Below are positions 1-64,000 of a stretch of 64,000 nucleotides of DNA, in pieces. This stretch comes from Pristiophorus japonicus (Eukaryota). Both the position numbers and the translations under genes were made by a program. Every line of letters starts with the position of its first letter. Position 1 is the first letter of the stretch. The stretch is from positions 273,172,001 to 273,236,000 of the forward strand of contig NC_091978.1 in assembly GCF_044704955.1 (NCBI RefSeq), given 5' to 3'. Below the pieces are notes generated by a model that had not been told where the DNA came from, ran no database searches, and saw nothing but the letters and a program-made list of their open reading frames with translations.

Positions 1-641
1 TCGATGACTCTGTATTTGTTCTTAATCACGCTTTGGGGCCCAAATGGCTTGAGGGTACTGTAATTGGCAAAGAGGGGAATAGGGTCATAGTGGTCAGACT
101 TAACAATGGACAGATATGCCGCAAGCATCTGGACCAAGCATGGACACTGAGGAAGATCATGAGATGTTGGCCACACCACCGCCAGTGAACAAGCAACAAG
201 AACTTTCAGCAGCATGCACAGTCCCTGCGGCCAGCCCGGACAAGCCGAAATCACCACAGGTGACAGAGACGCATGCCAAGACTCAACAACCAGAGCCCCA
301 ACTGCGGCGCTCCACGAGAGAGCGTCAACCGCCTGAAAGACTTAATCTTTGACCCCATAAGAAGTTGGGGGGGGGGGAGGTGATGTCATGTATGTAACCT
401 TCATATAACTGTAACCTTCATGTAACAACACTGCATACTGTATACACTAAGAAATGCATACCTTGACCATAGGGGGTGAACTTGTGGGAGACACTCTTCA
501 CCTGGTCATCCAGGTATATAAAGGGAGGTCCCACACAGGGTCATTACTTCTTGGTCCTGTGATTAAAGGTTTGGGTCACAGAGTGACCTTGTCTGCAGAA
601 TGTGCCTCATGTGAATTTATAGTAGTGTGCAAGGACATTAA
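1..641 (+). mobile_element. 3' end of a Gypsy LTR retrotransposon (integrase C-terminal tail, polypurine tract, 3' LTR ~384-641)
   Basis: 1-352 is homologous to 14805-15177 (HALGPKWLEGT...RSTRERQPPERLNL). G-rich PPT at ~367-380, then TGTCATG... LTR homologous to 15205-15471. Confidence 0.9.
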
Positions 642-1527
642 AGCCACCATGTTGCAATTACAGAATTCAAGTACAGAGTGACTAAACGATAGTATACAAG
701 TGAAAATAGTTTACAGGTTTGTGAAAAACAAATCCTATATATGTGTTTTCTTTAGTTTGTATAAGTTCTCAGTAGTATTATAAATTAGTTGGGGAGGGGA
801 GCGGGAGTCTGTGATTACTAATCCATTTAAAAAGGGGTCCTTCAACCATAAGAAGATTGAGAACCACTGCTGTTGTAGATGGGTGCACGATAATCAGTTG
901 GTCATCACTGCCATCTTATGGAATATATTCAGCCTTGCAGTATTCAGCTGCTCACTGTTATGAAGGTTCAAGTTTAATTTCCTCCAATGCTCGTTAATAC
1001 ATTCATATAAAATTCCTTTGTACGCTGTTTTAATTACATTTTAATGACAGTTTAAAATAAATGGATCAATGATCACTCAAAGGATGGTTGGTGGGTGTGT
1101 TACCAGTATGCTACCAAAGGGATTTAAACCACAAAGCCATTTCCAGTGTGGTACAGTGTAAAATGTGACCAATTTACACTTGCGATGTATTAAGAATAGA
1201 GAGCGTGCATCATTTTCTCGGCTGGATGACAAAAAGACTTAAAAACACTTGTAGATGTTCCTGTATAGAACCAATACATTTCCACTTTCCCCAAGTATAT
1301 GGAGCTAGACCTTCCACTTTGCTCGCTAGGGCCCAAAAAATGGGCGATGTTCCAGTCTTAGCGATGTTTCAGCCTTCATGATCGCTGGACCTTCGCCCAT
1401 TTTTTGGATCGTGCCTTTTGGCGCGACGAGAGCCCAGCGATGTGAAATGGGTGAAGCGAGAGCCCAGCAATGTAACATCGCCCAGCGATCATGCAGCGAT
1501 GGTGAAGGCAAAAGCTTCCCAAGCAAC

Positions 1528-3513
1528 GGGCTTCTGCGCATGCATGTCTTTTTGGATGAGGCCAACGAAGCTTTCATCGCGGAGGTCCATTCTGGGTGGG
1601 CCCAATTGATCGGGGGGGGGGGCAGAGCATGGTGGGAAACCAGCACCACAGGCGTACCATCAATATGGAGTGAGATCGCTGCTGTTGTCTCATCTGCGTC
1701 CCACAAAGCCAGGGGATCCGACCAGTGCCGCAAGCGCTGGAACAGGCTTGTGGCTTCAGCAAGAGTAAGTACGATTTTATACTGTAATGATGCAAATTCT
1801 AAGTATAATTTTAATTATAATAGTCAATCTCCTGGATTGAATGAAAGCTTGATATTCTAACATATATAAGATATATCATCCCCACTAAGAACTGGACATG
1901 ACTATGAATCTGTGCCCTTTTTAAGTCTCTCTGGCTGCTGCCACTAACACAGGGACCCAGCATGGACTGGGGGAGAGCTGCCTTTGCTCACTGTCTGGCT
2001 TGGGATAATTTTGGACATTAGCTCCTGTCATTGCCAAGTTCAATGTAGATTGTACTCGAGAGAGATTATTGCATCAAGCATTAGCTCCTAAACACACCGT
2101 TCTTTGATATAACTGTGCATCAATTGTGGACACAAACCCTATTAGTATATAACGTTGGAAACTGTTTTCTATAAATGATATAACCTAGTCAAGTAGCTTA
2201 TGCTATGCTGTTTTCACGTTTTCAGTGGAAGATAGAAATAAGAATGGCCTAATCCTGCACCTATTTTCTCTGTTTCTATGTAATCGGTTTCAGCAAAGGA
2301 GCACCAGAGGAGGCCCTGTTGTAATACAGACACTGACCAGCCTTGAGGAACATGCTGCAGCACTAGTGGGGGCCCACAGTCACGCGGTCACCACCCGTGG
2401 TGTTGCCGGATCCTCCCATGTTTCACGTGAGTAATGTGTCAAGCAATGTTAAGTAATGTAACAGCATTTCATGATAAAAAAATAGACAAATGATGTCATG
2501 TTATGCATGCAGCCTCTGTCTACTCTCAGATTGACAACATAAGAACATAAGAGCAGGCCATCTGGCCATCTCTCCCTTCTCTGTCCGCACCCCATAAACC
2601 CTCGTTCCCTTATCATTCTGTCTATCTGCGACTGATCCAGCTTCCATGACTCTCTGGCGCAGTGAATTCCTCATAGATGTACCACCATATGTACTACCAT
2701 ATGATGCATTAAAATGTAACGTCTCTTGCTCACATTTATTGGAGTAGTGTTGTTCCTCCTATGTATGCCAGCGCGGCGCAACAATCCCTTCTGTTCTAAT
2801 AAGCTCAATTGTATTTTGCAGGACTCCCAGCTCCAGAGGCACCAATGGAGGACACACCTCACATGTACCTACCCCACTGCATGTATCAATCACCACGGGT
2901 GGTGAAGAGGAGACCATCGAGCCAGAGGAGGAGGAATACTTGGAGACAGAGGAGGAAACCCCTTGCATCCCTCCGTCTGTTGAACCTGCGGCCACGACGT
3001 TGATTTCCACCAAAGAGGTAGCGGCAACAAGCAGCATGCAGTTGACGACGCCAAGGCCAACATTGGTGCTGTCGCAAACCCCACGGATACTGAAATCAGC
3101 AGCTTGAGCAAAGGCCTACCCGAGACGACCGTGTAGAGAGCCTGGCACGACTGAGCGAGGAGTCTTTCGTGATCAATCGCGAGCAGCTCCAGGTGTTTGT
3201 GGGGTTCACGGAGGAATTCTCCTGGGTGTCTGTTCGCCAAGCAGAGGCACCGCAGCAGGTGATCCATGAGATGCGTGAAAACACCGCCTGCTCCCATGCA
3301 TTGCGGCAGGCGTTCTTGGCGACACACAGCGCTGCACCCCAAGGTCCCGTGACCACAAGCACCAGCACACAGACGTGTCCGGAGGAAGCGCCACCTCCTG
3401 ACTCGGAAGGCGATCCCCCTGTTTTGTCTTCCCTTCTAACAGGCGATCGTGCCACCATATCCCCCACCACAGCAGTAAGTCTTGCCGTTGCCCACTGCAC
3501 ACCAGCTTTGTAG
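1528..3513 (+). pseudogene. Spliced Myb/SANT-like (trihelix) DNA-binding protein gene of the Harbinger element, degraded
   Basis: Exon 1 reads ..FLDEANEAFIAEV..IWSEIAAVVSSASHKARGSDQCRKRWNRLVASAR, with donor GTAAGT at 1765. Exon 2 ~2293-2426 (TRGGPVVIQTLTSLEEHAAALVG, donor GTGAGT at 2427). Exon 3 starts at 2822 after TTTTGCAG and is a frameshifted low-complexity/coiled-coil region. Confidence 0.75.
2536..2670 (-). mobile_element. Short CR1 LINE 3' tail fragment in an intron of the Myb gene
   Basis: AACATAAGAACATAAG tail and sequence resembling the CR1 3' ends at 45361 and 32345. Confidence 0.55.
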
Positions 3514-3814
3514 CAGTACCCGGAGACCAAAACGGGTGGGTGAGGTATGGAGACGGGGTGGGGCCCAGGATCTGGAGGGAAACGTGGCCACAGGTAGGGA
3601 GAGGGGTGCAATATTTTTTTATATTGAACATATTGTTCACATTGTTTATCCTTGGTATTTTTATTGTTTCACTGTTGGGGGTGTGGGTGGGGGTTGTTTT
3701 TGTGTTTGTTATTTAAAAATAATGTTTAAGAGCTGTTATTTATACAGCAATTTTCTTTCACTTTACAATTGTTGTGCAGTGTCTTCTAATAATGTAAGTT
3801 TTAGTAAAACATTG

Positions 3815-6800
3815 AAACATAGAAATATAGAAATTTACAGCACAGAAGGAGGCCATTTCGGCCCATCGTATCCCCGCCGGCCGACAAAGAGCCGCACGGC
3901 CCTTGGTCAGCAGCCCTAAAGGTTACATATAAACCTATGAACAATGACGGAAAGGCAAAGAGCACCCAGCCCAACTAGTCCACCTCACACAACTGCAACA
4001 CCCTTTATACTGAAAACATCTACACTCCACCCCAACCGGAGCCATGTGATCTCCTGGGAGAGGCAGAAACCAGATAAAAACCCAGGCCAATTTAGGGAGA
4101 AAAAATCTGGGGAAAAAAATCTCCGACCCATCCAGGCGATCGACACTAGTCCAGGAGATCACCCTGGCCATATTCTATTCCCTGCAGTACTTACCATTAT
4201 ATCTGTGCCGTCCAACAAAAGATCATCCAGTCTAATCCCAATTACCAGCTCTAGGTCCGTAACCCTGCAGGTTACTGCACTTTGAGTGCCCATCCAACCA
4301 TCTCTTAAAAGTGGTCAGGGTTTCTGCATTCACCACTCTTCCACGCAGCGAGTTCCAGATCCCCACAACCCTCTACGTAAAGAAGCCCCCCTCAGATCCC
4401 CTGTAAACCTTCCACCAACCACCTTAAAACTATGCCCCTTGTAATAGGCCCCTCCACCAATGGAAATAAACCCTTACTATTCACTATGTCCAGGCCCCTC
4501 AATATTTTGTACACCTCGATGAAGTCTCCTCTCAACCTCCTCTGTTCCAATGAGAACAAACCTAGCCCATACAAACTGTCCTCATAACTAAGATTCTCCA
4601 TTCCAGGCAGCATCCCAGTAAATCTCCTTTGCACCCTCTCTACTGCAATCACGTCCTTCCTATAATACAGCGACCAGAACTGCACGCAGTACTCTAGCTG
4701 TGGCCTAACCAAAGTATTATACAATTTAAGCATAACCTCCTTGCTCTTATATTCTATTCCTCGGCCAATAAAGGCAAATATTCCGTATGCCTTCTTATCC
4801 ACCTGGCCTGCTACTTTCAGGGATTTGTGGACAAGCACTCCAAGGTCCATTTGTTCATCTACACTATTAAGTGGCCTACTGCTTAATGTGTATACCCATT
4901 CCTTATTAGCCCTCCCAAAGTGCATCACCTCACACTTCTCTGAATTAAATTCCATTTGCCACTGCTCTGCCTACCTGAGTAGTAGATTGATATCCTCCTG
5001 CAGCCCATGACTTTCCTCTTCATTATCAACCACACAGCCAATGTTAGTGTCATCTGTAAACTTCTTAATCATACTCCCTAATCATAATCCAAATCTAAAT
5101 CCTTGATATATACCACAAAAATCAAGGGACCCAGTACTGAGCCCTGCGGAACCCCACTGAAAACATCCTTTCAGTCACAAAAACATCCATCAATCATTAC
5201 ACTTTGCTTCCCACCTCCAAGCCAATTTTGGATCCAACTTGCCACTTTGCCCTGTATCCCATGGGCTTTAACCTTCATGACCAGTCTACCAGGTGGGACC
5301 TTATCAAAAGCCTTGCTAAAGACCATATATACTACATCATACGCACTACCCTCATCGACCCTCTTAGTTACTGCCTCAAAAAATTCAATCAGGTTAGTCA
5401 AACACGATCTTCCCTTAACAAATCCTTACTGACTGTCCCTAATTAATCCTTGCCTTTCCAAATGCAGATTTGTCTTCCCAAATTTTTTCCAATAATTTCC
5501 CCATCACTGAGGTTAGACTGACAGGCCTGTAATTACTCGGCCTATCCCTTTCTCCCTTCTTAAACAAGGGTACTACATTAGCAGTCCTCCAATCCTCTGG
5601 CACCATGCCCAGATCCAAAGAGGACTGGAAAATGATGGTCAAGGCCTCTGCTATTTCCTCCTTTACTTCGCTCAACAGCCTGGGATGCATTTCATCCGGG
5701 CCTGGGGATTTATCTACTTTCAAAGCTGATAAGCCCCTTAATACTTCCTCTCTTACTATATTTATTTCATTCAGAATATCACACTCCTCCTCGATAGCAG
5801 TATCTGCATTACCCCTTTCCTTTGTGAAAATAGATGCAAAGTATTCATTAAGAACCCTACCAACATCTTCCACCTCCACACAAAGATTACCCTCATGGTC
5901 TCTAATAGGCCCTACCCTTTCTTTAGTTACCCTCTTGCTCTTAATATATTTATAGAACATTTCAGAGTTTTCCTTAATTTTATTGGCCAAGAATTTCTCG
6001 TGCTCTCTCTTAGCATTCCTAATATCCTTTTTAATTTTGCCTCTTAACTTTCTATATTCTTCTAAAGATTCTAAAGTATTTAGTCATTGGTATATGACAT
6101 AAGTGTCCCTTTTTTTTCTTAATCCTTCCCTGTAAGTCCCTAGACATCCAGGGGCTCTAGAATTATTTTTCCAGCCTTTTTCTTTAAGGGCACATGTTTG
6201 GCTTGAGCCTTCCAGATCTCCTCCTTGAATGCCTCCCACTGTTCCGACACTGATTTACCCACAAGTAGCTGTTTCCAGTCCACTATGGCCAAATCACTCC
6301 TTAATTTAGCAAAATTAGCTTTTCCCCAATTCGGAACTTTTATTCCAGGCCTATTCTTGTCCTTATCCATAATGAATTATGGTTACTGGCACCCAAGTGC
6401 TCCCCCACTAATACCTCTTCAACCTGCCCAGCTTCATTCCCCAAAACTAAATCCAACACCGCCCCCTCTCGTGTTGGGCTCGTTACATACTGACTAAAAA
6501 AGTTCCCTTGAATGCATTTCAAGAATTCCGCACCCTCTATACCCTTCACACTAAATTTGTCCCAATCAATGTTTGGTTAGTTAAAATCCCCTACTATTAC
6601 TACCCTATGGTTTTTAGACTTCACAACAATTTGCCTACATATTTGCTCCTCTATCTCCCTCCCACTGTTTGGGAGTCTATAATACACGCCCAGCAATGTG
6701 ATCGCCCCTATTTTATTTTTCATTTCACTCATATGGCCTCATTTGATGATCCCTCTAACATAACATCCCTCTCACCGCTGTAATAGTTTCTTTAATCAGT

Positions 6801-8720
6801 ACTGCAACCGGCCCCCCCCCCCCACTTTTACCCCCCTCTCTATCTTGAGCTGGGAATATTGATCTGCCAAACCTGCCCCTCTTTCAGCCATGTTTCTGTA
6901 ATAGCTATAACGTCATACTCCCAAGTGTCTACCTGTGCTCTTAGCTCATCCGCCTTATTCGTTATACTCGTTGCATTAAAATATATATCATTCAGCACAG
7001 GAAGACCTCCTTGCTTACTACATACTAAGCCTTTCTTTCTCTGTCTTACAGATTCACTTTCCAGATTCTTGCTATCCAATTTCTGCTTTACTTTCTTCCC
7101 TTTTGAATTCGTTCTCAGGTTCCCATCCCCTGCCAAGCTAGTTTAAACTCTCCCTAACAGCACTAGCAAAACTCCCCGCGAGGATATTGGTCCCGGCGCT
7201 GTTGAAGTGCAACCCATCCGGTTTATACAGGTTCCATCTCCTCAAGAAGCGGTCCCAATGCCTCAAGAATTTAAAGCCCTCTCTCCTACACCAACTTTCC
7301 AGCCACATGTTCATCCTCTCTATCCTTCTGTTCTTATACTCATTAGCATGTGGCACTTGGTAGTAACCCGGAGATTATTACCTTTGAGATCCTACTCTTT
7401 AATTTTCTTCCTAGCTCCCTGAATTCTTCCTGTAGGACCTCATCTCTCATTTTACCTATGTCGCTGGTCCCGATTTGGACCATGACCTCTAGCTGTTTAC
7501 CGCACCCCCCTCACCCTGCCCCCCCAGGATGCCCTGTGTCCACTCTGTGACATCCTTGACCCTGGTACCAGGGAAGCACAAAACCATTCGGGAGTCACGT
7601 CGACGGCCGCAGAAACGCCTGTCTGTTCCCCTAACTATAGAATCCCCTATCACTAGGGCTCTTTTGTTCTTCATCCCTCCCCCCTGTGCAGCTGAGCCAC
7701 CCATGGTGCCTTGGAATTGGCTCTGGCTGCACTCCCCAGAGGCACCACCGTCCTCACCGATACTCAGAAGTAAATATTGGTTTGAAAGCGAGATGGACTC
7801 ATGGGGAGACTCCTGTGCTACCTGCCTAGCACACTTATTACGTCTGGTGGTCACCCACTTCCCCTCTGCCTGCACGCCTTTAAGCTGCGGGGTAACCATC
7901 TCCTGAAACGTGCTATCAACGTAGCTCTCAGCCTCGCGGATGCATCGTATTGACTCCACCCGCTGCTCCAGCTCCAAAATGCAGAGCTCAAGCAGTTGAA
8001 ACTGGAGACGCCTCCTACACATATGGTTGTCTAGGCTGCGCGAAGCATCCAGGATTTCCCACATGCTGCAGGATGTGCACTCCACGGGACTGAGCTGCAC
8101 TGCCATCCCTCTAGTTAGCCTTATCTAGTTTAAAATCTACTTAAAAAGAAATAGAGAAGAGAGAGCTACTCAACAACTCACCTCACCGACCTCTGTGGCC
8201 TCCCAAACTCACCGACCTCTGTGGCCTCCCGACCTCTCGGCCTCCGAACTCCCGACCTACTTAAAAAGAATTAGAGAATAGAGAACTACTTACCAGCTTA
8301 CCTCACCGACCTCCAAGGCCTCCAAACTCCCGACTCGCCGACCTCAGGGCCCACAGGCTCGCTGACCTCACAGGGCCTACCAACTCGCCGACCTCACAGG
8401 GCCTACCTACTCACCGACCTCACAGGGCCTACCTACTCACCAACCTCACAGGGCCTACCTACTCACCAACCTCACAGGGCCTACCTACTCACCGACCTCA
8501 CAGGGCCTACCTACTCACCGACCTCACAGGGCCTACCTACTCACCGACCTCACAGGGCCTACCTACTCACCGACCTCACAGGGCCTACCGAAGTCACCGA
8601 CCTCACAGGGCCTACCGAAGTCACCGACCTCACCGACTCGGACTCTCCCGAACTCGGACTCTCCCGGAACTCCCGACCTCTCGGAACTCCCGACCTCTTG
8701 ATCTCTCGGAACTCCTGAAC
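3815..8720 (-). mobile_element. Near full-length CR1 LINE (ORF1 zinc finger + SGNH esterase; ORF2 APE endonuclease + RT), disrupted
   Basis: ORF1 7138-8106 (CTSCSM, ALVIGDSIVRG, DGLH). ORF2 fragments 4392-7136 (IAITETWL, KSPGPD, NYRPVSLTS, FSKAFDKV, LVRPQLEYCVQFW). CATAGAAA tail at ~3815. Confidence 0.93.
8330..8640. repeat. ~26-bp tandem repeat (GCCTACCTACTCACCGACCTCACAGG)n in the CR1 5' UTR
   Basis: About 10 near-identical head-to-tail units without spacers, directly upstream of CR1 ORF1. Confidence 0.9.
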
Positions 8721-9179
8721 TCTGAAATCGTTGTAAAACAATGGCTAGGCCAGACCAAATAAAGATAAATGTCACTTATTAATATAAATATAATAAAACA
8801 TCTAATTGTGAGTGGATCTATCTTTAAAAGGCCCTTAAATAATTCATAAACTATCTAAGCCCCTGTTTAAGCAGCCTCCTTTCTTCCTGCGACGTTCAAA
8901 ATGGCGTCCGTAGTGCCGAGCTCTGTGAGGAAGGCCGGGGAAAAGCAATTATTCTCCAGCGATGTTCTCGCCGAGCGATCAGCCCGGCGATGTGCCGAAA
9001 GTTGGGTTGGGTGATGTGTTGGCGATCACCTTAGCGATGGGAGCTGAAAGTTGGGACATCAATTTTCCGGCGATGTGTCGGCCCAACTTTCCACTTTTGA
9101 ATCAAAATGGGCGATAGCTGGCCTTTTTGGGCGATATATGAGCACTAACCCAGCGATGTGAGGTGGAATGTCTAGCCAA

Positions 9180-9557
9180 AGGAGAGATAACAGAGGCATT
9201 ACTACACATATTAAATAATTCGTTAAAACATGCGTAGTGACAGAGGATTGGTGGATAGCTAATGTAATAGCTATATTTAAGAAGGGAGATAGAACATGTC
9301 CAGGGAACTATAGAGCAGTCAGCTTAACATCGGTAGTAGGAAAAATAATGGAATCTCTACTAAAGGAGAAAATAGAACATCTCGAAACACAAAAATATAA
9401 TAATGAATACTCAGCATAGATTTCAAAAGGCAAAGTCTTGCTTGACCAACCTCACTGAATTTTTTGTAGAGCAAAGAGAGTAGACAAGGGCAATGCAGTG
9501 GATGTAATTTATCTAGATTTTCAAAAGGCCTTTGATAAGCTACCACATAATAGACTT
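9180..9557 (+). mobile_element. CR1 ORF2 internal fragment
   Basis: ANVIAIFKKGDRTCPGNYRAVSLTSVVGK and FQKAFDK motifs; homologous to 45245-45360 plus 46750-47010. Confidence 0.85.
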
Positions 9558-9689
9558 CCATATATCACTTGCATGTCAGTTATACATGGCTGGAGTTGGT
9601 TATCTCTCTTTCCCCAGATTTGACCAGAAACCCCCCCACAACACAGCACAGGCGAATAGCGACGCTATGAAGTCGTGAGGCTCACATTG

Positions 9690-10002
9690 CATACTATGAA
9701 TTACACGTGGAGAGAGGTCCTGTGGGAAGGAGGACAGTAGGAGTATGTTTGATTTTGTGTGTATATATTGGCACATGTGGCGGAGCCTGGTCTCCATTCA
9801 TCTTGGATCCCCTTACCACTGGACCAAAACCTTGCTCCGTCAAGCCCGTGTAGTAGCTGGTGTGCAACAGCCACCACATGTTCAAAGAATTTATGCACAG
9901 GCATCTTCCGCCATTTAAAATGAGTTCATCAGTCATTTGAGTACTCATTTTTAGTGTGGAAACAAGTCATCCTCGACCCCGAGGGGCTGCCTATGATGAA
10001 GA
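9690..10002 (+). mobile_element. Short non-autonomous element ending in an RTE-type 3' terminus
   Basis: 9948-10002 (TTTTAGTGTGGAAACAAGTCATCCTCGACCCCGAGGGGCTGCCTATGATGAAGAT) matches the reverse complement of the RTE 3' end at 10045-10096. No RT coding sequence is recognisable upstream. Confidence 0.55.
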
Positions 10003-10034
10003 TAACTTCTACTTTCAACCCAATAATCATAGAA

Positions 10035-11548
10035 TCATCATATCAGCATCATAGGCAATCCCTCGAAATCGAGGAAGACTTGCTTCCACTCTAAAACTGA
10101 GTTCTCAGGTGACTGTACAGTCCAATACGGGAATTACAGTCTCTTTCACAGGTGGGACAGACAGTCATTGAAGGAAAGGGTGGGTGGGGAATCTGGTTTG
10201 CCACACGCTCCTTCCGCTGCCTGCGCTTGTTTTCTGCATGCTCTCGGTGTCGAGACTCGAGGTGCTCAGCGCCCTCCTGGATGCCCTTCCTCCATTTAGG
10301 GTGGCCTTCAGCCAGGGATTCCCAGGTGTCGGTGGGGATGTTGCACTTTATCAAGGAGGCTTTGAGGGTGCCCTTGAAATGTTTCCTCTGTCCACTGCTT
10401 GCCGTGTAGGAGTTCAGAGTAGAGCGCTTGCTTTGGGAGTCTTGTGTCGGGCATGCGGACAATGTGGCCTGCCCAAAGGAGCTGGTCGAGTGTAGTCAGT
10501 GCTTCGATGCTGGGGATGTTGGCCTGATCGAGAACACTAACGTTGGTGCTTCTATCCTCCCAGGGGATTTGCAGGATCTTGCAGAGACATCGTTGGTGGT
10601 ATTTCTCCAGCGATTTGAGGTGTCTGCTGTATATGGTCCATGTCTCTGAGCCATCTAGGAGGGTGGGTATCACTACAGCCTTGTAGACCATAAGCTCGGT
10701 GCAGATTTGAAGGCCTGATCCTCGAACACTCTCTTCCTCAGACGATTGAAGGCTGCACTGGCGCACTGGAGGCGGTATTGAACCTAGTCATCGATGTCTG
10801 CCCTTGCTAATAATAGGCTCCCGAGGTATGGAAAGTGGTCTACGTTGTCCAAGGCCGCGCCGTGGATTTTGATGACCGGTGGGCAGTGCTGTGTGGTGGG
10901 GTCAGGTTGGTGGAGGACCTTTGTCTTATGGATGTTTAGTGTATGGCCCATGTTTTCGTACGCCTCGGTGAAGATGTTGACAATGGCTTGGAGTTCAACC
11001 TCTGAATGTGCGCAGACACAAGCGTCGTCCACGTACTGTAGTTCAACGAAAGAGGATGGGACGGTCTTGGATCTAGCCTGGAGACGACGAAGGTTGAACA
11101 GCTTCCCACTGGTTCTATGGTTTAGTTCCACTCCAGCGGGGAGCTTGCTGAGTGTGAGGTGGAGCATTGCGGCTAGGACGATCGAGAAGAGGGTTGGCAC
11201 AATGACGCAGCCCTGCTTGACCCCGGTCCGGACATGGATTGGGTCTGTGGTGGATCCGTTGGTCAGGATCATGGCTTGCATGTCATCATGGAGCGGACGG
11301 AGGATGGTGACAAACTTTTGGAGGCAGTCGAAACGGAGGAGGAAGCTCCATTGTCCCTCGCAGTTAACAGTGTCAAAAGCCTTTGCAAGGTCAAAGAAGG
11401 CTATGTACAAGGGTTGGTGCTGTTTCCTGCATTTCTCTTGCAGTTTTCATACCATAAAGATCATGTCCGTTGTACCCTGTTGCGGGCGGAATCCGCACTG
11501 TGACACCGGCAGGAGTTCCTCAGCCACAGAGAGAATACGGTTGAGGGA
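10035..11548 (-). mobile_element. RTE-clade LINE, 5'-truncated, RT domain and C-terminal zinc finger
   Basis: FFDLAKAFDTV, TGVKQGCVIVPTLF, LQYVDD, FPYLGS, WAGHIVRMPDTRLPKQALYSEL and CPTCERDCNSRIGLYSH motifs; (ATG)n-like tail. Confidence 0.93.
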
Positions 11549-14500
11549 GTTAACATGGTGAACGCGGCTCGGGGCCCCGCAGGCAGGCAAGGGCATTTCG
11601 AAACCGCCCAGGCAGCAACAGGCTCTAGGGTGGGCCTGCAACAAGGACAATGGAAAGGGGATCGGCAATTCACGTCATCTCGAGGAACAATGCATCCCGC
11701 GATGGGACCATTAACACCCACCACCAGAGTGCTTAGAAACAGCCAAATGGGCAATCAGAGACGAATACCTGGTAATAGTTCTTTTGTTAACAGCAATCTC
11801 AATCTCAGCTCATGCTGGAGGTGCGGGGGTAGACACACTGCGAGAAGCTGCAGGTTCTAGCAATATGCCTGTAGGATTTGTAATGTTAGTGGACACTTGG
11901 CCAGGATGTGCAAAAAGGCAGTAGCGAGGCTAATCTGGGAGACAGAGGAACCAGACGAGGGGTCTGCAATGCAGGATGAGGCTGGGGCAAAGCCATAGAT
12001 GCTGAAGTTCAGTGGATTCATGTGGCTGACGTCCACAGCTCAGACACTAAAACGCCACCCATGATGATGAAAATCTTACTGAATGGCATCCCGGTGCACA
12101 TGGAGCTGGATACGGGAGCTAGCCAGTCACTCATGAGCGCCCAACAATTTGAGAGACTATGGCCACACAGAGCTAGCAGGCCCAAACTGGAACGCATTGA
12201 GACGCAGTCACGGACATACACCAAAGAGATCATCCCAGTGCTGGGCAGTGCAAACTTGGTGGTAACACATAATGGATTACAGAACCGGCTGCCTCTCTGG
12301 ATCGTTCCGGGAAATGGCCCTGCGCTTTTGGGGAGGAGTTGGCTAGCTGAGATGAATTGGAAATTGGGGGGGGGGGGGGGGAGTTGTGCGCGCCATTTCA
12401 TTTGTGGAGCGAAGTTCATGCTCACAGGTCCTGCAAAAATTCAGGTCACTGTTTCAACCTAGTGTCGGAACGTTCAAGGGCACTAAAGTAGTGATACGCA
12501 TCACTCCGGACGCCAGACCAGTGCACCACAAAGCTAGAGCGGTGCCGTATGTGATGCGTGAAAAAATTGAATGCGAACTGGATAGGCTGCTCAGAGAGGG
12601 CATAATTTTGGCCGTTGAATTCAGTGACTGGGCAAGATCCATCATTCCCGTCCTCAAAGCAGATGGTTCGGTTAGGATTTGTGGCGACTACAAAGCCACC
12701 ATCAACCGAATATCGCTGCAAGACCAATACCCGCTTCCGAGAGCGGAGGACCTATTTGCCAGGCTGGCAGATGGCAAGCTGTTCACGAAGTTGGACCTCA
12801 CTTCGGCCTACATGACTCAGGAACTGGCTGAAGAATCCAAGCTTCTGACCACCATCGTGACGCACAAGGGATTATTTGTCTACAACAGGTGTCCGTTTGG
12901 CATTCGTTCGGCAGCAGCCATCTTTCAGAGAAACATGGAAAGCTTGCTCAAATTCATTCCTGGGATGATCGTATTCCAAGACGACATTCTCATAATGGGT
13001 TGAGACACCGAAGAACATCTCCACAACTTGGAGGAGGTGCTATGTCGATTGGATCGGGAAGGCTTGCGGCTGAAAAAGGCCAAGTGTGTGTTTTTGGCCC
13101 CAGAGGTTGAGTTCCTGGGCAGGAGGGTTGCCGCAGACGGGATCCGGCCCACTGAATCAAAAACGGAGGCGATCCGCCGGGCGCCCAGTCCCAGCAACAC
13201 ATCGGAGTTGCGATCATTCCTGGGACTTTTGAACTATTTTGGGAACTTTCTGCCGAACTTAAGCACATTGTTGGAGCCGTTACACATGCTCCTGCATAAA
13301 GGTTGTGAATGGTTTTGGGGGGACTGTCAAGAACGGGCTTTCAATAAGGTGAGGAACCTGCTGTGTTCCAAGAAACTGTTGACTTTGTATGACCCTTGAA
13401 AAAAACTGGTTTTAACATGTGATGCATCATCCTACAGGGTTGGGTGTGTGTTGCAGCAGGGTAACGATAATGGCCGACTCCAACCGGTGGCTTACGCCTC
13501 CAGGTCGCTCTCCCAGGCAGAGCGTGGATACGGCATGGTCGAGAAGTAAGCACTCGCGTGTGTTTACGGTATGAAAAAGGTGCACCAGTACCTTTTTGGT
13601 AGACAGTTCGAGCTAGAGACAGACCACAAGCCATTAACATCCTTGTTGTCCGACAGCAAGGCTGTCAACGCCAATGCGTCAGCTCGCATAGAGCACAAGG
13701 CCCTCACACTGGCTGCGCATGACTACACCATACGGCACCGGAAATTGCGCTGACGCACTCAGCAGGCTCCCACTGGCCACCACTGAGGGGGCGTCGGAGC
13801 AGAGCGCCGAGATGGTCATGGCCGTTGAGGCTTTTGACACTGCGGGCTCCCCCATCACAGCCCGCCAGATCAAACTCTGGACCAACAGGTGGCCGCTCCT
13901 ATCCATGATAAAGAAATGTGTCCTGACTGGGGATTGGGCGCCCGCACACAGGGCGTGCCCCGAGGAAGTCAGACCGTTTCAGAGATGAATGGATGAGCTC
14001 TCCATCCAAGTCGACTGCCTGCTATGGGGCAGCCAGGTAGTCATGCACCAGAAAGGAAGGGAAGTGTTCATCAGGGAACTCCACAGCGAGCACCCTGGCA
14101 TCTTGTTAATGAAGGCCATTGCCCGGTCACATGTATGGTGGCCGGGGATTGACTCAGACCTGGAACACTGGGTTCGCAGGTGCACGACATGTGCCCAGCT
14201 GGGCAATGCCCCCAGGGAGGCCCCACTCAGCCCGTGGCCCTGGCCCACCAGACCATGGTCACATATTCATGTAGATATGCGGGCCCATTCATGGGAAAAA
14301 TGTTCCTGATCGTTGTCAATGCATACTCGAAGTGGATCGAGTGCATCATATTGAATTCGTGCACGACATCCATCACCGTGGAGAGTCTGCGTGCGGTTTT
14401 CGTGAACCATGGCTTGCCGGACATCCTGGTCAGCGACAATGGCCCGTGTTTCACCAGCCATGAATTCCAGGAGATTATGTCGGGCAATGGTATCAAGCAC

Positions 14501-15471
14501 GTCCGGGCAGCGCTGTTCAAGCTGGTTTCCAATGGCCAGGCGGAACGGGTGGTCCACGTCATAAAACAGGGCATGCTACGCATCCAAGGACCCTCCCTTC
14601 AGTACCACCTATTGCGCCTCCTGCTGGCCTACAGGTCCCACCCACACTCGCTCACGGGAGTCCCGCCAGCGGAACTCCTCATGAAACGCACGCTCAAAAC
14701 GCGGCTATCCCTCATTCACCCAGCCCTGGCAGACATTGTTGAGGGCAAGTGCCAGTCCCAAACCGAGCTCCATGATCGAAACTCAAGGGGGAGTTGTATA
14801 GAAATAGATGACCCGGTATTTGTTCTTAACCATGCTTTGGGACCCAAGTGGCTTGAGGGCACCATAATTGGCAAAGGAAATAGAGTCATGGTGGTCCGAC
14901 TAAACAATGGGCAGATATGCCGCAAACACTTGGACCAAGTAAAGAAAAGGTTCAGCAGAGACACAGAGGAACCTGAAGAAGAGCATGAAATGGCACCCAT
15001 GCCACTGCTAGCGGGCGAGCAACAAAGACAGCCCTCAGCATGCACAGTCCCTGCACCCACCCGGACAGGTCAGAATCACCTCAAGTGACAGAGACGTGTG
15101 CCGAGGCTCAGCCACCAGAGCCACAACTGCGGCGCTCCACGAGAGAGTGTCGACCATCTGACAGACTTAACCTCTGAAACAAAAAGACTTAAGGGGGGAG
15201 GTGATGTCATGTATTTAACTATCTTGCAATGACATAGTCATGTAACTGTAACTCATGTACACTGTACCTGTACCATAGAAATGCACACCCTGACCACAGG
15301 GGGTGAACTTGCGGGAGACACTCCTCACCTGGGTTTCCAGGTATAAAAGGGGAGGTCCCATCCAGGGTCAGCACTCCTTGGCCCTGGCAATAAAGGTGAA
15401 GGTCACAGAGTGACCGTGTCTTATATATCCATGCCTCGTGTGAGTTTGTAGTAAGGTGCAGGGACACTACA
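11549..15471 (+). mobile_element. Gypsy LTR retrotransposon (gag zinc knuckles, protease, RT, RNase H, integrase, 3' LTR); 5' LTR lost; inactivated
   Basis: CWRCGGRH..C and CRICNVSGHLARMC knuckles, LDTGAS protease, VRICGDYK/FQDD RT, CDAS/ETDHKPL RNase H, HSEHPG..CTTC and VSDNGPCF integrase; multiple stops and frameshifts. Confidence 0.95.
15205..15471 (+). repeat. Gypsy 3' LTR
   Basis: Follows PPT AAGGGGGGAGG; TGT...ACA ends; TATAAAA and AATAAA inside; homologous to 384-641. Confidence 0.85.
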
Positions 15472-18400
15472 GGAGAGCTATAGTGATAGGGGATTCTATA
15501 GTAAGGGGAATAGATAAGCGTTTCTGTGGCTGCAAACGAGACTCCAGGATGGTATGTTGCCTCCTTGGTGCAAGGGTCAAGGATATCTTGGAACGGCTGC
15601 AGCGCATTCAGGAGGGGGGGGAGAGTGAACAGCCAGCTGTCATGGTGCATATAGGTACCAACGATATAGGTAAAAAACAGGATGAGGTCCTACAAGCTGA
15701 ATTTAGGGAGCTAGGAGTTAAATTTAAAAGTAGCACCTCAAAAGGTAGTAATCTCAGGATTGCTACCAGTGTCATGTGCTAGACAGAGCAGGAATCGCAG
15801 GATAGCTCAGATGAATACGTGGCTTGAGGAATGGTGCAAGGGGGAGGGATTCAAATTCCTGGGACATTGGAACTGGTTCTAGGGTGATGGGACCAGTACA
15901 AACCAGACAGTCTGTACCTGGGCAGGATCGGAACTGATGCCCTAGGTGGAGTGTTTACTAGTGCTGTTCGGGAGGGTTTAAACTAAAATGGCAGGGGGAT
16001 GGGAATCTATGCAGGGAGGCAGAGGGAAGTAAAAAGGGGGCAGAAGCAAAAGGTAGGAAGGAGAAAAACAAGAGTGGAGAGCAGAGAAATCAAGGGCAAA
16101 AATCAAAAACGGCCACATTACAACATAATTCTAAAAGGACAAAGTGTGTTAAAAAAAACAAGCCTGAAGGCTGTGTCTCAATGCGAGGAGCATTCGTAAT
16201 AAGGTGGATGAATTAACTGCGCAGATAGCTGTTAACGGATACGATGTAATTGGGATTACGGAGTCATGGCTCCAGGGTAACCAAGGCTGGGAACTCAACA
16301 TCCAGGGGTATTCAATATTCAGTAAGGATAGACAGGAAGGAATAGGAGGTGGGGTAGCGTTATTGGTTAAGGAGGAGATTAATGCAATAGTAAGGAAGGA
16401 CATTAGCGTGGATGATGTGGAATCTAGAGCTGCGAAACACCAAAGGGCAGAAAACGTTAGTGGGAGTTGATGGCATCAAACAGGAAATTAGCGACGTGTG
16501 TAATAAGGGTACAGCAGTTATCATGGGTGACTTTAATCTACATATTAATTGGGCTAACCAAACTGGTAGCAATATTGTGGAGGAGGGGGTTCCTGGAATG
16601 TATAAGGGATGGTTTTCTAGATCAATATGTCGAGGAACCAACTAGAGACCAGGCCATTCTAGACTGGGTCTTGTGTAACAGGAGAGGATTAATTAGTAAT
16701 CTGGTCGTGCGAGGCCCCTTGGGGAAGAGTGACCATAATATGGTAGAATTCTTCATTAAGATGGAGAGTGACACAGTTAATTCAGAGACTCGGGCCCTGA
16801 ACTTAAAGAAAGGAAACTCCAACGGAATGAGACGTGAATTGGCTAGGATAGACTGGTGAATGATACTTAAAAGGGTTGATGGTGGATCGGCAATGGCAGA
16901 TATTTAAATATCACATGGATGAACTACAACAATTGTACATCCCTGTGTGGCGTAAAAATAAAAAAGGGAAGGTGGCTCAGCCACGGCTAACAAGGGAAAT
17001 TAGGGAAAGTGTTAAATCGAAGGAAGAGGCATATAAATTGGCCAGAAAAATCAGCAAACCTGAGAACTGGGAGAAATTTAGAATTCAGCAGAGGAGGACT
17101 AAGAGTTTAATTAGGTGGGGGGAAAGAGAGTATGAGAGTAAGCTTGCAGGGAACATAAAAACTGACTGCAAAAGCTTCTGAAGAGAAAAAGATTAGTGCA
17201 GTCAGAATCAGGTGAATTTATAATGGGGAACAAGGAAATGGCAGACCAATTGAACAAATACTTTGGTTCTGTCTTCACTAAGGAAGACACGAATAACCTC
17301 CCGAAAATACTAGGGGACTGAGGGTCTAGCAAGAAGGGGCAACTGAGGGAAATCCTCATTAGTCAGGAAATGGTGTTCAGAAATTGAAGGGATTGAAGGC
17401 CGATAAATCCCCATAGTCTGCATCCCAGAATACTTAAGGAAGTGGCCATAGAAATAGTAGATGCATTGGTGGTCATTTTCCAACATTCCATTGACTCTGG
17501 ATCAGTTCCTATGGATTTGAGGGTAGCTAATGTAACCCCACTTTTTAAAAAGGAGAGAGAGAGAAAACTGGGAATTATAGACTGGTTAGCCTGACATCGG
17601 TGGTGGGAAAATGCTGGAGTCAATTATTAAAGATGTAATAGCAGCGCATTTGGAAAGCAGTGACAGGATCGGTCCAAGTCAGCATAGATTTATGAAAGGG
17701 AAATCATGCTTTACAAATCTTCTAGAGTTTTTTGAGGCTGTAACTAGTCGAGTGGATAAGGAAGAACCAGTAGATGTGGTGTATTTGGTTTTTCAAAAGA
17801 CTTTTGACAAAGTCCCATACAAGAGATTAGCATGCAAAATTAAGGCACATGGTATTGGGGGTAATGTATTGACATGGATAGAGAACTGGTTGGCAGACAG
17901 GAAGCAGAGAGTCGGGATAAACAGGTCCTTTTCAGAATGGCAGGCAGTGACTAGTGGGGTGCTGCAGGGTTCAGTGCTGGGACCCCAGCTATTTACAATA
18001 TGCATTAATGATTTAGACGAAGGAATTGAAAGTAATATCTCCAAGTTTGCAGATGACACTAAGCTGGATAGCAATGCGAGCTGCAAGGAGGATGCTAAGA
18101 GGCTGCAAGGTGACTTGGACAGGTTAGGTGAATGGGCAAATGCATGGCAGATGCAGTATAATGTGGATAAATGTGAGGTTATCCACTTTGGTGGCAAAAA
18201 CAGGAAGGCAGATTATTATCTGAATGGTGACAGATTAGTAAAAGGGGAGGTGCAACGAGACCTGGGTGTCATGTACATCAGTCATTGAAGGTAGGTATGC
18301 AGGTACAGCAGGCAGTAAAGAAAGCAAATGGCATGCTGGCCTTCATAGCGAGGGGATTTTTGTATAAGAGCAGGGAGATCTTGCTGCAGTTATACAGGGC

Positions 18401-18945
18401 CTTGGTGCGACCACACCTTGAGTATTGTGTGCAGTTTTGGTCTCCTAATCTGAGGAAGGATGTGCTTGCTATTGAAGGAGTGCAGTGAAAGTTCACCAGA
18501 CTGATTCCCGGGATGACAGGACTGACATATGAGGAAAGACTGGATCGGCTAGGCTTATACTCACTGGAATTTAGAAGAATGAGAAACGTATATAATTCTG
18601 ATGGGTTAGATGCAGGAAGAGTGCTCCCGATGTTGGGGAAGTCCAGAACCAGCGGACACAGCCCAAGGATAAGGGGTAAGCCATATAGGTCCGAGATGAG
18701 GAGAAACTTTTTCACCCGAGTTGTGAACCTGTGGAATTCTCTGCCACAGAAAGTTGTTGAGTCCAGTTCATTGGACATATTCAAAAGGGAGTTAGATGTG
18801 GCCCTTACGGCTAAAGGGATCAAGGGGTATGGAGAGAAGGCTGGGTGGAGTACTGAGGCTGAATGATCAGCCATGATCATATTGAATGGCGGTGCAGGCT
18901 CGAAGGGCCAAATGGCCTACTCCTGCACCTATTTTCTATGTTTCT
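15472..18945 (+). mobile_element. CR1 LINE lacking its 5' end (from ORF1 esterase to 3' tail), disrupted
   Basis: AIVIGDSIVRG, ITESWL, MGDFN, GKSDH, SGVLQGSVLGP and FADD motifs; TTTTCTATGTTTCT tail. Confidence 0.93.
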
Positions 18946-19014
18946 TTGTGCCTGTGGTGCCTCTGTTAGAGCTATCCAATTAGTACCACTCCCCTGCTCT
19001 TCCCTATAGCCGGG

Positions 19015-19587
19015 TAAATGTGGGGATTTCGAGCTCTGCTGCAATTATAGGGTTAAGAAGGGGTCTCGGGGCTCAAATTAACTCACAGGCCATTTTCAGT
19101 GCTCAGCTTTTAGATTGCTTAATAGGCAGTTGAGAATAACATGTTGACTTTGCTAGAACTAATGAGGTAGGAACCACAAGGGGCTGAGGAGGGTAGAATA
19201 GCAGAACACTGGGGCAGACGTGAACCGTTAGCAAAATATCACCTGGCTGAGCAAGGTTCATGGTAGCAACAACTGATTGTGGTCACATCAGTCATACCTT
19301 CTTCAGTTTTGAAGGCAGTACCTTAATGTTACGCGAGCTAGGCAGAAAACAAAGGTGAGTGATTGTGACGCAGAAGGAAATTGCCCAGTCACTGTGCACA
19401 CGGGCTTTAAATTAATCAAATTGTGCCAAAGAATCGTGCACAAGGTTGAGTGTATAAAAGGTTGTTTGAAACTACGTATTGCTGGGCAGTGACTCGGCTG
19501 GGCCCATAGCAGGTCACCTCCCCACCGGTGCGAATAAAGACTGCTTGAATCTTCGAACACAGACCTGGTGTCGAGTTCTCCACTACA
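19015..19587 (+). repeat. 5' LTR of the env-bearing element
   Basis: Aligns by eye along its length with 33034-33628; TATAAAA, AATAAA and terminal CCACTACA. Confidence 0.88.
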
Positions 19588-19589
19588 AT

Positions 19590-19607
19590 TGGCATTGTCG
19601 GCAGAAT
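19590..19607 (+). promoter_or_regulatory. Primer binding site, tRNA-Ser-like
   Basis: TGGCATTGTCGGCAGAAT, 2 nt after the LTR; 15/18 match to TGGCGTAGTCGGCAGGAT, the complement of a vertebrate tRNA-Ser 3' end (from recall). Confidence 0.75.
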
Positions 19608-19844
19608 CTCAAGTGGGCGGCGGACACCAGCAGATGGAAGCCATGTCATCGGTGTGAGTACATTTTAATTACAAAGCACAGTTATGACAAGGGCAGAAAT
19701 CCATCTGGTGTCAGCTGCCTGAGACGTTCGAATCTGCAGGTCTGGCCGAGACTTCAAGTAGTCAGCGGAAGATCCCAGGTGAAACAATTGCGATTGGCTA
19801 AATAGAAGTGTGTCTGTGTAACGTTGCGATTGATAATTGGTATA

Positions 19845-20095
19845 GTTTGCAAATAACGGTCTCACTCGTGAGGAGTAAGTAAGGGATGTACTGCTGACAA
19901 CCAATAGGTTGCAAGTAACAGTCTCACTCAGGACAAGTAAGTAAGGGACGTACTGCTGACAACCAATAAGGTTGCAAATATCAGTCTCACTCGTGAGGAT
20001 TAAGTAAGGGACGAACCACTGACAACCAATGGGTTGCAAGTAACGGTCTCACTCAGGATGAATAAGTAAGGGACATACCGCTAACACGGTACCCA
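19845..20095 (+). repeat. ~60-bp tandem repeat (about 4 copies) in the LTR element's 5' leader
   Basis: Unit approximately GGTTGCAAGTAACAGTCTCACTCAGGA..AAGTAAGGGACGTACTGCTGACAACCAATA. Confidence 0.85.
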
Positions 20096-20375
20096 ATAGA
20101 CAAAAATCGAAAACTAATTGAAATAATGATTAAATAAAATTGGAAACCAGACAACCCACCAGCTGAATAAAGAAAATGGTGGGAGTTGTAAAAGAAACAA
20201 AAGGAGGAGAAAGCCCTCATTTTAGTTACTCGCGTGTATTATGAATTAAGTAGACGGACTAGACTATTGACAGAGAAAGCGACAAAATAAACCAACAGTA
20301 GGTGTGATGGCGACAGCACCTGTCAGGACACATAAAAAGGACAATATAGAAGGAGGGGGGGCGAAGGGGTGTAGG

Positions 20376-20495
20376 TTTAGAGACTATCTCTTCACTCAGA
20401 GGGTAGTGGGGGCCTGGAACTCACTGCCTGAAAGGGTGGTAGAGGTAGAAACCCTCACCATATTTAAAAGGTAATTTGACGTGCACTTAGAGTGT
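20376..20495 (+). mobile_element. Small CR1 ORF2 C-terminal fragment
   Basis: Encodes FTQRVVGAWNSLPERVVE. Confidence 0.7.
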
Positions 20496-21148
20496 ACGGG
20501 GATCAGAAATTGAAACTGGTTTAAGGAATAATGGATAGTTATGACTCAATAAAAAAGGAGAAAAGGGAAGAGGGGATCGACTTTCCACTTCACATCGCTG
20601 GCCTAGTGCCCATATATCGCCCAAAACGGCCTGCTATAGCCCATTTTGACTGAACAGTGGAAAGTTAGGCTGGATCATCATCAGAAAATTCTCCCCCCAA
20701 CTTTCGGCTTACATCGCCGAGCTGATCACCGAGATCATCGCCCGCACATTGCCCAGTGCAACTTTCGGCACATCGTTGGACTGATCGCTCGCCGAGAGCA
20801 TCGCTGGAGAATAGTTGCTTTTCCCGGGCTTTCCTCGCATAACTGGGTACTTTTGAAGGGAGGAGGCTGCTAAAACAAGAATGCTTACTAATTTGTGAGT
20901 TATTTAAGTGTATTTTACAGATATATGCACTCAAATTTAAACTTACATTTATTATTATAATTATATTTGCATTTATTTTAGCAGAAAGGGCATTTATATC
21001 AACAGTGAAAGTAATAGCAATAGTGATTAAAGTGTTGGGGCTGCAGCTTCTCTGCCATTATTTGTAAGTGCTCAACTGCTGGCATCTAAACTTGAGTTAA
21101 GTGAAGGGTTTAGTGAAGGGGTCAATCGTAGAGGTCGAAGATTAACGC

Positions 21149-22177
21149 ATGTCTGATGACGCACGCCTTCGGAGGTTATGCTTCCGAAAGGAGGTCATCA
21201 ATGAGATATGTCAGCTCATCAAGGGGGATCTGCAGCCTACCAGCACCATCAGGACTGCACTGTCCATTGAGGTAAAGGTTACTGCAGCACTACCCTTCTA
21301 TGCATTGGGCTCCTTTCAGGCTTCAGCTGGTGACATCTGTGGTATCTCTCAGCATGCTACACATTGCTCCATTCGACAGGTGACTCAAGCCCCTTATGCT
21401 CACAGGATGGACTTTATAAGCTTCCCTATGACCAGGGAGGCACAGACCAGGACGGCTTTGGATTTCTCAAGAATAGCAAACTTCCCCAAGGTGCAGGGAG
21501 CAAGAGACTGCATGCACATCACCCTGAAAACACCTCTACAGGACCCAGAGGAGTTTCGTAACCGAGAGGGAGTTCATTCGCTGAATGTGCAGCTCATTGT
21601 CGACCACAACCAAATTATCATGGCAATTAATGCTAATTTTCGAGGCAGCATCCATGATGCACACATCTAGTGTGAAAGTGCTGTCTCTGACCTATTTGAC
21701 AGTCAGCCACAAGGTCATGGTTGGATGCTGGGAGATAAAGGATATGGCCTTGCCAGCTGGCTCATGAACCCCCTGCCTAATCCCGTTACTGAAGCCGAGA
21801 AGCGTTACAATGAAAGCCACATAGCTACACGCAACATCGTCAAAAAGACAATTGGAGTCCTAATGCAATGTTTCAGATGCCTGGACCACTCTGGAGGCAG
21901 CCTACAGCACCATCCTGACCAAGTCGCTGAGTTTATTGTGGTGTGTTGCATGTTACATAACCTAGTTATAAGGAGAGGACAACATTTGCCAGATGGGGTT
22001 GCTGGTCCACCTCAAGAAGGATTGGAGACGGAAGAGGTAGATGACGAGGAGCAGGAGGAGGAGGAGGCTAATGAACCCATGCTCCCACGCCCACCCACAA
22101 GACTAGAAAAACCCTGTGGGAGTTACGCAGCTGCAAAACTGTTGCGTGAGCAGCTCATAAATGAACGCATTGCATGA
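21149..22177 (+). pseudogene. Harbinger (HARBI1-like) DDE transposase with one in-frame stop
   Basis: ORFs 21149-21670 and 21725-22177 share a frame, separated only by TAG 21668-21670. Motifs FPKVQGARDCMHI, HSLNVQ, GSIHD, LGDKGY, YNESHIATR..KTIG..FRCL, CCMLHN. Confidence 0.92.
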
Positions 22178-22522
22178 ACTTACATTGTGGACAGCCACAG
22201 TTACTGTTATGGTTATCGCAAAACAATGATTGCATTTGCCTTGAGTTACATTACATCCTTGCTTGGTCTGGCCGGCCATTGTTTACATTAATATGTTATT
22301 ACGTTATAAGAAAATGCACAATTGTAAATTGTAATAAAAATTTTTACTTAAACAAAATTTATATTATAACAACAACAGCCCACCAACCCACCCAACCTCT
22401 CCAAACCACACCCCGACAGTAAAACAGTGTCACACTGTGTACAAAATAAATTTCATCGAGGAGATTTAATATTAAAATTATAATTACAATGTTCATTAAT
22501 GCAATATAAAATCTGTACTTAC

Positions 22523-22759
22523 TCTTACTGATGCAACCAGGCTGTTCCAACGCTTGCAGCATTGGTCGGGCCCCCTCGCCTCGTGGGATGCCAAGGCGAC
22601 GACGTCCATAATCTCGATCCATATTTTTCTGTAGGCCCGGGATGGAGGTTTCCCACTGCCACCCTGGGTTAATGCGACTCACCTAGAGGGCACCTTTTGA
22701 ACGAGGGCCTCATTTGCCTCATCAGAAAATGGTTTTGCCCTTTTGCGACCCCCCTCCAT
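22523..22759 (-). pseudogene. Exon 1 of the Harbinger Myb/SANT gene (not in the ORF track)
   Basis: Minus-strand translation MEGGRKRAKPFSDEANEALVQKVPSR*VALTQGGSGKPPSRAYRKIWIEIMDVVALASHEARGPDQCCKRWNSLVASVR followed by GTAAGT; homologous to 1528-1764. Confidence 0.85.
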
Positions 22760-23105
22760 ACTGTCCGAAGAGGAGGACATTTTATTGTATTTTATTTTGC
22801 ATTGTATTGCACAATAAAATATATTGTATTTTATTTAGAATATTGTATTTTCCTTTTTATATTTTCTCTAATTGCATTTTAAATTAATACCGCCACCGCC
22901 ACCACCACCACTTTTCTTTGATGTTTAAAGTATTTGGGAAGTCATATTCCTTTGTGTGGCAGTGGCTCTTCCCCTTTTCCAAGTGGCATTGGTAAGTTTA
23001 GATTGGCATTACTGAGGTTAATTAACCAATTAAAAACCAACCTTTTATTATGGCCATGATAAAATTGTGTGGAGAGCCTTGAGTTCCGGACAGAAGGTAT
23101 TTCAC

Positions 23106-26100
23106 AGAAACATAGAACCATAGAAAATAGGTGCAGGAGTAGGCCATTCGGCCTTTCTAGCCTGCACCGCTATTCAATGAGTTCATGGCTGAATATGCAA
23201 CTTCAGTACCCCATTCCTGCTTTCTCACCATACCCCTTGTTCCTTCTAGTAGTAAGGACGACATCTAACTCCTTTTTGAATATATTTAGTGAATTGGCCT
23301 CAACAACTTTCTGTGGTAGAGAATTCCACAGGTTCACCACTCTCTGGGTGAAGAGGTTTCTCCTCATCTCGGTCCTAAATGGCTTACCCCTTATCCTTAT
23401 ACTGTGACCTCTGGTTCTGGACTTCCCCAACATTGGGAACATTCTTCCTGCATCTAATCTGTCTAAACCCATCAGAATTTTAAACGTTTCTATAAGGTCC
23501 CCTCTCATTCTTCTGAACTCCAGTGAATACAAACCCAGTTGATAGAGTCTTTCTTGATAGGTCAGTCCAGCCATCCCGGGAATCAGTCTGGTGATCCTTC
23601 GCTGCACTCCCTCAATAACAAGAATGTCCTTCCTCAGGTTAGGAGACCAAAACTGTACACAATACTCCAGGTGTGGCCTCACCAAGGCCCTGTACAACTG
23701 TAGCAACACCTCCCTGCCCCTGTACTCAAATCCCCTCGCTATGAAGGCCAACATGCCATTTGCTTTCTTAACCGCCTGCTGCACCTGCATGCCAACCTTC
23801 AATGACTGATGTACCATGACACCCAGGTCTCGTTGCACCTCCCCTTTTCCTAATCTGTCACAATTCAGATAATAGTCTGTCTCTCTGTTTTTACCACCAA
23901 AGTGGGCAACCTAACATTTATCCACATTATACTTCATCTGCCATGCATTTGCCCACTCACCTAACCTATCCAAATCGCTCTGCAGCCTCATAGCATCCTC
24001 CTCGCAGCTTACACTGCCACCTAACTTAGTGTCATCCGCAAATTTGGAGAGACTGCATTTAATCCCCTCGTCTAAATCATTAATATACAGTGTAAACAGC
24101 TGGGGCCCCAGCACAGAACCTTGCGGTACCCCACTACGCACCGCCTGCCATTCTGAAAAGTACCCATTTACTCCTACTCTTTACTTCCTGTCTGACAACC
24201 ATTTCTCAATCCATGTCAGCACACTACCCCCAATCCCATGTGCTTTAACTTTGCACATTAATCTCTTGTGTGGAACCTTGTCGAAAGCCTTCTGAAAGTC
24301 CAAATATACCACATCAAATGGTTCTCCCTTGTCCACTCTACTGGAAACATCCTCAAAAAATTCCAGAGGATTTGTCAAGCATGATTTTCCTTTCACAAAT
24401 CCATGCTGACTTGGACCTATCATGTCACCTCTTTCTAAATGCGCTGCTATGACATTCTTTATTAATTGATTCAATCATCTTACCCACTACCGATGTCAGA
24501 CTGACCGGTCTATAATTCTCTGTTTTTTCTCTCCCTCCTTTTTTAAAAAGTGGGGTTACATTGGCTCCCCTCCACTCGATAGGAACTGATCCAGAGTCAA
24601 TGGAATGTTGGAAAATGACTATCAATGCATCCGCTATTTCCAAGGCCACCTCCTTAAGTACTCTGGGATGCAGTCCATCAGGCCCTGGGGATTTATTGGC
24701 CTTCAATCCCATCAATTTCCCCAACACAATTTCCCGACTAATAAGGATTTCCGTCAGTTCCTCCTCCTTACTAGACCCTCTGACCCTTCTTATATCCGGA
24801 ATGTTGTTTGTGTCCTCCTTAGTGAATACCGAACCAAAGTACTTGTTCAATTGGTCCTCCATTTCTTTGTTTCCCGTTATGACTTCCCCTGATTCTGACT
24901 GCAGGGGACCTACATTTGTCTTTACTAACCTTTTTCTCTTTACATATCTATAGAAACTTTTGCAATCCGTCTTAATGTTCCCCGCAAGTTTCTTCTCGTA
25001 CTCCATTTTCCCTGCCCTAATCAAACCCTTTATCCTCCTCTGCTGAGTTCTAAATTTCTCCCAGTATCCAGGTTCGCTGCTATTTCTGGCCAATTTGTAT
25101 GCCACTTCCTTGGCTTTAATACTATCCCTGATTTCCCTTGATAGCCACGGTTGACCCACTTTCGCTTTTTTATTTTTATGCCAGACAGGAATGTACAATT
25201 GTTGTAGTTCATCCATGCGGTCTCTAAATGTCTGCCATTGCCCATCCACAGTCAACCCCTCAAGTATCATTCGCTAATCAATCCTAGCCAATTCACGCCT
25301 CATACCTTCAAAGTTACCCTTCTTTAAGTTCTGGACCATGGTCTCTGAATTAACTGTTTCATTCTCCATCCTAATGCAGAATTCCACCATATTATGGCCA
25401 CTTTTCCCCAAGGAGCCTCGCACAATGAGATTGCCAATTAATCCTCTCTCATTACACAACACCCAGTCCAAGATGGCCTCTCCCCTAGTTGGTTCCTCGA
25501 CATATTGGTCTTGAAAACCATCCCTTATGCATTCCAGGAAATCCTCCTCCACTGTATTGCTTCCAGTTTGGTTAGCCCAATCAATGTGCATATTAAAGTC
25601 ACCCATTATAACTGCTGCACCCTTATTGCATGCACGCATAATTTCTTGTTTGATGCCCTCCCCAACATCACTACTACTGTTTGGAGGTCTGTACACAACT
25701 CCCACTAACGTTTTTTGCCCTTTGGTGTTCTGCAGCTCTACCCATATAGATTCCACATCATTCAAGCTAATGTCATTCCTAATTATTGTATTAATCTCCT
25801 CTTTAACCAGCAATGGTACCCCACCTCCTTTTCCTTTTATTCTATCCTTCCTGAATGTTGAATACCCCTGGATGTTGAGTCCCCAGCCCTGATCATCCTG
25901 GAGCCACGTCTCCGTAATCCCAATCACATCATATTTGTTAACATCTATTTGCACAGTTAATTCATCCACCTTATTACGGATACTCCTTGCATTAAGACAC
26001 AAAGCCTTCAGGTTTGTTTTTTTAACACCCTTTGTCCTCTTAGAATTTTGTTGCACAGTGGCCCTTTTTGTTCTTTTTCTTGCGTTTCTCTGCCCTCCAC

Positions 26101-27360
26101 TTTTTCTCATCTCCTTTCTGTTTTTTGCTTTTGTCTCCTTTTTGTTTCCCTCTGTCTCCCTCCATTGGTTCCCATTCCCCTGCCATATTAGTTTAACCCC
26201 TCCCCAACAGCACTAGCAAACACTCCCCCTAGGACTTTGGTTCCGGTCCTGCCCAGGTGCAGACCGTCCGGTTTGTACTGGTCCCACCTCCCCCAGAACC
26301 GGTTCCAATGCCCCAGGAATTTGAATTCCTCCCTGCTGCACCACTGCTCAAGCCACGTATTCATCTGCGCTATCCTGCGATTCCTACTCTGACTAGCACG
26401 TGGTACTGGTAGCAATCCCGAGATTACTACTTTTGAGATCCTACTTTTTAAATTTAGCTCCTAGCTCCTTAAATTCGTTTCGTAGGACCTCATCCCTTTT
26501 TTTACCTATGTCGTTGGTACCAATGTGCACCACTACAACTGGCTGTTCTCCCTCCCTTTTTAGAATGTCCTGCACCCGCTCCGAGACATCCTTGACCTTT
26601 GCACCAGGGAGGCAACATACTATCCTGGAGTCTCGGTTGCGGCCGCAGAAACGCCTATCTATTCCCCTAACAATTGAATCCCCTATCACTATCGCTCTCC
26701 CACTCTTTTTCCTGCCCTCCTGTGCAACAGAGCCAGCCATGGTGCCATGAACTTGGCTGCTTCTGCCCTCCCCTGATGAGTCATCTCCCTCAACAGCACT
26801 CAAAGCAGTGAATCTGTTTTGCAGGGGGATGACCACAGGGGACCCTTGCACTACCTTCTTTGCACTGCTCTTCTTGCTGGTCATCCATTCCCTATCTGGC
26901 TGTGGACCCTTCTCCTGTAGTATGACCAACTCGCTACACGTGATACTCACCTCATTCTCAGCATCGTGGATGCTCCAGAGTGATTCCACCCTCAGCTCCA
27001 ACTCCGCAACGCGGACCATCAGGAGCTGGAGGTGGATACACTTCCTGCACACGTAGTCATCAGGGACACTGGAGTCGTCCCTGAGTTCCCACATAGTACA
27101 GGAGGAGCATATCACCCGACCGAGCTCTCCTGCCATGACTTAACCTTTAGATAGGCAACAATAATATTAAAGTTTACTCACTGTTAAAGAGAAGAAAGAG
27201 AAACTACTCACCAATCACCAGCCAATCACTTACCCGTTTGGCTGTGGCGTCACCTTTCTGTTTATTTTTACTTCGCGCTGCTCCAACTGCCGCCGCCTCA
27301 CTCTCCCGCTGGGCCTTTTATAGGCCTCACCAACCCCGGACTCGCGCTGCTCCAACTGCC
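23106..27360 (-). mobile_element. Near full-length CR1 LINE nested in the LTR element
   Basis: ORF1 26188-27136 (MAGELGRVICSSCTM, GDS, DGLH); ORF2 23203-26110 in several frames with EN and RT motifs; CATAGAA tail. Confidence 0.95.
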
Positions 27361-27894
27361 CAATAATTTCACATCAATAATTGGTATGGCTTTTAAAAAT
27401 TCTGACCACTGTGGGAGAAAAGGATAAAATGCTATTGCGTGCGAAGTTGTTTTTCTGAATGTTTATTTTAAAGAGTAAAAGCACAGAGACTTTAATCTGA
27501 AATGGTTGCAAACTGTGGGACGGAAGTTGACATTGATTGATGGTGTCTGTGTCTGTCGGCTTTCGAAACAAAGGAAGTTAATTCTTTCACAGGCAGCTGT
27601 GAACTCTGTTTTAATTCAGTGGGCGATACCTTTTGAATATTGGAAATTTTCTTAATTTGAAGAGAATATTTTCTCCTGGGGTAGAAGGAATTTTAGGATC
27701 ATGTTACAAATTAACCCCTCAGGCTCTTAAGCAGAATCACCAGAGATTCTCTGTTTCTTTTGTTTTAAGCAGGGTGACCATCGAGAAGAGGCGATGTTGA
27801 TTAAAGGGGTTAGTGGATTGTGCCTGAGGGATAAGGAGAGCACACCACCATAACCGACTACATCTGGCCCTGAGTAAATCTCAGGAGTGTATAA

Positions 27895-28020
27895 AGAGGG
27901 AACTCCGGTACAAGGGACCGTATAATATAGTTGATAAAGCTAGTCCCATGGTATATGCAGCCCGGTTATCTAGGAGAATGAAATGGTTATATATCAACCA
28001 GATTAAGTTTTTTCAGTTCA
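27895..28020 (+). pseudogene. Integrase C-terminal (GPY/F) remnant of the LTR element
   Basis: Translates ELRYKGPYNIVDKASPMVYAARLSRRMKWLYINQIKFF, fitting the GPY..K.SP..Y..W.H.NQ.K pattern of integrase C-termini. Confidence 0.75.
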
Positions 28021-28459
28021 CCAACAGGTACCGAGACAAGAGAAAATGGTTATGAAAATGGGGAGCTGGATTCGTCCTCTCCAGCGGGATGAAGAAGGGG
28101 TGACTAATGGGATGCCCCTGCCTAATCATGTACCATATGATCCAAATGGAAGTGAAAAGGACATGGGAGCTGGAAGAATCTCCTCGGGTCCTAGATCTGG
28201 AACCACCTCCTGTCCACAGACATGCCTCGCAAACCCCGCCAATCTCACAAAGTAGCAAGAGATATAGCATGAATGGTAGAAGTAGGGATGGCCGAGGGTA
28301 TAGGATAGGGGTATGTTTCCAGTGGCATGGTAATCATACCACTGTCACAGTCCATTATATCAAGGGGTGCAAGGATGGAAGTGCAGTTGTATAAGCAGTA
28401 GAGTTCAAAAAAGACTCATGCAAAGGCTCCTTCTCCAATGAATAAACAGATTTGTGAGA

Positions 28460-31400
28460 AAAGCAATAGTTTGTCATAAACACATCCCAGGGCCAACAAA
28501 TGGGCTAATGGTAATCCCAACTCAGATGATATTGTACCATCACGTGCATCACAAAGTGGTATCTGTAATATTGAATCTGACCAAAGTGTGACTATCTGGG
28601 TGGTGCAAGCCTAAAACAGCGCGGCTACAAGGGAGAAAGATCAAGGGATTTGGGCAGAGGGCCAGTACAACCTGCACTGAATTTAGGGAGAGTGGTGGGC
28701 TTGATCGTACCTTGACAAGAATGGTGCCGAGTCTATTGGGGAGAATCATAACAGAAGGCGGTGAAGCCTGATTAATATGTTGCAACTTGTTTAATGCTAA
28801 AAAGGGGGTAAACCAGATTGTAGAAGGGGAACAAATTGTCTTCAACGAAATGGCTCGAAGTAATGTATGGATCTTGGTTAGTGGAACAAGCCCAAGGAAA
28901 CCTGAGCATATTGCAGAGGGAAAGCTCTCTTTCTGGGTAACTGATCGAGACCTAGGGCAATGTCTACTTATCAACTTACTAAGATTCTGTGCCAAGTCAG
29001 AAGGTTGGTACAGGTGTACCCAGTGGCATGAGTGTCATTTACAGGAACAGAATTACATCACCCTGTTAGAGATAGTATGGTATTACCCAATCATGCCTGA
29101 CAAAATTTAATAGGATACAATGAACACCTGAAATGTAACCCAGGCTGATGGGAAAAACATGTGTAGCCCCAGGCTGAATTGGGTGTGCTCAAGCTCAGGA
29201 CATGTTCATTTGCCTCTACGACGTGGTACAACATACAGTCTCTGCATGCGGGTCTAATTAGGATGGGATAAACATAAGAACATAAGAAATAGGAATAGGG
29301 ATAACATGGAACTGCACCGTGAAGATAATTGCGGAACAGCATTTTCCCGTACGATCTGTATAAAGAGGGAAGGGTGAATATTGTGTCAGCACCATACACC
29401 GGGAATACCAGTATGGTATCAACCCGACTTGTCCCATCGCGACGGGAATGTTTGTTTTACCCCAGTCTAAACTGTGAGACTTAGGCCGCGGGTTTCATTA
29501 AGTACTTATTTGCTTAGGCAAGTAAATATCACTAAGAAAGGAGCTAAAAGTGTAACTGCCAAAGGAAAGATATAATGAATTTGGATAGTTAATTGGGCCA
29601 ATTGAGGACCAAGTACAATGGGCATTAAGCAAAATGGGGAACAGAGGGTCACAACGGGTAGACGATGAGGTGATACTTACGGTACATATGATCGAGATAG
29701 TCCGACAATGAACCACGAGACAATGTGTGGTTTTCATGTTATCTATTGTCTAACAACAACCGATACACACTATCGGTATGCGGTGGGGGTGGCAACTGTT
29801 AACACATTTGACATAGCCAGTATAGACCAAGAAGTTCAAGACTTAGTCCAACGTTTGAGAACCCTTCTATTAAAGGGAAACAATCTGACTTCGCAGTGGT
29901 CAGAAACAGGGGACGAGGTCGCCAGACAAATGCTGCAAGTCGAGGAAATCCGAGAGCCTCATGCCCAAACTATCAATAAGATAAGTGTGCGACTAAATGA
30001 TCTCACCCAAGAAACACGTAAATAACTTTTATGTGCAATGTATGGCACATGGTTACTAGGGAACATCCGATACAATGTAAACTAGATGAAACAGGGAAAA
30101 ATGCCCGAGTGGATAATGAGCAGTTGTCCAAATGGACTAAGGATGGTATTACTCTCTGCGATGTTCACAAGACAACACAAGTGTCCTTGTCCCCAAGTAA
30201 TTGTATTACCCGAACCTCTGTGGACAGTACAGAATATAGGCGAGATGTAAGGTCATTCCCGGGTTTTATTCCACGGTATGCCCCTCTATGCGGTAAAACT
30301 AAGTGGCCCATTCCAAGGGGTCAACATCGACAGCTGCACGCAATATTTGGATGTGATAGTGTGCGCACACCCATAGAAGGAGGACAACGTATAGCATGCG
30401 GATTCACTCAGACGGTTAATCGCACGTTGGAAATCAGAGAGGAAATGAGGTGGCAGCCCGGGATGATGGGACGTACTGCATATAATAATAGCACAAAATA
30501 TAAAAACAGACAGCAAGAGTTTCTATAGGTATATAAAAAGGAAAAGTGGCTAAAGTAAATGTTGGTCCCTTAGAGGACGAGACCGGGGAATTAGTAATGG
30601 GGAGCATGGAGATGGCAGAAACTCTGAATAAATAATTTATATCAATCTTTACGGTAGAGGACACTAATAATATTCCAACAGTGGATCGTCAAGGGGCTAT
30701 GGGAGGGGGGGTGGACTTAACACAATCACAATCACAAAGGAAGTGGTATTCAGTAAGATAATGGGGCTAAAGTCAGATAAATCCCCTGGACCTGATGGCT
30801 TGCATCCTAGGGTCTTAAGAGAAGTAGCAGCAGGGATAGTGGATGCATTGGTTGTAATTTACCAAAATCCCCTGGATTCTGGGGAGGCTCCAGCAGATTG
30901 GAAATCTGCAAATGTAACCCCCACTATCTAAAAAAGGAAGCAGACAAAAAGCAGGAAACTATAGACCAGTTAGCCTAACATCTGTGGTTGGAAAAATGTT
31001 GGAGTCCATTATTAAAGAAGCAGTAGCAGGACATTTAGAAAAGCAAAATTCAGTTAGGCAGAGTCAGCATGGGTTTATGAATGGGAAGTCATATTTGACA
31101 AATTTGCTGGAATTCTTGAGGATGTAACGAACAGGGTGGATAAAGGGGAACCAGTGGATGTGGTGTATTTAGACTTCCAGAAGATATTTGACAAGGTGCC
31201 ACATAAAAGGTAACTGCACAAGATAAAAGTTCACGGGGTTGGGAGCAATATATTAGCATGGGATAGAGGATTGGCTAATGAACAGAAAACAGAGAGTTAG
31301 GTTAAATGGTTCATTCTCGGGTTGGCAATCAGTAACTAGTGGGGTGCCACAGGGATCAGTGCTGGGACCCCAACTATTTACAATCTATATTAACGACTTG

Positions 31401-32897
31401 GAAGAAGGGACCGAGTGTAACGTAGCCAGGTTTGCTGACGATACAAAGATGGGAGGAAAAGCAATATGTGACGAGAACACAAAAAACCTGCAAAAGGACA
31501 TAGACAGGCTAAGTGAGTGGACAAAAATTTGGCAGATGGAGTAAAATGTTGGAAAGTATGAGGTCATGCACTTTGGCAGAAAAAAATCAAAGCTATTATT
31601 TAAATAGAGAAAGATTGCTAAGTGCTGCATTACAGCGGGGTGTGGGAGTACTTGTGCATGAAACACAAAAGGTTAGTATGCAGGTATAACAAGTGATCAG
31701 GAAAGCCAAAGGAAACTTGGTCTTTATTGCAAAAGGGATGGAGTATAAAAGCAAGGAAGTCTTGCTATAGTTATACAGGGTATTGGTGAGGCCACATCTG
31801 GAATACTGCATGCAGTTTTGGTTTCCATATTTACTTGCTTTGGAGGCAGTTTAGAGAAGGTTCACTAGGTTGATTGCGGAAATGAGGAGGTTGAATTATG
31901 AGGAAAGGTTGAGGAGGTTGAGCCTCTATTCATTAGAATTCAGAAGAATGAGAGGTGGTCTTATCGAAACGTATAAGATTATGAGGGGGCTTGATAAGGT
32001 GGATGCAGAGAGGATGTTTCCATTAATAGGGGAGACTAGAACTAGAGGGCATAATCTTAGAATAAGGGGCTGCCCATTTAAAATTGAGATGAGGAGAAAT
32101 TTCTTCTCTCAGAGGGTTGTAAATCTGTGATATTCGCTGCCTCAGAGAGCTGTGGAAGCTGGGACATTGAATAAATTTAAGACAGAAAGAGAGTTTCTTA
32201 AATGATAAGGGAAAAAGGGGTTATGGGATGCGGGCAGGGAAGTGGACCATAATCCATGATCGGATCAGCCATGATCGTATTAAATGGCGGAGCAGGCTCG
32301 AAGGGTTGTATGGGCCACTCCTGCTCCTATTTCTTATGTTCTTATATCTACTAAGGAAAATGAGTACAAGCATGGTAATGTCATATGTGCAATCCCACAG
32401 CCTAATTTCTGTTTTACGCCTAAAGCTGTGGTCAAAATAGGCCATCGATACCTATTCCCACAAAGAGAGGAACATGGCGAGAATATCACTTTAAACAACC
32501 CAAGATGGGATGATGAAATGGAACAATATGAGATACCAACTTGGCAAGACATTCCCCGTCTCGAAGAACATTTGATGCAATTGAAAAAAGACACAGAAAG
32601 TAAAAGGACATCATCATGAGATTTTGGAAGATACCATACAGCATTCGAAGGACATCGAGGAAACCCTGAAGGACACTCAGTGGTGGGAACATGTATGTAA
32701 TTGGGGAATGAATGGTTAATATCCATCCGTGGATTCGTATAACCTCTCACGTATTGATGGTCATACAGTTAGGGCTAGCTGTCGGTTGGGGAATTGGGTT
32801 ATGTGTGGTGTGCAGAAAGAGGCAACGGGGAAGAAAAGCAAAGGCTTTAATTATGAAACAGCTAAAGTTCTTAGCCGAATACACTGAAATACTTTGA
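28460..32897 (+). pseudogene. Degraded envelope/fusion glycoprotein gene, split by a CR1 insertion
   Basis: IPGPTNGLMVIPTQMILYHHVHHKVVSVILNLT (28484); putative fusion peptide plus heptad repeat YAVGVATVNTFDIASIDQEVQDLVQRLRTLL..TINKISVRLNDLTQE (29775-30020); Cys-rich segment; second heptad region and WW (32550-32710); TM HVLMVIQLGLAVGWGIGLCVV followed by basic CRKRQRGRK, just before the PPT/LTR. Confidence 0.8.
30490..32347 (+). mobile_element. 5'-truncated CR1 LINE inserted in env
   Basis: [25 protein letters not shown] and RRNFFSQRVVNL motifs; TTCTTATGTTCTTAT tail. Confidence 0.92.
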
Positions 32898-33033
32898 GAT
32901 GTAGGTCACGTCCCGAATCCTCCGTCCCCCAAACCGCATGGCTGATCACCACAGAACGAGGCAGGGGACACAGGACGGAGCAGAATTCGGTTGGTATTCT
33001 TAGGCTGGGTAGCCAAGTACCAAAAGGGGGTAC

Positions 33034-33628
33034 TGAAGTGGGGATTTCTGCTATAATTATAGGGTTAAGAAGGGGTTTCGGGGTTCAAATTAACTAACGG
33101 GCTGTTTTCAGTGGTCAGCTTTTAGATCGCTTGATAGGTAGTTGAGAATAACACGTTGACTTTGCAAGTAGTAACCGAGGTAGGAACCACAAGGGGCCTA
33201 GGAGGGTAGAAAAACAGAACACTGGGGCAGACATGAACTGTTAACAAGATACCACCTGGCCTGAGCAAGGTTCATGGTAGCAACAACAGATTGTGGTCTC
33301 ATCAGTCATACCTTCTTCAGTTATGAAGGCGATACCTTAATGTTACGCGAGCTAGGCAGAAAACCAAGGTGAGTGATTGTGATGCGGAAGGAAATTGACC
33401 AGTCACTGTGCACGCGGGCTTTAAACTAATCAAATTGTGCCAAAGGATCGTGCATGAGGTTCAGCATGTGCGTTTAAGTGTATAAAACGTTGTTTGAAAC
33501 CAGGTATCATTGGACAGTGACCTGTCTAGACCCATAGCAGGTCACCTCCCTACCGGTGCGAATAAAGACTGCTTCAATCTTTGAACACAAACCTGGTGTC
33601 GAGTGTTTGTTTGAACTACTCCACTACA
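33034..33628 (+). repeat. 3' LTR of the env-bearing element, preceded by PPT AAAAGGGGG (33022-33030)
   Basis: TGAAGTGG...CCACTACA imperfect inverted termini; homologous to 19015-19587. Confidence 0.9.
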
Positions 33629-33747
33629 ATCTGGAATGTGTAATTAGAATCGCCTGCCTACATAATCAGTGACTTTGCAAAGTGCAATTCGAGCCATTCT
33701 GTCTGCCGCATTCAGACAGGAGAGCTCACTTTCACAGGTCAAGACCT

Positions 33748-34175
33748 CCCCCCCATCCCCCCACCCCCAGGTTCCTGCCCCCCCAGCCCAAGTTCTTGAC
33801 CCCCCCCAGCCCACGTTCCTGACATCCCCAGCCCACGTTCCTGCTCCTCCCCCCCTCCAAGTTCCTGCCCCCCCAGCCCAAGTTCCTACTCCCCCTCCCC
33901 GCCCACAAAGTTCCTGCCCCCCCACCCCCATGTTCCGGCCCCATCCCAACTCAAGTTCCTGACCACCCCCCCCCCCACCAAGCCCAAGTTCCCGACCACC
34001 CCCCCCGCCCCCAGCCCAAGTTCCCGACACCCCCCCCAGCCCAAGTTCCCGATGCCCCCCCCAGCCCAAGTTCCTGCCCCATCCTAGCCCACGTTCCTGC
34101 CCCATTCCAGCCCAAGTTCCTGACCCCCCCCTCCCCAGCCAAAGTTTCTGACCTTACACCCAACCGCCCCCCCAC
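33748..34175. repeat. C-rich minisatellite, unit ~CCCCCAGCCCAAGTTCCTGAC
   Basis: Many degenerate tandem units with variable poly-C. Confidence 0.9.
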
Positions 34176-34424
34176 CATAGCTGGGGCATTGTGTGGGGGT
34201 GTCGGATTGTTAACAAGTTTATTGGATATGAAGTGAATAAGTAGTGTCGTGACTTCCGGATTTCATCCACTCCAACGATATCACTTGTCACACACACACT
34301 GAGCTTTCCGAGAAATCAACCAGGTATAGGGGAGGAGAGGGAGAACATGGTGTGGATGTAAAGGGAGTGGGGTTGGAAGAACATGATCCATCTGTCGAGT
34401 TCCCTCTCCCTTTCTCCTCTCGGA

Positions 34425-35405
34425 TCACCTCTCTCCCAGTCTCTCTCTCTCCCTCCAACTCTCTCGCTCTCCCCTTCTCCCCAGTCTCTCTCTCTCACTC
34501 CCCCTCTCCCCCCAGTCTCTCTCTCTCTCTCACTTCCCCGTCTCTCTCTCCCCCCAGTCTCTCTCTCACTCCCCCTCTCCCCCCAGTCTCTCTCTCTCAC
34601 TTCCCCGTCGCTCTCTCCCCCCAGTCTCTCTCTCTCACTCCCCCCCAGTCTCTCTCTCTCACTCCCCCTCTCCCCCCAGTCTCTCTCTCTCTCACTTCCC
34701 CGTCTCTCTCTCTCCCCCGAGTCTCTCTCTCTCACTACCCCCCAGTCTCTCTCACTCTCCCCCCCAGTCTCTCTCACTCTCCCCCCCAGTCTCTCTCACT
34801 CTCCTCTCCCCCCCCCGCCGCAGTCTCTCTCACTCTTCCCCCAGTCTCTCACTCTTCCCCCCTCCCCAGTCTCTCTCACTCTCCCCCCCCCCACCATCTC
34901 TCCCCCCCCCTCCTCCCCAGTCTCTCTCACTCTCCCCCCCACTCTTCCCCAGTCTCTCTCACTCTCCCCCCAGTCTCTCTCACTCTTCCCCCCCTCCTCC
35001 CCAGTCTCTCTCACTCTCCCCCCTCCTCCCCAGTCTCTCTCACTCTCCCCCCTCCTCCCCAGTCTCTCTCACTCTCCCCCCCTCCTCCCCAGTCTCGCTC
35101 ACTCTTTCCCCCCCTCCTCTCCAGTCTCACTCTCCCCCCTCCTCCCCAGTCTCTCTCTCTCTCCCCACCCCCTCCTCCCCAGTCTCTCTCTCTCTTCCCC
35201 CCCCCTCCTCCCCAGTCTCTCTCTCTCTTCCCCCCCCTCCTCCCCAGTCTCTCTCACTCTCCCCCTCCCCAGTCTCTCTCACTCTCCTCCCCCCTCCCCC
35301 AGTCTCTCTCATTCTCCCACCCCATCTCCCTCTCTCCTCCACCCCCAGTCTCTCGTTCTCTCTCTCCAATCTCGCTCTCCCCAAGTCTTTCTCTTCCGTC
35401 TCTCT
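34425..35405. repeat. Pyrimidine-rich minisatellite, unit ~CCCCAGTCTCTCTCACTCT
   Basis: About 1 kb of almost pure C/T tandem units; explains the Ser/Pro/Leu ORFs in the track. Confidence 0.95.
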
Positions 35406-35671
35406 CCAGGCTTTCCCGCACGACCGGATCGCGCGCACCTGCACAAAAAGGAGGCGGAGTTCAAGACGCGCGTGCGCAGGATACAAAAAAGTTGTTGTAA
35501 ATCATCACCGTGAATATAAAGGTAATGTGCTGCTATGAGAAGGTTGTTTTCAACAAAATTATGGCTCAGGGAAAACAATGACAGGAAGTAACAGATATGG
35601 TGTGAAAAGGCATGGGGCCTATCATCTCTGTTTGACAATCGGTTCAAACAACTAGGTGGTCATAAAACATC

Positions 35672-36308
35672 GGGGTTAGACTTTCCGCTTGGTGCGCAAT
35701 CAGCAACCTGGGTGCAAATTGTGCTAGTTTTCCAAACTGATTTCATGGTTCAAGTATCCGCTCAAACTCATTTGCATAATCACAAACCTAAAATCAGCCA
35801 CGAAATAGCGCAATCGGGCAGTGTTTTAGAGCAATTGTTTTATTTCCTTGCTATATTTAAGAGTGGTAACCTGGTAGAGTTGTATTAATACAGCTGAAAA
35901 TGGGTCTCACAAAAATTAAGCATTTTAATAACTCGATTTTAAATAACAAATTGACTTAAAAACTATATTGAACAATTTATTAGTTTCTTTGGTGTACAGT
36001 AGTCAGTTTCTTAGCAAAGTAAAACATTTAAAAAATATTTAACGGCTTTTAAAAGGTGCGAGTGTCCTTTCACCTAAAAATACCCAGCTTAATTATAAGA
36101 GCCTCCTCGAAAGCCTGAAATGGGTGCAATTAGTGCAAACTTGCCATGGTGATTAATTCGTTCTGGGGACGTAGCCAGTTTGGTGGGAGGGTTAGCTTCT
36201 ACGGCGATGTTTTTTTAAATCTTGAGTTTGAAATTCCACAATCTTTTGTGCTGATTTGGGGGAAATTCCGCTGGAAATACCAGTGCAACCGAGCGGAAAC
36301 TCTACCGC
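35672..36308. mobile_element. MITE-like non-autonomous DNA element with Harbinger-like TIRs
   Basis: GGGGTTAGACTTTCCGCT at left and AGCGGAAACTCTACCGC at right are imperfect inverted repeats resembling the TIRs at 1301/9177/20572; AT-rich non-coding interior. Confidence 0.6.
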
Positions 36309-36619
36309 TAGATAGGATTGCATCCAACAGGAAGAGAACCACGAGAGAAAATGGTATAAAGCGAGCAATGTCATGTTTTTACTTAGAATGAAGCCTCTTA
36401 CTACCTTAGAGACCAGATAGCGTACACAGGCTTGGAGAAGCCAACTTCACAGGTCCTCATTAAATCCACGCACACAAGGTTGAGACATGAGGCTAATGTG
36501 CATTACTCTGCACGGTTCGTTAGGGTGTTTAAGGTTAATGTTTTGTCAATAATACATGGTGAATTATCAAGCATATCATTCTCTAGCGTTATAAATCTGT
36601 TTAATGGATAAAGGAATTA

Positions 36620-36775
36620 ACCATTAATTTTCATATTGCTGTTTGTGGGACCTTGCAAATTGGCTGCAGCGTTTCCAGTGTTACAACAGTAACTACACTT
36701 CAAAGTATTTAAATGACGAAAGAGCTTTGGAATGCCTTGAAGTAGTGAAAGGTGCTATATAAATGCAAGTCTTCT
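36620..36775 (+). mobile_element. Deu-domain SINE 3' fragment
   Basis: Homologous to 52670-52810 (ATTGCTGTTTGTGGGA..ACTACACTTCA..GCTATATAAATGCAA). Confidence 0.7.
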
Positions 36776-37069
36776 AATTCGTGATGACGGTATCCCAGCC
36801 TGAACCCCCCCCCTCACACTATCCCCATGTAAATGGAGAGAGCAATGACAACAGATAGGGGGCTGCGTTTAGTAATGTCCACTGTGGGCATAGAGATGAA
36901 TTGTGGTTAGTGAAGGACAGAGAGTTTGTTGTGGAGCTTTTCAGGAGAATTTATAGGGCTAAGAAAACAGGGATCCGATGTCAGCTGGAATGTTTAGGCA
37001 GATGAACACAATGGTACAATGCTGCAGGCAGAATCAATGGCCTGTAAGATCAGACCTCAATTCCCCTCC

Positions 37070-37845
37070 ACATTATCCCAGCCTGAGCCCTCCCCTCAGT
37101 ATCCCAGCCTGAACCCCCCCCCTCACACTATCCCAGCCTGAGCCCCCCACTATCCCAGCCTGAGCCCCCCCCCCACGCTATCCCAGCCTGAGCACCCCCC
37201 ACACTATCCCAGCCTGAACCCCCTCCCACACTATCACAGCCTGAGACCCCCCCCCCACACTATCACAGCCTGAGACCCCCCACACTATCCCAGCCTGAGC
37301 CCCCCCCCACACTATCCCAGCCTGAGCCCCCCCCCACTATCCCAGCCTGAGCCCCCCCCCCCACTATCCCAGCCTGAACACCCCCCCCCCACACTATACC
37401 AGCCTGAGCCCCCCACTATCACAGCCTGAGTCCCCCCCCACGACCCCAGCCTGAGACCCCCCCACTATCCCTGCCTGAGCCCCTCCCCACCCCCCCCCCC
37501 ACCCCACTATTCCAGCCTGGACCCCCCTGACACTATCCCAGCCTGGACCCCCCCTGACACTATCCCAGCCTGAGCCCAGCCCCCCCCGACACTATCCCAG
37601 CCTGAGCCCCCCCCCTAATACTATCCCAGCCTCGGCCCCCCACACCCCACCCCACCCCCCCTCCCTAACACTATCCCAGCCTGAGCCCCCCCACCACACT
37701 ATCCCAGCCTGAACCAACCCCCCCCCCCCCCCCACACTATCCCAGCTTGGACTGCCCCCCCCCCACACTATCCCAGCTTGGACCGCCCCCGCCCCACACT
37801 ATCCCAGCCTGAGCTCCCCCCAACATTATTTCAGCCTGAGCCCTC
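37070..37845. repeat. C-rich minisatellite, unit ~CACTATCCCAGCCTGAGCCCCCC (one outlying unit at ~36791)
   Basis: More than 25 tandem units with variable poly-C linkers. Confidence 0.93.
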
Positions 37846-38239
37846 AACAACCCCGCATCCCTTACAACACTTTTGTTCCCTTTGCTGTGCTTTATTTGCA
37901 TGTCTGTTCTTTTTGGTAAATTACAAAGTTAGGAAAGGAAGTGCACAAGATGAATATAGACATAGTGGAATCATGCAGAAGTGAGAGGAGACGAATGGAA
38001 AGACAGACTTATAGAAAGAATGAGCGTCAGAGACTGTACAAAAATTAGAGTAAGTGTATGAGACAGAGAAATAATTAGCATGTGGTAGATGCAGATTGAG
38101 GAAGTGACAAACCATGAGAAATCAACTAGCACCATTTAATATTTCATAAATTTCAAGGAGGTTCATTTTAATTATCCTTTTTCTGGACTATAAAACTTGA
38201 GCTTCTCTATTTCCTCATAATTGATCTCTACATCTTGGA

Positions 38240-41200
38240 TCAGTCTTTTCTTTTATTTTTTATATCAGTAAGTGAACTTTAGCATTGTTATTACCAATTT
38301 AAGGGTATCTAAGGTTAAGACATGGCAGGAGAGCTCGGTCGCGTGATATGCTCCTCCTGTACCATGTGGGAACTCGGGGACACTTCCGGTGTCCCTGGGC
38401 GCTACGCGTGTGGGAAGTGTATCCGCCTCCAGCTCCTGACGGTCCGCATTGCGGAATTGGAGCTGAGGGTGGATTCACTCTGGAGCATCCACGATGCTGA
38501 GAATGACGTGAGTATCACGTGTAGTGAGTTGGTCTTACCGCAGGAGAAGGGTCCACAGCCAGATAGGGAATGGAAGACCAGCAGGAAGAGCAGTGCAAGA
38601 AAGATAGTGCAGGGGTCCCCTGTGGTCATCCCCCTGCAAAGCAGATACACTGCTTTGAGTACTGTTGGGGAGGATGACTCATCGGGGGAGGGCAGCAGCA
38701 GCCAAGTTCATGGCACCTTAGGTGGCTCTGCTGCAAAGGAGGGCAAGAAAAAGATTGGGAGCGTGATAGTGACAGGAGATTCGATGGCGAGGGGAATAGA
38801 TAGGCGTTTCTGCGGACGCAACCGAGACTCCAGGATGGTATGTTGCCTCCCTGGTGCAAGGGTCAAGGATGTCTCGGAGCGGGTGCAGGACATTCTGAAA
38901 TGGGAGGGAGAACAGCCAGTTGTCGTGGTGCACATTGGTACCAACGACATAGGTAAAAAAAGGGATGAGGTCCTAGAAAAGAATTTAAGGAGCTAGGAGC
39001 TAAATTAAAAAGTAGGACCTCAAAAGTAGTAATCTCGGGATTGCTACCAGTGCCACGTGCTAGTCAGAGTAGGAATCGCAGGATAGCGCAGATGAATACA
39101 TGGCTTGAGCAGTGGTGCAGCAGGGAGGGATTCAAATTCTTGGGGCATTGGAACTGGTTCTGGGGGAGGTGGGACCAGTACAAACCGGACGGTCTGCACC
39201 TGGGCAGGACCGGAACCAATGTCCTAAGGGGAGTGTTTGCTAGTGCTGTTGGGGAGGAGTTAAACTAATATTGCAGGGGGATGGGAACCTATGCAGGGAG
39301 ACAGAGGGAGACAAAAATGAGGCAAAAGCAAAAGACAGAAAGGAGATGAGGAAAAGTGGAGGGCAGAGAAACCCAAGGCAAAGAACAAAAAGGGCCACTG
39401 TACAGCAAAATTCTAAAAGGACAAAGGGTGTTAAAAAAGCAAGCCTGAAGGCTTTGTGTCTTAATGCAAGGAGTATCCGCAATAAGGTGGATGAATTAAC
39501 TGTGCAAATAGATGTTAACAAATATGATGTGATTGGGATTACGGAGATGTGGCTCCAGGATGATCAGGGCTGGGAACTCAACATCCAGGGGTATTTAACA
39601 TTCAGGAAGGATAGAATAAAAGGAAAAGGAGGTGGGGTAGCATTGCTGGTTAAAGAGGAGATTAATGCAATAGTTAGGAAAGACATTAGCTTGGATGATG
39701 TGGAATCTATATGGGTAGAGCTGCAGAACACTAAAGGGCAAAAATCGTTAGTGGGAGTTGTGTACAGACCTCCAAACAGTAGTAGTGATGTTGGGGAGGG
39801 CATCAAACAGGAAATTAGGAGTGCATGCAATAAAGGTGCAGCAGTTATAATGGGTGACTTTAATATGCACATAGATTGGGCTAGCCAAATTGGAAGCAAT
39901 ACGGTGGAGGAGGATTTCCTGGAGTGCATAAGGGATGGTTTCTAGACCAATATGTCGAGGAACCAACTAGGGGGGAGGCCATCTTAGACTGGGTGTTGTG
40001 TAATGAGAGAGGATTAATTAGCAATCTCATTGTGCGAGGCCCCTTGGGGAAGAGTGACCATAATATGGTGGAATTCTGCATTAGGATGGAGAATGAAACA
40101 GTTAATTCAGAGACCATGGTCCAGAACTTAAAGAAGGGTAACTTTGAAGGTATGAGGCATGAATTGGCTAAGATAGATTGGCTAATGATACTTAAGGGGT
40201 TGACTGTGGATGGGCAATGGCAGACATTTAGAGACCGCATGGATGAATTACAACAATTGTACATTCCTGTCTGGCGTAAAAATAAAAAAGGGAAGGTGGC
40301 TCAACCGTGGCTATCTAGGGAAATCAGGGATAGTATTAAAGCCAAGGAAATGGCATACAAATTGGCCAGAAATAGCAGCGAACCTGGGGACTGGGAGAAA
40401 TTTAGAACTCAGCAGAGGAGGACAAAGGGTTTGATTAGGGCAGGGAAAATGGAGTACGAGAAGAAGCTTGCAGGGAACATTAAGGCGGATTGCAAAAGTT
40501 TCTATAGGTATGTAAAGAGAAAAAGGTTAGTAAAGACAAACGTAGGTCCCCTGCAGTCAGAATCAGGGGAAGTCATAACGGGGAACAAAGAAATGGCAGA
40601 CCAATTGAACAAGTACTTTGGTTCGGTATTCACTAAGGAGGACACAAACAACCTTCCGGATATAAAAGGGGTCAGAGGGTCTTGTAAGGAGGAGGAACTG
40701 AGGGAAATCCTTATTAGTCGGGAAATTGTGTTGGGGAAATTGATGGGATTGAGGGCCTGATGGACTGCATCCCAGAGTACTTAAGGAGGTGGCCTTGGAA
40801 ATAGCGGATGCATTGACAGTCATTTTCCAACATTCCATTGACTCTGGATCAGTTCCTATCGAGTGGAGGGTAGCCAATGTAACCCCACTTTTTAAAAAAG
40901 GAGGGAGAGAGAAAGCAGGGAATTATAGACCGGTCAGCCTGACCTCAGTAGTGGGTAAAATGATGGAATCAATTATTAAGGATGTCATAGCAGCGCATTT
41001 GGAAAATGGTGACATGATAGGTCCAAGTCAGCATGGATTTGTGAAAGGGAGATCATGCTTGACAAATCTTCTGGAATTTTTTGAGGATGTTTCCAATAAA
41101 GTGGACAAAGGAGTACCAGTTGATGTGGTATATTTGGACTTTCAGAAGGCTTTCGACAAGGTCCCACACAGGAGATTAATGTGCAAAGTTAAAGCACATG

Positions 41201-42312
41201 GGATTGGGGGTAGTGTGCTGACGTGGATTGAGAACTGGTTGTCAGACAGGAAGCAAAGAGTAGGAGTAAATGGGTACTTTTCGGAATGGCAGGCAGTGAC
41301 TAGTGGGGTACCACAGGGTTCTGTGCTGGGGCCCCAGCTGTTTACATTGTACATTAATGATTTAGACGAGGGGATTAAATGTAGTATCTCCAAATTTGCG
41401 GATGACACTAAGCTGGGTGGCAGTGTGAGCTGCGAGGAGGATGCTATGAGGCTGCAGAGTGACTTGGATAGGTTAGGTGAGTGGGCAAATGCGTGGCAGA
41501 TGAAGTATAATGTGGATAAATGTGAGGTTATCCACTTTGGTGGTAAAAACAGAGAGACAGACTATTATCTGAATGGTGACAGATTAGGAAAAGGGAAGGT
41601 GCAACGAGACCTGGGTGTCATGGTACATCGGTCATTGAAGGTTGGCATGCAGGTACAGCAGGCGGTTAAGAAAGCAAATGGCATGTTGGCCTTCATAGCG
41701 AGGGGATTTGAGTACAGGGGCAGGGAGGTGTTGCTACAGTTGTACAGGGCCTTGGTGAGGCCACACCTGGAGTATTGTGTACAGTTTTGGTCTCCTAACT
41801 TGAGGAAGGACATTCTTGCTATTGAGGGAGTGCAGCGAAGATTCACCAGACTGATTCCCGGGATGGTGGGACTGACCTATCAAGAAAGACTGGATCAACT
41901 GGGCTTGTATTCACTGGAGTTCAGAAGAGTGAGAGGGGACCTCATAGAAACGTTTAAAATTCTGACGGGTTTGGACAGGTTGGATGCAGGAAGAATGTCC
42001 AGAACCAGGGGTCACAGTCTAAGGATAAGGGGTATGCCATTTAGGACCGAGATAAGGAGAAACTTCTTCACCCAGAGAGTGGTGAACCTGTGGAATTCTC
42101 TACCACAGAAAGTAGTTGAGGCCAATTCACTAAATATATTCAAAAGGGAGTTAGATGAAGTCCTTACTACTCGGGGGATCAAGGGGTATGGCGTGAAAGC
42201 AGGAAGGGGGTACTGAAGTTTCATGTTCAGCCATGAACTCATTGAATGGCGGTGCAGACTAGAAGGGCTGAATGGCCTGTTCCTGCACCTATTTTCTATG
42301 TTTCTATGTTTC
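38240..42312 (+). mobile_element. Near full-length, relatively young CR1 LINE
   Basis: ORF1 38322-39268; ORF2 in three long segments (39271-39945, 39924-40760, 40789-42216, the last a 475-aa RT with FADD); TTTCTATG tail. Confidence 0.96.
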
Positions 42313-43003
42313 TTTTTTGCAATTTTTACAATGGAAGTCAATCTTTTTTGTGCTATGGTAGCCAAAACGTAATAGTTTTCCAAGGGTGGTCGAAAAATAG
42401 TCAGCATAATTTCTGTAGAATTATATTCTAATGTTCTAACTATAGATTCTAAACCATATAGAGGCATACAAGAAGTGTTTAAGGTATTCATCCTTCTTAT
42501 TCAGCCTTATCTGGTGAGTTTTTTTCTTCAGATAGCATCAACTATTTGCAGCTGATTTAGGACGCTACGTTTGGAACTTGCTGCCCACAAACAAATATAG
42601 CAGGTCTAAAGTTGGACACATCATCTTTTTCCTGTGTGCACAAATTCATGTACATGCATCTGCAATTGGAAAAAGATTTATACACTGTGTATTGCTGAAA
42701 AGCAAATAATTGCATAACACCAACAAAATAGCTCTTAAAATTCTTTACAAATACTTTAACTTAAAGGAGCAGTTTTTGTGCAATATTTACTTTACCAGCT
42801 GATCCCAATGGCAAGTGACAGAGACTCGAAGCAAGCTGGTGTTATTGATAAACTGTAGTAAGGAAAAACTACCTGGTGAAATATTTTTTGAAAGTGTTCA
42901 GAATTTCAGACTTTTCCAGCTGCATAGCTTACCTCACTCGTGGTTTTCAGATTGTAAGGAATCGAAGAATCAAGCAGGGTTAGAGAGGAAGTGTTTGGTA
43001 AAA

Positions 43004-43718
43004 GGCCTAGAAATTGGCCTCGTTAGCACCGCTCATTTATCGCCTCCAGGGGGCGATAACGGGGCGCTAACCAGGTGCGGCGATAACCTCAACTTTTATG
43101 GCGGTGTTATGGCTTTGTGCTCCGATCTCCTTCGCCCAGAGACCATGACGTAATCACCATGCGCATTGACCCGGTAGCGCTCCGGACCGAACTTGTGTTC
43201 CGCCCCCTGCAGCATCGCCAGCGAAACCACTGGCAGCTGCAGGAAACATCCATCGGGAGACCGGGCGCTTCAAGGACAGTGCTTAAAGGCGAGGTGGCCG
43301 AGGTAAGTAAAAAAATATATATTTACCTTGTCGCTTGCAGGTTTTTTCGTGGGTTCCTGCCTGCAATCGATCAGCCCAGCACACTGCTCAAGTGCCGGGC
43401 TAATCGGGCTGGATCGTGGCTGCCATCGTGGAGAAGGTACTTTTTTGTTTCTTTGCAGAGCCTGCAGCGATGGCCATTCCCTTTAAGGGAGGGAAGGAAC
43501 ATCTGAACGTGACCAGTGTGCAGCACTGCTCCACTCACCGCCCTGCATGCTGCCGATTACGCTCCAGTAAGGATGTGGAGCGCCTGATCTAGGGCTCCAC
43601 TTCCTTCCTGGAGTGCAACCGCCAAATTTTTTAAACAATTTGAAAACATTAGCGCTTGCCGCTAATTTTTCAAATTTTTTAAAAGTTAACACCCCAAACA
43701 CTCCCATATTACTCCCCC
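43004..43718. mobile_element. MITE-like non-autonomous DNA element (same family as 59807-60527)
   Basis: Ends GGCCTAGAAATTGG / CCCATATTACTCCCCC flanked by AAA on both sides; collinear similarity to 59807-60527. Confidence 0.7.
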
Positions 43719-43876
43719 AAAGTCTATTAAGTCTTTGCAATGAACTTCTTACATTGGAACAAAAATGCTGAGGCACTTGGGTTCTAAGACAAAGTAATTT
43801 TTGTTTATAAAAAATATGTACCACCACATATTGCATGGTCCCACTGATCAGATGATGTTAAATATCTAAGATCGCA

Positions 43877-43882
43877 TTTATT
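43877..43882 (-). promoter_or_regulatory. Candidate polyadenylation signal of ZBTB49
   Basis: AATAAA on the minus strand ~125 nt after the stop codon. Confidence 0.45.
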
Positions 43883-44004
43883 AAAACTTACAAAAATACA
43901 TTTCCCAAGACTTTTCTCCCCCTTGAGTCAGCAATTACACCAAAAATAAAATCCAAGTGCATTCTAATTGTTACTTATATTAGTTGAACCAAAATAATAG
44001 ATGG

Positions 44005-44696
44005 TCATTGATCTAACTCATTATCATTTTGTAAAGTTTTCATAGCTAGACCCCACAGCGTCAGGCTAGAGAGGAATGGTCCTTCATTTGTTCTATATGA
44101 AACACTAGGTGTGTGATTTCCAAAGGGCACATTAATGTGAATGTCCAGACTAGTCACTGATGATCGCACAGTTGAGGGATTTTGGGATGGCACGGACTCT
44201 TCAGGCCTTGGATTGCTGTCAACAGTGTGAGTGTGGGGCTGATGCGAAGCTTGAGGCTTCTGGGTTTTGGCAGAACTCAAAACCATCTTGTTTTGATGAT
44301 CATCCATTTGTTGTTGGACCAAAGAATTGTATTCAGAATGAGAATTTTCATGCATATTTGCTGACGTCTCAGTCACCCCAACAGAAGACTGTTCTGGGTC
44401 ACCACGAAGCTTGTCTAATGGAGATGCAGGCAATAGTGCAACTTGCATAACCTGGCTGAGCGGCTCAGGCTCAGGTGAATTTTGCTCAACAGATTGTCCA
44501 TAATTTTCCTCAGAGCTATCAATTTCCTCATTTCTTACTTCGTGATCTCCGTTGTACCTGCAATGCATTCGTTTGTGTCTGTGCAGGACAGCAGAACGTG
44601 TGAAGCACTTGCCACATGTCTCACAGTTATATGGCCTTTCACCAGTGTGTGTTCGAACATGGCGACGTAAGTCACCAGAACCCGCAAACCGTTTTC
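44005..44696 (-). CDS. ZBTB49: ZBTB49 last coding exon (C2H2 fingers + C-terminal tail)
   Basis: After acceptor TTGCAG: (G)[45 protein letters not shown]...[21 protein letters not shown]; phase matches the upstream exon. Confidence 0.92.
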
Positions 44697-44759
44697 CTGC
44701 AAGTTAAAATAAGAAAGGTCATGTATATATTATTCTTGTAATGCAGCACCAAGGAAAAC

Positions 44760-47700
44760 TGTTTCAACACCATGGATGAATAAAGATGTAAGGGAAAAAT
44801 TGAGGGTAAGGAAAGGGGCATACACTAAGTACATGGACAGCAGGGGAGAGCATGACAAGAGAGAATACGAAGAGATTAGGAGAGAAGTAAAAAAAAATTG
44901 GAAAGGCAAAAAGGAACTATGAAACTAAATTATCAAGGAGCATAACACAAAATAGTAAAATATTTTACATGGTAAATAAATTTTAAAAAGGAAAGTCAGG
45001 ATGAGAATAGAGCAACTAAGGGATGGACAGAATATCACAGGCAGCGAGAGAGATGGCAGAAATATTACTTTGTTTCAGTATTATCGAGACAGAACAGGTG
45101 GACATGACATCGGATGATGAGATTAGAAATGAGATAATTGTATTTAAAATAAGAGGTGAAATATTACATAAATTAATCAAACTCAAAGAGGATAAAACCC
45201 CTGGTCTGGACAGATTATATCCATGCATTTTAAAAGAATCAAGGGACGAGATAGTAGAGGCATTACTACACATATTTAATAATTTGTTAGAACAAGGTGT
45301 AGTGCCAGAGGACTGATGGATCACTAACATAATATCAATATTTACGAGGGGAGATAGAACTTAAGAAATAGAAGCAGGAGTAGGCCATACGGCCCCTCGA
45401 GCCTGCTCCACCATTTAATACGATCTTGGCTGACCCAATCATGGACTCAGGTCCAGTTCCCTGCCCGCTCCCCATAATCCCTTATTCCCTTATCGTTAAA
45501 GAAACTGTCTATCTCTGTCTTAAATTTATTCAATGTCCCAGCTTCCACAGCTCTCTGAGGCAGCGAATTCCACAGATTTATAACACTCAGAGAAAATAAA
45601 TTTCTCCTCATCTCAGTTTTAAATGGGCGGCCCCTTATTCTAAGATTATGCCTCCTAGTTCTAGTCTCCCCCATCAATGGAAACATTCTCTCTGCATCCA
45701 CCTTGTCAAGTCCCCTCATAATCTTAGACGTTTCGATAAGATCATCTCTAAATCTTCTGAATTCCACTGACTAGAGGCCCAACCTACTCAACCTTTCCTC
45801 ATAGGTCAACCCCCTCATCTCCGGAATCAACCTAGTGAACCTTCTCTGAACTGCCTGCAAAGCAAGTATATCCTATCGTAAATATGGAAACCAAAACTGC
45901 ACGCAGTATTCCAGATGTGGCCTCACCAATACCCTGTTTAACTGTAGCAAGACTTACCTAATTTTATACTCCATCCCCTTTGCAATAAAGGCCAAGATTC
46001 CATTGGCCTTCCTGATCACTTGCTGTACCTGCATACTAACCTTTTGTGTTTCTTGCACAAGTACCCCCAGGTCCCGCTGTACTGCAGCTCTTTGCAATCT
46101 TTCTCCATTTAAATAACAACTTGCTCTTTGATTTTTTTTTCTGCCAAAGTGCGTGACCTCACACTTTCCAACATTATACTCCATCTGCCAAATTTTTGCC
46201 CACTCACTTAGCCTGTCTGTATCTTTTGCAGATTTTGTGTGCCCTCCTCACACATTGTTTTTCCTCCCATCTTTGTATTGTCAGCAAACCTGGTTACGTT
46301 ACACTTGGTCCCTTCTTCCAAGTCGTTAATATAGATTGTAAATAGTTGGGGTCCCAGCACTGATCCCTGCGGCACCCCATTAGTTACTGATTGCCAACCC
46401 GAGAATGAATCATTTATCCCGACTCTCTGTTTTCTGTTCGTTAGCTAATCTTCTATCCATGCTAGTATATTACCCCCAACCCCGTGAACTTTTATCTTGT
46501 GCAGTAACCTTTTATGTGGCACCTTGTCAAATGCCTTCTGGAAGTCCAAATACACCACATCCACTGGTTCCCCTTTATCCACCCTGTTTGTTACATCTTC
46601 AAAGAATTCTAGCAAATTTGTCAAACGTGACTTTCCCTTCATAAATCCATGCTGACTCTGCCTGACCGAATTATGCTTTTCCAAATGTCCTGCTACTACT
46701 TCTTTAATAATGGACTCCAACATTTTCCCAACCACAGATGTTAGGTTAACTGGTCCAGGGAACTACAGGCCGGTCAGCTTAACATCGGTGGCAAGAAAAA
46801 TAATGGAATCCCTACTAAAGGAGGAAATAGAAGAACATCTAGAAACCAAAAATATCATAATGAATAGTCAGCATGGATTTCAATGGGGAAAGTCTTGTTT
46901 GAGCAACCTCATTTAATTTTATGAAGAGGTAACAGAAAGTGTAGACAAGGGTAATGCAGTAGATGTAATTTAGCTAAATTTTCAAAAGACCTTCGATAAG
47001 GTACTACATAATAGACTAATGAATAAGGTCAGAGCATACTGAGTTAGGGGACAAGTAGCAGAATGGATAACTAGCTGGCTTCAAGACAGAAAGCAGAGAG
47101 TAGGGGTAAATGGTAGTTATTCAGAGTGGCAGAAGGTAGGAAGTGGTATTCCACAAAGATCAGTGCTAGGACCACTGTTGTTCATGATTTATATTAACGA
47201 ATTAGACTTTGAAATCAAAAACACGATTTCTAAATTTGTAGATGATACGAAATTGGGGGTGGGGAGTTGCTGGAATAGTCAATTCTGAGGAGGACGGCAA
47301 CAAATTACAAGACATTAATAAACTTGAAGAGTGGGCATATAATTGGCAAATAAATTTCAACATAGATAAATGTGAGGTATTGCATTTTGATAAGAAAAAT
47401 AGGGAGGTCACATACTACTTGGAAATTACAAATCTAAGTGTGGTAGAAGAGCAAAGGGATCTCGGAGTGCAAATACACAAAGCACTGAAAGTAGCAACAC
47501 AGGTTAACAAGGCCATAAAAAAAGCAAACCAAGCACGAGAGTTTATTTCTAGAGGGATTGAATTGAAAAGTAGAAAAGTTATGCTAAACTTGTATCGAAG
47601 CTTGGTTAGACCACACTTGGAGTACAGTGTACAATTCCGGTCGCCATATTATGAAAAGGATATAGAGGCATTGGAGAGGGTGCAGAGAAGATTTACAAGG

Positions 47701-48135
47701 ATGATAGCAGAATTGTAATGGTATACCCATCAGGATCTCTTTTCTCTTGAAAAGAGAAGGCTGAGGGTGATCTAATAGGGGTCATTAAAATTATGAAAGA
47801 TTTTGATACAGTAGATAGAGAGAGTGTGATTCCACTTGTGGGGAAGAACAAAACTAGAGGCCATCAATATAAGATAGTCACCAAGATATCAAATAGAGAA
47901 TTCAGAAGGAACTTCTTTACCCAGAGTGGTGAGAATGTGGAACTCGCTACCACAGGGAGCGGTTGAAGCGAACAGATGCATTTAAGGGGAGGCTAGATAA
48001 ACATACGAGGGAGAAGGGAATAGAGGGTTATGCTAAAAGAGTTAGATGAGGAAAGACGGGAGGAGGCTCAAGTGGAGCATGGACTGGTTGGGCCGAATGG
48101 CCTGTTTCTGTGCTGGATAGCGTATGTAATCCTAT
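44760..48135 (+). mobile_element. Older CR1 LINE (44760-45360 + 46750-48135) split by a younger CR1
   Basis: KTPGLDRLYP...GDR | PGNYRPVSLTS continues across the insertion; RT motifs continue to the ATGTAATCCTATGT tail. Confidence 0.85.
45361..46753 (-). mobile_element. 5'-truncated CR1 nested within another CR1
   Basis: RT C-terminal ORFs 45447-46735; same subfamily as 30490-32347. Confidence 0.9.
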
Positions 48136-48699
48136 GTAAAAATTGGCAGCAGTTACTCTGGTGTTCAATGAAGGTAGGATAATGTCAAATTAACATGATA
48201 TAAATGTAATCCCCGTCATCTCTACCTCTAAAATGTTTTAAATCAAGAAAATTACACAAGAAGAATCTTTTGTTAGCTATTTAACTGAAATATCCATCTC
48301 TACAAAGATAATATGCCTTTGAAATTCGTTTTTTTCCACATTTCATTTGTACTATTAAGTGCTTTGAGCATTTCTATGCTTGATTTAAGTACACCAATGC
48401 TAGTACACTATGTAACTGTTAGTGACATCTATTTATTAAGGGCCTGCTATAAATTAGTCATTTTTATGCTGTTGACTTGTTCTAGTCAGTTAGCAGCAAG
48501 TGAGACTGTAGCGGTCATTAATGTTGCATATTTTTTTCCTTATTGTCACAGAGCTTTCGTGTGATAGAAATTGGGATTTTGCTGGTGAAAAATCTATGAT
48601 CCTATTTGACAAGAAGGGACAGTACACTGTTTTAACAAGGTCACCATTTATACTTTTATAATATGTGATTGGTCAAATATTAGAGATACACTGCTCACA

Positions 48700-48960
48700 A
48701 TAACAATGAAATGTTAGAATTTGTCTCAAGGCTTAATGGATAACCGCATCACTAAGTATAGTACTAAATCACAGTTTAGTAAAGTCCGAGGCTTAAATCT
48801 TTGATCTATGCTAAGTTAGCTGATCTTGTTTGCGGTGGTATTAAGATGTTATAAGTGGGTTTGAACACCCCTGGTTTAGAGATGGAAGGTTAGGGAAAAT
48901 TAGCTAAGGTTCCTGCTTTCAATCACTGTCCACTGACTCCTCAAAGTGTGTATACGCATA
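48700..48960 (+). mobile_element. LF-SINE-like fragment, cut by the adjacent CR1
   Basis: GCTAAGTTAGCTGATCT..CCCCTGG..GGAAAATTAGCTAAGGTTCCTGCT..TCCACTGAC resembles the LF-SINE core as I recall it. Confidence 0.5.
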
Positions 48961-48962
48961 GT

Positions 48963-51655
48963 TAGAAACATAGAAAATAGGTGCAGGAGTAGGCAATTCG
49001 GTCCTTCGAGCCTGCACCGCCATTCAATAAGATCATGGCTGAACATTCCCTCAGTACCCCTGTCCTGCTTTCTCTCCATACCCCTTGATCCCCATAGCCG
49101 TAAGGGCCATATCTAACTCCCTCTTGAATATATCCAATGAACTGGCATCAACAACTCTCTGCGGCAGGGAATTCCATAGGTTAACAACTCTGAGTGAAGA
49201 AGTTTCTCCTCATCTCAGTCCTAAATGGACTACCCCTTATCCTAAGACTATGTCCCCTGGTTCTGGACTTCCCCAACATCGGGAATATTCTTCCCGCATC
49301 TAACCTGTCCATTCCCGTCAGAATCTTATACATTTCTATGAGATCCCCTCACATTCTTCTAAACTCCAGTGAATAAAGGCCCAGTTGATCAAGTCTCTCC
49401 TCATATGACAGTCCAGCCATCCCTGGAATCAGTCTAGTGAACCTTCGCTGCACTCCCTCAATAGCAAGAACGTCCTTACTCAGATTAGGTGACCAAAACT
49501 GAACACAATATTCCAGGTGAGGCCTCACTGAGGCCCTGTACAACTGCAGTAAGACCTCCCCGCTCCTATATTCAAATCCCCTAGCTATGAAGGCCAACAT
49601 ACCATTTGCTGCCTTCACCGCCTGCTGTACCTGCATGCCCACTTTCAGTGACTGATGAACCATGACACCCAGGTCTCGTTGCACCTCCCCTTTTCCTAAT
49701 CTGCCGCCATTCAGATAATATTCTGCCTTCGTGTTTTTGCCCCCAAAGTGGATAATCTCACATTTATCCACATTATACTGCATCTGCCATGTATTTGCCT
49801 ACTCGCCTAACCTGTCCAAGTCACCCTGCACCCTCTTAGCGTCCTCCTCACAGCTCACACCGCCACCCAGTTTAGTGTCATCAGCAAACTTGGAGATATT
49901 ACACTCAATTCCATCATCTAAATCATTAATATATATTGTAAAGAGCTGGGCTCCCAGCACTGAGCCCTGCGGCACTCCACTAGTCACTGCCTGCCATTCT
50001 GAAAAGGACCCGTTTATCCCGACTCTGCTTCCTATCTGCCAACCAGTTCTCTATCCACGTCAGTACATTACCGTCAATACCATGTGCTTTGATTTTGCAT
50101 ACCAATCTCTTATGTGGGACCTTGTCAAAAGCCTTTTGAAAGTCCAAATGCACCACATCCACTGGTTCTCCCTTGTCCACTCTACTAGTTACATCCTCAA
50201 AAAATTCCAGAAGATTTGTCAAGCATGATTTCCCTTTCATAAATTCATGCTGACTTGGACAGATCCTATCACTGCTTTCCAAATGCGCTGCTATTTCATC
50301 CTTAATGATTGATTCCAACATTTTCCCCACTACTGATGTCAGGCTAACCAGTCTATAATTACCTGTTTTCTCTCTCCCTCCTTTTTAAAAAAAGTAGTGT
50401 TACATTCGCAACCCTCTAGTCCATAGGAACTGATCCTGAGTCGATAAACTGCTGGAAAATTATCACCAATGCATCCACTATTACTAGGGCCACTTCCTTA
50501 AGTACTCTGGGATGTAGACTATCAGGCCCTGGGGATTTATCGGCCTTCAATTCCCTAACACAATTTCCTGCCTAATAAGGATATTCTTCAGTTCCTCCTT
50601 CTCACTAGACCTTCGGTCCCCCAATACATCCGGAAGGTTATTTGTGTCTTCCTTTGTGAAGACAGAACCGAAGTACTTGTTCAATTGGTCTGCCATTTCT
50701 TTGTTCCCCATTATAAATTCACCCGAATCCGACTGCAAGGGACCTACGTTTGTCTTCACTAATCTTTTTCTCTTCACATATCTATAGAAGCTTTTGCAGT
50801 CAGTTTTTAACGTTTCCAGCAAGCTTCCTCTCGTACTCTATTTTCTGAATTAAACCCTTTGTCCTCCTCTGTTGAATTCTAAATTTTTCCCAGTCCTCCG
50901 GTTTGCTGCTTTTTCTGGCTAATTTGTATGCCTCTTCCTTGGATTTAACACTATCCTTAATTTCCCTTGCTAGCCACGGTTGAGCCACCTTCCCAATTTT
51001 ATTTTTACTCCAGACAGGGATGTACAATTGTTGAAGTTCATCCATATGATCTTTAAAGGTTTGCCATTGCCTATCCACCGTCAACCCTTTAAGTATCATT
51101 TGCCAGTCTAATCTAGCCAATTCGCGCCTCATACCGTCAAAGTTACCTTTCCTTAAGTTCAGGACCCTAGTTTCTGAATTAACTTTGTCACTCTCCATCT
51201 TAATAAAGAATTCTACCATATTATGGTCACTCTTCCCCAAGGGGTCTCGCACAACAAGATTGCTAATTAGTCCCTTCTCATTACACATCACCCAGTCTAG
51301 GATGGCCAGCTCTCTGGTTGGTTCCTCGACATATTGGTCTAGAAAACCATCCCTAATACACTCCAGGAAATCCTCCTCAACCGCATTGCTACCAGTTAGG
51401 TTAGCCCAATGAATATGTAGATTAAAGTCGCCCATGATTACTGCTGTACCTTTATTGCGCACATCCCTTATTTCTTGTTTGATGCTGTCCCCAACCTCAC
51501 TACTACTGTTTGGTGGTCTGTACACAACTCCCACTAGCGTTTTCTTCCCTTTGGTATTGCGTAGCTCCACCCATACCGATTACACATCATCCAAGCTAAT
51601 GTCCTTCCTTACAATTGCATTAATTTCCTCTTTAACCAGCAACGCCACCCCACCC
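48963..51655 (-). mobile_element. 5'-truncated CR1 LINE in a ZBTB49 intron
   Basis: ORF2 fragments 49349-51570 with EN and RT motifs; AGAAACATAGAAA tail. Confidence 0.93.
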
Positions 51656-51660
51656 CACCC

Positions 51661-52810
51661 CAGCTGGTAGCACCCTCGTCCGAGTCAGGTTGTGGGTTCA
51701 TAGAAACATAGAAAATAGGTGCAGGAGTAGGCCATTCGGCCCTTCTAGCCTGCACCACCATTCTATGAGTTCATGGCTGAACATGCAACTTCAGTACCCC
51801 ATTCCTGCTTTCTCGCCATACCCCTTGATCCCCCGAGTAGTAAGGACTTCATCTAACTCCTTTTTGAATATATTTAGTGAATTGGCCTCAACAACTTTCT
51901 GTGGTAGAGAATTCCACAGGTTCACCACTCTCTGGGTGAAGAAGTTTCTCCTCATCTCGATCCTAAATGGCTTACCCCTTATCCTTAGACTGTGACCCCT
52001 GGTTCTGGACTTCCCCAACATTGGGAACATTCTTCCTGCATCTAACCTGTCTGAACCCATCAGAATTTTAAACGTTTCTATGAGATCCCCTCTCATTCTT
52101 CTGAACTCCAGTGAATACAAGCCCAGTTGATCCAGTCTTTCTTGATAGGTCAGTCCCGCCATCCCGGGAATCAGTCTGGTGAACCTTCGCTGCACTCCCT
52201 CAATAGCAAGAATGTCCTTCCTCAAGTTACACAATACTCCAGGTGTGGCCTCACAAAGGCCCTATACAACTGTAGCAACACCTCCCTGCCCCTGTACTCA
52301 AATCCCCTCGCCATAAAGGCCAACATGCCATTTGCTTTCTTAACCGCCTGCTGTACCTGCATGCCAACCTTCAATAACCGATGTACCATGACACCAGGTC
52401 TCGTTGCACCTTCCCTTTTCCTAATCTGCCACTCCACAAAAGGAGCACAAAAATCTAGGCTGACACTCCATTGCAGTATTGAGTGAGCTCTGCACTGTTG
52501 GAGGTGCCGCCTTTCAGATGAAACGTTAAACTGAGGCCCTGTCTGTTCTCTCAGGTGGATATAAAAGATCCCATGGCACTATTTTGAAGAAGAGCAGGGG
52601 AGTTACCTGAAGAGAGTGGCCAATATTTATTCCTCAATCAACATCACTAAATCGGAATATCTGGTCATTATCATATTGATGTTTGTGGGAGCTTGCTGTG
52701 CACAAATTGGCTGCTGCGTTTCCTACATTACAACAGTGACTACACTTCATTGGCTGTAAAGGGCTTTGGAACTTCGCTCAGTAGTCGTGAAAGACGCTAT
52801 ATAAATGCAA
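51661..52810 (+). mobile_element. tRNA-derived Deu-domain SINE (SacSINE1-like) split by a CR1 3' fragment
   Basis: Head CAGCTGGTAGCACCCTCG..GAGTCAGGTTGTGGGTTCA (A/B-box-like) at 51661-51700. Body resumes at ~52430 with GGAGGTGCCG..AAAAGATCCCATGGCACTATTTTGAAGAAGAGCAGGGGAGTT; tail GCTATATAAATGCAA. Confidence 0.75.
51699..52430 (-). mobile_element. CR1 3' fragment
   Basis: ORF 51791-52234 nearly matches the C-terminus of 23203-23838. Confidence 0.92.
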
Positions 52811-53191
52811 TGTTTGGAAGTTGAAAGTTTCTATTTATATTTCTGAATAAAAATTCTACACCTATTAAAAAAATTACATTAAAAAAATCTATAAATTCAT
52901 CAAAACAGAAATTTGTTCTTTTAAGTTCTGGGATTTCCTTTGAGTATCACATCACTATCTAACTATGCAGTGCATTAAGATGTCCTTTCTCTATCCACTC
53001 ACAACATAAGTTCAGGACCCTCATCTGTATTGGTTAACACTTTTTGTGACAGTAAGTACCATGAGGGATAAAACCTGATGTGTGTGGTCCAGCTACTATC
53101 TGGAAAAGCTTGCTGAGCCATCAGTAAACCAATAAATATTTTAAACAAAAAAAAATGTTAAGAGCACTCGATGTTTTAACAATGAACCTAC

Positions 53192-53353
53192 CGCAAGTTA
53201 AACAATTATATGGTCGCTCTCCTGTATGACGGATTCTGTGTTTGACAAGCTTCCTCTGCATGTTAAAAGACTTTCCACACTGATCACAAGTGAACAGTTT
53301 ATCTGCACTGTGTGTCTTCTTGTGTTCCTTTAAATTACTGAAGTTACTGAAAC
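53192..53353 (-). CDS. ZBTB49: ZBTB49 internal zinc-finger exon
   Basis: AG|GT TTC..: (G)[53 protein letters not shown](G)|GTAGGT; this peptide is characteristic of ZBTB49. Confidence 0.95.
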
Positions 53354-54574
53354 CTAGGCAAAATTTCAACAATTAAAAATTGAAAAAAAATCACATTGCT
53401 GCATACTGCAACACAAGTATTCACAAACTTTGATTATTAGTAAAGAGCAGTGCTATCACTGGCCTGTCAGGACAGTATCAATATGCTATAGGAGACATTG
53501 TATGCAAGCTGATATACTTCTTGTGGGCTACTCTTACTTTAACACCTCGGATTATCCCCATCATCGTCAGCAGTATTTCTGACACAAGGCAAGTTAGAAG
53601 ATTAAAATCTATTATATTGCAGGATTTTTTTTCAGAATTCAAGTAATTATGCTTTTCTAAAGTCCTACTGAAAACAATCCCAAGCATGAAGCCATGGAAT
53701 TTTTTTCCCCCAAAGCAAGTGCGTGAAGCAGTCAACATGGTGCATCAACATGCTGTGTAGGGGGGGGCAGATTTACACCTGTGATTTTCCACAAAGTCAG
53801 TTACTGTTTGCAATAGCCATGGCAGGGATGGGAGAGACCAGGCTTGCGTCCAGTGGAAGAGTTAAAAAAAAATCATCACGAAAGTCACACAGGCCATTTT
53901 TGTGCTCCTCACAGACGTTGGCTGACAACCGGAAGCTCATCTGTTTGTACTGTTGAGTTGTAGAATGGTCTATTGCTGTGTGTGGAAGCTTAAGAAAATA
54001 GGAGTAGAAAAAAGGAGCGCAAAAACTAATTAAAATCATGAGTCTGACTACAGTAACCAGTTTTCTAAACAGTGGGTTCTGTAGTTTATTTAAAACAAAT
54101 GGCAACCGAGGTCTGGGTGGCACACAAAGATTCTTGATCTTTTACTTCTGTGACGGAAGTTGCAACCCAGCCCTAAAGATTGAGTTAAAAAAATCTTATG
54201 GATTTGAAGGTCAGGTGAATTTAAAATAACCCCAGTCTGATTTCCAGTGACATGTGTCTTCAGCACAAAATAGTTTATTCATAACAGGACATCAACTTGA
54301 CAAAATCGACTGGAAAAGATTGACAAAATTAGAAATGAAAAGAATTAGAGCACGCATTAACTGTGCAACAAATCACACTGTTGTTCTACATAGCAACTGA
54401 CCAAGTAAGAAACTGTGGCTTGAAAAGAGGAAGAGAAAAAGATTCAGAATGCAAGGTATTGTGATAGAGATGCCCAAATACAGAAATTGAGGATACTCAC
54501 CAACAGACTTGTTTTCACATCGTTTTTTTTTTAAATCAAGCTAGACACATTCAAGTCTTATAAATATAAAAATG

Positions 54575-54700
54575 AACTGAGTTAACATTTCAGGCCGATG
54601 ACCTTTCATCAGAATGATGTAATGACCTGAAACATTAACTCTGTTTCTCTCTCCATAGATACTGCCTGATCTGCTGAGTATTTCCAGAAGCTTTTGAGCT
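54575..54700. repeat. Short palindromic interspersed repeat fragment
   Basis: GAGTTAACATTTCAGG ... CCTGAAACATTAACTC inverted arms followed by TTTCTCTCTCCATAGATACTGCCTGATCTGCTGAG; resembles a common shark repeat (from recall). Confidence 0.5.
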
Positions 54701-54819
54701 GGAATAATGGATGCAACTTTACCCCCATTTTTGCTTTCCATATTGGATTTTAATGTAAAGGTCAGAATTTATACATCTTCAGTTTATAGATCAAGAGAAA
54801 TGAAATATTTCAGACAAAC

Positions 54820-54902
54820 CTCGACCACAAATGTCACACAGATGAGGTTTCTGGCCTGTGTGAATAACAATATGGCGTTGTACATCACCTGAGGCAGCAA
54901 AC
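54820..54902 (-). CDS. ZBTB49: ZBTB49 internal zinc-finger exon
   Basis: TTTCAG|(R)FAASGDVQRHIVIHTGQKPHLCDICGR(G)|GTTTGT; phases fit both neighbours. Confidence 0.93.
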
Positions 54903-55010
54903 CTGAAATAAAGGGCAAGGCTTTAGAGATAAAGAACAAGTTTGCTTTTTGTTTAAACCAATGAACCATTACAAGTTTCAAAATATTGTACACTCTCCAA
55001 TGCAAGAGAC

Positions 55011-55737
55011 TGGCCCAAAATCCAAGTCAGCTGCTTCCCACGGGCGATTGGGTAAAAAAACCTTTTTAAAAAACGCGCACTTACCTGAAGCTGCTGCGCC
55101 CACGCGAGTTCCCGGTCCTGAGGCCTCCTATGACTGCGCGTCACAACGCATGCACGTCAGGATATGCGCAAGGCTGGAGCTGGGCAGCCAATCAGGTAAA
55201 GTATGTTGTCATTCATAATAATGGGAACTCCGTAAGTTGGAGTTCTCATTATTATGAATGAGAAACCTCCCCAAACACACACAACATTCAATAATATACT
55301 GCATATTTAACATTAATTTAAATTAGTTATTTATTATTAAAACTATACATTTTTCCAATTTTTTAAAAACGTTTTTTTAATTATGCTTTAAAATAAATTT
55401 AATGTAGTGGGCAGGGTTTTTAAAAATAAAGTTTTTTTTATTTTATTTTTTATGTTTTAAGTGTGTTTTAAGACTCTTACACCTGACTTTTATCAGGCGC
55501 AAGAGTTTTCAGGACATTTGCTGGGCAAAATATGGGTAGGTACCGCAATCTTGCCCTTGCAAATGTCCTGGCTGCTGATATATGGAAGATCTGTCAAGCT
55601 CCAGCTTGACAGATCGGAAAAGCCGGTTTTCAGCGTATGCGCATTGTGTGCTGCAAATCGGCTTTTGCAATACCTTCCCGGGTCCGTAGGAACTTCGTAT
55701 GGACCCGGGAGGCCGGCATTTCTGCCCCACTATCTTC
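55011..55737. mobile_element. Probable non-autonomous DNA element (GC-rich ends, AT-rich core)
   Basis: CpG-rich flanks around an AT-rich centre, ending ATTTCTGCCCC; the left TIR is degenerate. Confidence 0.4.
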
Positions 55738-56310
55738 CTCCCCAAAATATCTCATACAAATGTCTAACACCAGACTGTAAAATTACTAGTAACTGTGAAT
55801 TCTTTTGGATGGTAATCTAGTTATCTCACTTCTACCCATAGTATAGAAATCTTACCATATTTTTAAATCCCATATTTAGATCTAAAAATGTTCCAATTGT
55901 TTTTTTCCTTTCCATACACTCTAGATGATGCGATAATCACTTTTCAAAATAACGGCATGCTGCACACATCAAATAAAACATGGCCTTGTTGCCTGTTAAG
56001 CTTTGGAAAATATCCATCCAGGTATCCTGGACTTTATCAAACTCAGAACTCCCTGCCTCTCTACTTATTGTCAATCCAACTTGGCTCTCTAGGCCTTCCT
56101 AACCTCACACAACTCTTCAGGTTTTCTGCCGTCTCCACAATCTGCCCACTTAACGCAGATTGATCCATGGGAACACAATGTGTCCAGTATGTCCCGTGAC
56201 CACTGTAACCGGTCAAATCAGGTCTTATGGCTTAAGTCTGCTAATAAGTAGTTTACACCACAGTAGATAATTATCAATAATACATTTTAAAAACAGGTTG
56301 CTACCATTAC

Positions 56311-56384
56311 CTTTTGCCACAGATTTCACAAATGTATGGCTTTTCACCAGAGTGTCGTCGTAAATGAGTTTGCAGATTTCCTGC
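56311..56384 (-). CDS. ZBTB49: ZBTB49 internal zinc-finger exon
   Basis: TGCCAG|[24 protein letters not shown](R)|GTAATG; 74 nt. Confidence 0.93.
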
Positions 56385-57253
56385 CTGGCAAAAATTAAAA
56401 TGAAAATTTAAGCCAATATACTGAAATCCACAACACAATGGGATATAAAAGCTCAACCATCAACTTCCCCACTTTATACAGTCATCGTCATTCTTTGAAT
56501 AGAAGCATCCTTCACACACTAGTAAGAGCAAGACCAGTCCCCAACTGAAAGGCAATAATGCTTTTAAGATGCTTTAGATGTCTCTCATGACAATTACATG
56601 ACTTCAGCAATAACTCTCTACAGAGCTGATCTCTCTGAAAGGTACAGAACATGGACAATTGGATAGGTGGGTAGTATGTGAATGATACTTCCATCCATCC
56701 ATATCAACAGGATTTTGACTTAATGGTACCTCAGAACAAGAAGAATCTTTCAGGTCAGCATTCAAAAATACAAATAACAAATTCCAACTATTTTTTTAGC
56801 AGATCCAAACAACAGTGTTTGGCAGAAGTATCGAGGATTACTCCAACAATTTTACTGATTCTTTCCGAATTAATGTTGACCTTGAGGTTGGTCTAAGAAG
56901 CAATACTGATGCTTCAATACCATTTATCGATGGTTGCTTCCCCACTAAATGGGTAACAGTGTAAAACATATTCCACTAACTACTTGGCAAGCTTCTATTT
57001 GGAAATTAGAGCTCAAATGGCCTGAGGTCCAGCTGATAAAAATAGTTTTAATGAACTGATCTAGTCTGGTTCATTGTAATGTAAACCTGGAGTTACTAAC
57101 TTTTTTGGCTCCACGTTATCAAGACTGCTTTCTATATGGGAAATTCAAGATCACAGGAACTTGTAAGATAAAACTTATTTGCATGTTGTGACAGTATTTT
57201 AATAATGCTTTATAAGGTCCTGCAGTATATATCACTTTCTTATCACTAAAAGT

Positions 57254-57717
57254 TGCAAGACCGAGCTTGGTAATTAATTATGCTTAAGTTGTTTGTGTAG
57301 AAGTTCCCAGGGAGGATAGCAAGATAATGGTAGACTGGGCTATTGAAGGTCAAAGGATGTTTGAGTTAATAACGAGAGCATTGCAATGACATGAGGCCCA
57401 GACAGCTGCAAGCTATCACAGCACTTGAAAGGGAAAAAAGATGTAAGAGAAGCAGCTATTGAACCCTGAAGGCAGCGTGGACACAGAGAAAGACTGGAAG
57501 AGAACTACAGTCAACAGAACACAGCAAGAGACTGCGTCGCAGTCACTCAGTGGGCTTCCGTTGCAGTTTCAAGGAACAGACTATCGACTAGTTAAGTATT
57601 ATTTATTTGTACTGGAAGTAAACCACTTAATAAAATCTGTTGTGCTTATAAACAATATACCTGTACCCAGCGTGGTTTGTTGTGGTCACGGACGAGTCTC
57701 TTCTATCAGATCTTACA
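57254..57717 (+). repeat. Possible old LTR
   Basis: TGCAAGACC...GATCTTACA imperfect inverted termini, AATAAA near the 3' end, and TGG 2 nt downstream; no partner copy in the window. Confidence 0.35.
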
Positions 57718-59806
57718 ACTGGAAATAGCTCTAAAAGAAATGTAAATAAAAAGTCCAGAAACCAACATTTAAATCCCACAAAGGCACCAGAATGTTGTAT
57801 GTTGGAAAATTCTTTCAGACTTCCTTTATGAATCAGGAGCTGAGGGTCTGCACCCCAAAAAACATTCTGGTAAGGGAAGGAGGAAAAATTGTCATAGCTG
57901 ACGTACATGCACATTTGAAACTTTGAGCTGCTAGAAGTTCTTTAATTTGATAGATCTCAGCAGATACGGAATTGTGGCTTTATACCAGAGATTTCTTATT
58001 GGCAGAAGCCTCCTTGAAGACCCATGAAGTCACCAATATGGAGAGTGGAAGATATTCCTAGAAGAACTGAATTCATTCAATATCCTAGACATCAATTAGA
58101 AACTGTCTGTGAAAGAATGCAAACTTTTGCCTTGAACTGAGACAGAAAACCTACCTACCATGACAGTGAGATCAGAAGGTAAAAATCTGAGTGATGTCCA
58201 TGATTTGCTTTTCCAATAAATGGCAATGAGAATGATATAATCCATCCATTACTTCTGCAGAGCTTTAAGAGTCAGAGTAAATGAAAGAAACATATATATG
58301 TTGCTCAAAGACATGGTTAGACTGTCAGTGGGTTCAACAGTTTCTCCAAGTGGAACAAAACTAGAAGTTTCCTCCTGGAGTGTGTTAGGATGGGGGTTAT
58401 GACTGGAAAAGAAAGCAGTGTACCTCCCATGGCAGAGGTCTACTCCTTGAAGGTCTTGGTTTTGAACTGGTCAAAAAAAGTGGCTGGATTTGATTTGTAC
58501 AGAGACCCAGACTTGCTTAAAAAGGTAATTTCCTCACTGTTCCTCTGAACCTGTAAGAGTTAGGAAAATGTCTTCAACCATGAGATTGTATAAAAATGTT
58601 GGCCATATCACATAAATCTGAGTCAATGGTGCGCACAATCTTTGTATTGCTACTATGCATCTAAACCAAAAAAACTGGAATATGTGTCCAGCTATTTCCT
58701 TAATGGAGGCACACATGGATGAATAGTTGTTACTGATAATTGGGTAAGAAATCCAGAAATATTAAGCAGGACGCTGGAGACATTACTTGAGAGATGTCTA
58801 ATATTGATCACAGTAGCAAAACCCTTAAAGAGAGGACATAATTCCTTGAGAACGATACATAAATGTTCAAAGCAGATGGTGATGGTCAGCTCCTGGTATT
58901 TAAATGTACTGAAAATGCATCATGATACAGAGCGTCAGTAATGAAGAGTGTGACTCAACACGGAGCATTGGCAGCAGAATTTGACAACACACAGTCGCAA
59001 TGAAAGAGTCCCAGGAGCCACAAGATTGGTTGGTGGAGCAGGCCTCAGCATTAAAACTACCAAACAAAGAATGAAGTAATTTCTGTGGATGGGTCCTTCC
59101 CCATTCTGGACCCATGAAGACTCGGTACCAATAGGGATCAATCTGCCTTTGGTGAGGGTCTCCTTTCTACAGCCAAAGACCTAGACCAAATGCCCAATAC
59201 TGGCTAGTATGAAGCTTGTATTCAAATGCTATTTTGATACATTTGTGCAACTTCCAAGTTAAGGTTGTGTCATAAGCAGCAGTGATTTGGATGATTTCCA
59301 TACTCAGTCCTTTGTAACTTAGCCTGAATAATCTGCAATGGCCACCTTCGTTGTGGCCACTATCAGGTTGCTTCTTCCTGTAACTGCTGCTTGATCTGAT
59401 TAGAACCAAGCACCAAGAGGTGCCAATGAACATGTTTCAGTCGGAATGGAATGGTAACTTCTCCCTGCTTACAAGAAAAACCTAGGTGATGCAACATCTC
59501 CACTCGTGGTTAAATGGTCGTGCAGGTCATTGTAGTAACCTTGACGAGCATTTCTGTGGAGGACCTGGCCACAAAGGACAGACTAAAGGGCAGCATTCAT
59601 GTCGGAAACATTTTCCCACTATTTTAAATCAATGATACTTTCTGGGACGCATCACAATGGCAACCAGCAGTAGCCACATTGAGGACTCACTCCCATATAG
59701 AAGTAAATCCTTGTTACAGCTCAGGATCTTGAACATTTTCCACAGAGAGTATTTAGGGGGGAGTGGGGGAAAAATGTTACTTTAAAATATGTGCTTTAAA
59801 AGCTTA

Positions 59807-60527
59807 GGGGGAGAAATTAGGCTCATTTACACCAGTTAGTGCCTCCGGGGGATGATAACGGGGCACAAATGGGGTTGTGACCGGGCGCAGCAGGATCAGC
59901 TTAGCGGGAGTTTTGCGGCGGCGGCGGTACAGCGTTACACCCCGATCTCCTTTGCCCAGTGATCATGAAGTCATCGCTATGCACATCACCCAGAATCCGA
60001 ACTTGCATCCGTCCCCTGCAGCATCGCCAGGCGAAAACACTGACAGCTGCAGCAGGCATCCATCGGGAGGCCGGAAGCTTTGGGGGCGATGCTTAAAGGC
60101 GAAGCGGCCGAGGTTAAAAAAAACATTTCAAATCTCGCTTTCCAATTTTTTACCTTGTTTGCTGCTCGCGATCGATTAGCCCGGCACTCTGCTGCAGTGC
60201 ATCGGGCTGATCGGGCCAGATCGCAGCTGCAGTCGAGGAGTCTTTTGCAGAGCCTGCAGCTGCGGCCCTTCCTTATAAGGGAGGGAAGGAGCCTTCCAAC
60301 ACAGCAGTGCTGCATGGCCCATTGTGCAGCACTGCACAGCTACCGCCCCGCCTGCTGCCTCTTGCGCTCCAGGAAGGAAGTGAAGCGCTTGATTTAGCAA
60401 TCCTCTTCCTTCCTGGAGCGCAAACACTGATTTTTTTAAAAAGTTTGAAAACATTAGCGTCTGCCATTAATTTATCAAACTTTTAAAAATTAGCGCCCCA
60501 AACGGGGTGCTCCCCAATTACTCCCCC
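59807..60527. mobile_element. MITE-like non-autonomous DNA element
   Basis: TIRs GGGGGAGAAATTAG / CCAATTACTCCCCC; preceded by TTA; homologous to 43004-43718. Confidence 0.75.
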
Positions 60528-62338
60528 ATCATTTCTACTGGCAAGTAAAGAAAGGGTCGGAGACTGTAAGTAGTTTGGATACTAATAAGCTAACTGTGAT
60601 GATGTATCCTCATAGACTACAACTAATAAGCAATTTAGTGGCTTATCAATAAACACCAAATACCCGTAGTGTTTGATGTTTTCTTAAATCTCTTTCTGAC
60701 TGAATAGTCAGGAATAAAGCTGTGTTACAGACACATAAAAGACTAAATTCCAACTCACGATCTGTCAAATTAAGAGTACAAAGAGGCTTCGCTGCATCTT
60801 TCAACTCCTGTTAGAAATCAACGTGCTGGCGAAAAGTTGGGGCTACATGTCCACCTACTCCGAAGTAATTACGCTTTCAATTTTTAAGTCTTCTGCAAGT
60901 AGGCACAGAAAGCCTGTTGCACAGCATAAGGGGACTGGACGAAAGGTTTTTTATTGGGAATTAAGTTCTAACACACAACAATTAATAGGTACCATCGATT
61001 GTACATTGTCCTGTTAGGCTGTGTATCCTGCAAGACAATAGTTTACAATCAGCAAATGCAAATTTTGGAACAATCACTGTAGATTGCCTTTTATGTTTTC
61101 ATTTAAATCATGAGAACGGAAGCATTTATATTTTTGGATGTCCCGAACATGTGTCACCAGATGGTATGTTTAGTGTTGTAAATACTGAGGAAATTGACCT
61201 AGATATTTTGTAAAATATATGCCATCAAGGATCGTGACTGTCTTACTATCTACAGTAACATAACCACATCACAGAATGATCTCGAGTCAGTCATTGACTC
61301 TGTTTGAACAAACTTGGTGAGAAAAAAGGAAAATTAACTGTGCTACAGGGACAACATTGTGCTTACACAATCTTGCATTTTCTTACCACTTTTGCATGGC
61401 GACAGATTGACTTCACTTATTCAAACAACATTATTAAATGCAAACCATCCAGCAGTTACTTTATAGAATGCTTGTTGCCGACGTGGTGAGACCCGAAATG
61501 AATACCTTATAGGCTAACAATCAGAAAGTAAAAGAACCACCGCCCACATGATCCCAGGTTCGTATACTCACAACAGTGCGCTCCTAGGCTCCGTGGGGAG
61601 TACGCTGCGCAGAACTCTGCAGCGTTTTAAAGGAAGTTCTCGCAGGGGGGAAAATTGCACGAAGTAGGTGCAGATTTACTTGTGATGTCGGCAGTGTACT
61701 CTTTAGCTTCGTTGACCACAAATTCAGGCTCTGTCTCATTTTCATAGCACAGAAGCTGCTGAGGCAGAAAGATCCCAGGAAAGGATGGCTCAAAAAGTTA
61801 GCATGCAGAGGAGTTAGTCTGTTTAAATCAAGCAAGGTGACCCAGTGAGGTAGCGCAGTGTGTTTATCTTTAGATCGTAGCACAGAGATAAATTGTATCA
61901 ATTGAACAAGGTGAATTTGATTATAAATATGGCTCTATGTGTTCATCTTACTATGTAACAAAGCAGCTTAACAATTCAAATCTCATCTACTGTTGACTTA
62001 GTCCACCTTCAGAGAGATTGAAGATATACACGTGCAGAAAACATGGTCTGGATCACAAGAAGACGTTATTGTTAAGTCACTGGGTTATGCTATCACGCAA
62101 ATAGATATAGGGCAGTCTGAATAACTGCCATAAAAGTTGCAAAGACCACTGAAGGGAATGACGGACACCACAGACCCCAAGGGGGCATTTATGGCAGACC
62201 CAAATTTGTAACAGTCCAACACCACACAGGCAAGGTTATCAACATTTTGACTCTTTAACCTTGTTTTTAAAAAAAAGACAGCAAAAAAAATATATATTTA
62301 GAATACCTTTCATCATACTTGTACAATAACTATTTTAC

Positions 62339-62385
62339 CTGTGAAAAGTGCTTCCCACAGATGTTACATTCAAATGGTTTCTCTC
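62339..62385 (-). CDS. ZBTB49: ZBTB49 internal 47-nt zinc-finger exon (upstream exons, including BTB, lie beyond the window)
   Basis: AACAG|(G)EKPFECNICGKHFSQ|GTAAAA; joins in frame to AGNLQTH of the next exon. Confidence 0.92.
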
Positions 62386-62665
62386 CTGTTAAACACAATG
62401 AAGTACATATATTAGGAAGATAGACAAAACAATTCACAATGGACATCGGTCATCTTTCCTTTGTATATGTGTACTGGTTACCGACAACATTTGGCAAAGA
62501 ATCTAGAATCTATAAACCGGTCTCAATCAGGAATCACTGACAAAGATAATGTAAAGTACCAAGTTGTCAGTTATTTAATGACAACAGCTGCTGCCATCTG
62601 GCCTCCCTTCAAATAAAAAGTGGCCGTAGAATAAATTAGATTCCTTTTCACACCTTTCTGTGTGC

Positions 62666-63420
62666 AACAACTTGTATTTACATAGCGCCTTTAACGTAGT
62701 AAAACGTCCCAAGGCGTGTTATCAAACAAAATTTGGCACTGAGCTACATAAGGAGATATTCGGGTAGATGACCAAAAACTTGGTGAAAGAGGTAGGTTTG
62801 AAGGAGTGTCTTAAATGAGGAGAGAGGTAGAGAGCTGAAGGCATGGCTGCCAATGGTGGAGCGATTAAAACCAGGGATGTGCAAGAGGCCAGAATTGGAG
62901 GAGCAGTGATATCTTGGGGGGTGGGGAGGGGCTTGTGGGGTTCAAGGAGATTAGAGATAAGGAGGGGTGAGGCCAAGGAGGGATTTGAAAATGAGGATGA
63001 GAATTTTAAAATCAAGGCATTGTTTAACCAGGAGCTAATGTAGATCACCGAGCATAGGGGTGATGGGTGAACATACTTGGTGCGAATTAGGACATGGGCA
63101 GCAGAGTTTTGGATGATCTCAAGTTTTCGGAGGTCAGAGCTTGTGAAGCCGACCAAGAGTGCAATGGAATAGTCAAGTCTAGAGGTTACAAAGGCATGGA
63201 TGAGGAATTTCAGCAGCAGAGGAGCTGGGGCAGGGGCAGGGGCAGATACAGGCGATATTACGGAGGTGTAAATAGGCAGTCTTGGTGATGGTGCGGATAT
63301 GTGGTTGGATCTAGGGGCCAAATATAAAACCAAGGTTGTGAACAGTCTGGTTTAGCCTCAGAAAGATGCTTAAGGAGAGGGATTAAGTCAGTAGCTAGGG
63401 AACAGAATTTGTGGCAGGGA
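62666..63420 (-). mobile_element. L2-clade LINE 3' fragment
   Basis: LIHAFVTSRLDYSIALL..LEIIQNSAAHVL is typical of the L2 RT C-terminus; 3' tail AAAGGCGCTATGTAAATACAAGTTGTTG. Confidence 0.8.
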
Positions 63421-64000
63421 CCGAAAACAATAGCTTCGGTCTACCCAATACTCTGTTGGAGGCAAAGTTGTAGTAGTGCTGATGCAAGGAAACAGAAAGC
63501 CCAGAGTTCAGAATAAGAGATGCACTCCTAAGAGGAGGAAGGGTGGTGGGAGTAGGTTTGGCTGGGAGTGGGGACGCTGGTATAGAGAATCGGGTCACGG
63601 TAGGATCATGAGGGACTGAGTCTGCAAGGGAGTGGGGGTGGGGGGTGGGGGGGGGGGTAGTTACAGTTTGCTTCCCTGATTATATTACATCAGCCTCACA
63701 GTATAATTGTGCTCTTTGTGCATGTGTTGCAATGACAACATCGACACATAGTAGCACCTGGGAATTGTAATTTTTGGCTGCAACTATTGGGCTTCAGCTG
63801 AGATGTAAAGTATCAGAATAAAGGTGCACTCAAGCGATCAGGAATAATAAGGCGACCTGACAGGTTGCATCAGGCTGTGCATGTAAGCATCCATGGGGTA
63901 GAAGATGGGATAAATAAATGTAATGATTACATTTTCTAACTTGTTACATTTGTGTTTAATCATATTATAAATACAATGACAACACTTCAAAAATACTTCA

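What the first reader, a model, noticed from the sequence alone, without database searches (positions are those of the whole stretch)
19015..33628. Env-bearing LTR element in a probable shark genome resembling a lokiretrovirus
Seen: paired LTRs, a tRNA-Ser-like PBS, a PPT, an integrase GPY tail and a long env remnant. The env has an N-terminal PGP..G motif, a GVATVN hydrophobic peptide, a heptad repeat, a Cys-rich block, a second heptad, WW, a TM helix and a basic tail. I see no CX6CC/immunosuppressive-domain motif of gamma-type Env. Established: lokiretroviruses are a sister lineage of classical retroviruses whose Env resembles paramyxo/pneumovirus F. Inference: this is a deleted provirus of that type, possibly an undescribed chondrichthyan family. 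It is hidden because nested insertions occupy over half its span.
Basis: partly seen in the sequence, partly recalled or inferred. Interest (0 to 1): 0.75.

Follow-up and report, generated by a model that had tools for sequence, protein, structure and literature searches.

The report
Chimeric shark retrovirus with two envelopes
This dead retrovirus fossil, in what is likely a shark genome, is not a lokiretrovirus but a many-copy patchwork of two distant, likely snakehead-retrovirus-type parents, carrying two broken envelope genes in tandem whose family is predicted to fold like the fusion protein of measles-type viruses.

Summary
The anatomy is real: LTRs about 10% diverged, Ser-tRNA PBS, PPT, integrase tail and env remnant, with nested CR1/Harbinger inserts filling 58%. 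The env family folds like paramyxo/pneumovirus F (relative's model, Foldseek E 1e-8) and has no gamma-type motif. The lokiretrovirus label fails. RTs of gag-pol relatives in this genome carry none of four signature motifs of published Loki RTs (0 of 16 rows), and their RT and RNase H motifs resemble snakehead retrovirus (SnRV). LTRs, leader, gag remnant and 3' env come from lineage B. The integrase tail and a first env come from lineage A, whose RT is only 35-45% identical to B's. Two truncated F-like ectodomains therefore lie in tandem, and neither is complete. The family was likely copied in trans by lineage-B helpers and kept swapping its 3' end with them.

The parts
19015..19587 (+). 5' LTR (lineage B); first bases decayed, no TSD match
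19590..19607 (+). primer-binding site, tRNA-Ser type (assignment recalled)
   Evidence: the same PBS follows the 5' LTR of CmiERV lineage I
19842..20086 (+). 62-bp tandem repeat in the leader, 3.9 copies here
20099..20248 (+). gag N-terminal remnant, lineage B type
   Evidence: tblastn to L097 gag E 8.7e-4 here and 1.9e-8 in copy L068; no hit to three lineage-A gag pieces; 75-84% nt to B parents
20340..20571 (+). short CR1-like 3' fragment shared by family copies, so captured before the family spread (CR1 likeness partly by eye)
20572..22911 (+). nested Harbinger-type DNA transposon remnant, absent from the other copies examined
   Evidence: PF13359 E 9e-17 and 1.5e-7
22912..23106 (+). family internal segment; 22998-23069 matches A-type elements
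23107..27365 (-). nested CR1-type LINE (esterase ORF1, endonuclease ORF2)
27366..28440 (+). lineage-A segment with integrase C-terminal tail (GPY motif, about 27828-28090)
28440..29550 (+). env unit A (lineage A): F2 start and Cys-rich block; about 185 nt spanning fusion peptide and first heptad missing near 28800; no TM; no long frame free of shared stops
29550..29775 (+). junction sequence of unassigned origin
   Evidence: no match to A-type or B-parent loci
29775..30496 (+). env unit B, 5' part (lineage B): second half of fusion peptide, first heptad, start of Cys-rich region; no signal peptide, F2 or cleavage site
30497..32343 (+). nested 5'-truncated CR1 LINE
32344..32895 (+). env unit B, 3' part: Cys block end, second heptad, WW, TM helix, basic tail
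33022..33030 (+). polypurine tract
33034..33628 (+). 3' LTR (lineage B), TG...CA ends

Best explanation
This is one decayed copy of a many-copy, polymerase-less endogenous retrovirus stitched from two distant parent lineages that are likely of the snakehead-retrovirus clade, and it was likely copied in trans by a helper virus of the lineage that gave it its ends. Shown: the LTRs, leader, gag remnant, 3' env and PPT match lineage-B proviruses, and the integrase tail and first env match lineage-A elements. Shown: both env units are homologous to one Env family, whose model resembles paramyxo/pneumovirus F, and each unit lacks essential parts. Inferred: the chimera arose by template switching between co-packaged RNAs. 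Inferred: lineage-B Gag, RT and integrase mobilised it through its B-type cis signals. Inferred: repeated recombination with helpers refreshed its 3' end, which explains why unit B looks open and conserved. Its own Env was probably never needed.
For: Mosaic map: 19015-20380 and 29775-33628 match B parents at 70-88% nt; 22998-23069 and 27643-29550 match A-type loci at 71-89%. Of 30 loci found with unit-B DNA, 8 have their own F2 upstream (donors), 18 have unit-A-side sequence upstream (chimeras) and 4 are unclear. Upstream of 9 such loci, 6 hold gag and/or RT-tether-RNase H-integrase remnants, 5 share the family leader or gag start, and 1 is a chimera. 0 of 15 family 5' regions show protease or RT, and whole copy L011 spans about 6.5 kb LTR to LTR without pol. 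A full shark Env matches both units, and the env tree separates them (unit A with A-type loci, 96; unit B with lineage C, 91). The relative's Env model (pLDDT 65) has F proteins as all listed top PDB hits (best E 1.1e-8; VIA Z 8.1, rmsd 4.3 over 201 residues), and the ESM Atlas gives Baculo_F 0.93 and Fusion_gly 0.89 for a Mustelus relative. RT and RNase H motifs match the SnRV row, not the Loki rows. Two subfamilies differ by 0.17-0.21 in the 3' half of unit B against 0.08-0.14 within, but equally (about 0.10) in unit A.
Against: No tree contained the real SnRV, Loki, foamy or ERV-L sequences, so the clade call rests on motifs read against published alignments. My RT trees leave A and B at the base: B is sister to class-I-like rows at only 85/86, and an A+B clade is not rejected (p-AU 0.218). 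Unit B is free of shared stops over 477 codons with pairwise dN/dS 0.53 (other frames 0.74 and 0.89), which selection on the element itself could also give. Unit A mid-part also shows 0.62. Helper use is inferred, not observed.
Confidence: 0.75

Rival explanations
1. It is a deleted lokiretrovirus, the first in cartilaginous fish.
For: Relatives have tether plus a second RNase H, an F-like Env and RTs outside both Gypsy and the class-I-like rows. Lineage-A gag has a long coiled coil reminiscent of the Loki smc gene.
Against: 0 of 16 RT rows carry any of four Loki motifs, while CPFG occurs 5 times in a file with 5 Loki rows. The back-translated Loki motif has 0 exact matches in the genome. RNase H lacks the Loki DGC start seen in 5 displayed rows. 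No ray-finned-fish protein above 40% identity came up with the A RT. Dual RNase H and F-like Env are not diagnostic: foamy and walleye-virus Envs also match the model.
Confidence: 0.07
2. Unit B was kept open by selection on the non-autonomous element, for example as a spliced, truncated TM protein that aids spread or blocks related viruses.
For: 477 codons without a shared stop, and dN/dS 0.53 against about 1 in the integrase tail and unit-A F2 part.
Against: It lacks a signal peptide, F2, cleavage site and half the fusion peptide. The synonymous excess sits between subfamilies and in the 3' half, as expected from swaps with diverged coding donors, and such donors exist. The copies examined are broken by stops or frameshifts.
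Confidence: 0.12
3. The mosaic arose at DNA level: an A-type element inserted into a B provirus, and deletions trimmed both before the composite was amplified.
For: Nested insertion is rampant here, and a CR1-like scrap sits at the first junction in several copies.
Against: No A-type LTR sequence was seen in the family. The pieces lie in canonical gag-IN-env order, and the second junction joins env to env.
Confidence: 0.15
4. It is an env-bearing Gypsy (errantivirus-like) element.
For: The integrase tail hits a Tf2-type SH3 weakly, and Atlas neighbours include Gypsy env clusters.
Against: Both parents have a second RNase H, and their RTs lie outside Gypsy at 100/100.
Confidence: 0.02

Closest known systems
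Snakehead retrovirus (SnRV) clade; SnRV rows seen in the supplement of PMC9040795
   Same: RT motifs (YTWTR.PQGFH, QYVDDIL; YP.VAS and LEEE.Q in 3 of 3 lineage-C rows) and RNase H motif (GALEG..SAQVAELVAL) in lineage B/C; RT and late RNase H motifs in lineage A
   Different: Endogenous, chimeric and polymerase-less; I did not test whether SnRV's own Env is F-like
CmiERV lineage I of the elephant shark (Han 2015, PMC4422223; first part of the text and supplement part 1 read)
   Same: Placed with SnRV by the author; same Ser-type PBS, leader repeats, coiled-coil gag, and a pol that resembles lineage A on my by-eye translation
   Different: Its env is gamma-type (LQNR and CX6CC by eye), not F-like; different LTR
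Lokiretroviruses / lokiorterviruses (PMC7947760, parts 1-3 of 4 read plus supplement passages; PMC9040795, passages)
   Same: LTR-gag-pol-env layout in relatives, dual RNase H, F-like Env with cleavage site, fusion peptide, coiled coils and TM
   Different: RT and RNase H signatures absent; no PF00523 sequence hit; the authors found none in 6 of 6 chondrichthyan genomes
Foamy virus Env, class Ib fusogen (PMC11468914, passages)
   Same: Shares the F-like core; chain 8rm0 matches the model at Z 6.8, rmsd 3.9 over 194 residues
   Different: No leader-peptide architecture seen; the parents' RT motifs are not foamy-like

Membership tests
Lokiretrovirus | RT falls in the Loki clade | tested here: not met
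   By motifs only: 0 of 16 rows carry CPFG, [RH]WPM, IYVDD or FNIFLH against the published rows; a tree with Loki rows could not be built
Lokiretrovirus | Dual RNase H (tether plus RH) | tested here: met
   Relatives L039, L049 and L133, L134; shared with all retroviruses, so not diagnostic
Lokiretrovirus | RNase H of the Loki type | tested here: not met
   Loki rows start DGC, A and B/C rows start DGS; B/C RH best matches XMRV/MLV RH at E 1e-25 and groups with canonical rows 98/98; A RH best matches human RNase H1
Lokiretrovirus | Env with sequence similarity to PF00523 | tested here: not met
   0 of 58 rows;
Lokiretrovirus | Env of F-like build | tested here: met
   On a relative's model; the window's two units are homologous to it but incomplete
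Lokiretrovirus | Integrase closest to CGIN1 | not tested
   No CGIN1 reference held
Lokiretrovirus | smc gene (in some members) | tested here: inconclusive
   Coiled-coil gag N-terminus in lineage A with weak Pfam hits only; CmiERV lineage I has one too
SnRV clade | RT and RNase H motifs like SnRV | tested here: met
   motif comparison, strongest for lineage C, the sister of B
SnRV clade | Monophyly with SnRV in a Pol tree | not testable with these tools
   No stored SnRV sequence; viral-contig scan empty
Gamma-type Env | ISD and CX6CC in TM | tested here: not met
   0 of 6 window frames; CX6CC in 1 of 51 env rows, a frog protein
Metaviridae / Gypsy | Single RNase H and RT in the Gypsy clade | tested here: not met

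The most novel reading that the evidence does not exclude
Sharks harbour several large, deep-branching SnRV-type retrovirus lineages that all use a paramyxovirus-like class Ib Env, recombine across 55-65% RT divergence, and swap that Env for a gamma-type one in a close relative. With foamy, Loki and walleye-virus Envs, this would make the F-like fusogen the ancestral retroviral envelope. The two-env chimera would be a preserved intermediate of envelope exchange.
Probability: 0.3. Interest if true: 0.75.

Novelty: new variant of a known kind. Interest (0 to 1): 0.5.

Why it matters
Wang and Han left four scenarios open for the origin of retroviral Env, because Loki Env showed no similarity to canonical retroviral Env. 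Here retroviruses with canonical, SnRV-like polymerases carry F-like Envs in many copies, which favours an early F-like Env and can be tested with trees and structures. The family also records recombination between lineages as distant as separate genera, with both env donors still present in the same genome. It warns that an F-like Env does not identify a lokiretrovirus.

Tried and rejected
Env fragments of the family found nothing in Pfam, the protein database, the Atlas or PDB sequences. The first fold (21 rows, pLDDT 41.5) was uninformative. A 37-row env profile found no F protein in PDB sequences; its best hit was a weak match to the HERV-K TM C-terminus (E 0.0033), which I do not take as homology. 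I first read the clade of A with Xenopus and Latimeria proteins (81/85) as Loki, because the paper lists Loki-Xtr and Loki-Lch. Those proteins lack the Loki motifs, so I dropped that reading. The gag-pol inside copy L012 is a nested Gypsy, not the partner. Searching with the zinc-knuckle remnant returned only non-autonomous copies. Viral contigs gave no reference retrovirus. The Troyka paper's supplement could not be read, and the Wang and Han 2020 supplement was cut when stored; either may bear on the clade call. Literature searches showed no paper on Loki in sharks or on an F-like Env in the SnRV clade; the library lacks most subscription journals.

Full report
OBSERVATION. The element spans 19015-33628. 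Its LTRs differ at 58 of 563 compared sites (K2P 0.112). Two other two-LTR copies give 0.099 and 0.125. With the rates assumed in the papers read (2.2e-9 or 2.2e-10 per site per year) this means anything from about 25 to 255 million years. The LTR is a genome-wide family (835 first-look candidates, 40 scored) with TG...CA ends. Three of the five LTR loci without internal sequence show a clear 5-bp TSD, as does whole copy L011; this copy shows none. A Harbinger remnant and two CR1 LINEs fill 8,446 of 14,614 nt. The genome holds 5.9 Gb, and the closest named Env proteins come from a sawshark, a skate and a smooth-hound, so a cartilaginous-fish host is likely.

A FAMILY WITHOUT POLYMERASE. The 6.2 kb left between the inserts is shared with other copies. 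All 20 loci fetched with the env DNA carry the same arrangement as far as they reach; the query favoured such copies. L011 runs LTR to LTR in about 6.5 kb with no pol. None of 15 loci found with a gag zinc-knuckle remnant shows protease or RT. The deletion therefore predates the spread of the family.

TWO ENVELOPES. Full Env proteins match the element twice. The Cys-rich block of a Mustelus Env aligns at 29181-29453, and residues 265-693 align again from 29786 to 32852. Unit A has the F2 start and the Cys block but lacks about 185 nt covering the fusion peptide and first heptad, and it has no TM. Unit B begins inside the fusion peptide and runs to the TM and tail, without signal peptide, F2 or cleavage site. 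Across 18 aligned pieces, unit B is free of shared stops for 477 codons, whereas stretches in the A part reach only 84-130 codons.

TWO PARENTS. Divergent integrase-tail hits led to lineage A: proviruses with coiled-coil gag, protease, RT, tether, RNase H, integrase and one env, and A-type elements with their own LTR (L042, L044, L047). A search with unit-B DNA led to lineage B: 8 of 30 loci have their own F2 upstream of unit B, 18 are chimeras and 4 are unclear. Upstream of the donors lie decayed gag and pol and, in five, the family's leader or gag start. The map assigns 19015-20380 and 29775-33628 to B, assigns 22998-23069 and 27643-29550 to A, and leaves 29550-29775 unassigned. B and A RTs are 35-45% identical; B is 52-68% identical in its better-matching RT pieces to a third family, C. 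The env tree (24 rows) keeps the two units apart.

WHAT THE ENV IS. Sequence searches gave no family: PF00523 hit 0 of 58 rows. A natural stop-free env stretch of a lineage-A relative, folded with 58 rows, reached pLDDT 65 and pTM 0.50. All listed top PDB matches are paramyxo- or pneumovirus F (best E 1.1e-8, TM about 0.3). The Foldseek-free search ranks NDV F first (Z 8.1, rmsd 4.3, 201 residues), with foamy Env at Z 6.8 and unrelated helical chains from Z 6.6. Viral models add lispivirus G, baculovirus F, walleye-virus Env and foamy Env. The Atlas gives Baculo_F 0.93 and Fusion_gly 0.89 for the Mustelus Env. The family is therefore F-like (class Ib in the terms of PMC11468914, passages read), and the fold is not specific to Loki.

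WHICH CLADE. RT trees place A, B and C outside Gypsy (100/100) and outside the class-I-like rows (35 of 41, 36 of 36 and 28 of 36 rows; the 8 dropped rows are named). B+C is sister to those rows at 85/86, and an A+B clade is not rejected (p-AU 0.218). No SnRV, Loki or foamy row was available. I first took the grouping with Xenopus and Latimeria proteins as Loki. Earlier scan notes pointed to SnRV, and I tested this against published alignments (PMC9040795 supplement passages). Loki RTs carry CPFG, [RH]WPM, IYVDD and FNIFLH; 0 of 16 rows here do, the Xenopus and Latimeria proteins included. The back-translated motif has no exact match in the genome. The SnRV row shares the PQGF/QYVDD frame with A and B, and YP.VAS and LEEE.Q with all 3 C rows. 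Its RNase H shares GALEG..SAQVAELVAL with C and a late motif with A, while Loki RNase H starts DGC. B/C RNase H groups with canonical rows (98/98). CmiERV lineage I, placed with SnRV by Han 2015, has the same PBS and an A-like pol by eye, but a gamma-type env. Wang and Han found Loki in 0 of 6 chondrichthyan genomes, and this finding does not change that.

HOW IT WORKED. Shown: the cis signals are B-type, pol is absent, both env units are truncated, and donors are present. Inferred: template switching joined B ends to an A middle, and B helpers then packaged and copied the RNA. Two subfamilies are equally distant in unit A (about 0.10 within and between) but differ by 0.17-0.21 against 0.08-0.14 in the 3' half of unit B, mostly at synonymous sites. 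This fits repeated 3' swaps with coding helpers. Selection on a truncated unit B is the main alternative (mean dN/dS 0.53); unit A mid-part gives 0.62, so the ratio alone is weak. The within-group figures rest on 3-15 pairs.

VERDICT. The feature is real and the F-like Env is supported, but it is not a lokiretrovirus. It is a chimeric non-autonomous ERV family of probable SnRV-clade parents. Searches showed no paper on this, and a word search of scan notes found no chimera report; SnRV-type F-like Env was noted before in other genomes. Other papers: PMC8922424, PMC12440569, PMC12583693 and bioRxiv 2023.10.26.564294 were seen as passages only. New variant of a known kind; interest 0.5.

Noticed in passing
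L049, L055-L066 (lineage-A env family): A large expansion: 142 of 142 scored matches are 89-100% identical in protein, from 18,673 first-look candidates.
   Followed up: partly
L082-L091, L096-L097, L131-L138 (lineage C): A second large retrovirus family with F-like env and SnRV-like pol: 131 matches at E <= 1e-40 from 129 scored candidates.
   Followed up: partly
L049:1618-2211, L040:1367-1990: Possible Ig-like domain ahead of the F part of lineage-A Env (Ig_3 E 0.028 and 0.093), as earlier findings noted in other genomes.
   Followed up: partly
PMC4422223 supplement, CmiERV scaffold 2: A-like pol joined to a gamma-type env, which suggests an envelope swap inside this clade (by-eye reading).
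   Followed up: partly
P0040, P0047, P0048, P0049, P0054, P0077: Long Env homologues in Mustelus, Chiloscyllium, Heterodontus and the frogs Pelodytes and Mantella (16-member cluster).
   Followed up: no
L042, L044, L047: A separate lineage-A family with its own LTR and a single env; L042 has both LTRs, a partial integrase and no gag or RT.
   Followed up: partly
window 19005-19019 and 33629-33634: No target-site duplication, so a flank was lost or the two LTRs come from different integrations.
   Followed up: no
L014:501-6535: A LINE with long ORF1 and ORF2 (RVT_1, endonuclease, zf-RVT) nested in the family copy on C11.
   Followed up: no
window 23106-27203 and 38247-42313: The nested CR1 has a 93% identical inverted copy 11 kb away.
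   Followed up: no
BFVD hits: Walleye epidermal hyperplasia virus and walleye dermal sarcoma virus Env, and a fish filovirus glycoprotein, match the F-like model (E 6e-9, 3e-6, 5e-9; TM-scores 0.19-0.35).
   Followed up: no
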